A stretch of DNA of 64,000 nucleotides from an uncultured Phycisphaerales bacterium (GTDB lineage Bacteria > Planctomycetota > Phycisphaerae > Tepidisphaerales > Tepidisphaeraceae). The notes below the pieces were generated by a model, which had not been told where the DNA came from, searched no databases, and worked only from the letters and a program-made list of their open reading frames with translations. This document shows, piece after piece, positions 1 to 64,000 of this stretch (position 1 is the stretch's first letter; each line of letters begins with the position of its first letter). The translations under genes were made by a program, and so were the position numbers. Where the stretch lies: the NCBI GenBank assembly GCA_963844715.1, contig CAWJPJ010000007.1:1280001-1344000 (forward strand). The letters run 5' to 3'.

Positions 1-288
1 GGTTGTGGATGCGAAACACTCTTCACATCGGGGGAAGAATGGGCTAAATTTGACCCAGCTAAGCGTATCTCTACATCCGACTGGGTTGCTGGGAAGTATC
101 GCAAGCATCGTGCCGATAACTTTTTTGGCGATTCGAAAATGTTGCCTTCGAGCCATTACTCTTGTATTTCAAGTCCTTTAGGAAATGTCATCGATGAATA
201 AAAGAACGGGCGGCGGGGATATTTAACTACGACAATGTGGCACTGGTCGGCCAAAAAAGTGCGACGGAATTGGCGAAGGCAGGTGTAT

Positions 289-1206
289 GTGAGGATTCTG
301 GTAACCGGCGGCGCGGGCTTCATAGGGTCGAATCTGGCCCGGCATCTGAACGGCACTCATGAAGTCGTGGTCGCGGATGATTTCTCATCGGCGCATTGGA
401 TGAATCTCAAGGATTTCCGCGGCGACATGATCACCGTCAATGTGGCGGGGGACATTTCGCCGCTGCGTGCGATCGAGCCGTGCGCGGTGATTTTTCACCA
501 GGCTTCGATCACGGATACGACCGTGACCGATCAGCACAAGATGACGCATAACAACGTCGAGGGGTTTCGGAACATATTGAATCTGGCCAGGGATTGGAAC
601 AGCCAGGTGGTCTGGGCGAGCAGCGCGAGCATTTACGGGCAGGGCCCGGCTCCGATGAAGGAATCGGCGCCGCCGCAGCCGCTGAATGTGTATGCATATT
701 CGAAGCTGGCGATGGAGCATCTTGCCGATCTTTACCGGCAGAAGCTGAAGAACCCGGTAGTGGGGTTGCGATATTTTAATGTGTACGGGCCGGGAGAGGA
801 TCACAAGGGGAAATTCGCCAGCATGATTCATCAATTGGCCAAGCAGATGCGCGCCGGAAAGCGGCCGCGGATTTTCACGGCAGGAGAGCAGCGGCGGGAT
901 TTTGTGCATGTGGACGATTGCGTGCAGGCGAATATCAACGCGCTGCACAGCAAACGCGGGGGGATATTCAACGTGGGGTGTGGGGCGGCGTATACGTTCA
1001 ATCAGGTGGTCGCGGAACTCAATCGCGTGCTGAACACGAATCTTGAGCCGGATTATTTCGAGAATCCTTACGGGTTCACCCAGGATTGGACGGAGGCGGA
1101 TTTAACAGAAAGCCGGCGAATGCTGGGGTACGAACCGCAATATACCCTTGCCAAGGGGATGGACGCGTATTTTGCGTCGGGGAAATTGGGAATAGCCGGG
1201 GGGTAA
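289..1206 (+). CDS. NAD-dependent epimerase, ADP-L-glycero-D-manno-heptose 6-epimerase (HldD/RfaD)-like
   Basis: GTG start at 289; ILVTGGAGFIGS Rossmann motif, YAYSK catalytic motif, GLRYFNVYGPGEDHKG typical of HldD. Confidence 0.8.
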   Translation: MRILVTGGAGFIGSNLARHLNGTHEVVVADDFSSAHWMNLKDFRGDMITVNVAGDISPLRAIEPCAVIFHQASITDTTVTDQHKMTHNNVEGFRNILNLARDWNSQVVWASSASIYGQGPAPMKESAPPQPLNVYAYSKLAMEHLADLYRQKLKNPVVGLRYFNVYGPGEDHKGKFASMIHQLAKQMRAGKRPRIFTAGEQRRDFVHVDDCVQANINALHSKRGGIFNVGCGAAYTFNQVVAELNRVLNTNLEPDYFENPYGFTQDWTEADLTESRRMLGYEPQYTLAKGMDAYFASGKLGIAGG

Positions 1207-1248
1207 TTAAGTGGCCGGGGGTGGGGATGCGATATAGAATACGGGCGT

Positions 1249-1377
1249 GCGGAAGCCCGAAACCCGAAACCAGAATGACGAATCAAACCCGAATGACTGA
1301 ATGACCAAATGGGAGAAACGTTATTCGCTCATTCGGGCATTCGGGCTTGATTCGGGTTTCTGGTTTCGGGTTTCCGC
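1249..1377. repeat. Imperfect inverted repeat built from short CCCGAA/GAATGAC units
   Basis: GCGGAAGCCCGAAACCCGAAACCAGAATGACGAATCAAACCCGAATG... mirrored by ...CATTCGGGCTTGATTCGGGTTTCTGGTTTCGGGTTTCCGC. Confidence 0.75.
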
Positions 1378-1450
1378 CAGGTTCTTTCACAAGTTGACCA
1401 CTGTGCCTTCAACCCCGATGCGCTCGAGCAATCGAGTTCGTATCACAAAC

Positions 1451-1832
1451 GGGGGCGACTGGTTTCGACCGGACGGCTGCGGTGGCGGTGGCATGCCCAG
1501 GACGCTCACTTGGCCTGGTTAATCACGTGAGCAAAATCACAACTGCCAACAGCGATGTTGCAGGCCGGGTCGGCTTCACGGCCGCTCCGGTTCGTATGGC
1601 TGCCTAATTAAAGGCAACCTCAGTCCTTCGAGTAGCCCGTGACTCGTAGGCTGCAATTTTCGGGCTGGCGCGACGACTCGGCCGTTGGTCGTCGCGTGAG
1701 ATTCAGACGGCTTGATGCCGGGAAAGGATGTCGACTTTCGTTTTCGGCGTCGAGATTAAACAATCGACTAAGCATGTAGAGGCCGACATTGTCAGACATC
1801 CCGGGACGGGGGTTCGATTCCCCCCGCCTCCA
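1451..1832 (+). ncRNA. ssrA: tmRNA; tag peptide ANSDVAGRVGFTAAPVRMAA* at 1545-1607
   Basis: 5' GGGGGCGACTGGTTTCGAC; 3' T-arm and acceptor GGGGTTCGATTCCCCCCGCCTCCA; AACT|GCC resume context; tag ends in AA-stop. Confidence 0.95.
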
Positions 1833-1852
1833 ATTTTGCCGAAGGCAAAATT

Positions 1853-1943
1853 AGAGCAGTGGAGCAGTAGAACAGTAGAGGAAAAAAATGCTCGACGTAG
1901 ATCGTCTCCACTGCGGTCTACTGCTCTACTGTTCTCCTGCTCT
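1853..1943. repeat. Inverted repeat of 8-nt units (AGAGCAGT/GGAGCAGT/AGAACAGT vs CTCCACTG/CTCTACTG/TTCTCCTG)
   Basis: Directly visible after the AATTTTGCC-GAA-GGCAAAATT hairpin (1832-1852) that follows tmRNA. Confidence 0.7.
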
Positions 1944-2206
1944 TATTCCGATTCATTCCTTCACGTCTCCAGGGTTTTCGGAGAATGCGGCCGAAAATCG
2001 CGGAATCTGATACCCCCGGGCGCCTCCTCCCCGCCCATCGATACCGCATCATTGGTGCATAACGCTGCCATCCCAATCGTTGTTCTCGGCGATTGAGTCC
2101 CATCTATCGGGCCTGCCGCGGCAGATGGATTTTGTCGCTTTTGGCCACGTCGGTTAGATTCGACAGGCGACGCAATTGTTTCCGCGAAGCACGCACGCGA
2201 TGGAGC

Positions 2207-3809
2207 ATGCGATTGAATGATCCAACCCAAATGACCGAGGTGGCGGCGGCTTGCACGCACAATTCGCTCCGGCGGAAACTTGTCGCGACCGCGGTTTTTC
2301 TTTTGGCGTTTGCGGCGGTGGTAATGCGGACTCCGAAGCCGGATTATGTCCTTTCCGATCCGGACGCGGGCATTCAGTTCGCTGGAGCAGGGCAAATTGA
2401 ATTCGGGGAGCATCCGTTCATTGACTTCCGCAGCACGTATGGGCCGTTGACCTTTTACGCTTCCTTCGTGGCCCAGCGCATCGGCGGGGGTACGATTGCG
2501 GCGGAACTCCTTCTGTGCGCGCTGGCCTATTCGGTGGCATTCCTGCTGCTATTCTTCTGTGCCAGGGAGATGGGCGGGACGCTTATCGGGTTGATATGCA
2601 CCGCGCTGGCGCTGGCGATATTGCCGCGATTTTACAAATACTACATTTTTCTAGGCGCGGCGTTGGTCATGGCGTCCCTGCTCGGTTACATCCGCCGGCC
2701 GGGGAGGGGACGGCTGGCGCTCCTGGCCGGGACGACCGCCATTGCGGGACTGTATCGGCCCGAACAGGGGATGTACGCATTCGTCAGCGGCGTCACCGCA
2801 ATTCTGATCGTCGAGCGCTCGGCGCGGCGGGCCCTGGTGGAGTTCCCGGCGATGATCGTGGCGGTTGCGTCTCCATGGCTGATATTTCTGGTTGCGCGGC
2901 GGGTTGAAGAATTACTTGTTGGATTCATCGGTAGGCGCGGCCCATCACGCCGTGGGCCTTTCGTTGCCATTTCCGCACCTGGATTTTTCAAAACCGTTCT
3001 ACGAGGCGATGAATATTTTTGCACTGGCGTACCTGGTCTGGGGATCGGTGCCCGTCGTTGCGCTGTTGGTTCTACTGGTCCGTTGGAAGCGGATGCAGCG
3101 GCCTATGCGCTGGAGCGTGCTGATCTTGACTATGTACGCGGCTCTGAGTTTATTGCAATCAGCCCACAGGTCCGACTGCGAGCACTTGATGCAGGCCGTC
3201 GCACCGGGTTACGTGCTGGTTGCGTTTATAGCCGGTGCGGTTGCCAGGTCGCGCCTGGGCCTGATATCGCGCGGGATGGGTTTGGCGGCGCTGGCCGGGG
3301 CGATGGGAATTTGCCTTTGGGCCCCGGTGGCAGAGGGGACGGTGCGTCGGTTCAACAGTGAGGTCGTGCATGACTACACGTTTTTTTACGCGCATCCCCC
3401 GGCGGTTTTTGTAAGCCGGCTGCGTGTTGCCGAGCCGGGCCTGCCTTATTTCGGGGCGATTGATTTCATCGACGAGCACACGGCCAAAGGACAGAGCTTT
3501 CTGGCGGTCCCCTATATGACGATGTTGTACTACCTGACCGGGCGACCATTCGCGGGGGGACAAATGATGTTCGCGCCGGGCTATTTTTCGGACGAGGCGG
3601 ATCAGCGGGCGATGACGCAGACGCTTGCCCGGCAGGGGAATCCGCCGATCATCGAGGTCAGCAATGGGGGCGGCTACGACGGAATCCCGGCGCGCCAAAC
3701 GCGGGTGTTCGCCGCGGAGTTCTACAAATATGTCGATTCGCAATACCGGGAAGTGTCCGGACCCCCGTTGCCGGCGGGGATGGACGCATACTTGAGTGCG
3801 GGGCGATGA
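2207..3809 (+). CDS. Multi-pass membrane protein, possibly GT-C-type glycosyltransferase-like (frameshift ~2897)
   Basis: ORFs 2093-3361 and 2892-3809 join; many hydrophobic segments; DxG...P+xDFxxxYGP N-terminal loop. Confidence 0.5.
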
Positions 3810-3894
3810 TGGAGCATCGAAAGTTTCCAGCCCGGGATGACGGTTCAAAAGCGATCTTTTTTTGAATCCACCGTTCTCCCGCTCTTATTCCGAT

Positions 3895-4305
3895 TCATTC
3901 AGCCACATTTTGTGCAGCCTTCGGAAAATGCTCGGCCAGGAGTTTTCCGGCTTTTTCGACGGCGTGGATCAGGGCATCCGTGTAGCGCGATTCCTTCAGG
4001 TGAGCCGCCATTTCATCCCGCAGAATATTCCAGAAGTCCGGGCCGACGCGGGCGTGGATGGCGGCGTCGCCGTAGACGGCGAAGGTCTGGGATTTAGGGG
4101 CGACAAAGATGAGGACGACGTTGCGATGGGGATGTTTGTGAAGTTTTAGGGATTTGAAATATTTTTCGGCGGCCGCGAGGGCGTCGGGCTCGGCGCGCTT
4201 GGAAATGCGCACGTGAATCAGCGCGGTGGTCTTTTCCTCGGCGGCGAGAATCGCGGCGCGGACGCGGGATTTGTCGAGGGAGCTGATGAAATGGGAGTGT
4301 TTCAT
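3895..4305 (-). CDS. TPM domain-containing protein
   Basis: AILAAEEKT...RNVVLIFVAP...GDAAIHARVGPDFW; in operon with LemA. Confidence 0.8.
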   Translation of the reverse strand: MKHSHFISSLDKSRVRAAILAAEEKTTALIHVRISKRAEPDALAAAEKYFKSLKLHKHPHRNVVLIFVAPKSQTFAVYGDAAIHARVGPDFWNILRDEMAAHLKESRYTDALIHAVEKAGKLLAEHFPKAAQNVAE

Positions 4306-4309
4306 GGGA

Positions 4310-5131
4310 TTACCAACTGCCTCCCGCGCCGCCGCCGCCGCCCATTCCGCCGCCGCCGCTGAACCCGCCCCCGCCGCCGAATCCGCCGCCTCCAAAACCG
4401 CCGCCGCCGAATCCGCCTCCCCAGCCGCCGAAGTAGCCGTAGGAGCGGCGGTTTCCGTAATAGGACCTGCCGTTGAATATGTTGGTCATTCGGAGCATGA
4501 ACTGGAGAAATGCGAACAGGATGATGAAGAGGATGATCCAGCCGATGGAGGCGCCGCCGCTGCCGTTGTTGGAGTTGCTGTCATTGACGGTGCTGCCGTT
4601 GCCTTTGTACTCGCCGCGTGTGGCGGCGAGGATGGCATTGATTCCGTCGCGGAGGCCGCCGGTGTAATCGCCGGTTTTAAATTTGGGCGTGATCTGCTCA
4701 TCGATGATTTGTTTGCAGGTGGCGTCGGGAAGAGCGCCTTCAAGGCCGTAATTGACCTGTATGAATAGCTGATGGTCCTGGATGAACACGAAGAGGACGG
4801 CGCCATTATTTTTTCCTTTTTGCCCGATGCGCCAGGAGTCCGCGATTCGGAAGGTGTAATCGGCGATGTCGGAGTCGGTCTGCATCTTGGGATAAATCGC
4901 GACGAGGATCTGGTTGGAGGTATCGCGCTCGAATTGCTCGAGCTGCCGATTGAATTGATCGGCGTCACGGGGGGAAACGACGTTGGCGTAGTCGTTGAAA
5001 TAATGGTCGGGGACGGGCGGGATGACCTCGGCGGCGCGCGACGGCACGACAACGAAGAGGACGAGCAGGGGCAGGAGCAGGCCCGCGATCATGCCGTGCC
5101 ACCGAGGATGGACAGGGGCGGCGGCGGTCAT
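4310..5131 (-). CDS. TPM domain protein (YgcG family) with Gly-rich C-terminus
   Basis: NDYANV...GALPDA...PKFKTGDY; C-terminal GGGFSGGGGMGGGGGAGGSW. Confidence 0.9.
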   Translation of the reverse strand: MTAAAPVHPRWHGMIAGLLLPLLVLFVVVPSRAAEVIPPVPDHYFNDYANVVSPRDADQFNRQLEQFERDTSNQILVAIYPKMQTDSDIADYTFRIADSWRIGQKGKNNGAVLFVFIQDHQLFIQVNYGLEGALPDATCKQIIDEQITPKFKTGDYTGGLRDGINAILAATRGEYKGNGSTVNDSNSNNGSGGASIGWIILFIILFAFLQFMLRMTNIFNGRSYYGNRRSYGYFGGWGGGFGGGGFGGGGFGGGGGFSGGGGMGGGGGAGGSW

Positions 5132-5730
5132 TTATTGCTGAAATCGAAATTGACGGTGGGGGCGGTGGCCGCGCCGGGGGCAGCGGCGAAGTAGGGCTTG
5201 TCAGCAAAGCCGAACATTGACGCGGTGATCGAAGATGGGAAGGAATGGACGGCTGTGTCGTAGGCCTGGACGTCGTCGTTGAAGCGGCCGCGCTCGACGG
5301 AAATCCGGTTTTCCGTTCCTTCGAGCTGGGCCTGCAATTCACGGAAATTTTCGCTGGATTTGAGGTCGGGATAAGCCTCGGCGACGACCATCAAATGGGA
5401 TAGCGCCCCGGAAAGCTGGTCCTGGGAAGCCTGGAATTGCTGGAGCGTGGCGGCGTCGGCGGGGGCGTGGGAGGCGTCGATAGTGACTCGGCCGACGGAG
5501 GCGCGGGCGTCCGTGACGGCTTCAAGGGTGGATTTTTCAAAATTGGCCGAGCCCTGGACGGTTTGAACCAGATTGGGAATCAGATCGGCTCGCCGCTGGT
5601 AAACGTTCTGAACCTGCGCCCATTGGCTGTTCACCTGCTGGTTAAGACCGACGAGGTGATTGTAGGAGGCGATAAAACTCAACGCAGCGAGGACAATGAT
5701 GCCAACGATGATTAGGACGGTCTTTTTCAT
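5128..5730 (-). CDS. lemA: LemA family protein
   Basis: YQRRADLIPNLV, EAYPDLKS, LEGTENRISVER motifs. Confidence 0.93.
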   Translation of the reverse strand: MKKTVLIIVGIIVLAALSFIASYNHLVGLNQQVNSQWAQVQNVYQRRADLIPNLVQTVQGSANFEKSTLEAVTDARASVGRVTIDASHAPADAATLQQFQASQDQLSGALSHLMVVAEAYPDLKSSENFRELQAQLEGTENRISVERGRFNDDVQAYDTAVHSFPSSITASMFGFADKPYFAAAPGAATAPTVNFDFSNK

Positions 5731-5857
5731 TCGAGAGCTCCTTGCAATGGAATATCCCTCCGAGACCGGCCGCCAACCGGTGTTTTGCGAATGCAATTGT
5801 ACGAGTCGTTAAATGGAAATGCTAAAATCGCGGTTAGTAAGCCGTTGCGTGCGCGCT

Positions 5858-6103
5858 TTAAAGCTCCGGGGTTCTGGTTCGTTTTTGTAGCTTGGGGAGC
5901 CTCTTACCGCATTCCGGGCATTGATCCGGGATTCCGCGGAGATCGTAACCACATCGGCGGCAGCGACCGGCGATTTGTCTGGCACGCCTGAGTTGCTTCC
6001 CTCGCTTCGTGCGCCAGGATTGGAACCCGGCGATAGCAAGGAAAACGATCAGCAGGAGGAAGAAAGGCCACTCCTGCTGCGGGAATGAGCGCAAATCGAA
6101 CAT
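5858..6103 (-). CDS. Small membrane protein with C-terminal CxxCGYDLR...CPECG zinc ribbon
   Basis: TM segment followed by CRRCGYDLRGIPDQCPECG. Confidence 0.7.
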   Translation of the reverse strand: MFDLRSFPQQEWPFFLLLIVFLAIAGFQSWRTKRGKQLRRARQIAGRCRRCGYDLRGIPDQCPECGKRLPKLQKRTRTPEL

Positions 6104-6468
6104 TGAGCCGGTCCGTCTAATGGGTAATGATCAAGCGGCAAGATAGTTACGCCATTCTTGTCGATTACGATTTTGAATTGGTTGATCCGGACTTTGGTTC
6201 CTTTTTCGTTTTGGAGGATGGCCGATGTCGGCCGAACCGGCGAGGCGACGCTTCGCGATGCCGATTCGTTCGCAGGCAAAAACGGGGCGTGACCTTGACG
6301 CGGACTTCCCATGAGAATGCGAACTCTTCACTCCCAGTTTTTTTGGCTGGTCAGAGGTCGCCATCGAAGATGGAGAGACTCGCCGCCACGTTGCGAACAA
6401 CGCCTGATAAGAATCTGACGGAAACAGAATCAATAGACGCGGTGGGGTTGAACTAAAAACGGTCACAA

Positions 6469-6511
6469 AAAAGAGGTACGTCCCCTTTATTAAAGGGGAC
6501 GTACCTCTTTT
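6469..6511. repeat. Perfect 21-bp inverted repeat (possible terminator or REP-like hairpin)
   Basis: AAAAGAGGTACGTCCCCTTTA-T-TAAAGGGGACGTACCTCTTTT. Confidence 0.85.
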
Positions 6512-6578
6512 CTCGATTGTTGAGCGAAAGAGGGAATGGGAAAATTGGCTCGCTTGCTGATTTGGGAACGGGAATTAA

Positions 6579-7298
6579 TCAGTCGGCGGTTGCGGGCACT
6601 TCCGCGAGGCGGTCGGCTCTTTCTTTTAGCTCTTTGACCCATGCTTGCGCGAGTTTCGGAACGGCGGCCAAACTTAGGGTCAGGTCAAGATCTTTTTTGT
6701 GGTGGTGAAGGATTTGATTGGCTCGAGCCACGGGCCAATCGGGGTTGGGGCGGTCTAAAAGCAAAATGCGCATGCCTTTTTCTATTTTGCCTTCCTCGAT
6801 GACGCGGAGATACCAGCCTGTGCGGCCGTTGGCGATGACCATCGGCACCAGTTCGTTCATGCGCCAGCGGCGGGCGAGTTTCCAGCAGGGTTGTCTTGGC
6901 TGGGAGACTTCAAAGACGACGGGGCCGATGGAGAAGATGTCGCCAATGTACATCGATTGTTCGCTGTAGCCGGAGATGGTGAGGTTTTCTCCGAAGGCGC
7001 CGTGGGGGAAATCGGGGTTGTTAAGCTGGCGGCGCCAGTCGGGGTAGTGATCGGCACTATAGGCGAGGACTGCTTTGTCGATGCCGCCGTGATGTTTCAG
7101 ATCGGCCTGACCATCGCCGATGAGATTGATTTTGCTTACGAAGACGGGGCCGATGACAGGGTTTTTGAAGAAGCCGCTGGTCCAGGGCTTATCGTGGGTT
7201 TCTATGGCGAATTCGTCTCTATAGCTCTGGGGTTTGCCGACCTGAATGGATTGGAGATATGCAAACCCCATCCGTGCCTCGTTTCCTCGCTCCGCCAT
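6579..7298 (-). CDS. MOSC domain protein (YiiM-like)
   Basis: GDGQADLKHHGG, GAFGENLT, QPRQPCWKL, RTGWYLRV. Confidence 0.92.
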   Translation of the reverse strand: MAERGNEARMGFAYLQSIQVGKPQSYRDEFAIETHDKPWTSGFFKNPVIGPVFVSKINLIGDGQADLKHHGGIDKAVLAYSADHYPDWRRQLNNPDFPHGAFGENLTISGYSEQSMYIGDIFSIGPVVFEVSQPRQPCWKLARRWRMNELVPMVIANGRTGWYLRVIEEGKIEKGMRILLLDRPNPDWPVARANQILHHHKKDLDLTLSLAAVPKLAQAWVKELKERADRLAEVPATAD

Positions 7299-7355
7299 TT
7301 TACCATACCGCGCCGGCGGCGGGTCTCCATTTGCCGCCGGCGCGGATACAACCCA

Positions 7356-8891
7356 TTAGGCCACGGCCGGCTCGGCATCGCCAGGCATTTCCGGGGCGGG
7401 GCTCGACGAGGGGGTCGACGGCCCCATCGCGGTTTCTTCCAGAACTTTTCGGATTTCAGCGATCTCCGAATGGCTTCGGCTTCGGATGAGAATCAGGATG
7501 ATACCGATCACGAGATAGCCGCCGAAGATATAGGGCTGCACATTCGCCGGGAAGGGCGGGACCGGATAGACCAGCCCGACGATCGGGACGATGAGCAGGA
7601 CTTCAGCCATGACGCATACGGCGATGTGCCAGGCTTTGAGTTCGCCGATTTTCTTAAGATAGAAGGGGGCGGCCAGCGAGATCAGAACGTACGCGCCGCT
7701 GAAGCCCATCGCGCCGAACAAGCCTGCGGCGTTGAAGGCATCGAAGGGGATGCAGATCCCATCCGCCTGCCAGCCGCCGGCGTAGGCGATCAACATGAAG
7801 ATCGAGGGGATGATGAACTGAATCAGGGCGAATACAGTTAGGGCAACGTGGGGGGTGAGATTGTGCTTGTGGCTGCTGCCGACAGAGATCGGGAAGATTC
7901 CGTAGCGGGCCATGCTGAAGGCAATTCGCGACCCGGCATTGAGACACGACATCGCCAGGGCAAAGAAGCTGGTCATGGCTCCGACTTCAATGACCACACC
8001 CATCCATTTCATGCCTAGGTTTTCGCTGAGCGTGGTCAGCGGAGCGGTGAGCTGGTCGAGAGTGGGATTGTTGTTGGCCAGGGCATGGGTTTCGACGTAG
8101 GTGATGAAGATGAAGAACGCTCCGGTGACGATAAGGCTGGCGATGACAGCGCGGGGGATGGTGACGAGGGGCTTCTTGGATTCCTCGCCGAAGGCGGTTG
8201 CACATTCGAAGCCGACGAGACTGAAGATGGCGACCACGACGCCAAGACCGATGTCGCCAAGGCCGTGACCCTGCGTGGGGTGGAGCTGAGCGGTGTCGAT
8301 GGCGCCCGTCTTGGCGACGGCCACGATAGCCAGGATCATGATGACCGTGACGGAAACACCTTCGAAGATCAGCATTAGAACCGTCGAAAAGGTGATGTCC
8401 TTATAGGCCAAAAACCAAGAAAAGAAGACGCAGACCGCGAACAATGTAATCCAGGGGTGCGACAGCCAACCCGTAGCGCCGGCCTGGGTGAGGAGCATCG
8501 AGGCGAAGTGGGTGAAGCCGGTGACGCCGGCGATGCCGATGAACATATAGGCGAAGAGCAGGCACCAGCCGGAGATACCGCCGAACTTGGGGCCCAGCCC
8601 TTTGACGGTGTATTCGTACATGCTTCCAGCGGAGGTGTATCGCTTGGCGAACTGGTTGAGGCTGATCGCCACAAACAGGAGCATGATGGTGCCGAAGAGA
8701 TAGCAGAGCCAGCCGGCAGTGCCGGCGGTTCCGAACATCAGGGGCACGATCAGCGCCGCCGTCATACTTGGGGATATGAGTGCGATCGCTTGCGCGGACA
8801 CTTCCCAGAAGTTCAGCGCATTATGCTTGAGTTTGGTATGCGTATTCTTGACAGTTTCGGCATACGCGCCGGGAACAGGTGCATTGCTCAT
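7356..8891 (-). CDS. APC family amino-acid/amine permease
   Basis: About 12 TM segments; SAGSMYEY and GFECATAFGEE motifs. Confidence 0.9.
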   Translation of the reverse strand: MSNAPVPGAYAETVKNTHTKLKHNALNFWEVSAQAIALISPSMTAALIVPLMFGTAGTAGWLCYLFGTIMLLFVAISLNQFAKRYTSAGSMYEYTVKGLGPKFGGISGWCLLFAYMFIGIAGVTGFTHFASMLLTQAGATGWLSHPWITLFAVCVFFSWFLAYKDITFSTVLMLIFEGVSVTVIMILAIVAVAKTGAIDTAQLHPTQGHGLGDIGLGVVVAIFSLVGFECATAFGEESKKPLVTIPRAVIASLIVTGAFFIFITYVETHALANNNPTLDQLTAPLTTLSENLGMKWMGVVIEVGAMTSFFALAMSCLNAGSRIAFSMARYGIFPISVGSSHKHNLTPHVALTVFALIQFIIPSIFMLIAYAGGWQADGICIPFDAFNAAGLFGAMGFSGAYVLISLAAPFYLKKIGELKAWHIAVCVMAEVLLIVPIVGLVYPVPPFPANVQPYIFGGYLVIGIILILIRSRSHSEIAEIRKVLEETAMGPSTPSSSPAPEMPGDAEPAVA

Positions 8892-9033
8892 GACAAAACT
8901 CCTAAAAACCTCACAATTCCCGTCCGGGCCATGCGCGGTAACGCACCGACACCCTTGGCCCAGACCGGGTCTCCTATTCCGCCAGCCTTAGTTTGCGGTT
9001 TCCTCTCAGCGGCCGAGTTATGCGCTCCGACGC

Positions 9034-9662
9034 TTACCCGGCGTATTGTTCGACACCGACGCCGGCAAGCTCAGTTCCTCGATTGAGCGTGACGGGGATG
9101 GGGCAGGCGACCAGGAAAATCCTGGCGTCTTTGCCATCCAATGCGTCGAGTCGATGTGGCAAGCGCGAGTCAAAATGCGCCGAGTCGCCTGGTTCCAGCA
9201 CATGCTGCTCGCCACCTATGACGAGCTTGAGGCGACCGGATAAGACATGGAGCCATTCTTCCCCATCATGTTGGTAGGTTTCCGCGCCGGGACGATCGGC
9301 AGGGACCGTTACGGCAATGGGATGGAGATTGAAGGGCTTGGTTGAGCCAGAAAGCGGTTGAAAGATCAGTCCGTTTGCGTGTTCGATGGGAAGGCTTCCG
9401 CCGCGAATGATCATGCAGAGGGCGGTTTCATCGGGGCATCGAAGAGAGCCCCGACGGAGACGCTGAACGCCCCGGCGATAGCGGCCAAAGCGGCGATAGA
9501 AGGTTGGCGGTCACCACCCTCCAATCGGCTTAAGTAGGCTTTGGAAAGGCCGGTATGCTCGGCCAACTCTTCCAGGGTCCACTCCCGCGATTCCCGCATC
9601 GCGTGGATGCGGCTGCCTAGGGATAGCGTAATCGTGTCGGCGTGGTCGTGAATTGTTGCCAT
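9034..9662 (-). CDS. XRE-family HTH regulator with C-terminal cupin (frameshift ~9435)
   Basis: TLEELAEHTGLSKAYLSRLE HTH in 9411-9662; HDGEEWLHVLSG...GDSAHFDSRLPH cupin in 9034-9414. Confidence 0.85.
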
Positions 9663-9757
9663 TCCGGTTGCAAAAAGTAAGACATAGTTGCCTTGGTGTC
9701 AACTAAAAAATGAAAAGAAAGGAAAAAGTTGTCGGTATGGCATTTTATGGGGTGCCG

Positions 9758-12353
9758 TCATGGGTATTGGGATATCGACGCTTGGCGGATCCGGAGTGGG
9801 GAATCAGTGGGGCGGAGGAAGAGGGTGATTGTGTTGTCGGAGCCGCGGGCGACGTTCAGCCAGCATTCGGGGAGGTAGAAGTCCTTTTGGGGGCCGACCT
9901 CCCAATATCGGCCGAGGGCCTGGCCGTTGAGGTAAAGGAAGCCGTTGCCGGCGGCGTCGAGATGCAGACGCCAGGGGCCGGGTTGCGGCGGAATCTGCAC
10001 ATGCATTCGAATCCAGATCGGGTGGATGGGGTCGGAATCAGGCGGGTCGAGTTTGTCGCCGACGGTCGCGGATTGCCAATCGCTTTCGTCGAGGTTGGAT
10101 TGGAACCAGTTTTGGGAGAGGCCGGCGCTTTGGCCGGAGATTTCCCATTGCACGGGGAGCGGGTGGGGATGACGGGTGGAATCAAGTTCCGCACCGCCGC
10201 TGATGCCCGCGGAGGAATCGCCCGGGGCGAAGGTGATATCGATTTCGTTTTTTCCGGCGCGGAGAATTTTTGCCAGGTTCTGTTTGCGCTGGAGCCGGCC
10301 GAGATTTTTTCCGTTTACGATGAGGGTGGCCTGGCCGCGGATGTGGCCGACCGTGAAGAGGGTCGCTCCCGCGCGGAGGTCTTCGTGGGATAAGTCGAAA
10401 GGTCTTTGGATGGTGACGGTTTGATGCGCGGGGGCTTGTTTGGGGTCGTCGTTGATGTTGATCCAGCGTTCGGTGTTGCCGGCGCCGATTCCCCAATAGT
10501 CGAATGTGATCGGGAGGAATCGGAAATCGCTGATCATGGGATCGTGGAGTCCGGTGCGAGCGTCAAGATCGTCGCCCCCGTTGGGGCGTCCGCCGTCTTC
10601 GTAGAGGAGAGTGAGGATGCCATCGCCGGAGGGGGTCGGGGAAATCGACCCGGCGACCAAACGCGAATCATGGCGGGAGACGTTCGCGCGTTTTCCGTCG
10701 AGTTCGGCGATAAAGGAGTCCTGGTCGGGTAGGGAGGCGCTGAGAAGTAAATTTTTGCCGAACGTGCTTTCGTCTAGGCAGGCTCGATACCAGATGAATC
10801 TTCGATCGAATATTCCGAAGTCCTCGACGCCTTGCCCTTGGGCGAGGGGCTGCCAATCCAGGTCGGCGGGGCCCGGCTCAACTTTAATTCGCATGGAAGT
10901 GATCGGGATGCTCAGAATTTGAGGTTGATTCGCCGGGGCCAGAATTTCCCTGGGATAGCGCTCGCCTTGAGATGTGCTGGTGGCGCTTGGAGGAAGATAG
11001 ATGACCTGCGCCGAAGGGTTTCAAATCGTAATCGGCCGCGATTGTTGCCGATGCGGCGGGGCTGCTGATGTGAAGGTTGCCGTGCATGCCTTCAGTTCGG
11101 CGGTTATTCAAAAGAAAGAGAAAGCGCGATCCGTCTAGGGCGCGGCGGAGGATGACGGTTAGATCGTCGGGGGCATCGGCGACGTCGATCGATTCGGCGT
11201 CGGTGCGCGCCAGGGTCGGGCCGTGAAGGCGGATGAAATCACCGAGGCTTTTTACGGCGAAATATCTGGGGCTGGCAGCGCCCCATTCCCGGACCGGGGC
11301 GGCGTAATCGTAGGTGGTGGTGATTCCCGCTGCGGCCCAATCGCCGAAGTTGGTGCCGCCGAAGCCCATGTAATAATTGGTGCCGGAGTAACCGTGGGCC
11401 CACGCCAGCAGAGTGACATGTGCGATTTGCTCGGGCGTGTATCCCTTGTCGGCGCTCAATTTTTCGCCGGGGCCGAATTGTGCGAACCAGCCGCCTTGCA
11501 GCTCGGTGACCATGCGGGGTTTTTCGGGCTGGTAATCGTCTAGCATGGTGAGGTTATGCAATTCGCTGCCCGGGTCGTAGTTGGGATAGGTGTTGCGGCA
11601 TTCGGTGACGTTCTGGCGGAGAAAGGGGTCCTGGCGGAAAAGGGGATCATCTGTCATGCAAGTGATAAGAGGGACGTCGATTCCGAAATCCCGAGCGTCA
11701 TGAGCGAGGGCGACGAGCTGGTTGCGCTTTACCTCAGCGCTGAAGGGGGCGTACATGTATTCGTTTTCGATTTGCCAGAGGATGATGCCGGGGTCGCCGG
11801 GCGGCTCGTGGGTGATTTGATAGGGGGCGGCGACGGTGGCGACGGACTGGTACCAGTGGCGGCACCATTGGAGATAGGCGGGATCGTCGCCGCGAAGCCA
11901 GCGTCCCTGGCGGACAGTTGCCGGGCGGCGGGTGACGAGCCACTGGGGATAGCCGCCCCCGTCCCATTCGGCGCAGATGTAAGGACCTGGGCGGAGGATG
12001 ACGTTGAATTTGAAGCGGTGGATCGCCATGTCGAGCCAATCGTCGAGATCGGACATATCGACTTGCGAGAAATCGGCGGGATCGACCGGCGGCGTGCGCT
12101 CATGCCAGTTCCAGGCGACGTAGGTTTCGACGGTATTGAACCCGGCATCCTTCAGGGTTTGAAAACGCTTTTCCCAAAGGGGTTTTGGGCAGCGGAAATA
12201 ATGGAACGCGGAGCTAAAGACGAAGGTGTCTTTGCCGTCAATTTTGTAGCAGTGGCTGTCGAAGGAAAGTCTCGGGGGCGGTGGGACGGTTGCGCAACCG
12301 GTGACGATGAACAATGTGAGAAACGCCGGCCAGACATCCATTCCTCGCCGCAT
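9758..12353 (-). CDS. GH35 beta-galactosidase-like lipoprotein (frameshifted near 10900-11010)
   Basis: FNTVETYVAWNWHE, LRPGPYICAEWDGGG, QIENEY, YMGFGGTNFG, TTYDYAAP; C-terminal NGQALGRYWEVGPQ. Confidence 0.9.
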
Positions 12354-12433
12354 AGGGAAAACTCCTGTGCGATGAATTTATCATGGGGGCCGGGGCATTT
12401 CGATTGAGCGCGGGTACAATTGCGGCGATTACC

Positions 12434-14812
12434 ATGCCGGACCCGATCGCGCAGACATTTGATCAGGCTATCGAGCATCATCGTGCGGGGCGGCTGAGCG
12501 AAGCGCGGGCGCTTTACCTTCAAGTTCTCGACTCCGAATCGGACCACCCCGAGGCATTGCATCTGTTGGGCGTGACGAATTTGCAAAGCGGAAAGACGGC
12601 GGAGGCGCTGGAAATGGTGCGTCGCGCGGCGGAATTGAAGCCGCAGATGGCGCGGTATCAGATCAGTCTGGGGCAGGTTTTGGCCGCGATGGGGCGACAG
12701 GAGGATGCGCTGGCGGCGCATGAGCGGGCGGCGCAGCTTCAGCCGGATTTACCGGAGGCTTGGTTTGGGTGGGGTACGGCGCTTCAGGCGCTGGGACGGC
12801 ATCAGGAGGCGATCGACGTTTATCGGCGCGTGATCCGGCTTCGGCCGGATCATGTGGATGCGCTGAACAATCTGGGCAACGCGCTGCATGTGCTGGGTCG
12901 GACGCCCGATGCAATTGACGTGTATCGCAAGGCGATCGAGATCAGGCCGGAATCGCCGGCGATTTTTAACAACCTGGGGATAGCGCTACAAAAGTCGGGG
13001 CGACTCGATGAGGCGATCGCGGCGTTTGGGCGATCGATTGAGTTGCGGCCGGATTTTGCCGGGGCGAGCAATAATTTGGGCTGTGCGCTGACCGATGCGC
13101 GGCGATTGGACGACGCCGTGGGCGTTCTTCGGCGGGCCATCGAATTGCAGCCGGTATTCGCCGAGGCGTGGTACAACCTGGGAAATGCGCTGAAAAAGCG
13201 CGGAGATTTTGGCGATGCCGTGGCCGCGTATCGGCGCGCGATCGAACTCAAATCGGATTATGCCGAGGCATACACGAATCTGGGGAATGCGCTTTCAGGC
13301 CGTGCGCGAGTATGCCGAGGCGGCCCAGACGTATCGGAAGGCGCTGGCGCTGCGGCCTGCGCAATGCGGAGGTGCAGAATAATCTGGGGAGCGTCCTGCG
13401 GACGATGGGGCAACTCGATGAGGCGATCGCGGCGTTCAAGGCGGGGCTTTTTTTCCGACCGGATTATCACATCCTCTATTGCAATCTGGGAAACGCTCTG
13501 AAAGACGCTGGGCGATTGGATGAGGCGATCGCGGCGTATCGGCGCGCGGTCGAGCTGCATCCCTCGGATTGGATTTCGCACAGCAATCTGGTTTACAGCG
13601 TCTATTACAGTTCAGATTACGATTCGGCGGCGATTTTGCGCGAGAATTTGCGGTTTGGGGCGATGCATGCGGCAAGGCTGGGACAGAATGTTGCAGCGCA
13701 TGCAAACAGCCGGGATCCGAAACGGCGGATTCGGATTGGATATGTGGGGTCGGATTTTCGGGATCACTGCCAATCATTTTTCACAATTCCGCTCTTTTCT
13801 AACCACGATCACGAACATTTTGAGATTTTCTGTTACGCGAACGTCGGGCGTCCGGACGGCGCGACGGAGAGAATCAAAGGATATATGGGTCAGTGGCGGA
13901 GCATTGTGGGGATGACCGATGCGGAAGTTGCCGAGAAGATTCGCGCCGATGGGATCGATATCGCGGTCGACCTGACGATGCATATGTCGAATGGGCGATT
14001 GCTGGCGCTGGCGCGGCGGCCGGCGCCGGTGCAGGTGACTTATCTGGCGTATCCGGGGACGACGGGGGTTTCGGCGATCGACTATCGGCTGACCGATCCT
14101 TATCTCGATCCGGCGGGGGATAGCGATTTGAATTACTGCGAAAAATCCATTCGGCTCGAGGCAGGCGTTTTGGTGTTACGATCCTTTGACTGAGACTCCG
14201 GAGGTGCAAGCACCCCCCGCTTCGCGGAACGGGTATGTGACGTTTGGCTGCTTGAATAATTTTTGCAAGGTGACCCGAGAGACGCTGGATTTATGGGGGA
14301 CAGTGCTGCGGGCGATTCCGGATTCGAAAATGATCCTGCTCTGCCCGTTGGGGTCGCAGCGCGATCAGTTGCTGGATGAATTTCGGATGCGCGGGGTGCA
14401 TCCAGGCCGGATCGAAATGGCGCCTTACCAGGCCCGGGAAAAATATCTCGAGACTTATCAGCGAATCGATATTGGATTGGATACGCTGCCGTATAACGGT
14501 CATACCACGAGTCTTGATTCGTTTTGGATGGGCGTCCCGGTCATTACACGAGTGGGCCGGACGGCGGTGGGGCGCGGGGGGTGGAGTCAATTGTCTAATC
14601 TTGCCTTACCGGAACTTGCTGCCTGGAGTGACGAAGAATTCACGCAAGTAGCTATCCATTGGTCATCGGATTTGAACCGCCTGGCGGAGATGCGGGCGAC
14701 GCTTCGAGATAGGATGCGGAATTCTCCGCTGATGAACGGGGGGCGTTTCGCCAAAAACGTGGAGGCGATTTATCGAACGATCTGGCGGGAATGGTGCGCG
14801 CCTGGCGATTGA
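12434..14812 (+). CDS. TPR-containing O-GlcNAc transferase-like protein (GT41/SPINDLY); two frameshifts
   Basis: Many NNLG TPR repeats; RIRIGYVGSDF, RRPAPVQVTYLAYPGTTG, LDTLPYNGHTTSLDSFWMGVPV. Confidence 0.9.
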
Positions 14813-14813
14813 A

Positions 14814-15164
14814 GTGATTCAGCGCGAGGGATCGGTGGAGCTGGCGGTGAAAGTCGTTCCCCGCGCGTCGCGGGATCGGATAGTTGGCTTTTACGGCAAC
14901 AGAGTAAAAGTTACTACAAGCCGTCCCGCGCAAAAGGGGGAGGCGAACGACGCAGTTGTGCGGTTGCTTGCCGAGGCGCTGGGGGTTCCGGCTGGTGTGA
15001 TTCAGATCACGCGCGGGGGTTCGAGCCCATTTAAGACGGTTGGAATTAGAGGTGTGAGCGCTAAATTGGTGCGGGCGGGTTTAGAGGGGGCCATAAAAAG
15101 AAAAAGACCCGCAGGGGGCAGAGAGGGGGGGAACTCTGCCGGGGATCCTGCGGGTCGTAAGTAA
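14814..15164 (+). CDS. DUF167 (YggU/UPF0235) family protein
   Basis: VKVVPRASRD...PAQKGEANDAVVRLLA...K motifs; true C-terminus may be shorter. Confidence 0.85.
   Translation: MIQREGSVELAVKVVPRASRDRIVGFYGNRVKVTTSRPAQKGEANDAVVRLLAEALGVPAGVIQITRGGSSPFKTVGIRGVSAKLVRAGLEGAIKRKRPAGGREGGNSAGDPAGRK
15096..15156 (-). terminator. Nested hairpin with poly-U tail (intrinsic terminator, possibly a small RNA)
   Basis: Minus strand GACCCGCAGG...GGCAGAG-TTCCCCCCCT-CTCTGCC...CCTGCGGGTC-TTTTTCTTTTT. Confidence 0.65.
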
Positions 15165-15189
15165 ATCTCTTACCTTATATTTCGAGAAT

Positions 15190-15810
15190 TTACAACATTT
15201 TTGCAAAATTCTTTTCCAAATTGACGGTTATGAGGTCTTCCGGGCAGTCCAAGTCGATCGCGCCTTCGGGCCAAGGGAGAAGGGCAAGATCGGCTTGATC
15301 GTCCGATAACAATTGTTTCGCGCCTGAACTATCTGCGATGTTGAGGAGCCCCACGAATTTCCGGCGGGCGAAGCAGCAGGGAGTGCCGAAGGTTCCGGAA
15401 TAGGAGCACGCCGCCATCGATTTTCCGCTTTCCCACCATCTGGCTATCAAGCTGCGGAGCACTTCGCCGGTCATATATGGCTGGTCACATACGACTATGA
15501 CGGCGCCGGCCACCGGAGCCGGTTCGGACTCGAGCGCCGTTATGCCGGCTCGAAGGGACGATCCGATGCCGGCTGCCCAGTTCGAGTTTTGAATCGGCCG
15601 GGTGGGGAGATCGTTCAATTCGGAAATCACCCGCTCGGAATTAAATCCGGTTACCACGATTATGGGACTGCACCCCGCGTCGATTGCGGCCTGAGCCGCG
15701 CGGCGGATAAGGGACTGACCTTCAAATCGAAGAAGTTGTTTGGGTTGCCCCATGCGCCGCGATTCTCCGGCGGCGAGGATAACGGCTGCGATTTTTTCGC
15801 GGGGGTTCAC
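15190..15810 (-). CDS. Molybdenum cofactor cytidylyltransferase (MocA-like NTP transferase)
   Basis: ILAAGESRRMGQPKQLL; GTG start overlaps the xdhC stop. Confidence 0.85.
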   Translation of the reverse strand: MNPREKIAAVILAAGESRRMGQPKQLLRFEGQSLIRRAAQAAIDAGCSPIIVVTGFNSERVISELNDLPTRPIQNSNWAAGIGSSLRAGITALESEPAPVAGAVIVVCDQPYMTGEVLRSLIARWWESGKSMAACSYSGTFGTPCCFARRKFVGLLNIADSSGAKQLLSDDQADLALLPWPEGAIDLDCPEDLITVNLEKNFAKML

Positions 15811-16886
15811 TTCCACGCGGTCCCGGCTTTCGAATCGCGGCGGTCGAAACCGTGGATGGGACCGGAGCGGTCGCGGAGATGTCCGCCGGTCCGACCGGCG
15901 AAGACAGCTTGAATCTCGGCGACGATTGCCAGCGCGATTTGCTGCGGGGATTGGGCGCCGACATCCAAGCCGATGGGCCAAAACAATCGGCGCGCGAGAT
16001 CGGGACTCTGCCAGTCCGCTCCAGATGCCGCCAGGAGTCGGCGCGTTCTGTGACGCGGGCCGAGGATTCCAATGTAGAGGGGCGGATGGTTCAGGACCTG
16101 TCGAAGGACGGCCAGATCGCGGCGATAGTCGTGGGCCATGACGACGGCGGCGGCATCTTCGGCGGTTTGCGCAATCGAATCGGATCGGCCGACGACCGTG
16201 ACATGCCAGCCCAGAAGTCGGGCCATTTCGGCCAGCGGCGCGACATCGCGGCCGTCGCCGAAAATCGTCAAGGATTGCGGCGGTGAAATGCGCTCGATGA
16301 GGACGTCGGCGATGGCGCCGTTGGTTGCCTTGATTCTCAGCAGGTGAGCGCCGCTTTGATGTCGGGAGAATTCGCTGAGAATTCTCTGGCGAATGAGGGG
16401 ATCGCCGACATTACCCACGGGGTCGTGGCCGTCGAATTGGGTCATTCGCTGTACATCGGTGAGCGGATCGATGCGGACGATCGTTGCGACGCTGGCGCTG
16501 AGTCGTTCTTTGAGGGCGCGGGCGAGAACTGGAAGAGGGCCGGGGGATTGGCGGTTGACGGGCTCGATGAAGACGTCGATGCGTCCGCCGCAGCCGAGGG
16601 ACGCTCCGGGGTCGCGAAGTTCATCTTCGGGATCGCGCGGGGATTCGTAGCAACACACGTCGGGCTTGCCGGTATCGATGACCAGTCGGGCTCGGCGGGC
16701 GACATCGCGATCGAGACAGCCGCCGCTGATGGCGCCCCAGGCGCGGCCGTCGGCGGCAACGAGCATGCGAGCCCCGGGGCGGCGGTAGGCGGAGCCTTCC
16801 ACCGCGGCGATGGTTGCGAGCGCGGCGGGACTGCCTGATGCGCACAGGGCGTCGAACGCCTGGATCATTTGTTCAAGCTCGTTCAC
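15807..16886 (-). CDS. xdhC: XdhC/CoxI family molybdoenzyme maturation factor
   Basis: GSAYRRPGARM, GAISGGCL, LGCGG, YIGILGP, PIGLDVGAQSPQQIALAIVAEI. Confidence 0.9.
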   Translation of the reverse strand: MNELEQMIQAFDALCASGSPAALATIAAVEGSAYRRPGARMLVAADGRAWGAISGGCLDRDVARRARLVIDTGKPDVCCYESPRDPEDELRDPGASLGCGGRIDVFIEPVNRQSPGPLPVLARALKERLSASVATIVRIDPLTDVQRMTQFDGHDPVGNVGDPLIRQRILSEFSRHQSGAHLLRIKATNGAIADVLIERISPPQSLTIFGDGRDVAPLAEMARLLGWHVTVVGRSDSIAQTAEDAAAVVMAHDYRRDLAVLRQVLNHPPLYIGILGPRHRTRRLLAASGADWQSPDLARRLFWPIGLDVGAQSPQQIALAIVAEIQAVFAGRTGGHLRDRSGPIHGFDRRDSKAGTAWK

Positions 16887-16995
16887 TCGCCTCTTTAGCA
16901 TAGTCACGTTTCGGCGACATGCGAAATGCACAATCATTTGCAGTTTTTGGCTGGGGCCATAGATTGTGCGGAGACGAACTAAACCAAGGCGGCGG

Positions 16996-17874
16996 ATGGC
17001 TGGCGAGGCGGAATTCTTCGGCGGGATCATCGTTCCGATGGTCAGTCCGTTCACGCCGGACGGGCATGTGGACATCCCCGCGGTTTCGCGGCTCGTGTCC
17101 CGGCTGGTGGGGCAGGGAGTGCAGGGGATTTTTGTGCTGGGAACCACCGGGGAGGGGCTCTCGATGCAACGGTATCAGCGGAGCCAGATTGCTTACGAGG
17201 CGGCCGCGGCGATCTCGCGGCAGCCGCGAAAAGCGGCTTTGTACGCCGGGATTTCCGGGAACTGCCTGGCGGATTCGATCGAAGCGGCCGAGATGTGGAA
17301 GCAGGCGGGCGCCGACGCCGTGGTGGCTCATCCGCCGTTTTATTTTCCGATTTCGGACTCGATGCTGGAGAAGTATTTTCAGGAACTGGGGGATCGCTCG
17401 CCGCTGCCGCTGCTGCTTTATAATATTCCGCAGACCACGCATGTTTCGATCCCGCTGGAGACGATTTCGCGGCTGAGCAAGCATCCGAACATCATCGGCA
17501 TAAAGGATTCGCAGCGCGATTTGCCGCGGCTGACGAAATTGATCGAAGAGCACCGGGATTCGGCGTTTCGCGCTTTGGCCGGGTCGATTTCCTTGGCTTG
17601 CGAGTGCCTGAAGCTTGGAGCGCACGGACTGGTTCCGAGCACGGCGAATCTCGCGGCGGAGATTTATGTCGGGATGCTTAACGCGGCGCGGGCCGGCAAT
17701 TGGGCGGAGGCGGAGAAGCTTCAAACTGAATCGGATCGGCTGTCGGCGCAATACCAGCAGGGGGTTTCGCTGGGCGAGTCAATCGCGAAGTTGAAATTGC
17801 TCATGTCGCGGCAGGGGATTTGTTCCCCGCGCGTGCTTCCTCCTTTGCAAACTCAAAGCGAAACATGTGGCTGA
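16996..17874 (+). CDS. Dihydrodipicolinate synthase/N-acetylneuraminate lyase family aldolase
   Basis: LGTTGEG, LYNIP, GIKDS motifs. Confidence 0.88.
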   Translation: MAGEAEFFGGIIVPMVSPFTPDGHVDIPAVSRLVSRLVGQGVQGIFVLGTTGEGLSMQRYQRSQIAYEAAAAISRQPRKAALYAGISGNCLADSIEAAEMWKQAGADAVVAHPPFYFPISDSMLEKYFQELGDRSPLPLLLYNIPQTTHVSIPLETISRLSKHPNIIGIKDSQRDLPRLTKLIEEHRDSAFRALAGSISLACECLKLGAHGLVPSTANLAAEIYVGMLNAARAGNWAEAEKLQTESDRLSAQYQQGVSLGESIAKLKLLMSRQGICSPRVLPPLQTQSETCG

Positions 17875-19360
17875 ACTACGCGGTGATCGGCCTGTACTTG
17901 GCCGGCATCTTCGCCATCGCCTTGCATTTTCGCCGCGGACAGACCGATCCCAAAAAATACTATCTCGGCGATTCCCAGCTCCCGGCGTGGGCGATCGGAA
18001 TCTCGCTGATGGCGACCATCATCAGCTCCGTCACCTTCCTGGCGTTTCCGGGGAACGGCTTTTCCGACAACTGGATCCTGCTGGTGCAGGGGCTGATGCT
18101 GCCGCCGGTGATGCTGAGCATTCTGCGGTTTATCGTGCCGGTGTATCGGCGGTTCATTGGAATCAGCTCGTATGAGTATTTCGAAAAGCGGTTTGGATAC
18201 GGGGCGCGGACGTACAGCTCGCTGGCTTTTTTTGGGCGCATTTTTCGAAGATTGGCTTCATCGTTTATCTGATGGCGATGGCCGTGGGACAACTGACGCG
18301 ATTAAGCGTTTACGAGACGATTTTTCTCGTCGGCGCGGTGGCGACGGGGGCGACGCTGATCGGCGGGCTGCAAGCCGTCGTCTGGACTGAAGTGATTCAG
18401 GGTTTCGTGCTGGTCGCGGGCGGCTTGCTTTGCTCGACTCTGCTTTTGTTCAAGGCCACGGGAAACCCGGCGGATGTTTTTCGCGTCGCTCATGCGGCGG
18501 GGAAAATGAGCCTGGGGCCGTATGATTTCACTCTGGCGCGGCGCACGTTCTGGGTATTGGTTTTGAACGGCCTCTTTTACTCACTGCAAAAATACGCGAC
18601 GGATCAAACGGTGGTGCAGCGATTTCTGGCGGCGAAATCGGATCGGGCGGCCATCCGGGCTTCGCTGCTGGGGATGGGATTATGCGTGCCGGTCTGGACG
18701 CTGTTTATGTTCATCGGGACGGAATTGTGGGCGTTTTATAAATTGACGGGCAAGAGTTTGCCGGCGATGAGGCCGGAGGCGGTGTTTCCCTATTTCATTA
18801 AGACGGAACTTCCGGCGGGCGTGATCGGGTTTGTCATCGCCGGATTGATTTCGTCGGCACTGTCGAGTCTGCAATCGGATTTGAACTGCCTGTCGGCGGT
18901 GGTTGTGGAGGATTTCTATCGGCGACTGCGCCCGATGGCGGATGGGAAGGCGCGGCTGCGCGTCGGGAAAATAATCGTGGCCGTGGCGGGAGCCGCGGCG
19001 ATTTGCGCGGCGTGTCTCTATGCCCGGTTCGGAGAGCGAAACGTACTGGCGAATATATTCGACGTTTATGCGATTTTTTCCGGAGGGATCGCCGGGCTGT
19101 TCGCCCTGGCTTTTTTCACCACGCGGGCGAATCGCGGCGGCGTTTGGATGGGCATCATCGCGTGCGTCATCTTTACCGCCTGGACTTTTGCCACCAGTCA
19201 CGGCTTGTTGAATCTCGGCCGGTTCAATTACACGGAGCCGCAGTTGATGGTGGGCGTATACAGCCACCTGGTTCTGTTCGGCGTCGGGTATATTGGCAGT
19301 TACTTCTTCGCCCCGCAGGCGGAAGTGCGGAGCATGACTGTTTATGGCTGGTCTTCGTAA
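17865..19360 (+). CDS. Sodium:solute symporter (SSS family); frameshift ~18235
   Basis: YEYFEKRFG, GGLQAVVWTE, DQTVVQRFLAA. Confidence 0.9.
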
Positions 19361-20897
19361 CGCAATCGTCGGTATGGCAATCGCGCATGCTTACGGGATG
19401 CGCCAGCGCACCGAGTCACCCAAGTCCGGTGCTCGAGCCGAAGGCGTTCGAGCATTTCGTCGACACGTTCAACACGATGGAGCCGGAGGGAGTTGTCAAC
19501 GCGATTCCGAACTCCGCCGCTTGGAATTGGATGCAGCAGAACATTCCGCTGTGGGAGTGCCCCGATCCGTGGCTGACGGAGATTTACTATTTCCGCTGGT
19601 GGACGTATCGCAAGCACATCGTGCTGACGCCACAGGGGTTTGTAATCACGGAATTCATCACGCCGGTGTCGCATGCGGGGGCTTACGACACGATCAGTTG
19701 CGCGATCGGGCAGCACATCAATGAGGGGCGGTGGCTGCGCGATGCGGAATATCTGGATGATTATTTGCGGTTCTGGTTTGTTGGCGCGGACGGGAAGGCT
19801 CAGCCGCATTTGCACAAATACAGCGGGTGGGTCCAGTGGGCGGCATATCAGCGCTATCTCGTCACGGGGGAATCGAAAATTCTCATCGAATTGCTGCCGG
19901 CGTTTATCGACGATTATCACAAGTGGGAAATCGAGCGGCTTCAGCCGAGCGGGCTGTTCTGGCAGAAGGATGTCAGCGACGGAATGGAAGAGTCGATCAG
20001 CGGGTCGCGGAAGCTGAAGAACTCGCGGCCGACGATTACCAGCTACATGTACGGGAACGCGATGGCGATCGCGGCGATTGCCGATCTGGCGGGGAAGCCG
20101 GATGTGGCGAAGGAATTCCGGGCCAAGGCGGCGAAGATCAAAGGCCGCGAAGAGGCGATTCTTTGGGACAAGCATGCGGGATTTTTCAAGGTTCTTTTGC
20201 AAGGCGGGAAGATTTCGCCGCGCGCGAGGCGATTGGGTTCATCCCCTGGTATTTCGAATTGCCGGATGACACGGATGAATACGGCGCGGCGTGGAAACAG
20301 TTGACCGATCCGGAAGGGTTCTGGTTGCCATGGGGATTAGCGACGGCCGAGAGGCGCCAGCCGAGCTTTATGATGCGCGTGCATGGGGATTGCGAATGGG
20401 ACGGCGCGGTCTGGCCGTTTGCGACTTCGCAGACCCTGACGGCTTTGGAAAATCTGCTCAACGATTATCAGCATCACTCGATGACGTCTCAGGTGTTTTT
20501 CGATGCGATGGATATCTATGCCAGATCGCACATCATGGATGGGAAGCCTTACATCGGGGAGTATCAGCAGCCTTACACGGGATATTGGCTCAAAGGAAAC
20601 AATCCGCGCAGTCGTTATTACAACCATTCCACTTTTTGTGATCTTGTGATCACGGGGCTGGCGGGTTTGCGGCCTCGGGCGGATGATGTTGTGGAGGTGA
20701 ATCCGCTGGTGCCGGCGGGCGCGTGGCCGTGGTTTTGCCTGGACGGAGTCCCGTATCACGGGCATTTGCTGACGATATTGTGGGACGAAACCGGCATGCG
20801 CTACGGGCGCGGTTCGGGGCTGTCCGTTTTCTGTGACGGGAAGCTGATCGCCCATTCCCCAACTATTTCGAGAGTGACTGGAGTTTTGGGTAAATAA
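19344..20897 (+). CDS. MGH1-like/GH63-type glycoside hydrolase, likely lipoprotein (frameshifts ~19385 and ~20220)
   Basis: YYFRWW, DGMEES, CEWDGAVWPFATSQ, YNHSTFCDL; MLTGC lipobox-like segment. Confidence 0.75.
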
Positions 20898-21010
20898 TGG
20901 CCGAAAATGGGGTTGCGATATAAGCGACGTTGCCGGTAAATATTTGTTTAGGTGGCACGTTGTAACCGGAAGTATAGGACGAGATTTGAAACCCTTAACA
21001 GGAGGCGCCG

Positions 21011-21283
21011 ATGATTGGCGTTCGCACAGCAGCAATTGTTGGAGTATTGGGACTGGGTCTGGCCGGCGGGATGGCGATCAACACAGTTGCGTCGGGAAAC
21101 CCCGCGCCAATCGCGCTCGATGAGCATCATCCGGAAATTCACGCGGCCATGGATGCGTTGCAGGCCGCGCGCGATCATCTCATGCACGCCGATCGAGATT
21201 TCGACGGGCATCGCACGGCGGCGGTGCACAAGGTCGATGAAGCGCTGGCCGAATGCCAGGCGTGTCTCGATACGGATCACTAG
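21011..21283 (+). CDS. Small secreted His-rich helical protein
   Basis: AGGAGG RBS; signal peptide; HHPEIHAAMDALQAARDHL...GHRTAAV. Confidence 0.75.
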   Translation: MIGVRTAAIVGVLGLGLAGGMAINTVASGNPAPIALDEHHPEIHAAMDALQAARDHLMHADRDFDGHRTAAVHKVDEALAECQACLDTDH

Positions 21284-21303
21284 AAATCGAATTCCGAAAG
21301 CAC

Positions 21304-21350
21304 GGAGATATCCGCGGGTGCGAGCACCTTTGGATATCTCCATTTTTTTT
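21304..21350 (+). terminator. Intrinsic terminator
   Basis: GGAGATATCC...GGATATCTCC followed by a T8 run. Confidence 0.8.
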
Positions 21351-21382
21351 GCGCACTGATCCCGGGCGACGGGGTGGCGGAT

Positions 21383-22642
21383 TTACTTGCGGAGTTCGGC
21401 GGCAACCTGGCGAATGGGGCCTGTCCAATCGCCCGGAACAGTTTGGCGGAACAGCCGCGCGCTCGGATACCAAATCGAATCGGCGCGCCCGTGCATCCAA
21501 CGCCAATCCGGCGCGGCAGCCAGGAGCACCCACGCCGGTTTTCCCAAAGCTCCGGCGAGATGAACCACCGCGGAGTCCACCGACAGAACCAGATCAAGAT
21601 TGGCGACCAGCGCCGCGGTTTCCGCCAAGTCGGATAATTCGCTTGTCCAATCGATCAGGTGAAGGTCGGTGGGAATCATTTCGTTTTGACCTGGATCGCC
21701 GCCTTTTTGCAGGCTGAAGAATCGAGCGCCAGGAATCGATGCAAGCGGCGCGAGGAACGCCGGTGGCAGGGATCGCTGCCGATCGTTGAGATGTTTCGGA
21801 CTGCCGGCCCAGGCCAGGCCGATGCGAAGGCGTCCGCCATGTTGCGCCACGCGCTGCTGCCAGAATTTGATCCGCGAGCTTTCGCATCGCAAATAAGGAA
21901 TGGGGCCGGGCAAATCTGATGTCGAGATTTTCAAAATTCCCGGCACGCTCAACAGGGGGCAATGCCGATCGAATTCCGGATGCGGTTCCCCCACGGCGAT
22001 GACGCGGGCCGGCCCGTCCAGCGTTTGGAGCAGTGGGACCAGCGCGGGCGGCGATTCCAGATAAACCATCGCTCCCCGCATGGCGATTTGCGGCACAAAT
22101 CGCGCGAATTGGATGGCATCGCCCAATCCCTGCTCGGCGTGGACGAGGACGCGCAGACCGGCGGGATTTTCGCCCGTCCACTGCGGCTGTGAAAATTGCC
22201 GCGGCGCGGAAGTGAACCCGGGGACGCGCCAGCGCCAGTCGTAATGCGGCCAAGCGGAGGGATAATCGCCGCTTGTCAGCAGGGCGATCCCGAGGTTGAA
22301 GTGCGCGGCGGGTTCGTCGGGCGCCAAGATCAGGGCCTGACGCTGGGCGGCAATCGCGTCTTTGCATCGTCCGGCATCGAGCAGCGCATTGCCGAGATTG
22401 ACCCACGAGGCGGCGTAATCAGGACGCAATTCAATGGCTCGACGGCAGGCGGCGATCGCCTCATCAACTCGCCCGGATTTCCACAGCGCGTGGCCCAAAT
22501 TGCTATGTACCTGCGCGTAATCCGGCCGCAACTCCAGCGCGCGCCGATAGGCGTCGGCGGCCTCGTCGTAGTTTCGCTGGGTCACCAGCGAATTGCCGAG
22601 GCGAATCCAGCCGTCCAAGTCGTTCGGATGCGGGGCGGGCAC
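21383..22642 (-). CDS. TPR repeat + GT9-like glycosyltransferase domain protein
   Basis: TPRs; AEQGLGDAIQFARF; LDLVLSVDSAVVHLAGALG; WYPSARLFRQ. Confidence 0.88.
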   Translation of the reverse strand: MPAPHPNDLDGWIRLGNSLVTQRNYDEAADAYRRALELRPDYAQVHSNLGHALWKSGRVDEAIAACRRAIELRPDYAASWVNLGNALLDAGRCKDAIAAQRQALILAPDEPAAHFNLGIALLTSGDYPSAWPHYDWRWRVPGFTSAPRQFSQPQWTGENPAGLRVLVHAEQGLGDAIQFARFVPQIAMRGAMVYLESPPALVPLLQTLDGPARVIAVGEPHPEFDRHCPLLSVPGILKISTSDLPGPIPYLRCESSRIKFWQQRVAQHGGRLRIGLAWAGSPKHLNDRQRSLPPAFLAPLASIPGARFFSLQKGGDPGQNEMIPTDLHLIDWTSELSDLAETAALVANLDLVLSVDSAVVHLAGALGKPAWVLLAAAPDWRWMHGRADSIWYPSARLFRQTVPGDWTGPIRQVAAELRK

Positions 22643-22750
22643 GCGGCAATTATATCTCGCGCGGAAACCAAACACGAAATCCCGCGGTTCGTGCCGGGTC
22701 TTGCGGCGCATTTCGTCTCCCGGCCATGTCGAGAGTTGCGCTTAGCCCGC

Positions 22751-22781
22751 AAAAAAATACCCGGCGAATAAATTCGCCGGG
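22751..22781 (-). terminator. Intrinsic terminator
   Basis: Minus strand CCCGGCGAAT-TT-ATTCGCCGGG-TATTTTTTT. Confidence 0.8.
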
Positions 22782-22823
22782 CTTCGGAATGACATAATTC
22801 AATCAGTGGATGGGCATGGGAAG

Positions 22824-23903
22824 TCAGATGTCAAACTTCCAGATTTCTAGTTGATTGGTTACGTCATTGACGGCCGCGAAGGTGACCTGGTCACCGATGG
22901 TTTGCACTGCAAGCCCGAACGCGCCGCCGGCGGCGGGGTTGATTTCATATTCCGTGACGTACTGACCCTGGGGCGTAAATTCGACGATCTCACTGTTTTC
23001 GACGTTGTTCGGATCGGCGTTCACGGCGTCGCCGTTGGCAGTCAGGAGATCGCCGTTGGGGGCGAAGGCGAGAGCCAGCGGGCCGCGGAGATGAGAATTC
23101 GCGAAGACGAGTTTTTCCTTGCCGACGTGGAACGGGGTGGTCTCGGCGTTGGCGATGCTATAGATCGCGTTGTCATCGGTCGAGGCGACGTAGAGCGTGT
23201 CGGTGGCTTGATTGAACGCCAAGCCGGTGGGGCCGACGATCAGAGCGGCCGAATTGGGAGCCACGCCGTAACCGCTGGCGATAATGCTTTCGCCCAACAC
23301 TTTGACGTTGTCGCCGCTCGAGGGGACGGACAGGACGAGGCGCGACACGGTTCCGTTCAGTACGTTGGAGACGAATACGTCGGCGACGGACCCGTGCTGG
23401 TCGATTGCCAAATCCCATGGGCCATCGAGAAATACGGAGCTTTTGAGGGTATCGACGACGTGGCCATTTTTATCGAGGATCAGTAGGGAGCCGGGGCCGT
23501 TGATGGTGGATCCGCCGCCGGTAGGAGCGTTTCCGACCAGGACGAATCCCTCCGGCAGGACCCCGAGTGCGGTGGTGAGGCCTAATCCGGTGGGGCCTTG
23601 GAAGAAAGTGGTCTGCTTGCCAGTATTGGGATTGATTTCAACGATGGTGGTTCCGGTCCCCTGAGCGTTGCCACTGGTGTTGAAATTGGAGACGAGGACA
23701 TCTCCGGCAATGAGCTTCCCCCCGCCGGCGATATTTTGCGGCACGAAGGCGACGCCGTAAGGATTCACATCGCCATTCGCGGGCACGGTCGACGAGATGA
23801 CGTTTGGAAATCCCAGGTGCGATAGAAATGACGCCGAGAGAAGCGTGCGCTTCTCGAGTGTTTCGACAAAAGCGCCAATCGCTTTGCACTTTCTTCCTGA
23901 CAT
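22824..23903 (-). CDS. Secreted beta-propeller protein with planctomycete LExRxLLS N-terminal motif
   Basis: ETLEKRTLLS; repeated NPYGVA/GPWDLA/GPTGLA/GPLALA blades; GGAGG RBS. Confidence 0.75.
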   Translation of the reverse strand: MSGRKCKAIGAFVETLEKRTLLSASFLSHLGFPNVISSTVPANGDVNPYGVAFVPQNIAGGGKLIAGDVLVSNFNTSGNAQGTGTTIVEINPNTGKQTTFFQGPTGLGLTTALGVLPEGFVLVGNAPTGGGSTINGPGSLLILDKNGHVVDTLKSSVFLDGPWDLAIDQHGSVADVFVSNVLNGTVSRLVLSVPSSGDNVKVLGESIIASGYGVAPNSAALIVGPTGLAFNQATDTLYVASTDDNAIYSIANAETTPFHVGKEKLVFANSHLRGPLALAFAPNGDLLTANGDAVNADPNNVENSEIVEFTPQGQYVTEYEINPAAGGAFGLAVQTIGDQVTFAAVNDVTNQLEIWKFDI

Positions 23904-24075
23904 GTTTTTCCTCCTGTTTGAGTGAGGAAGGTATCTAATCTGCGCAAGATGAAATTGAAATGTTTCTGCAAAGATTGCAGAAGACGGTGCGCAAACTGCA
24001 AAAGGATTGTCAGAAAAAAATAAACGATGAGACTATCGGGATTATTCAGTTGTAGTTTTTGATCGCTTCGGTGGC

Positions 24076-24849
24076 TTACGACTGAACCGCCGCGCGATCG
24101 GCGGAGCCGTGGCGATACATGAGGATCTGCACATATTCCATCGTGATCATTCCCTCTTGAACCATGGTTTCTAGATGGGGCAGCAGCACTTTGACTTTGT
24201 CCTCGGTGTCGACGACTTCGATCACCACGGGGAGATCGGAGGACATCTCGAGCAGGGCCGCCTTGTGGACGACGCTGCGGGCGCCGAAACCTTCGGTGCC
24301 GCGCAGGACCGTGGCGCCGGCGAGGCCGAGTTCGCGAATCTTCTCCACGATCGCTTCATGGAGGGGTTTTTTCTGATGCTTGTCGGATTCGCCGATGAAA
24401 ACGCGCAAAAGCACGCCATTTTCCTGCTTGTTCATATGGCTCCCAGGTTCGATGTGGGGCAGGGTGGAAAGGGGTTTCAGTGCGCCGGCAAGGCTCAGGT
24501 GATTGGCATCGGTTTGCTGGCGCTGTCTATACATCATGACGGCGGCGCGTTCGAGGGTGAGCATGCCGCCGATCATGATCTTGTCGAGCGGGCCGTGGAC
24601 GAATTGGGCGATCTTTTCGCCGCTGTCGACGATCTCAACGACAACGGGAACATGCTGGATGATCGACCAGGGCGAGGACTGGATCAGGCCGTGGTAGCCG
24701 GCCCCGAGGATTCCGCGGATGACGGTGCAGCCGGCTAGTTTTTCCTTGCGCGCGGCTTTGACGATGCGCTCGTGAGTGGGGATGAGCGGAGCGCGATCGG
24801 CGCTTTGCAGATAGATCCGGAGCAGAACTTGTTCGCCGACGAGGCTCAT
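24076..24849 (-). CDS. Tandem DUF190 (PII-like) protein
   Basis: Two copies: LLRIYL...GCTVIRGILG...PVVVEIVDS and LLRVFIGESD...GATVLRGTEGFG...LPVVIEVVDT. Confidence 0.9.
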   Translation of the reverse strand: MSLVGEQVLLRIYLQSADRAPLIPTHERIVKAARKEKLAGCTVIRGILGAGYHGLIQSSPWSIIQHVPVVVEIVDSGEKIAQFVHGPLDKIMIGGMLTLERAAVMMYRQRQQTDANHLSLAGALKPLSTLPHIEPGSHMNKQENGVLLRVFIGESDKHQKKPLHEAIVEKIRELGLAGATVLRGTEGFGARSVVHKAALLEMSSDLPVVIEVVDTEDKVKVLLPHLETMVQEGMITMEYVQILMYRHGSADRAAVQS

Positions 24850-24857
24850 GTCGATCT

Positions 24858-25238
24858 TTAGCTCCAGTTGGCAATCATCATACCCAATCGCACGGCAATG
24901 ATGCCCGCGAAAAGGCTTCCCAGCAGATTCATGATCGCCAAAAAGCCCGCGCCATCGTCGGCAAGTTTGTTGGATTCGTACATAAACGTCGAGAAGGTCG
25001 TATAAGCTCCGACGAATCCGACGCCGATGGCAAGTTTCGTGGTATCCGAGAGGTTATACTTCCCCGAGTAAGCGACAAACCATCCGAGGAAGAGGCTGCC
25101 TGTTATGTTGATGATGAACGTGCCGAGGGGGAACCGGAGATTGAGCTTGCCGATCTGCGAGGCCAGCACATAGCGCAGAAGAGCACCGGCTGAGCCAGCC
25201 ATAGCGATCGCCAAGTATCGAGCCATCAATGTGTTCAT
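24858..25238 (-). CDS. crcB: Fluoride efflux channel CrcB/Fluc
   Basis: GALLRY, FPLGTFIINITGS, GFVGAYTTFSTF. Confidence 0.95.
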   Translation of the reverse strand: MNTLMARYLAIAMAGSAGALLRYVLASQIGKLNLRFPLGTFIINITGSLFLGWFVAYSGKYNLSDTTKLAIGVGFVGAYTTFSTFMYESNKLADDGAGFLAIMNLLGSLFAGIIAVRLGMMIANWS

Positions 25239-25250
25239 AGTCGTGCCCTG

Positions 25251-25290
25251 AAAACGAAAATACCCTGACGCGGCGGGAGCCCCGTCAGGG
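25251..25290 (-). terminator. Terminator forming the riboswitch expression platform
   Basis: CCCTGACG-loop-CGTCAGGG followed by TATTTTCGTTTT, between the aptamer and the crcB ATG. Confidence 0.8.
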
Positions 25291-25325
25291 CAGATTCTCG
25301 CAAATCTCCCAACGGGCAAATGCCC

Positions 25326-25380
25326 GGCAGGAGTCATTGGCCCCGAGGTCATCGAGGCGATTTCGGCGGACTCCACCGCC
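25326..25380 (-). promoter_or_regulatory. Fluoride riboswitch (crcB motif)
   Basis: GGCGGTGGAGTCCGCC-GAAATCGCC...GGCCAATGACTCCTGC matches the crcB aptamer and pseudoknot; upstream of crcB. Confidence 0.92.
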
Positions 25381-25498
25381 AAGTTGTTACCCTATTTATC
25401 GGCGTATTTGGACGTTTGCAATAGCGGACTCATCGGCGGACTCCGCTGGCGGCGCGGTCAGCGTCGCCCGACAAAATTCGAAACGCGACAAAATAAAA

Positions 25499-25589
25499 CG
25501 GAGAGGCCGGGATTCGAACCCGGGATACGAGTTTGACCCCGTATAACGGTTTAGCAAACCGTCGCCTTCAGCCGCTCGGCCACCTCTCC
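25499..25589 (-). tRNA. tRNA-Ser(GCT)
   Basis: GGAGAGGTGGCCGAGCGGCTGAAGGCGACGGTTTGCTAAACCGT, long variable arm, GGTTCGAATCCCGGCCTCTCCG; CCA not encoded. Confidence 0.97.
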
Positions 25590-25805
25590 AATCTGATCGC
25601 TGCGATTATGCCCGAATCCGCCCGGTGGTGACAAGTCGGGGGCGGCAAATAATGAGTTGATGGGTCGCGAACGGTTAATAGTTCCCATTGCATTGAGGCG
25701 CGGATTTCGGCGGATATTGCTCCAGTTGGCATGTTATCAGGTCGGGGTGCACAAGTGGCCATTGGGCGGCATTTTGCCGATAAAGTGCATTGGAGTTGTT
25801 GAAAA

Positions 25806-27665
25806 ATGACAGGAATAAATTCGGCGGCCACGATCGGGCCTAAGGACTCAAACTGGAAAATCTCGGACGCCTTTCTTCCCAAGACAATCGTTTGTCTGCG
25901 CGAGGGGTACGGGCGTGCGTTTTTCTGGAAGGATCTGGGCGCGGGAGTGACGGTGGCGATTATCGCGCTGCCGCTCTCGCTGGCCTTGGCGATTGGGGCG
26001 GGGGTGCGGCCGGAGCAGGGGCTTTTCACCGCCATCATCGCGGGATTCATTATCTCGCTGCTGGGAGGAAGCCGGGTGCAGGTCGGCGGACCCGCGGCGG
26101 CGTTCATGGCGATCATCGCGGCGATCGTCGCCCGCGACGGGTATGAGGGGCTGTGCATCGCCGGACTTATGGCGGGGGTGATCCTGATCCTGATGGGGCT
26201 GGCGGGGTTTGGGTCTCTGATCAAATTCATTCCGTATCCCGTGACCACGGGATTCACCAGCGGGATCGCCGTCGTGATCTTCACGTCGCAAATTCGCGAT
26301 CTTCTGGGATTGGCCGTCAGCTATGTGAACGACAAAGGGCAACTTGTGCACGGTATGCCGCCGGGATTCCTCAGCGGCTGGCATGTTCTGTTCCAATCTT
26401 TTCACTCGATCAATTGGGTGGCGGCAGGATTTGGGATCGGGGCGCTGTTGATGCTGATCGCGTTGCGCCGATTGGCTCCGCGCGTGCCGGGAGCGATTAT
26501 TGTCGTCGTCGCCGGGGCGGTGCTGGTCTCGACGCTGCATCTGTCGGCCAAGCCAGGCGCCGGGGGGATCGAGACATTGGGGACGCGGTTCGGCGGGATT
26601 CCCAGCGGGCTGCCGGCCCCACATATGCCGGTAAAGCTGTCCAGCTGGAAGGATGTTTCAGTGGCGTGGAATCGGGCGTATACGCTGATTCCGGAGGCGA
26701 CGACGATCGCGCTGCTTTGTGCGATCGAATCGCTGCTTTGCGCGGTCGTGGCCGACGGAATGATCGGCGGGAGACATAAGAGCAACTGCGAACTGGTGGC
26801 GCAAGGAATCGCCAACATCGCGTCGATCATCTTCGGCGGGATTCCCGCGACGGGCGTCATCGCGCGAACGGCCGCCAACGTGAAAAGCGGCGGCAGAACG
26901 CCGCTGGCGGGGATGGTGCACTCGGCGACTTTGCTGATCCTGATGCTCCTGCTCGCGCCATATGCGAGCCAGATCCCGCTGGCTGTTCTGGCGGCGATCC
27001 TGATTGTGGTCGCGTGGAATATGGCGGAGATCGATCACTTCAAGTCGATCTTCCGCGCCCGCGCGGATCGCTTGGTGCTGCTGACGACGTTCGGGCTCAC
27101 GGTGCTGACGGACCTGACCAAAGGCGTAGGAGTTGGCATGGTGCTGGCGGCGTTTCTGTTCATGAAACGCATGACGGACGTGACAATCGTGGGCGGCATC
27201 CGCCAGGAGATGGAGGAGAAGGAAGACGAGTTCGCGGATTTGATCGATCCGAATTCGATCACCCGCCGAGCGCTTCCGGCCCATACCGAGGTGTACGAGA
27301 TCAACGGGCCGTTTTTCTTCGGCGTCGCCGACCGGCTGCAAGACACGCTGCGAGGCCTGGAGCGGCCGCCGAAGGTCTTCATTTTGCGCATGCGGCGGGT
27401 TCCGGCGGTGGACGCGACGGGGATGCATGCCCTCGATGAATTTCAACACAAGTGCCGCAAGCAGGGCACCGTGCTCCTGCTCTCAGGCGTGCACTCGCAG
27501 CCGATCTACGCGATGACGCAATATGGGCTCGTGGACAAAATCGGCATGGAGAACATGCACGCGAACATCGACGAGGCATTGAATCACGCCAGACAGATCG
27601 TCGGCGAGCCCGAGCAACCCCGGCCGGCGGATGCGCTGCCGGAAGTGAATAGGGAGCGGCGATAA
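25806..27665 (+). CDS. sulP: SulP family anion transporter with STAS domain
   Basis: DLGAGVTVAIIALPLSLALAI, GGSRVQVGGP, ELVAQG, YEINGPFFFG. Confidence 0.95.
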   Translation: MTGINSAATIGPKDSNWKISDAFLPKTIVCLREGYGRAFFWKDLGAGVTVAIIALPLSLALAIGAGVRPEQGLFTAIIAGFIISLLGGSRVQVGGPAAAFMAIIAAIVARDGYEGLCIAGLMAGVILILMGLAGFGSLIKFIPYPVTTGFTSGIAVVIFTSQIRDLLGLAVSYVNDKGQLVHGMPPGFLSGWHVLFQSFHSINWVAAGFGIGALLMLIALRRLAPRVPGAIIVVVAGAVLVSTLHLSAKPGAGGIETLGTRFGGIPSGLPAPHMPVKLSSWKDVSVAWNRAYTLIPEATTIALLCAIESLLCAVVADGMIGGRHKSNCELVAQGIANIASIIFGGIPATGVIARTAANVKSGGRTPLAGMVHSATLLILMLLLAPYASQIPLAVLAAILIVVAWNMAEIDHFKSIFRARADRLVLLTTFGLTVLTDLTKGVGVGMVLAAFLFMKRMTDVTIVGGIRQEMEEKEDEFADLIDPNSITRRALPAHTEVYEINGPFFFGVADRLQDTLRGLERPPKVFILRMRRVPAVDATGMHALDEFQHKCRKQGTVLLLSGVHSQPIYAMTQYGLVDKIGMENMHANIDEALNHARQIVGEPEQPRPADALPEVNRERR

Positions 27666-27696
27666 GCCAATTTAATTTTTGGCGGCGATCCCTTTG

Positions 27697-27726
27697 TTCC
27701 CTCCCCGGAGTACCGAGAAAGGGAGC
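27697..27726. repeat. REP-like hairpin CCCTCCCC-GAGTAC-GGGAG (degenerate copy)
   Basis: Similar to the copy at 41293-41320; between convergent genes. Confidence 0.5.
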
Positions 27727-27782
27727 AATTTGGCGGGCTGCTCGGTGGGGTTTTACGGTTTTTTCAAGTCTCAGAACCGCGA

Positions 27783-30329
27783 TCAAGTTGCGTCGCTAGA
27801 CGCCGCCGGCGCGGCGACGGGTTTGTCGCCGGCGGCGGCCTTTTCGTCGGCGGTGTTGACGGCATCGAAGTACAGATGCTTATCGCCGGCCTCTTCGGTC
27901 TTGACGCTGATGCGGATCAGGTCCTTGCCTTTGAAGTTGCCGCGGAGGATTTCCTCGCTGAGCGGGTCCTCGACGTTTTGCTCGATGGCCCGACGCAGCG
28001 GGCGGGCGCCGAAATCGGTGCTGGTGCCCTTGTCGATGAGGAAGTCGCGGGCTTCCTGCGTCAATTCGATCTTCATGCCATGGTCGATAAGGCGCTTGGT
28101 GACCTTGCGCAGCTCGAATTCGACGATGTGCTCGAGATCATTCCGACCCAGCGGGCGGAAGACGATGACGTCGTCGAGACGTCCGATGAATTCGGGACGG
28201 AAGTATCGCTCGATTTCCTTTACCAGAGTCTGCTTGATCGTCTGGTAGGTGCGTTCTTCCTTTTCGCCCTTGCGAGAGGGTTGAAGGCCGAACTGCGGGC
28301 CGCCGTCCTTGATCAGTTCAGCGCCGATGTTGCTGGTCATGATCATGACGACGTTGCGGAAATCGACATGCCGGCCGAAGGAGTCGGTCAGACGGCCTTC
28401 CTCCATGATCTGAAGGAGCATGTTGAAGACGTCGGGGTGCGCCTTCTCTACTTCGTCGAGGAGGACGACGCTATACGGCCGGCGGCGGATGCGCTCGGTG
28501 AGCTGCCCGCCTTCCTCGTAGCCGACGTAGCCCGGAGGCGCGCCGATCAGGCGGCTGACGTTATGCTTCTCCATGTATTCGCTCATGTCGATCTGAACGA
28601 GGGCGTCCTGATCGCCAAACATAAACTCGGCCAGGGCCTTGCTGAGCAGCGTCTTGCCGACGCCGGACGGGCCGAGGAACAGGAACGACCCCATCGGGCG
28701 ATGCGGGTCTTTCAAACCCGAGCGGGCCCGGCGAATGGTTTTGCTGATGGCCTTGATCGCCTCGTCCTGGGAGACCACGCGCTTGTGGAGTTCGTTTTCC
28801 AGTTCGAGCAGGCGCTGTGCCTCTTCTTTTTCCAGGCGGGTGAGCGGCACGCCGGTCATTTTGCTGACGACTTCGGCGACGACTTCCTCGTCCACGACGC
28901 CGTCCACTTCCTTGGCCCGCTCGCGCCACTGGCGCTGCATCTCTTCCTTCTTGGCTCGCAGGCCCTCGGCCTGATCGCGGAGCTTGGCGGCTTCCTCGTA
29001 TTCGGCGTTGCGAACCGCCTCGTCCTTGGAAATGCTCAGCCGCTCGATCTGCTCCTCGATTTCCGCCAGATTCGGGGGCTTGGTCATGCTCCGCAGGCGG
29101 ACGCGAGCGCCGGCCTCGTCGAGGACGTCAATGGCCTTATCCGGCAGGCAGCGCCCGGTGATATAGCGGTCGGATAACTCGACTGCGGCATCCAAAGCCG
29201 AGTCAAGAATCTGCACGCGGTGATGCGCTTCGTACCGGTCGCGCAGGCCCTTGAGGATTTCGATCGTATCGGTGCTGCTGGGCGGATCGACCGTGATCGG
29301 CTGGAATCGCCGCGCCAGAGCCGCGTCTTTTTCGATGTACTTGCGGTATTCGTCGAACGTCGTCGCGCCGATGCACTGAATCTCGCCGCGTGAGAGCGCG
29401 GGCTTCAGAACGTTGCTGGCGTCGATCGCCCCTTCAGCGCCGCCGGCGCCGACGAGGGTGTGTAGCTCGTCGATGAAGAGGATGACGTTTTTGGCGCGGC
29501 GGACTTCGTTCATGACCGCCTTAATGCGCTCTTCGAACTGTCCGCGATATTTGGTGCCGGCCACCATCATCGCCAGATCGAGCACGACGATGCGGCGGTC
29601 GTGCAGAATCTCCGGCACGTTGCTGGAGACGACCATCTGCGCCAGACCTTCGACGATCGCCGTCTTGCCGACGCCGGCTTCGCCGAGGAGAACGGGGTTG
29701 TTCTTCTGGCGTCGGCAGAGGATCTGGATGACGCGTTCGATCTCGTTTTTCCGGCCGATGACCGGATCGAGTTGTCCTTCGCGGGCCAGTTCGGTCAGAT
29801 CGCGGCCGAAGCTGTCCAGCGCCGGGGTCTTGCTTTTACGGTTCTGTCCCTGTTTTTCCTGAGCTTGGGGTTCTTCGCTTTCCACGCCTGCTCCCAATAG
29901 GTTCAAAACTTCTTCCCGAACTTCCTCGAGCTTGAGGCCCAGATTCATGAGCACCTGCGCCGCGACACCGTCGTGTTCGCGAAGCAGGCCGAGCAGCAAA
30001 TGTTCCGTGCCTACGTAATTGTGATTCAGGTTCCTGGCTTCCTCGATTGCGTATTCGATGACTTTCTTGGCCCGCGGGGTCTGTGGGAGTTTTCCCATGG
30101 TGACCATATCCGGGCCGCTCTTGACCAGCTTTTCGACTTCAAGCCTTACCTTACGAAGATCGACATCCAGATTCTTGAGCACGTTAGCTCCGACGCCGGA
30201 GCCTTCCTTCACGAGGCCGAGCAGGATGTGCTCGGTGCCGATGTATTCGTGATTGAAGCGCTGGGCTTCCTGGTTAGCCAGCGCCATGACTTTTCGTGCC
30301 CGGTCCGTGAATCGTTCGAACATGTCCAT
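27783..30329 (-). CDS. clpC: ATP-dependent Clp protease ATP-binding subunit ClpC
   Basis: [13 protein letters not shown]-domain; two AAA+ modules ([16 protein letters not shown]); UVR coil. Confidence 0.97.
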
Positions 30330-30557
30330 CTCCTGTGGCCGGCGCTTGTTGGGCGCCGGTCCCTCTTTCGGATTTCAGCCAATGCCGCCGGGGGACGCCT
30401 TTTGAGCGGCCCCCGATTGTAGGGGCGGCTGCCCCGACGAGGCAATGTCTGGGACGGCGGCCGATCGAGAATAATATCGGCTCAATTTTAATACGCGGTG
30501 AACCTTCGCTTTCACGCCTTGAGATCGGCCGGTACTTCGCCGATAACAACGCCACCG

Positions 30558-31229
30558 ATGTCTTTAATCCATCAGCTTCTGGACCTGGTCCTGCACCTCG
30601 ACAAGCACCTGAACAGCTTCGCCGCGGATCATCAGACGGGCGTTTATGTGCTTCTGGCGGCAATCGTCTTCTGCGAGACCGGGCTGGTGGTCTGGCCCTT
30701 TTTGCCGGGGGATTCGCTTCTGTTCGCGGTCGGAGCACTGGCGGCGACGGCGGGGTCGCCGATCAACCTGCCGCTGGTGATCGTTTTGCTCTGCCTATGC
30801 GCCAATTGCGGGGATGTGCTGAATTACACGGTTGGCTATCGCGTGGGCCCAAAGGTCTTTAGCCGGGACTCGACCTGGCTGCTTAACAAGAAGCACCTGG
30901 ACGAGGCGCATCGCTTTTATGACAGACATGGGCGCAAGACCATCATTTTGGCCCGGTTCGTGCCGATCATCCGGACCTTCGCCCCCTTCGTCGCGGGGAT
31001 CGGGAAGATGCCATTTTCACGATTTATCGGGTTCAGCATCAGCGGCGGCGTGCTCTGGGTCTGCGCGATGACCCTGGCCGGTTACTTCTTCGGACAAATC
31101 GCCGTGGTGAAAAGTCACTTCGAGATCGTGATCCTGGCGATCATTGCGATCAGTCTGATCCCGATGGCGATTCACGCGCTTCAATCGCGGAGCAAATCGG
31201 CGGCAGCTTTCGAAATGAAAGTCGATTGA
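30558..31229 (+). CDS. DedA family membrane protein
   Basis: FCETGL..PFLPGDSLLF; LARFVPIIRTFAPFVAG. Confidence 0.95.
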   Translation: MSLIHQLLDLVLHLDKHLNSFAADHQTGVYVLLAAIVFCETGLVVWPFLPGDSLLFAVGALAATAGSPINLPLVIVLLCLCANCGDVLNYTVGYRVGPKVFSRDSTWLLNKKHLDEAHRFYDRHGRKTIILARFVPIIRTFAPFVAGIGKMPFSRFIGFSISGGVLWVCAMTLAGYFFGQIAVVKSHFEIVILAIIAISLIPMAIHALQSRSKSAAAFEMKVD

Positions 31230-31261
31230 ACAGTCGCCAGCAAATTAGGGCAATTATATAC

Positions 31262-31290
31262 TTGACAACTCTGGTTGATTTCCGTACAAT
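31262..31290 (+). promoter_or_regulatory. Sigma70-type promoter for the transposase (TTGACA-17-TACAAT)
   Basis: -35 box lies inside the left TIR; ATG follows 6 nt after the -10 box. Confidence 0.75.
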
Positions 31291-31296
31291 TCCGGC

Positions 31297-32319
31297 ATGA
31301 ACACGAGCAATGACAAAATCAAGATGCCGAAAACGCTGATGGAAGCCGTTAAGTATTTCGCGGTCTATGAAAACGCCCATGAGTTTTTCGTCAATGTCCG
31401 CTGGTCGAACGGCGTGGTCTGCCCACGGTGCGGATCGACCGAAGCCAACTATAATCCGAAGTATCGACGATTCCAGTGCAATCGAACCCACAACCTTCGG
31501 CAGTTCACGGTAAAAACCGGAACCGTCATGGAAGATTCGCCGCTAGGTCTGGACAAATGGGCCATCGCCTTTTGGTTGGAAGTCAACGCCAAGAATTCTA
31601 TTAGCAGTTGCGAGATTCACCGGGCGCTGGGGATTACTCAAAAGTCCGCGTGGTTCATGTTGCATCGCGTCCGTCACGCGCTACACGTCGGATCGTTCGA
31701 TAAGAAACTCTGCGGAACAATCGAAGCCGATGAAACCCTGGTGGGGGGACTTGCCAAGAACATGCACAAGAAACAGCGTGAAGCGCGAGTCCACGGCATG
31801 ACCGGCGGAACACACATGACTCCGGTCATGGGATTGCTTGAACGGCATAGCGGGAAAAAGCATAGCACTGTCCGCGCCACGGTTGTTCCGAACCGCCAAA
31901 AGGAAACTCTCCATGATGTAATTCACCGGAACGTCGAACCGGGTGCGCAGGTTTTCACGGACGCACTCATGGGATATCGCGGGATTGAATCGACTTTTGC
32001 CCACGATTTTGTTGACCACGCCGAAGCGTATGTCAAAGGCGCGGTTCATACGAACGGTTTGGAAAATTTCTGGGCGCTGTTCAAAAGGTGCATCAAGGGA
32101 ACGCACGTTTCGATTGAGCCATATCACCTTGCGGCTTATGTGGATTCCGAAGCCTACAGATTTAACCACCGAGAAACCGATGATTTCAATAGGTTTTTCG
32201 GCGCTCTTCGGGGCATTTCCGGCAAGCGACTGGATTATCGGACGCTGATCGGCAAAAATGACATGGAGCCGGATTCAGAAAACGGCAAGGGCGCGGGAAG
32301 CGTAACGCCCGACGCATAA
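31297..32319 (+). CDS. IS1595 family DDE transposase
   Basis: CPRC..FQC Zn ribbon; HTH (LGITQKSAWFMLHRVR); EADET, TD, HTNGLENFW, Y...RFN. Confidence 0.95.
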   Translation: MNTSNDKIKMPKTLMEAVKYFAVYENAHEFFVNVRWSNGVVCPRCGSTEANYNPKYRRFQCNRTHNLRQFTVKTGTVMEDSPLGLDKWAIAFWLEVNAKNSISSCEIHRALGITQKSAWFMLHRVRHALHVGSFDKKLCGTIEADETLVGGLAKNMHKKQREARVHGMTGGTHMTPVMGLLERHSGKKHSTVRATVVPNRQKETLHDVIHRNVEPGAQVFTDALMGYRGIESTFAHDFVDHAEAYVKGAVHTNGLENFWALFKRCIKGTHVSIEPYHLAAYVDSEAYRFNHRETDDFNRFFGALRGISGKRLDYRTLIGKNDMEPDSENGKGAGSVTPDA

Positions 32320-32333
32320 CAGAAACGGTCTAC

Positions 32334-33104
32334 ATGCCGAAACAAGTCACCTTCAGCACAAAGCGAACGGGGGGAAAGGTGACGGTGCGCGAGCTTATAG
32401 ACGTGCTAGGAAAGGCAATGAAATGGCTTCGCACCCTTGATCCAGATTCCCCCGTCGAATGGGAAGTCGTCAAGATAAAAATGGGTGAGCGGCTTAGCCT
32501 TACCTTTAATAATCCACAAGCCAACGGAGCAGTCACGAGCGGAATGGGTGAATTGCGTTCTCTCCAACAAAAAAGAAAACCGAAAATCGCGCCGAGACTC
32601 AGTAGTGCCGTTATTGAAAGCACGAGGGAATTAGCGCAAGTTTTGGGAACTGGCTTTGAATCCCTTATGATTTCCTCCCCCGGCGTTCGCGCTGTAAAGG
32701 TCACGCCCAATTTGGTCAATCGCGTGGCGGAACTTTCCAAACCAACTCCGGTTTTCCGAACGGAGTGGACGACGATTGAGGGCATAATGGATCAGGTAAC
32801 AGTCGAGACAGATAAATCTCGATTCAGGATATCCCATCCACTTACAGGTGAAGAAATAACTTGCACCTTCGATCAGGGAGTAGTTAATCTTGAAGATGTA
32901 AAAGAAGCGCTCCCGCATCGAGTTGCGGTATATGGTCGCGCGAGGTTGGATCGCATGGGCAAAACCACTTCCATCGAAGTGTCCAAACTTACCCAACTCC
33001 GCGATGAATCTGAATTTCCGCGGATCGCGTCGATGCCTAGCATTGATATAACCAGCGGGATGGACCCGGCTGATTATGTGGAAAGGGTAAGGGGTGGCGA
33101 GTAA
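32334..33104 (+). CDS. Hypothetical protein, putative large antitoxin partner of the PIN nuclease
   Basis: Overlaps the PIN gene by 11 nt; beta-rich C-terminal half; DITSGMDPADYVERVR tail resembles VapB-type tails. Confidence 0.65.
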   Translation: MPKQVTFSTKRTGGKVTVRELIDVLGKAMKWLRTLDPDSPVEWEVVKIKMGERLSLTFNNPQANGAVTSGMGELRSLQQKRKPKIAPRLSSAVIESTRELAQVLGTGFESLMISSPGVRAVKVTPNLVNRVAELSKPTPVFRTEWTTIEGIMDQVTVETDKSRFRISHPLTGEEITCTFDQGVVNLEDVKEALPHRVAVYGRARLDRMGKTTSIEVSKLTQLRDESEFPRIASMPSIDITSGMDPADYVERVRGGE

Positions 33105-33723
33105 TCTTCTACCTCAGATCGCGTGGGATTCCTGTATCGTCATCCATTTTTTAGAACAGACGCCAGGAAATTTTCCTGTAATTTTTCCAATCGCTAAAGA
33201 CGCGGAAGATAAAAAACTAAAGATCGTTGTGTCCATGCTCACGATTGCCGAAACGCTTCGATTGACGGGAACGTTATCGGCCGATCAGGAAACCATAATT
33301 TCTGATTTTTTTGAGCGTCCATTCGTACACCGCGAATCAGTCGGACTTTTCATTGCCGAACGCGCTCGGGACATTCGAAGAAAATATGAAGTGGACAGCG
33401 CCGACTCTATCCACATTGCGACAGCGGCGCAGACAAATAGCCAATTTTTCCTAACTTACGACGGAACGAAAAGAAGAAACAAAAAGCCACTTCTCAAGCT
33501 CGATCAACAGATTTTTCTTGCCGATGGTTCTCCCCTTCGGATCGTGACGCCGGAAGAGTATGATAATATTCAACGACTAAAGGCGCAACCGCTAGTGGCC
33601 TTGGCGACCGATACGACCGTGACTCCAGAAACGCCGGCAGCGCAAGCAGTCGAACCGCAAACGCCAGTCGCGCAACCAGAGACAGAAAAACCTTCCGCAG
33701 ACGCCGGAAATATCAATGGCTGA
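33094..33723 (+). CDS. PIN domain (VapC-like) ribonuclease
   Basis: WDSCIVI, SMLTIAE, DSIHIATA, FLTYD acidic PIN motifs. Confidence 0.88.
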   Translation: MASNLLPQIAWDSCIVIHFLEQTPGNFPVIFPIAKDAEDKKLKIVVSMLTIAETLRLTGTLSADQETIISDFFERPFVHRESVGLFIAERARDIRRKYEVDSADSIHIATAAQTNSQFFLTYDGTKRRNKKPLLKLDQQIFLADGSPLRIVTPEEYDNIQRLKAQPLVALATDTTVTPETPAAQAVEPQTPVAQPETEKPSADAGNING

Positions 33724-33822
33724 AAACACCCTCTTCGTCGAAGTCTCTGAAAAAACTATCCCGGTGAAAGATGATTCTCGGCATCGACGCATGAGGCGCG
33801 GTATAATGCAACTGGAGAACAC

Positions 33823-33986
33823 ATGAAACAATCCCACCACAAGACAGCGAATGACGTATTAGTGACAGATGGCGCAGCAGCCATGCGGAAAACGATTCTC
33901 GCGGCACGCGGGGCGTGGCCGTGCCAAAGTCAAAAATCGACGCGGAGATGGCGAAGGAAAAGTCGGGACGATCTAAGCGAAAGTGA
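33823..33986 (+). CDS. Small basic protein at the IS right end (probable 1-nt frameshift ~33915)
   Basis: TATAAT and GGAG upstream; restored frame ...AARGALAVPKSKIDAEMAKEKSGRSKRK*. Confidence 0.5.
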
Positions 33987-34051
33987 ATCGGGGCGCGTTA
34001 GGATTTCCGGCAGATCGGCAGCGTGAGTTGGCAAGTATATAATTACCCAAA

Positions 34052-35026
34052 TTAGGGCCAGAGGGGCGTGCCTTCCAAACCGGCGGTTTCCGGTAATCCA
34101 CACATCAGATTGGCATTCTGCACAGCCTGCCCGGCGGCGCCTTTGCCGAGGTTGTCGATCGCGCCAAGAGCGACGATCGACCCATCCCCGGCCGAGGCGT
34201 AGGAAACGAACGCCAGATTCGAGCCGGTGGCCCATTTGGTATGCGGCGGCTGTTCCGACACACGCACGAAAGCGCGCCCGGCGTAAAACTTCCGTGCGGC
34301 GGCGAAGCATTGCTCGGTTGTGGCTTGTCCGCGCAGGTAGCATGTGGCCAGGATTCCGCGCGTCATGGGGATTAGATGGGGTGTGAAAATAATTTGCGCG
34401 GCCTTATCGCCGAGGAGAGACTGGGTCGTTGCGGCGATTTCGGGGACGTGAACGTGTTTGAGCAGGCCGTACGCTGAAACGTCTTCATTCACTTCGGCAA
34501 AGCCGAGCTTGGATTCCCCACCGCGCCCTGCGCCGCTGACCCCGCTCTTGGCGTCGATGATGATCGGCGAATCCGCGGCGACGATTTTTGCCGCCAGCAA
34601 CGGAGCGATCGCAATCAGCGACGCCGAGGGATAACACCCCGGATTCGAGACGCGATTGGCTCCACGAATCTTCTCCGGCCAGACATCCGCCAGACCGTAA
34701 ACCCAGCCGTCGGCGTACCGATGATCGCCGCCAATATCGACGATTTTGACATTCGATCCCAAGCCTTCGAATGCTCCGCGCGAGGCACCCGTCGGGAGGG
34801 ACGCGAACAGCAAATCGAGGTTTTTCTGGCTCTGGGGATTCCAGGTTTCGATGGTGAGGTTTGCGAGTTTCGAATGAACCCCCGGATACCGCTCAACTAG
34901 CTTCTTCCCGGCGGAGGTTTCGCCGGAAACATGAACGACTTCAAAATTGGGATGGGTTGAGCAGAGGCGGAGGATTTCCCCGCCGCCATAGCCGCCTACA
35001 CCGAGGATTCCAACGCGAATGCCCAT
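34052..35026 (-). CDS. argC: N-acetyl-gamma-glutamyl-phosphate reductase
   Basis: GYGG, SNPGCY, SGVSGAGR, AIDNLGKGAAGQAVQNAN. Confidence 0.95.
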   Translation of the reverse strand: MGIRVGILGVGGYGGGEILRLCSTHPNFEVVHVSGETSAGKKLVERYPGVHSKLANLTIETWNPQSQKNLDLLFASLPTGASRGAFEGLGSNVKIVDIGGDHRYADGWVYGLADVWPEKIRGANRVSNPGCYPSASLIAIAPLLAAKIVAADSPIIIDAKSGVSGAGRGGESKLGFAEVNEDVSAYGLLKHVHVPEIAATTQSLLGDKAAQIIFTPHLIPMTRGILATCYLRGQATTEQCFAAARKFYAGRAFVRVSEQPPHTKWATGSNLAFVSYASAGDGSIVALGAIDNLGKGAAGQAVQNANLMCGLPETAGLEGTPLWP

Positions 35027-35058
35027 CCCCCAAGGATATCCAAAAACCGCACCGCCTT

Positions 35059-35307
35059 CTATTGATTCGCCAACTGCTTGTTCGCGTCATCCAGCTTCTG
35101 TTGCGCGTCCTGGGCTTCCTGCTGGTATTTGGCCGCAGCGTTCGGATCGTCAGTTGCAAAGCGATGAATGAGGTCCACTTTCGCTTGGGCGACTTCCTTT
35201 TGGATGCGGAGATCGAGGTTCTGCGCTTCCTGGGGATGATGTACGCCCCAGGCCATTCCTATTCCGGCGCCGACAACAAAAATGACGAGATGCGTGATGA
35301 GTTTCAC
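35059..35307 (-). CDS. Small membrane-anchored coiled-coil hypothetical protein
   Basis: GGAGG RBS; N-terminal hydrophobic helix; Q/K/A-rich helices. Confidence 0.65.
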   Translation of the reverse strand: MKLITHLVIFVVGAGIGMAWGVHHPQEAQNLDLRIQKEVAQAKVDLIHRFATDDPNAAAKYQQEAQDAQQKLDDANKQLANQ

Positions 35308-35347
35308 GGCCGGACCTCCCGCGATTTAGAGCCGCCCTTGGCTCGGA

Positions 35348-36596
35348 TTACTTAATGACCGGCAGCGAGACGCCCCGCTCGCTTTCGATCTTTTCCCAGC
35401 CGCTGCCCACTTCGCCGACGGGGTCGGGGGGAAGAATGTCCACTTTCTTCTCGCCGAGTTTGGCCCGGCCGGCTTTGACTTCCTGCTCGAATTTCCTGCA
35501 TTCTTCGAGCAACTTCTCCAAAATGTCCTCTTCGGGCACGTTGGCGACGCGCTGCCCTTGCACGTAGATGATCCCCTTGCGATCGCCGGCGAAAATCGCG
35601 ATGTCGGCCCCTTCGCATTCGCCGGGGCCGTTGACCACGCAGCCCATGACGGCGACTTTAATGGGCAGGGAAATTTCCTTGGACAGTTGTTTCCGCACGT
35701 CCTGAACCAGCTTGAAGAGATCGACCTGAATCCGCCCGCAGGTGGGGCAGGCGATCAGTTCCGCGCCGACTCTTGTGCGCAGACCCAGGACGTATAGGAG
35801 TTCCAAACCGTCTTCAACTTCGTACACGGGATCGTTCGCGTAGCTGATTCGGAGAGTATCGCCGATGCCGGTACAAAGTAGATGGCCCAGGGGGACGACG
35901 GAACGGATGGTTCCGGTTTCCTTCGGGCCGGCATGCGTGACGCCGAGGTGCAGCGGGTAATCGAATCGCTGGCTGATTTCCTTATACGCGGCGATCACCA
36001 GTTCTGGGTCGATGCTCTTGGCGCTGATGACAATGTCGTGAAAGTCTTCCTCGTGGAAAATTTCGAGATATTCCTCGAGTTTGGTGACCATGATAGCCAG
36101 CAGATGGCCGTGTTTGTTGTTGGAGAAGACGCCGCCGAGTTCCTTCATGCGGCGCTGCTTATCCCGGCGTTCGACGATCGACCCTTCATTGACGCCGACA
36201 CGGATGGGGATTTTTTTGGCTTTACAGGCCTGGATGACGTCTTTCACCTGGGCCCGGTCGTTGATGTTGCCGGGGTTGAGGCGGATTTTGTGAATCCCCG
36301 CCTCGATGGCTTCCAGGGCGCTGAAAGTGGAAGTGAACGTCCGCGACGATGGGGACCGACACACGCGGGAGGATTTCCTTCAGGGCCGCCGTGTCTTTTC
36401 GCTCCGGAACCGCGACCCGGACGAAATCGGCACCGGCGGTGGCGAGTTTGTTGATCTCCGCGACGCATTTATCGATTTCATGCGTGTACACGCTGGTCAT
36501 CGATTGGACGGAGACCGGCGAATCGCCCCCGATTCCCACGAAACCATGTTTTTCATCGCCCAGAACGACTTTTCGCGTTTTACGACGGGAAATCAT
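35348..36596 (-). CDS. ispG: (E)-4-hydroxy-3-methylbut-2-enyl-diphosphate synthase (frameshift ~36318)
   Basis: VSVQSMT, VADVHF, RLNPGN, GIGDTLRIS, CPTCGR, AVMGCVVNGPGE. Confidence 0.95.
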
Positions 36597-36753
36597 GGGC
36601 GAAATGCTACGTGCCGGAGCGGGGGAAATCAAACCTATTCGGGGCGGCCTGGGGACCCGAAGGTCTCATAACTTTTGGCGGCTTCATGGCTAACTTCCCG
36701 ACGCCGGGGACTGTCTGTCTAATGGGTGGCGCTTCGCGGAGGCTCCCATCGCA

Positions 36754-37952
36754 ATGCGCGCGTCAATTCTCATACTTTTAAACCTCCTCCTTTGCGTGCC
36801 TGCCATGGCGGACGACCCGCAGGCTCTCGTCGCGGCGGCGGCCGCCAGCGCGGTCTACAACCTGAACAGCGATATCTCCGCCGAATCCATCCGCCCGAAT
36901 CTGACGGTCAACTCGTTTCTGGACAAAACCGATTCCCATCCGCAGCTTTTGGCGCTTCTCCGGCAGGCGCAGCAGATCGGGGGCCCGCGATGGATCGATG
37001 CGCAGACATGCCAGATACGCATGGATATTCCCGCCTCGACCGTGCGCGCGGAGCTGAAGCAGATTGCGGCTGGCAACACGCAGACGACGCCGATCAGCCC
37101 GGATGAACTATCCAGCGATCTGAAATCGTGGGATGCCCGGGTTTTTTCGGCCACGGGGACCAGCACCGGTTCGATCGACCAGATTCGCCCGCCGGTCGGC
37201 GCGCCCGCCTGGGCGGATGCATCCCAGCAGGAGATTCAGCAGGACGTATCCGCGGCGCGGCAAGATGCGGCGAATCGAATTCTGGCCAGCATTCAGGGGG
37301 TCGCGCTGGCGGGCGGAAAAACGGTCGGGGACGCCTTGGCGATTCCGGCGGTAGGGCATGCGATGAACGATTGGATCGTTCCGCAGCCGATTACTCTGGT
37401 CGAGTTCCGAGATGATCGTCAGATCGGCGTGACACTGGCGGTCTCGGCGCCGGGATTCGTGGAAAAACTTCAATCGGTCCTGACGGGTCGGACCGATTTG
37501 CCGTTGCCGGCCGACGAGCGTGCCTGGAGCGGCGTGGCCGATGCCATTTCCCGGCAGATGGCCGCGCCGGTTGGGCACGGTGGGGCGGCATCGGTCGCAC
37601 CAACTTCCGAACCCGAGCGTTTTGTCCTCCCCGACCCACCCCCCGACTGGATCTTCCGACAGCTCGACGCCTCGGCAACCGCCACCGCCGATTCACCCCT
37701 CCACGCCGCCCGCGCCGCTGAGCTTGCCGCTACGGACAACCTTCGGCAGCAAATCGAGCACCTTCCCGTCGGCACGGGCCACACCCTTCGCGACATCTCG
37801 GCGTCCCACCCTCGCTTCGCCGCCGCGATCGACCGCACCCTGGCCCGCATGCCCATGTTTATAGCGTGGATTATCAAACAGACGGATCGGCGAGCGTGCG
37901 CATCTCATTGGATTTGCAAGACCTGTGGCAGATGCTGTGGCTGGCCCAGTAA
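36754..37952 (+). CDS. Secreted hypothetical protein (frameshift ~37850)
   Basis: Signal peptide; repeated A..AA..NL segments; restored C-terminus HVYSVDYQTDGSASVRISLDLQDLWQML. Confidence 0.6.
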
Positions 37953-38071
37953 TCGGATCGCTGTGCCCCTTTCTGCTCTGCCGCGCATGACCGGGGGAGG
38001 AGAATATGCGGCGAGAATATCTCAGGGCCAATATCGTTTAAACTTACGTGGGTTTAAACGAGGGTTCGGCC

Positions 38072-38509
38072 ATGCGGCTCAATAATTCCATTTCTATTTG
38101 GGTTTCGGTTCTTTGCGCGATGGTTGCGGTCTATCTACCCGCCGGTTCGGCCAAGGGGGATGCCACTACGCAGCCCAGCGGGTCGATCACAGTTCACGTG
38201 GTTGGTCAGGACAGCAAGCCGGTTGCCGGGGCGACCGTGTTGCTGATAAAGGGCGGCGAATTTCATCATCGCGATCCGGCTTCCCAGCCGACCGATCCGC
38301 CTGCCGGCGGGCATCGCACGCCGCCCCCTTCCATTGCCCAGGGTACGACCGACGACAGCGGTACGTTCGTGTTCGACAATGTCCCGCATGGCCAATACGG
38401 CGTGCTGGCGATGCTCCATCACGTCGGGCACGGGCATATGCGCGTCGAGCTTTCGGGCGATTCGGCGACCGTGACCATCACGCTCCAGCCGCCGCATTCG
38501 CAGCAGTGA
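38072..38509 (+). CDS. Secreted carboxypeptidase-regulatory-like domain protein
   Basis: GSITVHVVG..KPVAGATV...TTDDSGTFVFDNVPHGQY. Confidence 0.75.
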   Translation: MRLNNSISIWVSVLCAMVAVYLPAGSAKGDATTQPSGSITVHVVGQDSKPVAGATVLLIKGGEFHHRDPASQPTDPPAGGHRTPPPSIAQGTTDDSGTFVFDNVPHGQYGVLAMLHHVGHGHMRVELSGDSATVTITLQPPHSQQ

Positions 38510-38512
38510 CGG

Positions 38513-39157
38513 TTATTTCCGCGCGAGGGCCTCGGCGACATAGGGATTGTAATCCGCCTGCGCCTGCAAGATGGTGGCTTCTCCATGGCCGGTGAGAAGG
38601 TGCGTGTCGCCGGGGAGTTTCATGACCTTGCGGATCGAGTCGTAGAGATCAGCTTCGTTTGAATCCGGCAAATCCGTGCGCCCGACGGCGTTCATGATAA
38701 TCAAGTCGCCGCCAATCAGAATTTTTTGATCGGGAAAATGGTACATGACGTGGCCGGGCGAATGGCCCGGGGTGTAAATCACTCGCACTTTCAGGGAGCC
38801 GATGGAGAGTTCCTGCCCGTCTTCAACAAACCCGTCGGCATGGCGCGAGGGGATCTCAAAAGGCAATGTGAAAAATCGGGTGGTGGGTTGAATCAATTTC
38901 GGTTCGTCGAGTTTGTGCATCAGAATTTTGGCGGCGGGGAATTGGGCGGTGACCACCGCGTGATCGGCCACATGATCGAAGTGGCCGTGCGTGAGCCAAA
39001 GACCGATTAAATCCCACCCGCGCTTCTTGGCTTCTTCCAGAAGCGGCGCGGTGGTGTGGTCCGGGGCGTCGAAGAGAACGGCTTTGCCGCTCGATTCATC
39101 GGCGATCAGATAACAATTGGTCGCGGCGATTCCGCCGTTGTTGCGAAGGATTTGCAT
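38513..39157 (-). CDS. MBL-fold metallo-hydrolase (glyoxalase II-like)
   Basis: THGHFDH, TPGHSPG, GRTDLP, GHG. Confidence 0.92.
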   Translation of the reverse strand: MQILRNNGGIAATNCYLIADESSGKAVLFDAPDHTTAPLLEEAKKRGWDLIGLWLTHGHFDHVADHAVVTAQFPAAKILMHKLDEPKLIQPTTRFFTLPFEIPSRHADGFVEDGQELSIGSLKVRVIYTPGHSPGHVMYHFPDQKILIGGDLIIMNAVGRTDLPDSNEADLYDSIRKVMKLPGDTHLLTGHGEATILQAQADYNPYVAEALARK

Positions 39158-39160
39158 AAA

Positions 39161-40182
39161 TTACTCGAAGCTAAGGCCGATTTGTTTTCGGATTTCGTCC
39201 AGCACGCGCATGTTGCCGATGGAATCCTCCCGGGTGACCCGCGGCGGCCAGCCGCTGCGGATGGAATTGGCAAAATCGTCTGCTTCAACCGCATACAGTT
39301 CCGCCCGCGCGTTGACCCAGTGAATTACCCGGGGCGGTTTGGCGGCCCGATGGGCAGCGCCGCCGTCCATTTTAGGCGGCGTTCCCTGCGTGACGATGAA
39401 TTTCGCCTTGGGGCGCGGCTTCCAAGGTATTGGGATTTCAATAAATCCCTCGTCGCCGCATAGATAGGCGGTGTTGTCCGCCTGGGTCGCGAGGCCGCAA
39501 ACGAATTGTGCGATTAACCCGCTGGGAAAGCGCAGCGTGGCGGCCGTGATTTCGTCGACGCCGCTGGAATGAAATTGCGCGACGGCTGCGATGGATTGCG
39601 GCTCGGCGCCGGCGAATAATCTGGCGAAGTTGACGCAGTAACATCCGACATCCATGAGCGCGCCCCCGCCCAACTGCCGGGCGAAGCGGACGTTCCCATC
39701 GATTCTTCGGGTACGAAAGCAGAAGCTCGCGCGGATCAGCCGCAAATGCCCGATCGCCCCGTCGGCGACCGCCTGCACCGCCGCCGCGGTAGCCGGGTGG
39801 CAGCGGTACATGAACGCCTCCATCAACGTGCGGCCGGATTTTGGGCCTCGTCGAACATCCGCTCGGCCTCGGGGGCGTTCATGCCCAGCGGCTTTTCGCA
39901 CAAGACGTGCTTGCCCCCCCGCAGCGCCTGGATTGTCCAATGCGCGTGCAGCGAATTGGGAAGGGCGACATAAACGGCGTCGACGCTGGGGTCCGCGATG
40001 AGCGATTCGTAGCTCCCGTGGGCGTGGGGAATGTGGCAAAGCTTGGCGAAGTCGCGGGCGGCGGATTCGGTGCGCGATCCAACAGCGGTTGGGTGCGTGT
40101 GGCGGGAGCCTTTGATGCCGAGACAGAACTGCCGCGCGATGTTTCCTGTGCCAAGAATTCCCCAGCGCAGCGGACCGGTCAT
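39161..40182 (-). CDS. Gfo/Idh/MocA oxidoreductase (frameshift ~39840)
   Basis: WGILGTGNIA, GKHVLCEKP, GGGALMDVGCY. Confidence 0.9.
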
Positions 40183-40221
40183 GGCGGACCAATGTAGCCG
40201 CCGGTTAAACTTGAGCCAATC

Positions 40222-41304
40222 GTGGCGGCGCGGATTCTGCTTTTGATGACGGACTTGGAAATCGGCGGCACGCCGACGGTGGTGCGGGAATTGGCGATTC
40301 GTTTAGCGCGCTCCGGGGCATACGTTCATGTCGCGGGCCTGGACCGGTGGGGCCCCGTGGGGGACCAATTGAGGGAGCGGCGCATCGACGCGACGGCCCT
40401 GGACGCGCGCTCGCCGTCCGACGTGACGGCGATCGTGCGATTGATCGAGCTGATCCACCTTCGCAAAATCGGCACGGTTTTCAGCTTTTTGCTTCACGCC
40501 AACGCGGCTGCGGCGCTGTGCCGGCCGTTGTTTCCGACGGTCCGGTTCGTCCAGTCGATCCAGACGACGCAGCCTTACCCGAGATGGCATTGGACCGTTC
40601 AGCGCATCGTTCAGTGGGTTGCCGAGAAGGTGGTCGTGCCGTCGCCCTCGGCGGCGCGAGCAGCGCGGCGGTTTGCGGGCGTGCCGGAGAGGAAGATCGT
40701 GGTCATTCCCAACGCCGTGGAGCCGGCGGATTTTCAGCGAGCCTCGGGTCGCTCGGGCGGAAACATCGGATTCATCGGGCGGCTTGATCCAATTAAACGC
40801 GTCACCCGCCTGGTGCAGGCGATGACGCTCCTTGAGCCGGGGATCTGCCTGCACATTTTTGGGGATGGGGAAGACCGCGGGCGGATCGAGTCGGAAATCG
40901 CGCGGCTGAATCTGCAAAGCCGCGTGATTCTGCACGGCACGGTGACCGCCGTCGCCGCGGCGCTGGCGACGCTGGACCTGCTGGTTCTCCCCTCGGCGGC
41001 GGAGGGATTCGGGCTGGTTTTGATCGAAGCGATGGCGGCGGGCGTCCCGGTCGTCGCGACCGACGTTCCGGGGATACGTGATGTGGTCACGGATGGCGCG
41101 AATGGGATTCTGACCAGCACCCACGATCTCCGCTCGCTGGCCGGCGCAATTCGGCTCGGGCTGGGGGATGAGGAGCTGCGCGAGAAACTGATCGATGGGG
41201 GCCGAGCGGCGGTGGCGGAGCGATTTAATTGGGACGTCGTCTTCAAACAATATGAATCGCTTTTGCTGCCCGGGAAACAACCCCCTCCCCAGCCCTCCCC
41301 CTGA
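40222..41304 (+). CDS. Glycosyltransferase family 4
   Basis: GRLDPIKR, EGFGLVLIEAMAAGVPVVATDVPG. Confidence 0.92.
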   Translation: MAARILLLMTDLEIGGTPTVVRELAIRLARSGAYVHVAGLDRWGPVGDQLRERRIDATALDARSPSDVTAIVRLIELIHLRKIGTVFSFLLHANAAAALCRPLFPTVRFVQSIQTTQPYPRWHWTVQRIVQWVAEKVVVPSPSAARAARRFAGVPERKIVVIPNAVEPADFQRASGRSGGNIGFIGRLDPIKRVTRLVQAMTLLEPGICLHIFGDGEDRGRIESEIARLNLQSRVILHGTVTAVAAALATLDLLVLPSAAEGFGLVLIEAMAAGVPVVATDVPGIRDVVTDGANGILTSTHDLRSLAGAIRLGLGDEELREKLIDGGRAAVAERFNWDVVFKQYESLLLPGKQPPPQPSP

Positions 41305-41320
41305 GTACATGGGGAGGGAG
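41293..41320. repeat. REP-like hairpin CCCTCCCC-CTGAGTACAT-GGGGAGGG
   Basis: 8-bp stem between convergent genes; related copy at 27697. Confidence 0.65.
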
Positions 41321-41356
41321 AAATGCGGGCCGCCGCCGCCTGGGTGCGAATGTCGG

Positions 41357-42296
41357 TTAATCGTAAGGCATCGGGGTTTCGCCTTTCGGGCGGGTTTTCC
41401 AGCGGCGATGCATCCACCAATATTGTTCCGGGGCGTCGCGCACGAAATTTTCGATGGCCTTGGTGTATCGCTGAGTGATGTAGATGAGGGGATCGTTCTC
41501 GTTTTTCCAATCGTCGGGATAGATGATGTCTTGCGTGTCGATGAGGAATTGAAAGTGGGGCTCGATGCGGCGGGCGAAGCCGACGATGATGGGGACCTCA
41601 AATTGCATGGCCAGGAGCGCGATGGATTTATAGGTGCTGGCCTTGCGGCCGAAGAAATCGACGAAGACGCCTTTAGGTCCCGCGTTCTGATCGGCGACGA
41701 AGGCGACCACGCCGCCGGTCGAAAGTAGATCGGCGATCTCCATGGCCGCGCCTTTTTTATCGACGACTGCGCTGGCCGCGGCGCTGGCGCACGCCCATCA
41801 GCCAATCGTTGAGATAGGGATTATTCAGCGGGCGGGCGACGCTGACGGTTTCGAAGCCAAGGGTGGCTAGGGTGTAGCCGGTGATCTCCCAATTTCCGTA
41901 ATGGCCGGTGAGCATGATCAAGCCGCTGTGGCCGTTGCTGCCCTTGGTCATCAGCCTCAGGGTTTGCTGGATGTTTCCGAGGCGGATGTATTTCCGCCAC
42001 GTCTCAATGTGAATCAGCCGGGTCGCAAAAAGAATTTCCACCACGAGCATGAAAAGGTTTTCGACGCTGCGGCGGGCGATTCGGTCGCATTCTTGGGTAC
42101 TGAGATCGGGAAACGAATTGCGAAGGTTGGCCCGGCTGCGCGCCGAATGGCGGGCGTCGAGGCGATACCATATTCGAGCGAAGAACCGAGCCGAGGCGAG
42201 ACAAAAATCCACCGGGAGGGCATGGACGAGCATGGCAGCCGTGCGCACGGCGGCGTAGACGAGGCGATCGACCAGATCGTTGCGCTGCTGGGGCAT
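41357..42296 (-). CDS. Lipid A/lysophospholipid acyltransferase (LpxL/HtrB-like); frameshift ~41768
   Basis: TGHYGNWE, ADQNAG, VDFFG, PEQYWWMHRRWK. Confidence 0.9.
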
Positions 42297-42353
42297 GCTG
42301 AAACGGAAATTCTATATGGAATTCGGCAACGGTGCGATTTCCCGGGTAGCGGG

Positions 42354-43428
42354 CTACCCGCCTATCTGACTCATCTGCCGATTTCCATGATGGGAGTGAG
42401 TCTGCGGTTTGAGGCGAATGCATTCGACCATCGCTTCAGCCAGGGCGTCTGTATTATCCGATTGCCCGTTACGCAGAATGGCCTTTAAGTCGATTTCCCC
42501 GCCATCGAACAGGCAAGATCGAAGCACGCCGTCGGCGGTCAGACGCAGGCGGTTGCATGTCGAGCAGAATGGCATGGACATCGCGCTGATAAACCCGATT
42601 CGTCCGCGCGACTTCCCAATCTGCAAGCGCCAGACCTTGGCGGGCCCGACGCCGCTTTCGCTGTGACGATCGACCGGAGTCAGCGGGCCGAGTTCGCGCT
42701 CGATTGTTTCGCGCACGACGGATTCAGGGACAAGAGACCCATCGCCCCGGTCTTGGCTGGCGCAGCCTTGCGCGGGCCCGGCGTGCATGAGGGCAGCGTC
42801 GCCGAGGGGCATATATTCGATGAAGCGGACGGTCAGCCGGCGCGTAAGGGTCAGGCGCGCGAAATCGGCCAGTTCGTCGTCATTGATTCCGCGCATCGTT
42901 ACACAGTTGATCTTCAATGAGGAGAACCCGGCCTTCTCGGCCGCGTCCAGGCCCGCCATGACTGCGCGGAGATTTCCGTTGCGCGGTTATGCGCCGGAAT
43001 TTGTCCTCGCGGAGGCTGTCGAGGCTGACCGTGACGCGATCCAATCCGGCCTCGTGTAGCGGTTTAGCGAGATCGGCCAAAAGCTGGCCGTTCGTGGTCA
43101 GGGAAATATCGTCAGCGCCTTCAAACCGGAGGGCGGTGATGATCTGCGCCAAATCCGGGCGGAGAGTGGGCTCGCCGCCGGTAAGTTTGAATCGGGTGAT
43201 GCCGTGCGCCCGCATTGCCGCCCGGGCGACTTGCAGGATTTCATCTTTCGTCAGCAGATTCTGCTTTGCCAACCACGGCACGCCGTCCTCCGGCATGCAG
43301 TAAACGCAGCGGTAATTGCACCGGTCGGTGAGGCTGATTCGAAGTACCTGCACCGCGGAAATAGACCGCGGCCCGTTTTCAAATCGGGAGGGCGCGGGGG
43401 CGAGTTGCGTGACGATGGGAAGAATCAT
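42354..43428 (-). CDS. moaA: GTP 3',8-cyclase (frameshift ~42985)
   Basis: LRISLTDRCNYRCVYC, LTGGEP, FCSTCNRLRLTADG, MSQIGG end. Confidence 0.95.
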
Positions 43429-43560
43429 CAATGGGCCTCTGCGGTCATTATAAGATTCCCGCATTATTTTAGCCCGCTTTTAGTTGTTTGACCCGTCTGA
43501 ATCCTTCGATAGGATACCAGCGTTGATCCGGGCAAAATGGGGACTGACGAGGAGCAATCC

Positions 43561-45402
43561 ATGAAATTGGCCAAATGGTGCGCGGTGTTGGTGATGACGC
43601 TGGTCATGTCCTGGTCGCCGTGCGCCACGCGCAGGCGATCAAGCTCATTCCCGATAGCGCGCTGGTGGTTTATCGGGTGAACGACCTGGAAGCGACGAGC
43701 AAGAAGATCGCGGATTTCTGCGGCGCGGCGGGAATCGTGCAGCTACAGCCCGGGATGGCCGACCCGCTGGGGATGTGGTGCAAAGACGCGGGAATCAACG
43801 CGGGGCTCAATCGCGCGGGAGATTTGTGCTTCGCGCTGCTCGATCCCAACGCGGCGGGGGGCTCGACGGCGGACGCCATTCTGATCTTGGTCCCCGTTTC
43901 CGACTATCAGGCATTCCTCTCGAATTTTGCCGGCGCCACGACGGACGGCGACGTAACGACTGTTCATTTCAAGAACGCTACGCGGGCGACTTACGTCGCC
44001 CACTGGGGCGATTACGCGGCGGCGAGCCCTTACCACGACCTTGTCGCCAAGCAGCCGACGACGATGTTGGCGGTCGGCGCCCTGGCGCAGAAGGAACTGG
44101 ACACCAAGGATTTTGTCGCGCTGGTGAACGTGAAGGGGCTGCGCATGATGGCGATTCCGCAGATCGAGAAGCTGCGGATCCAGGCCTCGCAGCAGATCGA
44201 CCAGCAAGCGGCATCGGGGCAAAAGCTTGGAACCCTGGATATGACCAAGTTCGCGCCCGTCGCCAAAGTTCTGGTCAATCAGGTCATGAATCTTGGCGAG
44301 GAATTCCTCAACGATATGGATGACGCGACCGCCAGCGCCAACATCAGCACGGACGGCATCGGCGACACCATGATCATGGATTTCCGCCCCGACTCGAAGC
44401 TCGGACAGGTCATTGGGCAATCAAAAATGACCGACGCTTCCCTCCTGGACGGCCTGCCGGACGGAAAATATCTGATGTACGGCGGCTCGATTTCCAGCCC
44501 GCAGCAGATGACCCAGTTGCTAACGGATTTCGTCGATCCGATCGAGCAGTCGATCTCGACGCTTGGGCCCGACTTCGCTTCGATCAATACCGCAATCGAT
44601 GGGATAAAGACGCTGGTGCAAGCGCAGACCGGCAGCCGATTCGGGCTGATGGCGCCGAGCGGGACGCTCGGGCAGGACCCCCTCCTTCAGGCGGTTGCCA
44701 TCAATACGGGCGACGCCAAGGCCATGCTCAATGCCACGCACACCATGACCGACGCCTATCAGAGCGCGATGAAGACGCTGGGACTGGATCAGGCGGCGGG
44801 GTCGACGACCGTCACCGCGGCGGCAAAGACCGTGGACGGCGTCAGCTTCGACGAATTCCAGACCGTGCTGAACATGAACGGCCAAACGCCCCAGCAGATG
44901 CAGGCGATGCAGTTCATGATGTTCCTCTACGGCCCAAATGGTCCGACCAAATACGTCGGCGCGGTGAATGACAACACGCTGCTGACTTTCATGGGGATTT
45001 CCGATCCCACAGTGAGCGCGACGCTGACGGCGATCAAGGCGAGCGACGATCCGCTGGCCAAGAGCGCCGCGCTGAAGTCCGTGGTTTCGCAATTGCCGAC
45101 TCAGAGGCTCAGCGTGATGTACATCCCGCTGGATCAGTGGGCGGCAACAGCTCTGAATTATGCCAAGCAGTTCGCCTCGATGGACATGGGCGTCAAGATT
45201 CCTGAGGATCTTCCTCCGGTGGGCGTAGCCGTCGAGCGCGGATGGTTCGGCGCTGCGTGTGGATGCGTATGTTCCGACACAGCTTGTGCAGAATCTTTAC
45301 ACGGCCGGTATGCAGGTCTTCCTGGCGATGCACGGTCCGGGCGGTGCCGGCGGGCAACAACAGCCGCCGCAGCAGGGCAATGGCCCCGGCGGCGGTTTGT
45401 AA
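43561..45402 (+). CDS. Large secreted hypothetical protein (frameshifts ~43625 and ~45235)
   Basis: GAGGAG RBS; signal peptide in the first frame; long ORF with strong GC3 bias. Confidence 0.65.
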
Positions 45403-45406
45403 GGGA

Positions 45407-46218
45407 TTATTCCGGAGCGAATAACTCGGCGATCTTCCCCACGGGATCGTCGCTGCGCATGAGGCTTTCGCCGACCAGGACAGCGGTAACGCCGGCATCC
45501 ACGAGCTTCAAAACGTCCTGCCGGGTGTGAATCCCGCTCTCGCTGACCAGCACGCGCGGGTCGGCGACCAGTTCGCTGAGCCGCAGGGTCGTTCCCAGAT
45601 CGGTCTTGAACGTCCGCAGGTCGCGATTGTTGATTCCCAGCAGACTGTAACTCCGATGGGGGAACCCGATGACATGATCGCGCACGCGCATCAGGTTGTC
45701 GACGTCGTGGACCTCGATCAGACAAGTCATGTTCAATTCCGTCGCCAGGATCTGAAGATCGATCATGAGCGACGTTTCCAGGCATTCGGCGATGAGCAAA
45801 ATCGCGTCCGCACCGGCGGCGCGGCGATTGGTAAACCTGGTAGGGATCGATCAGGAAATCCTTGCGTAAAACCGGCAGCGGGACAGCGTCGCGCACCAGG
45901 CTGCAGATAATCCAGGCTCCCCTGGAAATATTTTTCGTCGGTCAAAACGCTCAGGGCATCGGCGCCGGCGGAGGCGAACAGCTTGGCGGTCTCGACCGGA
46001 TCGAAATTCGGCTGGATCAAGCCGGCGCTGGGGGACGCCTTTTTGATCTCGGCGATCAGATTCAGCGGCTTTTTGCCGCGGCTGGTCACGGCCTGGAAAA
46101 AGTTCCGCGGGCGCGGCAGCGAGGCGATCGTCTCCTTCAGCTTCTCCAGCGGTGCGGCGGCCTTCGCGGCGGCAACCTCATGCCGCTTGGTTTCGACGAT
46201 TTGATCGAGAATGCTCAT
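45407..46218 (-). CDS. trpC: Indole-3-glycerol phosphate synthase (two frameshifts)
   Basis: IAEIKKASPSAG, SVLTD, LRKDF, GINNRDL, VSESGI, LVGESLM. Confidence 0.95.
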
Positions 46219-46321
46219 GGGCTAAGATGCCGCCGCTTTGTTCGCAATAGCGGACGAATCCGACCGTTGTTGTAAATGGCGCGGATCGAATGTCAATCAC
46301 GGGCGGCATCGGGAAGGAAGC

Positions 46322-47134
46322 ATGTCGGAAATCGCATTGGGGATAGCAACGGCGATTTCGCTGGCGATGGCGGCGATGCTGGGGGTCTTCCTGCCGCGCC
46401 GTATCAAGGGCCCGGAACGCCTTGAAGAGGGGGAGCCGGCGACGACGTTGCTGAGTATCGCCGGAATGGGTCTATTCGCATGGGGAGCCGCTTCATTGCT
46501 CGCCGGGGAGGTGTCCAGCCGGCAGGGACAGTCAGGCCTCACCGACGTCCAGCAGGTCCTGTTCAACGGCGGGGTGGAGCTTGCCGGCGCTGCTGGGAAT
46601 GGTTGCCGGGACCCTGGCAATCCGCCCGCAGGGAATCCGCCGGCTCGGGATCGGCCTCAGCCGGTTTCCGACAGGCCTGGTCGGCGGCATCATTTCCGTC
46701 GTGGTGGTCTTGCCGCTGATCTACTGGGTTGAGGTCGGGTCCGAAGCAATTTGGAGCCTGTTGGGCCTGAAGCATCCCGTGGCCCACGAATTATTGCTTA
46801 TCCTTGGCGAAACCCAATCGCCCTGGCTGCGCGTGGCGATCGTCATAACGGCGGTGGTGCTCGCCCCAATCGCCGAGGAAATGTTCTTTCGCGGGCAAAT
46901 TCAAACCTATCTTCGGTATGTCCTCGCAGTCCCTGGACGGCGGTGCTCATCACGGCCGCCTGTTTCGCCCTGGTGCATCCGACGAAATGGGCCTGGCCCT
47001 CCCTGTTTTTCCTCGGTGTATGTCTGGGATACGTGTACGAGCGCACCGGAAATTTGTGGAGCTGCATGATCCTGCACGCTCTTTTCAATCTGGCTTCGAT
47101 TTACATTTACGTGCACGCGGGGTCTCCGCATTGA
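46322..47134 (+). CDS. CPBP family intramembrane metalloprotease (two frameshifts)
   Basis: APIAEEMFFRG, FALVH, ILHALFN. Confidence 0.85.
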
Positions 47135-47177
47135 TCATGCTGGACGCTGCTGCGGCAGCGGACTTAACCTTTTGGAT

Positions 47178-48145
47178 ATGGGCAAGCGATTTCTGGTCAC
47201 CGGCGGCGCCGGATTCATTGGCTCTCATCTCACCGAGCTGCTTCTGGCGCACGGGAATTCCGTTACCGTTCTCGACGACTTTTCCACCGGGCGCATCGAG
47301 AATCTCGCTGCGGTCGCCGCCGCTCCCAATCTCCAGATTATCCGTGATTCGGTTGAAAACGAGGCGACCGTCAACGTCGCCGCCGCCGATTGCGACATGA
47401 TTTTTCATCTCGCCGCGGCGGTGGGGGTTCAACTGATTGTCGATGAGCCGGTGCGCACAATTCGCAGCATCATTCACGGGACGGAAGTGGTGCTCGAAGC
47501 CGCGCAGCGGTTCGGCCGGCCCGTGCTGATCACCAGCTCATCGGAAGTTTACGGCAAGGGAGCCAAAGTCCCTTTCAGCGAAGAGGATGACGTGGTGGTC
47601 GGACCGACGGCGGCGAGCCGATGGTGTTACGCCTACAGCAAGGGGATCGACGAATTTCTCGGGCTGGCTTATCGCAAGCAGTTCGGGCTGCCGGTCGTGA
47701 TCGTGAGGCTGTTCAATACCGTGGGTCCGCGGCAGGTGGGAATGTATGGGATGGTTTTGCCGAGGTTCGTGGCCGCCGCGCTCAAAGCGGCACCGCTGCA
47801 AGTTTACGGCGACGGGAAACAGACCCGCTGTTTCTGCCACGTTGCGGACGTGACGGACGCCGCTGGTTCGGCTGATGGAAAAGCCGGGCGCGGTCGGGCA
47901 GGTCTTCAATCTTGGCAGCGACGAAGAGATTTCCATCAACGATCTGGCCGGGCGGGTGATTAGCATTCTGCGCATCGGGCGGGCGCGTCGAGCACATTTC
48001 CCTCGAACAAGCCTATGGGCAGCGGTTTGACGATCTGCCCCGGCGCGTGCCGCGATTGGACAAGATTCGGTCGGTGATCGACTTTAAGCCCCGATATTCG
48101 CTGGATCAGATTATCCGTTCGGTGAAGGATTCGTTAGACCATTAA
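47178..48145 (+). CDS. NAD-dependent nucleotide-sugar epimerase/dehydratase (frameshifts ~47860 and ~47975)
   Basis: LVTGGAGFIGSHL, SSSEVYGK, YAYSK, RLFNTVGPRQ. Confidence 0.9.
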
Positions 48146-48305
48146 CCACATCCCCTCGATAGTCGAATACATAGAAAAAGGTCAATGCGGCTGCGAGGGT
48201 TATCGGTCCGCCCAACCCGCGGCCCGGTTATTGAAACTATTTCCGATGGACTATACTTGATCTTCGTAAGCGGGCTGGCGGGGCGCGGAGTGAGGCATTC
48301 GAGGC

Positions 48306-49480
48306 ATGTTGAACGTTGTAGCGGACACTTCAGTGATATCGTGGGACGAGGCCCTGGCCCCACACATATACGTTTTTTACGCGGCGTTTATCGTCAGCTT
48401 TATTTTCACTCCGGTGATGCGCTCGATCGCCATCTACTACGGGATCGTCGATCAACCCGATTCGGTTCGCAAAATTCATCGCGCTCCGGTGGCATATCTG
48501 GGGGGCGTCGCCGTTTTCATGGGGTGGATGGCGGGATTGGCGCTGAGTCAACTGCATCTCGTCGAGCCGCAATTGGGGACGCGTTTGCGAGTCAAGTTGT
48601 GCATCGTCGCCGCGGGCGGGGCAATCGTCTGCCTCGGCTTGTGGGATGATCTGAAGCACCTTCGCCCTAGGCTCAAAATAGTGGGGCAAATCCTGGCGGC
48701 GCTGCTCCTTCTCACTCAAGGAGTGGGGATCAATTGCCTGGGGCCGTTTTTGTCCCCGGTGGAACTTCGCATTGCCGACATTCTGGGCCACCCGTTCAAC
48801 TTTCCGCATCCGCTGGTTCATGTTCTGAGTAGCCTGGTCGTGATTGCCCTGGTGGTCGGGTGCAGTAACGCGACCAATTTGCTTGATGGCTTGGACGGAC
48901 TCTGCGGTGGCGTTACCGCCGTGATCGGTGCGGGGTATCTTTTTCTGGCGGTACATCTGGCGACGGAGCGGCTCGATCCCGACTGGGACATGGTGCGGAT
49001 CATACTGGCCCTGGCCCTGCTGGGGGCGGTTCTTGGGTTCGTGCCGTACAATTTCAATCCCGCGTCGATATTCATGGGGGACGCGGGAAGCATGTTTCTG
49101 GGGTACGCCTGCGCGGTGATGATTATTTTGATGGGACAGGAGCAGCCGAAATGGTTTTTGGCGGCGATGGTGATGTTCGCCCTGCCGGTGCTGGATACCT
49201 CGCTCGCGTTCGCGCGGCGCTGGGTGAATCGGCGCCCATTTTCAGCGCCGACCGGCATCATTTTCATCACCAGCTTCTGGCTCGCGGGTATTCGGTTCGA
49301 AAAACCGTGGTGATCAGCTATTTGCTGGCGATCGGCTTTTGCATATTGGGCGCGCTGATCGCCTACATGCGGGCCCGGTATGCCATGGCGTTTTACATGG
49401 TGATTTTCGGATCGATCGTGGTGGCGGCGTATAAGATGGGCATGGTACACGAGAAACAGCTTGCGGACGAAGCTTTGTAA
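48306..49480 (+). CDS. MraY/WecA family undecaprenyl-phosphate sugar-1-phosphate transferase (frameshift ~49237)
   Basis: GLWDD, NLLDGLDGL, YNFNPASIFMGDAGS, ADRHHFHH. Confidence 0.92.
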
Positions 49481-49671
49481 TGTTTTATCGCCCCCACGAA
49501 ATTCCCCTCTTCCGCCAATAACCCGAGGCCCGTATCTATCCGATTTGATCTAACAAAACAGGCTTTGCCCCGGTCCGTGTAGTATGTTAAATCATTCTTG
49601 AGCCTGAGCCGGGAACTGCTAGAGTTGTCCCTTAGCCTTGTTATCGGGCCTTTTTCTAACGGGAAATTGCG

Positions 49672-51031
49672 ATGGACGTTACTGTCATTGGCTGTGGTTA
49701 CGTGGGTCTGGTCACCGGAACGTGCCTGGCGAGTATCGGACATACTGTCCGAGGCGTCGAAAAAGACGCCAAGAAGCTGAAAACCCTGCTCGACGGGCAG
49801 TGCCCGATTTTCGAGCCGGGCTTGCACGAATTGATGAAAGAGAACTACGCGTCGGGACAGCTCCAATTCACGGATAACGTGAGGTCGGCGGTGAAGGACG
49901 CGGAGGTGGTCTTTCTTTGCGTCGGCACCCCTCCCAAGCCCGACGGCACAGTGGACATGAGCTACCTCGAGGGGGCTGGCAAGGAAGTCTGCGACGCCCT
50001 GGCCGAACAGAGCAACGATTACATGGTGACCATCGTCGTGAAGTCCACGGTCCCGGCGGGCACCAATCGCAAACTCTACAATTTTCTCAAACAGCAAACC
50101 AAAGCATACGTGCAAGTCGTCAGCAATCCGGAGTTCCTTAAGGAAGGGACGGCGGTGCAGGACTGCATGAAGCCGGACCGCATCGTCATCGGCGGCGAAA
50201 GCCCCGAGGCGTTCCGCATGATGCGCCGGCTCTACGATCCGCTCGTCAAGCTGGAGGATGAAGATACATTCCTGACGATGGGGTGGGAGAGCGCGGAGCT
50301 GACCAAATACGCGGCCAACAGCATGCTGGCGGCGCGCATCTCGTTCATGAACGAAATGACGATCCTCTGCGAGGCGTACGGAGCCGATATCGAAGACATT
50401 CGCAAAGGGATCGGCACGGATAAGCGCATCGGCCCGGCGTTCCTGCGAGCCGGATGCGGATACGGCGGAAGCTGCTTCCCCAAGGACGTCGCGGCGCTTG
50501 AGCATATCTCGCGAGCCGTCGGGCATGAGAACCTGTTCGTCAGCGCCATTCAGGCGGTCAACAATTTCCAGAAGAAGCGCTTCGTCGACAAAATCGAGCA
50601 GAAGCTGGGACGCCCGCTGGCCGGATCGCAAATCGCGATCTGGGGTCTGGCGTTCAAAGCGGACACGGACGACATCCGCGAATCGCCGGCGTTGGATGTG
50701 ATGCGATACCTGCTGGACAAAGGGGCTCGCGTTCGCGCGACCGATCCCAAGGCCATGGAGAACATGAAGCAGGTCTTCAAGGAAGAGGTCGAGTGGTCCC
50801 CCGATGCCGTCTCGTGCCGCCGCCGGTGCGGATGCAGTCGCGCTCCTGACGGATTGGCCGCAGTTCGGGACGCTGCCGTTCAGGAAGATCGCGGCGACGA
50901 TGAACACGCCGATTATTTTCGACGGGCGCAACTGCCTGCACCGCGATTTGATGCGCGAGACGGGGTTCCAGTATTACCCGATGGGAAGACCGGCGGTGGA
51001 GAATTCGCTGCGGTTGAAGAATCGGGTGTGA
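49672..51031 (+). CDS. ugd: UDP-glucose 6-dehydrogenase (frameshift ~50817)
   Basis: GCGYVGL, SNPEFLKEG, GYGGSCFPKD, GLAFK..TDDIRESP, IFDGRN. Confidence 0.95.
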
Positions 51032-51059
51032 ACTTTCCCGATACGATCGGGACCGCGCC

Positions 51060-51308
51060 ATGGAGAAAGTCGTCTTCGTAAGAGCAGTGCCGGGGTGGAA
51101 ATTGGAAGTCGCTTTCTCCGACGGGACTCGCGGCATGGTGGACTTGCAAGACCGACCTTTCGGGAAGATTTTTGAGCCGCTAAAAGACTTGAACTTTTTC
51201 AATCAAGTGCGCATTGATGAGTTTGGCGTGGTTTGCTGGCCGAATGGGGCGGATTTGGCGCCGGACGCGCTATACGAGCGGTTGAGAGCGGTTCATCCCC
51301 CGGCTTAA
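51060..51308 (+). CDS. DUF2442 domain protein
   Basis: LEVAFSDG...IFEPLKD..FF.QV...[13 protein letters not shown]. Confidence 0.9.
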
Positions 51309-51388
51309 GCTGCCAGTCGTCACCTGACTCACAGCGACGAACGCCGACGGATAGCCATCTGTTGGCTTTTTTTCTATCATCTGCTGAT

Positions 51389-52630
51389 ATGAAACTAGAA
51401 CAAACCGACCCCAAAATCGCTGAACTGATCCGTCTGGAAACCCAGCGGCAGGAATCCACGCTGGAATTGATCGCCAGCGAGAATCATGTTTCGCCGGCGG
51501 TAATGGAAGCGGCGGGCTCGGTGCTGACGAATAAATATGCCGAGGGATATCCGGGGGCTCGGTATTACGGGGGGTGCGGGTTTTACGATCAGATCGAGAA
51601 TCTGGCGATCGACCGGGCCAAGCAGCTTTTTGGGTGCAAGTTCGCCAACGTGCAGCCGCATAGCGGGGCGAATGCGAATCTGGCGGCGTTCATGGCGATG
51701 ATGAAGCCGGGAGATCAGTTCATCTCGCTGAATCTCGCCAGCGGCGGGCATCTCAGTCACGGGATGAAGCTGAACACGTCGGCGATTTTTTATAAGCCGG
51801 ACCATTATGAGCTGGATCCGAAAACCGAGACGATCGATTTCAATTCGGTGCGAGCGAAGGCGAAGGAACTGAAGCCGAAGATGATTCTTTGCGGGTATAG
51901 CGCGTATCCTCGGACGATCGATTTTGCGCAGTTTCGGGCCATCGCCGATGAAGTGGGGGCGCTGCTGTTCGCGGACATCGCGCACATCGCGGGGCTGGTC
52001 GCGACGGGGCATCATCCTTCGCCGTTCCCGCATGCTCATGTCGTTTCGACCACGACGCACAAAACTCTACGCGGACCGCGCGGGGGACTGATCATGACCA
52101 ACGATGAGGAGATGGCCAAGGCGATCAACCGCAGCGTGTTTCCAGGAAGCCAGGGAGGCCCGCTGATGCACATCATCGCGGCCAAGGCGGTCGCGTTTGG
52201 CGAGGCGCTCAAGCCGGAGTTCAAGACTTACTCCGGGCAGATCGTGAAAAACGCCAAGGCGCTGGCGGCAGCGCTACAGAAGAAAGGATATCGCCTGACG
52301 AGCGGCGGAACCGACAACCATCTCATGCTCGTCGATCTTCGGGCTCGCAACGAGTCCCTGACCGGCGCCGATGCCGAGAAGGCTTTGGAAGCAGCAGGAA
52401 TTATCGCCAACAAAAATGGGATTCCATTCGATCCGCGCCCGCCCAAGGTGACCAGCGGTTTGCGACTGGGTACGCCTGCCGTGACGACTCGCGGCCTGAC
52501 GGAAAAGGACGTTGAAGTCGTCGCGGATTTCCTGGATCGGGCGATCCTGGCCAAGGACGACGCGGGGAAACTGACGGCGATTCGCGCCGAAGTGGCCGAG
52601 TTCTGCAAGAAATTTCCGATGCCGCATTAA
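51389..52630 (+). CDS. glyA: Serine hydroxymethyltransferase
   Basis: [35 protein letters not shown]. Confidence 0.97.
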
Positions 52631-52696
52631 CCGGGGGAATCTCGTCCCGACCGCGATTGTGACCGTCGGTCGGCGACGTGCTATAATTGCTCGCCT

Positions 52697-52918
52697 ATGA
52701 CTTACCGCGGACGTGTCAGGCAAGGCGTCATCGTGTTGGATACCCCGGTCCAATTGCCTGAGGGCACGGAAGTGGAAGTCCGAACCTCCGATCAAACTTC
52801 TGCTAATGGAAATTGGGTGGGGGGCGATCTGCAAGACGATGAGGCGCTAGTTTCCGGCTCGGTTGCCGCGGCGATTGCGGTGCTGCCCGCGGAAGACTTC
52901 AGGGACTGGGAGAAATAG
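52697..52918 (+). CDS. Putative antitoxin (DUF104/AF2212-like)
   Basis: YRGRVRQGVIVL...LPEGTEVEV; acidic tail; directly upstream of a MazF gene. Confidence 0.65.
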   Translation: MTYRGRVRQGVIVLDTPVQLPEGTEVEVRTSDQTSANGNWVGGDLQDDEALVSGSVAAAIAVLPAEDFRDWEK

Positions 52919-52921
52919 CCG

Positions 52922-53244
52922 ATGCCCCGCCTCCAGCAGGGGAGCGTCGTTTGGCGCAACTTCCGCCACCGTTCGGACGCCGGCCTGTCGTCGTTATTAC
53001 GCGCGATTCTGTCGTGGGGCGAATGAACAGTCTGACGGTGGCGCCGATCACGCGCACGATCCGTAACCTCGAGACCGAAGTGATTCTTCAACCGGCCGAC
53101 GGTGTGCCGACCGCGTGCGCCGTATCGTTGGACAATATCTTTACCATTCCGCGAAGTGCCTTGGGTGAGGTGATCACGGTGCTGTCCCAGGAAAAGCGAG
53201 TGATGGTCTTCGCGGCGATTCGAAAGGCCTTCGACATGCCGTAG
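52922..53244 (+). CDS. PemK/MazF family toxin (frameshift ~52953)
   Basis: MPRLQQGSVVW|AQLPPPFGRRPVVVITRD...VAPITRTIR...LDNIFTI. Confidence 0.88.
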
Positions 53245-53338
53245 ATGATTGGGATACCCGACTCACGAGACTAGAGCCACGTCCGCCAAATTCGATCTTA
53301 ACAATTGAGTAAAAGATATTTGACAGCCGATCAGGCTA

Positions 53339-54364
53339 GAGCATTTCCCATTTTAAACTAGCGCCATCGATGCTGTTTTGCTAATCTCCGATTCAACAAG
53401 GAGGTTGCCATGGCATCGCAAACCGCTCTGACCCGTCGATGGATCATGTCGGCGTATCGTGCCGGCAAAGGCACGAAGGAGATTTCCGCGATCTTCGGCC
53501 GATGCGAGTCGGCCGTCCGCCGCGTGCGACAGGATGAACGTGAACGGGGGACGGCCGAACCGCTGCTTCATCTTCGTGGCCGCAAGGGGAAGTTGACCGG
53601 CGAGTTGAAGACTCGTTTGAGTCGGTTCGTGGCCGCCCGGCCGGATGCCACGCTCAACGAGATCAAAGAGAAGTTGGCGCTGGACGTGTCGCTGTCGACG
53701 GTCGACCGTTGGCTCAGGAAGCTGGGCCTCTCCTTTAAAAAAAGTCTCTCCACGCGTCCGAGCAGGATCGGCCCGACGTCGCCGCCGCGCGGACGCAGTG
53801 GCGTCGGCGGCTGAAGGACGTCGATCCCGAGCGTCTTGTTTTTGTGGATGAATCCGGGGCCAAGACGAACTTCACCCGATTGCGTGGCCGGTGCGGCCGC
53901 GGCGAACGGTTGTTGTGCAAGACCCCGGCCGGACACTGGAGCACGACCACCATGATCGCCGCGGTTCGGCTCGACGGCGCGACCGCCGGCGCGATTGTTC
54001 AAGGGGCGATGGACAGCGATGTTTTTGTCGCCTGGGTGCGTGAAGCGCTCGTGCCCAGCCTGCGAAGCGGGGACATCGTGGTGATGGACAATTTGCAGCC
54101 GCACAAACATTCAGAAGTGCGACGCCTGATCGAAGCCGCCGGCTGCGAACTGTGGTTGCTGCCACCCTACTCGCCGGATTTGAATCCGATCGAGATGATG
54201 TGGAGCAAAGCGAAGCAACTGATCCGCTCGGCGGAGCCCAGAACGTTCGACACCTTGGTCCGGGCTGTGTTCGCGGCAATGGACGCCGTTACGACCGAAG
54301 ATGCCGCGGGATTTTTCCGCCATTGCGGTTACCGCCAGCCGCTAGTTTAATTTGGGAAATGCTC
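53339..54364 (+). mobile_element. IS630-family insertion sequence
   Basis: 25-bp TIRs GAGCATTTCCCA(TT/AA)TTAAACTAGCG; TA at 53337-53338 and 54365-54366. Confidence 0.95.
53410..54350 (+). CDS. IS630 transposase in two frames, probable programmed -1 frameshift at A7 (53737-53743)
   Basis: HTH ORF ending LSFKK; FVDES, VMDNL..HK, LPPYSPDLNPIE DDE motifs. Confidence 0.92.
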
Positions 54365-54368
54365 TAAT

Positions 54369-54788
54369 ATGAAATCGACCTTAATCTCGTCACTCGTTTT
54401 CCTGGCTTTCCTCCCCTTGATAGCGGCTGCGGAGCGCCCGACGTCATTCGTCGGGAAGTTCGTTGTAGATGAAAGCACCTGGGAGCGAGAAGCTCGGACG
54501 GCCGTTCAGCAGAACAAAGTCCAATTGACCTGGAGCGTCGATGAAATGGTCGGGTGGATTAAATACCTTTCCGCTGGTTATCCCTCCATCGAAATCAAGC
54601 CGAATGGCGCATACGTGCTGAGATCGCCTTTCTTTGGCGTCGCTCATGGCCAATGGCAATTGAAGGATGGCACGCTGATCGCCAGCCCCGATAAAGTGCA
54701 AACCGAGGTAACGGAACCGGGATTCAGCGCGGTGCCGTTTTCGATCAGCCTGCGCGGGAGTGTATCGATACGCTGGAGCTGCCGATGA
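54369..54788 (+). CDS. Secreted hypothetical protein
   Basis: Signal peptide; G.W..KDGTL lipocalin-like segment; C-terminus uncertain. Confidence 0.55.
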   Translation: MKSTLISSLVFLAFLPLIAAAERPTSFVGKFVVDESTWEREARTAVQQNKVQLTWSVDEMVGWIKYLSAGYPSIEIKPNGAYVLRSPFFGVAHGQWQLKDGTLIASPDKVQTEVTEPGFSAVPFSISLRGSVSIRWSCR

Positions 54789-54918
54789 ACCCTCCAATCT
54801 TCCACTCCAACTCGTTAGCCCTGAATAGGTTGCCGCGGCGACCAAGTTCGAATGACTGAATGGCCGGGAGGGGCGGGTCTGTCGTCTGCGGCATTTCAAT
54901 TATCGACTTTTTCTCTTC

Positions 54919-54988
54919 ATCCGCGCCCATCCGCGAAATCCGCGGTTAAAAAGAATTTAGACCGCGGATTTCGCGGATGGGCGCGGAT
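54919..54988. repeat. Perfect 28-bp inverted repeat with 9-nt ATCCGCGnn periodicity
   Basis: ATCCGCGCCCATCCGCGAAATCCGCGGT ... ACCGCGGATTTCGCGGATGGGCGCGGAT. Confidence 0.9.
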
Positions 54989-55002
54989 AAGAAAAGGCAG
55001 TC

Positions 55003-55902
55003 TCATCGCAGGTTCTGGTGCAGCCAGACGAGCATTTTCGGCAAATAGCTCGGATCGAATTTATCCCAATCCTTGAACTCGTGCCCGGCGCCTTGGACGT
55101 CTATCATCTCCACTGAATCGCCGGCGTTGAGGAGTCTGGCCCAGAATTCCAAGACTTCCTGATGCGGAACGCCATGGTCGTTCGTGCCTTGCATTAGTAG
55201 AAACGGGGGGAGATTCGGTTTGATGTGGTTGACCGCGGACATGTCTTCGAGTTGAGCCGTGATTTGGGGATCCAGTTTTTTCGGATGGCCAGTGAGGTTT
55301 TGTAGGCCTTTACTCAGGCCACCCGATCTTAGTTTGCAATCCATGACGAGATCAGTTGGCGGAGCGAGCGCGACGACGGCTTGAACGCGAGTCGAGTCGT
55401 CAGCGATTGTTGCGGCTAGGCAGACGAGGTGGCCGCCCGCGGAGTGGCCCATCAGGGCAATGCGAGTGGGATCGCCTTTAAATTCCCCGGCGTGCGCTTT
55501 CGCCCAGCGAATGGCGGTTTGCACGTCCTCCAAACAATCCGGCCAGCGATTGGCCGGGGCCAGCCGGTAGTTGATGCAAAAGGTCGTGAAGCCGGCCTGT
55601 TTCAATGGCCCGACCAGCGAGTCGAATTCGTGCGCCTTATCGCGGCTGGTCCACCCGCCGCCATGGACCAGGATGATGACGGGATACGGACCGGAGCCCT
55701 CGGGCTCGCGGGCGTCCAACAAAAGCTTTTGATCCCCGGCTTGGCCGTATTGAATATCGTGTTGGACCGTCGAGCAGCCCGTCGCCAGAAGTATTACCGT
55801 CAAGGCCCCCGCTATGACGGATAGACTTCGAGCGCGAAAAAATACGACGGATTTGGTAACCAGAATTCTCTCGGCGGCCTTGGCGTCTTGGCGGTTAATC
55901 AA
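55003..55902 (-). CDS. Alpha/beta hydrolase (HSL-type esterase), likely lipoprotein; true start uncertain
   Basis: [32 protein letters not shown] lipobox. Confidence 0.9.
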
Positions 55903-55955
55903 TTCGCTGGACCTCGAATGGTAAAAATCCCGGAAAGCAATTATATCAGGGGGTT

Positions 55956-57490
55956 ATGGCCAAGAATATTAAGTCGCGGGCTGAGGATTATTCGCAGTGG
56001 TATCTGGACGTCATCAAGGCGGCGCAGCTCGCGGATTACTCGCCGGTGAAGGGGTGCATGGTGATCCGCCCGGAGGGGTTCGCGGTTTGGGAGGCGATTC
56101 AGCGGGACTTGGACCGGCGCTTTCGTGAGACCGGTCATGTGAATGCCTATTTCCCGCTCCTGATTCCCATGAATTTTCTAGCCAAGGAGGCGGAGCATGT
56201 CGAGGGGTTTGCGATGGAATGCGCGGTGGTGACGCATTCGGCTTTGGAAAAAGCGGATGGGGGTTTGCGCCGGCGGGTAAGCTCGAAGAGCCGCTGATTG
56301 TCCGGCCGACCAGCGAAACGGTCATCGGGCATATGTATTCACAGTGGGTGCAGAGCTATCGCGATCTGCCGATTCTGATCAATCAATGGTGCAACGTGAT
56401 GCGCTGGGAGATGCGCACACGGCTGTTCCTTCGCACGGCCGAATTCCTCTGGCAAGAGGGGCATACGGCTCACGAAACTGCCGAGGAGGCGCAAGCGGAG
56501 ACGCTGCGCATGCTGGACGTGTACGCGGATTTTGCGGAGAAGTTTCTAGCGCTGCCCGTGATCAAAGGGAGGAAGACCGATGCGGAAAAGTTTCCAGGGG
56601 CGCAGACAACCTATGCGATCGAGGCGCTCATGCAGGATGGGAAGGCGCTGCAATGCGGGACGAGTCATTTCCTGGCGCAGAATTTCGCCAAGGCGTTTGA
56701 CATCAAGTTCCTCGGTCGCGATCAGAAGACCGAATTTGCGAACACGACGAGCTGGGGAGTGAGCACGAGGTTGATCGGGGCGATCATCATGGCGCACAGC
56801 GACGATGACGGGCTGGTCCTGCCACCCTACGCGGCGCCGACGGTGGTGGCGATCGTGCCGATCTTCAAGAGCGACGCCGAGAGACAGGCGGTTCAGGAAT
56901 TTGCCGACAAAGTCGTCGCGGCGCTGGCGGGGCCGAACGAAGTGGCCGCGGGGATGGCGCGGCTGTCGTCCGACGGGCTGCGCCATTATTTCGTGGATTC
57001 GACGACCGCACAGAAGATCGTGGTCGACTGGCGGGACGCACGCCCGGGAGACAAACAATATCACTGGGAACAGCGAGGCGTGCCGCTACGGATGGAAATC
57101 GGACCGCGAGACGTCGCGGCCGGGACCATGGTCCTCAAAAGGCGTTTTGATCGCGAAAAATCGACGGTAACCCTGGCGGAACTGTCCCCACAATGGCTAC
57201 GGGGGCGGATGGAGCAGATCCATCAGGCGATGTACGAGAAGGCCAAGGCATTCCGCGATCAAAACACGCGCACGGCTACGACTTATGACGAAATGAAGAA
57301 GATCCTGAGCGAGCAGGGGGGATTTGTGCGGGTCTGGTTTGAGCCGAATAAGGCGGTCGAGGCGAAGATCAAGGAACAGACCAAGGCGACCGTTCGCTGC
57401 ATTCCGCTGGATCAGCCCGGCGGCAGCGGGCCTTGCATATTTAGCGGCCAAACTACCTCGACCCAGGTTCTATTTGCCCAAGCGTATTAG
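55956..57490 (+). CDS. proS: Proline--tRNA ligase, archaeal/eukaryote-like type (frameshift ~56268)
   Basis: [45 protein letters not shown]-terminal ATVRCIP...FAQAY. Confidence 0.95.
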
Positions 57491-57619
57491 GGGGCGATTT
57501 CAATAACTTGCTGCGGTGGGATGGGTTGCATCTCGCCATGCCCCGTTTTTTTGTCGCTAAATTGCGCAACTTAACTACAATTTGGGTTAAGATCGTAAAA
57601 GGAGAGGTGGGCTGTAACT

Positions 57620-58804
57620 TTGGCGGATGTTACAACGCAACTTCGCGAACAGGACGTAGCGGTCCGCTCCACATCTGCCGCGCAAGTCGAGGAATTAAAA
57701 CGCACTGTGCATCTTTTGCGCGAGGCGTTGGATGCGAACTCGGATACGATCTTCGTCAAGGACCTCGACGACAAATATCTATTTCTTAACGTAGCCGGAA
57801 CAGAGCGCTTCGGGCAGCCGCTGTCCGCGGTTCTCGGGCGCGACGTGACCGCGGTGTTCGATGCCGAGAGTGCGGCAACGTTGCGGGAGCTGGACGAGCA
57901 GGTGATGGAGACGGGGCTGCCGAACACATCGGAGCGAACGCTGCGCGTGCCCGGGGAGGAGCCGAAGATTTTCGTCGCCTGCCGCGCGCCGTATCGGGAC
58001 CCGGACGGGAAGATCATCGGGGTGATCGGGGTTTCTCGCGACGTGACGGAGCAGCGGCGGCTGGAGAGGATCACCGATCAGGCGCGGGAGCAGATCGCGC
58101 ATCTGTCGCGGGTGGCGTCGGTGGGGGAAATGGCTTCGAATCTGGCACACGAACTGAATCAGCCGCTGACGGCGATCCTAAGCTACGGTGGGGTTTGCCT
58201 GGACTCCGTAAAACCGGGCGGCACGGCGAAACCCAACGAGGAGATGGCGGAATATCTGTCGGAATTGTGCAAGGAGGCGAGCCGTGCCGCGGCGATCATC
58301 CGCCGGCTGCGGGCCTATCTTTGCAAGCAATCGCCCCTGCACACTCGGCAGGACATCAAACGTCCGGTCGAGGAAGCGGTCGAGTTGATGCGGCACATGT
58401 TTCAGCGTGCCGGAATGCGGCCGCGGCTGGATATCGCCTCCGATCTCCCCGAGGTCGAGGTCGATTCGGTGCAGATTCAGCAGGTGCTGATCAATTTGAT
58501 TCAAAATGCGCTGGACTCGATGGACAAGCTGGATTCGGAGGAGAAGAGGCTGGTGATCCGCGTGGCGGCGACATCATCGGGGCAGGTGCGCGTCAGCGTG
58601 ATCGACGGAGGCGCGGGCGTCTCGGCGGCGATCTCCGGCAAGATTTTTGAATCGTATTTCACCACCAAGCCGCAGGGATTGGGGCTGGGATTATCGATCT
58701 GCCGATCGATCGTGGAATCGCACGGCGGCAGGCTTTCGGCGGCGGCGAATGCGGATAGGGGAATGACGTTCGAATTTTCTTTACCGCCGGCGGGCCGAGC
58801 TTAA
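57620..58804 (+). CDS. PAS-domain histidine kinase (FixL-like)
   Basis: PAS domain; LAHELNQPL H-box; QVLINLIQNA, DGGAG, FTTK..GLGLGL. Confidence 0.93.
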   Translation: MADVTTQLREQDVAVRSTSAAQVEELKRTVHLLREALDANSDTIFVKDLDDKYLFLNVAGTERFGQPLSAVLGRDVTAVFDAESAATLRELDEQVMETGLPNTSERTLRVPGEEPKIFVACRAPYRDPDGKIIGVIGVSRDVTEQRRLERITDQAREQIAHLSRVASVGEMASNLAHELNQPLTAILSYGGVCLDSVKPGGTAKPNEEMAEYLSELCKEASRAAAIIRRLRAYLCKQSPLHTRQDIKRPVEEAVELMRHMFQRAGMRPRLDIASDLPEVEVDSVQIQQVLINLIQNALDSMDKLDSEEKRLVIRVAATSSGQVRVSVIDGGAGVSAAISGKIFESYFTTKPQGLGLGLSICRSIVESHGGRLSAAANADRGMTFEFSLPPAGRA

Positions 58805-58829
58805 GGCGTTCCGCGCGAGTCAGGCGTAT

Positions 58830-59453
58830 ATGGAAATGCAAACGATGGCGTCGGCAGCGACTGTGTTCATCGTCGATGACGAGCCGAGCGTTCGGCGCGC
58901 CCTGCGCGTGGTTGTGGAATCGGCGGGGCTATGCGCCGAGACATTCGCCTCGGCGGAGCAATTCGTGCGGCAATATCGCTCGGCAGGGCGCGCCTGCCTG
59001 CTGCTGGATCTTCGCCTGGAAGGGATGAGCGGGCTGCAACTGCTCGACCTGCTGCGGAAGCGGAAGGTGCGCCTTCCGACGCTTATGATCTCAGGCCATG
59101 GCGACATCCGCACCGCGGTTCAAAGCATGAAACTGGGCGCGATCGACTTCCTGGAAAAGCCGCTGGTTCACGACCAATTGATCGAAAAGATCCGGCATAC
59201 GCTGGACACGGCGGAGTCAAGAAGCGATTCGGGGAACGGTCCCGAAATCATGCGGTCATTGACGCCACGGGAAATACAGATCGTGAAATTGCTGATCGCG
59301 GGAAAATCGAGCAAGCAAATCGCGGCCGAACTTCAGGTCGCATACCGAACCATTTGCAATCATCGTGCTCATCTCCTGGCCAAGACCGGCGCGGAAAACA
59401 CGGCGGCGCTCGTTCGCATGGCGATGGACGCGGGATTGGGCGACGTGGCATAG
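58830..59453 (+). CDS. FixJ/LuxR-type response regulator
   Basis: VFIVDD, LLLDLRL, DFLEKP, LTPRE...HR HTH. Confidence 0.93.
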   Translation: MEMQTMASAATVFIVDDEPSVRRALRVVVESAGLCAETFASAEQFVRQYRSAGRACLLLDLRLEGMSGLQLLDLLRKRKVRLPTLMISGHGDIRTAVQSMKLGAIDFLEKPLVHDQLIEKIRHTLDTAESRSDSGNGPEIMRSLTPREIQIVKLLIAGKSSKQIAAELQVAYRTICNHRAHLLAKTGAENTAALVRMAMDAGLGDVA

Positions 59454-59878
59454 GAATTAATGACTATGACTGCATTGCGCAAAAATCCTTCATGAAAATT
59501 CTTATGGCTTGCCGCGGATTAACCGGGTGGGCACACATCCGATTGGAGGGGGGCATTTTGGCCGATATATCCCCTTTATTCAGTGACAGTTGGCATCGGC
59601 AGCAGCGTGCCCCGCGGGGTTTAACACGTTTGAAGTATTAAGATGCCTCCACGGATAAATGTTACAAGGCCGGGCGCCGGGCCGGAGTTAGCGGGCTTCT
59701 CTCGTTTTGACCGGTGTTTTGGATTCGGCTATTGCCTATTCCCGGCAACGTGATTGCCGTCACATTGCGCCTGCGGTAGTTGCTATGATCGGACCCTGCG
59801 AACGCGAAATCATTGCAATAAAGTTAATTTAATGGTGTCGGCTCTGCCGAAAAATGGAGTGTTGGATTTTTCATTTCG

Positions 59879-60286
59879 GTGGAGCAAACGGTGACCTTAA
59901 TGGCTGATGCAAGCGCCGACGCTGGAAGCAAGCGGCCGCGCATTCTGGTGATCGAGGATCATACGCCGACGCGATTGGCGATGGGTAAGCTCATCCGCCA
60001 GGCGGGGGCCGACGTGGTTACCGCGCGGGATGGGGAAGAGGGCCTTAAGTATCTGATGACACAACGGTTTGACGTGCTGCTCACGGATCTGCGCATGCCG
60101 GTCATGGACGGATTCGAGTTGTTGCAGCATTGCGCAAAACTTCCCCCGAGTCATCGCCCGGCGCGGGTGGTCGCCATCAGCGGCGAATACGAGGCAGGCG
60201 TCCTTCACGGTCAGCCGGTTCAGTTCCTGTCCAAGCCGTTCAGTCTTTCCGCGCTGCTGGATGTGATCGGCGGCAAGCCGAACTAG
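59879..60286 (+). CDS. Single-domain response regulator (CheY-like)
   Basis: ILVIED, TDLRMPVMDG, FLSKP. Confidence 0.9.
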   Translation: MEQTVTLMADASADAGSKRPRILVIEDHTPTRLAMGKLIRQAGADVVTARDGEEGLKYLMTQRFDVLLTDLRMPVMDGFELLQHCAKLPPSHRPARVVAISGEYEAGVLHGQPVQFLSKPFSLSALLDVIGGKPN

Positions 60287-60305
60287 GGCGCGGTACGAAT
60301 CCTTC

Positions 60306-61556
60306 TTATCTAACGCAGGCAAAGAGCATTCGGCCGTAGTTCTCGCCGAAGGGCGCGACCCCGTCCTCGTCGGGGCCCAAAGGGATGACCTCGTTAAATG
60401 TGGTGTTCTTTTTCAGCCATGCCTGCACAAATTCCGGATTCCACAGCGGAAGGGTTTGCCTGAACCAGGACTCGGTGCATTGGCCGGTGTCGAAGAAGAG
60501 GACTTTTCCCGCGATGCGATCGATCAATCGGATGAACGTTTCGGCCGACAGGCTTTCCTCGCCCAGCGCGAAGTGATGCATGAGGCTGCAACAGCACGCC
60601 ACGTCGTAAGTTTGCGCAGGCGCTCCAGAAACCGCACGCAATCCATCCGGAAGAATTGGCGGGGCTGGAGTCCGTAGACGGCCTGGCCCACCATGGTGGC
60701 GACGGGGTCGAGTTCGACTCCGTAAGCGTCGAAGCCGAGCCGGGTCATCTCCCGGACGAACCAACCATACCCGCAGCCGATGTCGACAAAGCTTTGCGAT
60801 CTGGGCGGGAGGAGATTGTTGCCGCGAAGGAAGGCGTGCATTTTCTCGAAGCGGTCAGAGCATTTGCGGGTTTGAATCCATCGGTGTTTCAGTTCCGGAG
60901 CATCGACAGGCTGATAGACCAGGAACTTGCCCTTGGTCCACTGAACATCCATAAGAAGCGATTGAAGAGGCGTCAGGACGGGGGCCGGCTCAACGCAGAC
61001 CGAAACGTGCCCGAGTCCGCGCCACATGGGCAAGGGCGAGGCGGTGATGCCCGTCGATGACCTGATAGCAGTCGGAAAATTCGATGGGGCGAACGTGGAT
61101 GGGCATGCCGGGCCCGCTCTGGCCCTCCTGCGGCGCATACGCGGCCGGGTCGCCGCCGCTGAATGAAGCGATAAATCGGCGCACGACGTTCGCCACATCG
61201 TTTTCCGACCAGGCCTCGAAGTAATGCCCCATCAGGTCCACGCATTCGGCCCCATTCTTGAAATAGGGGGTTTGCTCGAGAACAGCGGGCTCGAAGAGGC
61301 GGTCGCCGATCTCCTGATACTGGCGAAGGAGCTGCGTGTGGGGAAATTGCTCGATCGATTGGGAGGCGCGCAGCAGATTGCCGGTCACCCGCGCGAGCGC
61401 GGCGGCGGAGACGCCGTTCTCGTCGCCCAGGAGGACTTTATCGAGGGTGATTTCGCGAAGCTGCGGAGCGGCCGGCGCAGGCGCGGCATCCCCGAGGAAT
61501 CGCCGGGCGCGCTGCCGAAGCCCGCGCGGAATTCTGGCAATGAGCGAGGCTACCAT
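60306..61556 (-). CDS. ParB/Srx-like domain fused to class I SAM-dependent methyltransferase (frameshifts ~61020 and ~60618)
   Basis: YQVIDGHHRLA motif; FVDIGCGYGWF; SLMHHF. Confidence 0.65.
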
Positions 61557-61769
61557 GCCCGCTCCAGACGCGGCATGCGCAGGAAACCTGTGACCAAATC
61601 GCCCCCCTTTTGGCGCTGAGGCTGAGGGTGAACTGACAGTGTGTTCCCGAATACCTTTTCGCCAGAATTGAGGGCCATCGCAAGCTGCGAGTACGAAACC
61701 GGCACTCCTTATTGGACGGAGTGCACCAGAGGTGGGAGTTTGTACCGATTGTAACGGCTGCGCGGCCGG

Positions 61770-62072
61770 TTACTTGATCGTGATGAAGTCGGCGACGCTG
61801 CTCAGGTCTTTGATGCTCTGCGGGGTGGCTTTAACGTCGGCCGAAGCGCCGCGGACGATATCGGGGTGAACCTTGTTCGGCCGCTTCGTCCAAATCTGCC
61901 CGCCACGGCGTTTGGGGAGTTCCTTGAAATTCCGGCTGCGGATTTCGATAGGCCGGCGGATCGCCTTATCCCGCATGAAAAGCCGCTCAAGCGTCTTGCG
62001 AGCCGCGGCCCGGTTGACGGTTTTGTTTATCGTAATGCGGACGGTTTTTCCGGGCTTTAAGTCGATGGCCAT
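61770..62072 (-). CDS. Small, highly basic hypothetical protein
   Basis: AAGGA RBS; MAIDLKPGKTVRITINK...KRRGGQIWTKRPNK. Confidence 0.7.
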   Translation of the reverse strand: MAIDLKPGKTVRITINKTVNRAAARKTLERLFMRDKAIRRPIEIRSRNFKELPKRRGGQIWTKRPNKVHPDIVRGASADVKATPQSIKDLSSVADFITIK

Positions 62073-62159
62073 GATGCGGTCCTTTTTGGTCGATTTAGGG
62101 GCGGGGAATATATAGCAGATTGGGAGTGGGGGCAAGTTAGTGCGAGAAGCGGTGATGGG

Positions 62160-62786
62160 CTACTTTGAATATTCAGGCTTGGCTGGCACAGTTCCACATT
62201 CCGGGCAGCGGCCTGGGGTGGCGCGGAGGTCGTACCCGCAGGTGGCACAGAGGCCTTGCGCGAACCGTCGGCGTTGCTTGGTTTCCCGGCGCTTCCATAG
62301 GGCGGCGAGGATCATCGCGGGTAAGAAGATGACCGCGAGAGGAAGAGTTATGCTCTGCTGGCGAACAATCTGCATAGGACGCTTTCCCATTTTGTCCGTT
62401 ACGAGGAATGAATCGCGATAGTTGAGATACACGATTTCAAAGCCCTTGAACCGAATATCAGTGGTGGGTGGCGTTTGCACACGTTGGTTGATGAAATATG
62501 GGTAGACGGGGGACCGGCTTGAAGTGTGCTCGAAGCGATGGCCCCACGGAATAAACCCATCGAGATCGCCGTGCCATTCCCAGTACTCGTGCCATAATTG
62601 CAGCCCTCCATGAGCGCAAACGACCTTTCTCGACTCCGTATAAATGTACGGCTGGAATGAGTCGTCGGTCCAAAGCAGAGAATCCTGAATCCAATAGCTT
62701 CGCACCCAAACTATGGCGGTGACCGCGGCCAGCAGCAGAGACAATGCCGCGAGCGCGCTGAGGAGCCATCGGTGTAGGCGTCTCAT
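62160..62786 (-). CDS. Membrane protein with C-terminal CxxCGYDLRATPxRCPECG zinc ribbon
   Basis: N-terminal TM plus WVRSY; second TM; CATCGYDLRATPGRCPECG. Confidence 0.8.
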   Translation of the reverse strand: MRRLHRWLLSALAALSLLLAAVTAIVWVRSYWIQDSLLWTDDSFQPYIYTESRKVVCAHGGLQLWHEYWEWHGDLDGFIPWGHRFEHTSSRSPVYPYFINQRVQTPPTTDIRFKGFEIVYLNYRDSFLVTDKMGKRPMQIVRQQSITLPLAVIFLPAMILAALWKRRETKQRRRFAQGLCATCGYDLRATPGRCPECGTVPAKPEYSK

Positions 62787-62815
62787 CAGGGAAAATTATA
62801 CCGCGCGACCGACGG

Positions 62816-63292
62816 TCAATTGGAATTCAAGGTCTTCGCGGGGACGGTTCCGCATTCCGGGCAGCGCTCTGGCGTGGCGCGGAGGTCGTAGCCGCATTGG
62901 GAACATAGATTCGTAAACATTTCGCAAAGAGTTTTCTCTGCGAAATATTTTCTGGAGTTGATGTGAATCGATATGCCAACAAACCCTTGAACGATGAAAA
63001 TCCACCAAGCGGCGGCAAATTCGTTGAAACGGACTAGCCAAAGCGCTGAGAGAAAGGCCAATAGAGCCAATAGCAATCCTAGCCAGGTTTGCCAGTGCCG
63101 GTACGCTTGGCCATGAGCGAGTCGGATTAGACGCCATCTCTCTTTGATTGGCAGCGCCCCTAGACCGGCCCGCACCGCGGGGTAGCTGTGTGATAGAAAA
63201 TACCACCGGATAGCACGCCAGAATTGAGAACTGGTGCGGCGTACGAAATTCACATGCTTCATCCTTTCGGACCAGCGCAACCAATTCCTCAA
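62816..63292 (-). CDS. Membrane protein with C-terminal CxxCGYDLRATPxRCPECG zinc ribbon
   Basis: Two TM segments; CSQCGYDLRATPERCPECG. Confidence 0.75.
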   Translation of the reverse strand: MRNWLRWSERMKHVNFVRRTSSQFWRAIRWYFLSHSYPAVRAGLGALPIKERWRLIRLAHGQAYRHWQTWLGLLLALLAFLSALWLVRFNEFAAAWWIFIVQGFVGISIHINSRKYFAEKTLCEMFTNLCSQCGYDLRATPERCPECGTVPAKTLNSN

Positions 63293-63462
63293 TCACCCGC
63301 GCATAACATGCCGAACTGGCGGCCAGCGCTCACCTGATTGATCCCACAGTGCTCATCATACGGAAAGTCCATTGTGGCATTGCGCCCTGAAAGGGGTTTG
63401 GGGGCCATTCCGTCCATATAAAGCGTGAGTTTCCAACCGCAAACCTGTGATAGAATTGCCCC

Positions 63463-64000
63463 ATGACCACCCAGTCGGCCCCCATCGCGGATGTTCGAAC
63501 ATTGGTGGACCGCGTGCTTCTGGATGCACTGCGGGAGCGGGCGAGCGATTTGCATTTGGAGCCGCAGGCCGATGGGTGGGAGATTCGGTATCGAATCGAC
63601 GGGATGCTGGAAACGCGGCAGCGCGTCGAGACGACCGTCGGGCGGGCCGCGGTCGCGCGGCTCATGGTGATGGGGAAATTGCTGACCTACCGACTGGACG
63701 TGTCTCAGGAGGGGCGGATCAGTTTCGAATTCGAGGGCAGAGAGATTGAGCTGCGGCTTTCGGTGATGCCTACGGTGCATGGATTGCGCGCGGCGGTGAG
63801 GATGCCGGCGGAATATCTGCACCCGGGGACTTTGGAGGAGCTAGGGATGCCGCCCGGGGTTTTGGAGGGGCTGCGGCGATTCGCCAGCGCGGAGTCGGGG
63901 ATGCTGATCCTCACCGGGCCCGCCGGCTCGGGGAAGACGACGACGATTTACGCGCTGCTCGCGCAGATTGTGGCAACTCAACCGGGGTTGAGCGTGATTT
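63463..64000 (+). CDS. GspE/PulE/PilB family secretion ATPase (5' part, truncated by window end)
   Basis: Manual translation: RASDLHLEP...RYRIDGML...QEGRI...LRLSVMPT...ILTGPAGSGKTTTIYA. Confidence 0.9.
   Translation, partial: MTTQSAPIADVRTLVDRVLLDALRERASDLHLEPQADGWEIRYRIDGMLETRQRVETTVGRAAVARLMVMGKLLTYRLDVSQEGRISFEFEGREIELRLSVMPTVHGLRAAVRMPAEYLHPGTLEELGMPPGVLEGLRRFASAESGMLILTGPAGSGKTTTIYALLAQIVATQPGLSVI

Follow-up and report, generated by a model that had tools for sequence, protein, structure and literature searches.

VapBC toxin-antitoxin systems are the closest well-described relatives of the gene pair treated here. They combine a PIN-domain toxin carrying four acidic residues with an overlapping upstream partner, whose C-terminal tail lies in the active-site groove of the toxin. 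The same layout is seen in the window (the whole stretch of 64,000 nucleotides that was analysed, from an uncultured Phycisphaerales bacterium), and here too a tail is predicted, by a structure model, to occupy that groove. Unlike VapB, however, the partner is a protein of 256 aa that consists of an N-terminal domain and an OB-fold (together called the body) followed by the tail, it has no match to AbrB, RHH or Phd domains, and its type of tail is absent from small antitoxins in the 251 genomes searched for it (see below). The pair is carried by an insertion sequence (IS) of the IS1595 family. Transporter IS of this family carry resistance, regulator or methylase genes as passengers, and the element in the window shares with them the IS1595 transposase, short terminal inverted repeats (TIRs), an 8-bp target duplication and passengers placed downstream; its end, GGnnATTAT, presumably fits the ISNwi1 group. 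No paper on toxin-antitoxin or defence cargo of this type in IS1595 elements was found. In CapRel, CmdTAC and the Panacea domain, one part of the antitoxin serves with several classes of toxin or also senses phage. The present family differs in that the tail changes with the toxin while the body is constant, and no resemblance to those systems, in sequence or in fold, was observed.

Two systems from defence research also need to be considered. PDC-M32 is one of 145 candidates, embedded in defence operons, according to the accessible part of Payne et al. (10.1101/2024.01.29.577857), and has been seen in a Sinorhizobium prophage (PMC12429752, accessible part). PDC-M32A has the two-domain body in common with the partner family but bears an end domain of about 110 aa, and it pairs with PDC-M32B rather than with a PIN nuclease. 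PD-T4-10 is a validated TA-like Abi system in which, in the accessible part of PMC9519451, subunit B is toxic and subunit A neutralizing. Like the present pair it consists of two overlapping genes, and the body occurs on some DUF6575 proteins akin to its B subunit. Its large subunit, in contrast, is the toxin, the E. coli B subunit is without the body, and the window pair includes neither a DUF6575-bearing B subunit nor an A subunit.

The IS1595 element and its insertion site

The element occupies positions 31249-34047 (2,799 bp) and contains three whole genes, encoding the transposase, the partner protein and the PIN nuclease (Table 1). The transposase matches the Pfam family DDE_Tnp_IS1595 (E 2.6e-35), plus a Zn ribbon, and NCBIfam NF033547 at 158 bits (cut-off 75). 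From the predicted promoter in the left TIR, judged on its sequence, the transposase, partner and PIN genes would be read as a single unit. The first-pass annotation had described an intact IS1595 element, which is borne out by the match of the two ends (21 of 23 bases), the exact 8-bp duplication CAAATTAG, the intact transposase and an empty site in a second genome of the same genus (G001). Its report of a 256-aa gene overlapping a PIN gene by 11 nt likewise agrees with the ORF coordinates and with PF01850 (E 1.2e-9). A further claim, that the cargo is richer in A+T than the host, stands in part: the partner and PIN genes (50.1 and 48.4% GC) are indeed AT-richer than the contig (59.7%), but the same applies to the whole element (50.7%), the transposase gene having 52.5%.

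Table 1. Positions of the element, its genes, the partner domains and the flanking host genes in the window
Feature	Position	Strand	Remarks
DedA/VTT-domain gene, host flank	30498..31229	+	domain match
Left target duplication copy CAAATTAG	31241..31248	.	8 bp, exact match to right copy
Left TIR	31249..31271	+	23 bp; 21/23 bases match right end
Predicted sigma70-like promoter	31262..31290	+	TTGACA-17-TACAAT; 11/12 consensus matches; -35 box within left TIR
IS1595-family transposase	31297..32319	+	340 aa; Pfam and NCBIfam
Partner protein, predicted antitoxin	32334..33104	+	256 aa; start 14 nt past transposase stop
Partner N-domain, aa 1-138	32334..32747	+	alpha/beta, weakly ferredoxin/ACT-like; pLDDT 90
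Partner OB-fold, aa 139-226	32748..33011	+	fold-model comparison
Partner C-terminal tail, aa 228-256	33015..33101	+	29 aa, conserved; consensus LPxxxDxxxIDITGGxDSxxYVRRLRD
PIN/VapC-like nuclease	33094..33723	+	209 aa; PF01850 E 1.2e-9
Right TIR	34025..34047	-	21/23 bases match left end
Right target duplication copy CAAATTAG	34048..34055	.	includes argC stop codon
argC-like semialdehyde dehydrogenase gene, host flank	34052..35026	-	domain match

The element lies between dedA and a gene that we take, from knowledge of its family, to be argC. Because the right copy of the duplication includes the argC stop codon, both flanking genes are whole. In G001 dedA and argC are adjacent, with 29 nt between the matches, and in another genome (G002) 926 other bases separate the two genes; neither genome has a transposase or partner match at this locus. 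Contigs of run X1, which may be the source sample, cross both junctions with 0 differences at the left and 1 at the right, and no excised or empty form, joined across the element, is present in the contigs of 4 runs. The element is a single copy in the host, where three further IS1595 transposases occur, all without partner or PIN cargo. The copy in the window sits amid housekeeping genes.

The partner protein

No Pfam, NCBIfam or PADLOC match is found for the partner. Its family comprises 478 representatives at 50% identity; among the best 150 of these 478, homologues are mostly 245-280 aa long, and 125 near-full-length rows were aligned. No Pfam domain is common among the 125 members, and the only invariant positions of the body in this alignment, G150, C177 and G201, do not form a catalytic-looking set. 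The structure model (pLDDT 92) contains an OB barrel, with 53 chains matching residues 139-226 at Z of at least 8; the best are an MCM OB domain (Z 9.9, rmsd 3.7, 79 residues aligned) and SSB (Z 9.7). Foldseek also supports the barrel (E 7e-5), and the domain is similar to SSB, RPA and anticodon-binding folds. The best fold match of the N-domain is weak (residues 1-119; Z 6.1, rmsd 2.9, 78 aligned), Foldseek finds none for it at E 0.001, and the Atlas search was also blank. The N-domain is therefore without a clear fold match, from which it does not follow that the fold is new. No solved structure with sequence kinship to the partner was found, and a PDB match to the tail (9if7_63, E 0.03) was counted as chance. 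A metagenome scan with the single partner protein gave 75 pattern matches, of which 0 were confirmed. The partner is a predicted antitoxin with an undescribed modular body. No published account of the pair or of the body was found in the literature covered, which is thin on subscription journals and does not include Tables S3-8 of 10.1101/2024.01.29.577857.

The PIN nuclease and the predicted complex

The PIN protein has the acidic residues D12, E53, D104 and D123; of the 49 aligned PINs of partner loci, 42 have the full set. Its C-terminal ~45 aa are rich in Pro, Ala and Gln and are unconserved. The closest solved PIN relative is a VapC (7by2, E 1e-7), and 0 of the 49 PINs match PIN-type defence models.

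The model of the complex predicts that the tail of the partner lies over the active site of the PIN and that the OB-fold docks alongside. The score is 0.76 vs 0.00 for the best of three controls, a value that likeness to solved VapBC pairs may inflate; by rough counts (own alignment used), 116 of 157 solved complexes attain this level, as do 2 of 215 mismatched pairs. Contact agreement between runs is at least 88%, and the partner has a pLDDT of at least 80. The best modelled contacts place partner residues 236-249 on PIN residues 13-22 and 53-54, and PIN residues 12-23, 53-58 and 121-126 are covered by partner residues 222-253. On the OB-fold, residues 142-149, 169-172, 196 and 205-209 touch the PIN in the model, to which the N-domain contributes no named interface residue.

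Distribution of the pair

With the partner profile, matches were obtained in 17 of 151 relatives; in the phylum, 18 of 401 genomes have one, among them the host. A pattern for the tail finds 44 loci among GTDB genomes plus 1 viral contig, its single match in IMG/VR, and all 45 are true homologues. Judged by record titles, the tail-pattern loci belong to Planctomycetota, Chloroflexota, Armatimonadota, Acidobacteriota, Gemmatimonadota, Bacillota and others. The 58 scored loci are made up of 14 with the same tail type found via the profile and 44 found via the tail pattern; one duplicate (L084) and the loci with other tail types (L054-L059) are left out. A PIN gene lies downstream of the partner in 56 of the 58, one of these PINs being a mere remnant. 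The tail-pattern loci are biased toward PIN, because one codon of the pattern overlaps the start of the PIN gene; in the unbiased set, found by the whole profile, a PIN gene follows in 14 of 14. The overlaps between the two genes are mostly -8, -11 or -14 nt. A search of 251 genomes with the tail only gave 9 strong matches, 7 of which are the full body plus PIN and 2 remnants. The idea that small VapB proteins carry this tail as a module was rejected, as none of these 9 lies on a small antitoxin. Among 50,697 phages the pair occurs once, in the temperate Pseudomonas phage PQ349086, directly after the phage repressor and with the 11-nt overlap kept; 0 of 72,556 plasmids match it.

IS evidence is found at 16 of the 58 loci. 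In 12 of these the gene pair closely follows an IS1595 transposase, and the other 4 have a transposase or ends of IS1 type. At nine loci the TIRs are paired and the duplication matches in at least 7 of its 8 bases. On a quick tree of the partners the IS-borne members are scattered, a pattern that a single origin followed by losses may also fit. Besides the IS, the pair has other vehicles. Several IS-borne copies are decaying (L041, L043, L049, L069 and L093). In four loci the partner is whole and the PIN broken (L041, L068, L075 and L086), which, except for the deletion in L041, could equally be assembly errors. The N-domain is broken or lost in L042 and L100, where OB-fold, tail and PIN are whole. 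In L089 the tail is out of frame with the PIN whole, and in L053 a tail match is absent; these two count against a strict need for the tail, unless they are assembly errors. Isolated frameshifts in assemblies of this kind may in general be artefacts.

Reuse of the two-domain body

Proteins that match the partner profile more weakly are longer and combine the same body with different ends. Tails of WPGDE or WxDDxDF type precede another PIN clade; 14 of 20 such other-tail loci are PIN-like by motif and 2 are confirmed by Pfam. The body is joined to other tails before other PINs in L030, L054 and L107, the last with a tail of NLDHYLYG type. In L056 it stands before HicA (PF07927, Pfam-confirmed) and in L055 before a candidate HicA that lacks Pfam confirmation; the end that follows the body in these proteins is presumably HicB-like. 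Full-length PDC-M32A precedes PDC-M32B in L058 and L059 (E 6e-156 and 5e-54), the latter protein being one that we take to be ADP-ribosyltransferase-like. PDC-M32A is weakly matched by 8 of the 125 aligned family members, and L106 and L107, which score 44 and 30 bits with the partner profile, strongly match its first 256 positions. The body also forms the C-terminus of DUF6575 proteins, with no tail (hhalign 96.8%, E 2.5e-10, 221 columns), and 8 of 9 such proteins match an independent body profile. Since the body recurs with other tails, and the tail is found without the body in remnants only, the body is the constant part and the tail the part that changes with the toxin. The presence of the body before other toxin types therefore makes it likely to be a swappable trigger.

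Defence context

A DNA methylase or RM gene is found near 11 of 57 loci, or 8 once kin are merged, in a scan of 270 of the 278 called neighbour ORFs. The background, taken by arithmetic from the 8 such genes in the one 4.55-Mb host genome, is ~1.8% per locus. PADLOC matches of neighbours to generic kinases, ABC ATPases, cysteine desulfurases and SAM methylases are left out of the defence count. Two remnants (L065 and L095) lie between hsdM/S and hsdR. Closeness to RM genes may be expected for any mobile gene. The window's proteins match neither PADLOC nor the PDC-M32A and PDC-M32B models, and PDLC04024 has 0 matches in 5 genomes and 0 in 301 genomes. A link to PD-T4-10 was considered and rejected: the fold search and Atlas led to body-bearing DUF6575 proteins, with which E. 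coli PD-T4-10B has DUF6575 alone in common (hhalign against the body 0.6%, -0.8 bits, on par with shuffles). Because E. coli PD-T4-10B is without the body, no validated defence protein is linked to it. PD-T7-1 as a DUF6575 system was also discarded, RefSeq giving the DUF6575 label to the PD-T4-10B gene.

These results support what the first-pass annotation had proposed for the pair, namely a TA-like module that is mobile and has an oversized partner: the genes co-occur in 56 of 58 loci, the tail is predicted to lie over the PIN active site, and no characterized system matched the pair, with no PADLOC match and 0 of 49 PINs in the PIN-type defence models. Spread by a simple IS would apply to the 16 IS-associated loci, but the pair is not chiefly an IS passenger, as the other 42 of the 58 are without IS evidence. 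RM genes are near 11 of 57 loci, against ~1.8% expected, and 46 of 57 have no RM neighbour. Sensor-coupled abortive infection, which the annotation also considered, has indirect support from these RM neighbours, from the position beside a phage repressor and from the body in common with PDC-M32A, but the single link to a validated defence system failed.

Interpretation and alternatives

The preferred reading, to which a probability of roughly 0.5 is given, is that an IS1595 element carries a type II toxin-antitoxin pair in which the tail plugs the PIN and the body is a swappable trigger that releases the toxin, most likely during phage infection. That the pair is a type II toxin-antitoxin is highly probable; granted this, the balance tilts toward a body that acts as a trigger used in defence. 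In the proposed scheme the IS promoter would co-express transposase, partner and PIN, and the PIN would be an RNase toxin kept inactive by the 29-aa tail in its active site; this first half is the one to which the computations lend direct support. The body would then receive a signal, from a phage protein or from single-stranded nucleic acid bound by the OB-fold, and the signal would displace the tail and free the RNase, most likely in phage infection. The inferred steps are that the PIN is toxic, that the tail rescues the cell, that the body acts as a sensor and that infection is aborted; a sensor or anti-phage role of the body is plausible.

The main rival is an addiction or stabilization module, in which the only task of the body is to bind the operator or transcript of its own genes or to determine the half-life of the antitoxin, and which keeps the IS or island in place with no phage trigger. 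It shares the evidence for a toxin-antitoxin pair (complex model, co-occurrence) and fits the absence of defence matches among the window's proteins as well as the 16 of 58 IS-associated loci and the predicted reading of the operon from the IS end. OB-folds in antitoxins could merely bind DNA or RNA for autoregulation, and the body could stand in for the DNA-binding domain, since the partner has no AbrB, RHH or Phd domain. We nevertheless consider this rival unlikely: the complete body persists in different phyla and toxin classes though the N-domain is dispensable in two loci with a whole PIN, the body also stands behind DUF6575 with no tail, and a chromosomal IS gains little by addiction. 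The docking of the OB-fold on the PIN in the model, and its likeness to SSB, RPA and anticodon-binding folds, would also suit a targeting subunit that hands single-stranded nucleic acid to the PIN, so that the complex is the active nuclease, gated by the tail, and acts on phage or transposition intermediates while the cell survives. This is improbable, as the catalytic residues lie under the tail in the model, and the same body before the unrelated folds of HicA and PDC-M32B is a poor fit for a dedicated subunit.

The polarity of the pair could also be reversed, with a toxic body guarded by its small partner (PIN, HicA or PDC-M32B-like), as in PD-T4-10, where the accessible part of PMC9519451 has B toxic and A neutralizing; in the DUF6575-body proteins the body holds the place of the unassigned C-terminal part of PD-T4-10B. 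The four loci with a whole partner and a broken PIN speak against this, as do the retained acidic residues of the PIN and the lack of a catalytic-looking invariant set in the body, and it appears very improbable. Least probable of all is a neutral hitchhiker, a toxin-antitoxin pair caught between IS ends and of no benefit here. In its favour, many IS-borne copies are decaying and the three other IS1595 copies of the host are without this cargo, but the same pair is found in elements of both IS1595 and IS1 type, in several phyla and on scattered branches, and all three genes are whole in the window element.

A wider form of the preferred reading is possible though doubtful. The body might be a general immune sensor chassis, with interchangeable tails that fit it to HicA, to PDC-M32B-type effectors and to PINs of at least three clades, and IS1595 and IS1-type elements might spread it between phyla as a self-expressing anti-phage cassette of 2.2-2.8 kb, about the smallest possible mobile defence unit.

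Overall, the PIN pair, the HicA pairs and the candidate PDC-M32 are linked by one body, in an antitoxin architecture that is widespread and has no name. Should the body be a sensor, its tail swaps would offer a test of how toxin-antitoxin systems gain phage triggers, and simple IS would be defence vehicles. If it is only a regulator, it would remain a novel substitute for VapB and an unusual passenger of an IS.

Related IS1595 elements in the host genome

The host genome carries other IS1595 sequences besides the element in the window, located on contigs C7 and C8 (see table). The C7 element is about 2.2 kb long, with a transposase that is 66% identical, and its passenger DNA is unlike the cargo of the window element. 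The ~1.9-kb copy on C8 includes a passenger ORF of 131 aa that is hydrophobic and membrane-like. For the transposase near 28500 on the same contig, no right end was found within 5 kb.

Related IS1595 sequences in the host genome (G000)
Feature	Location	Strand	Ends and target duplication
IS1595 relative	C7:645553		TIRs present; 8-bp duplication CTATTTAG
IS1595, ~1.9 kb	C8, left end near 107088	minus	duplication TATTTTTG
Third IS1595 transposase	C8, near 28500	minus	left end CGG-type

The right TIR of the window element includes an outward-reading TATAAT that belongs to a putative promoter at 34015–34043 (10/12 match), directed toward the argC end. The ~300 bp ahead of it (33724–34024) are without a clear gene.

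The pair and its remnants at other loci

Locus L069 has a 4.2-kb IS1595 (3225–7398) that holds both a broken pair and a DNA methylase gene within its TIRs. At L091 (3432–5629, oriented), the pair is found in a 2.2-kb element with IS1-type ends; no transposase was detected in this element, which is possibly a non-autonomous cassette. In the viral contig L104, two IS1595 transposases lie back to back, with the pair following one of them. In the temperate Pseudomonas phage PQ349086 (L112:2536–3895), the gene annotated as 'repressor protein' (locus tag _055) encodes a PIN nuclease (PF01850) and is paired with a partner homologue, adjacent to the real repressor. Partner remnants are present at two type I RM loci (L065 and L095), between hsdM/hsdS and hsdR, on the strand opposite to the RM genes.

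DUF6575 and PD-T4-10-like proteins

The protein P0174 is naturally fused from three pieces: a PD-T4-10A-like domain, DUF6575 and the beginning of the body. This fusion ties the small PD-T4-10A-like protein to DUF6575. The latter is followed by one of two alternative C-terminal parts, either the body or the C-terminal part of PD-T4-10B itself (L113:2501–3592 vs A5), and DUF6575 looks like an adaptor domain.
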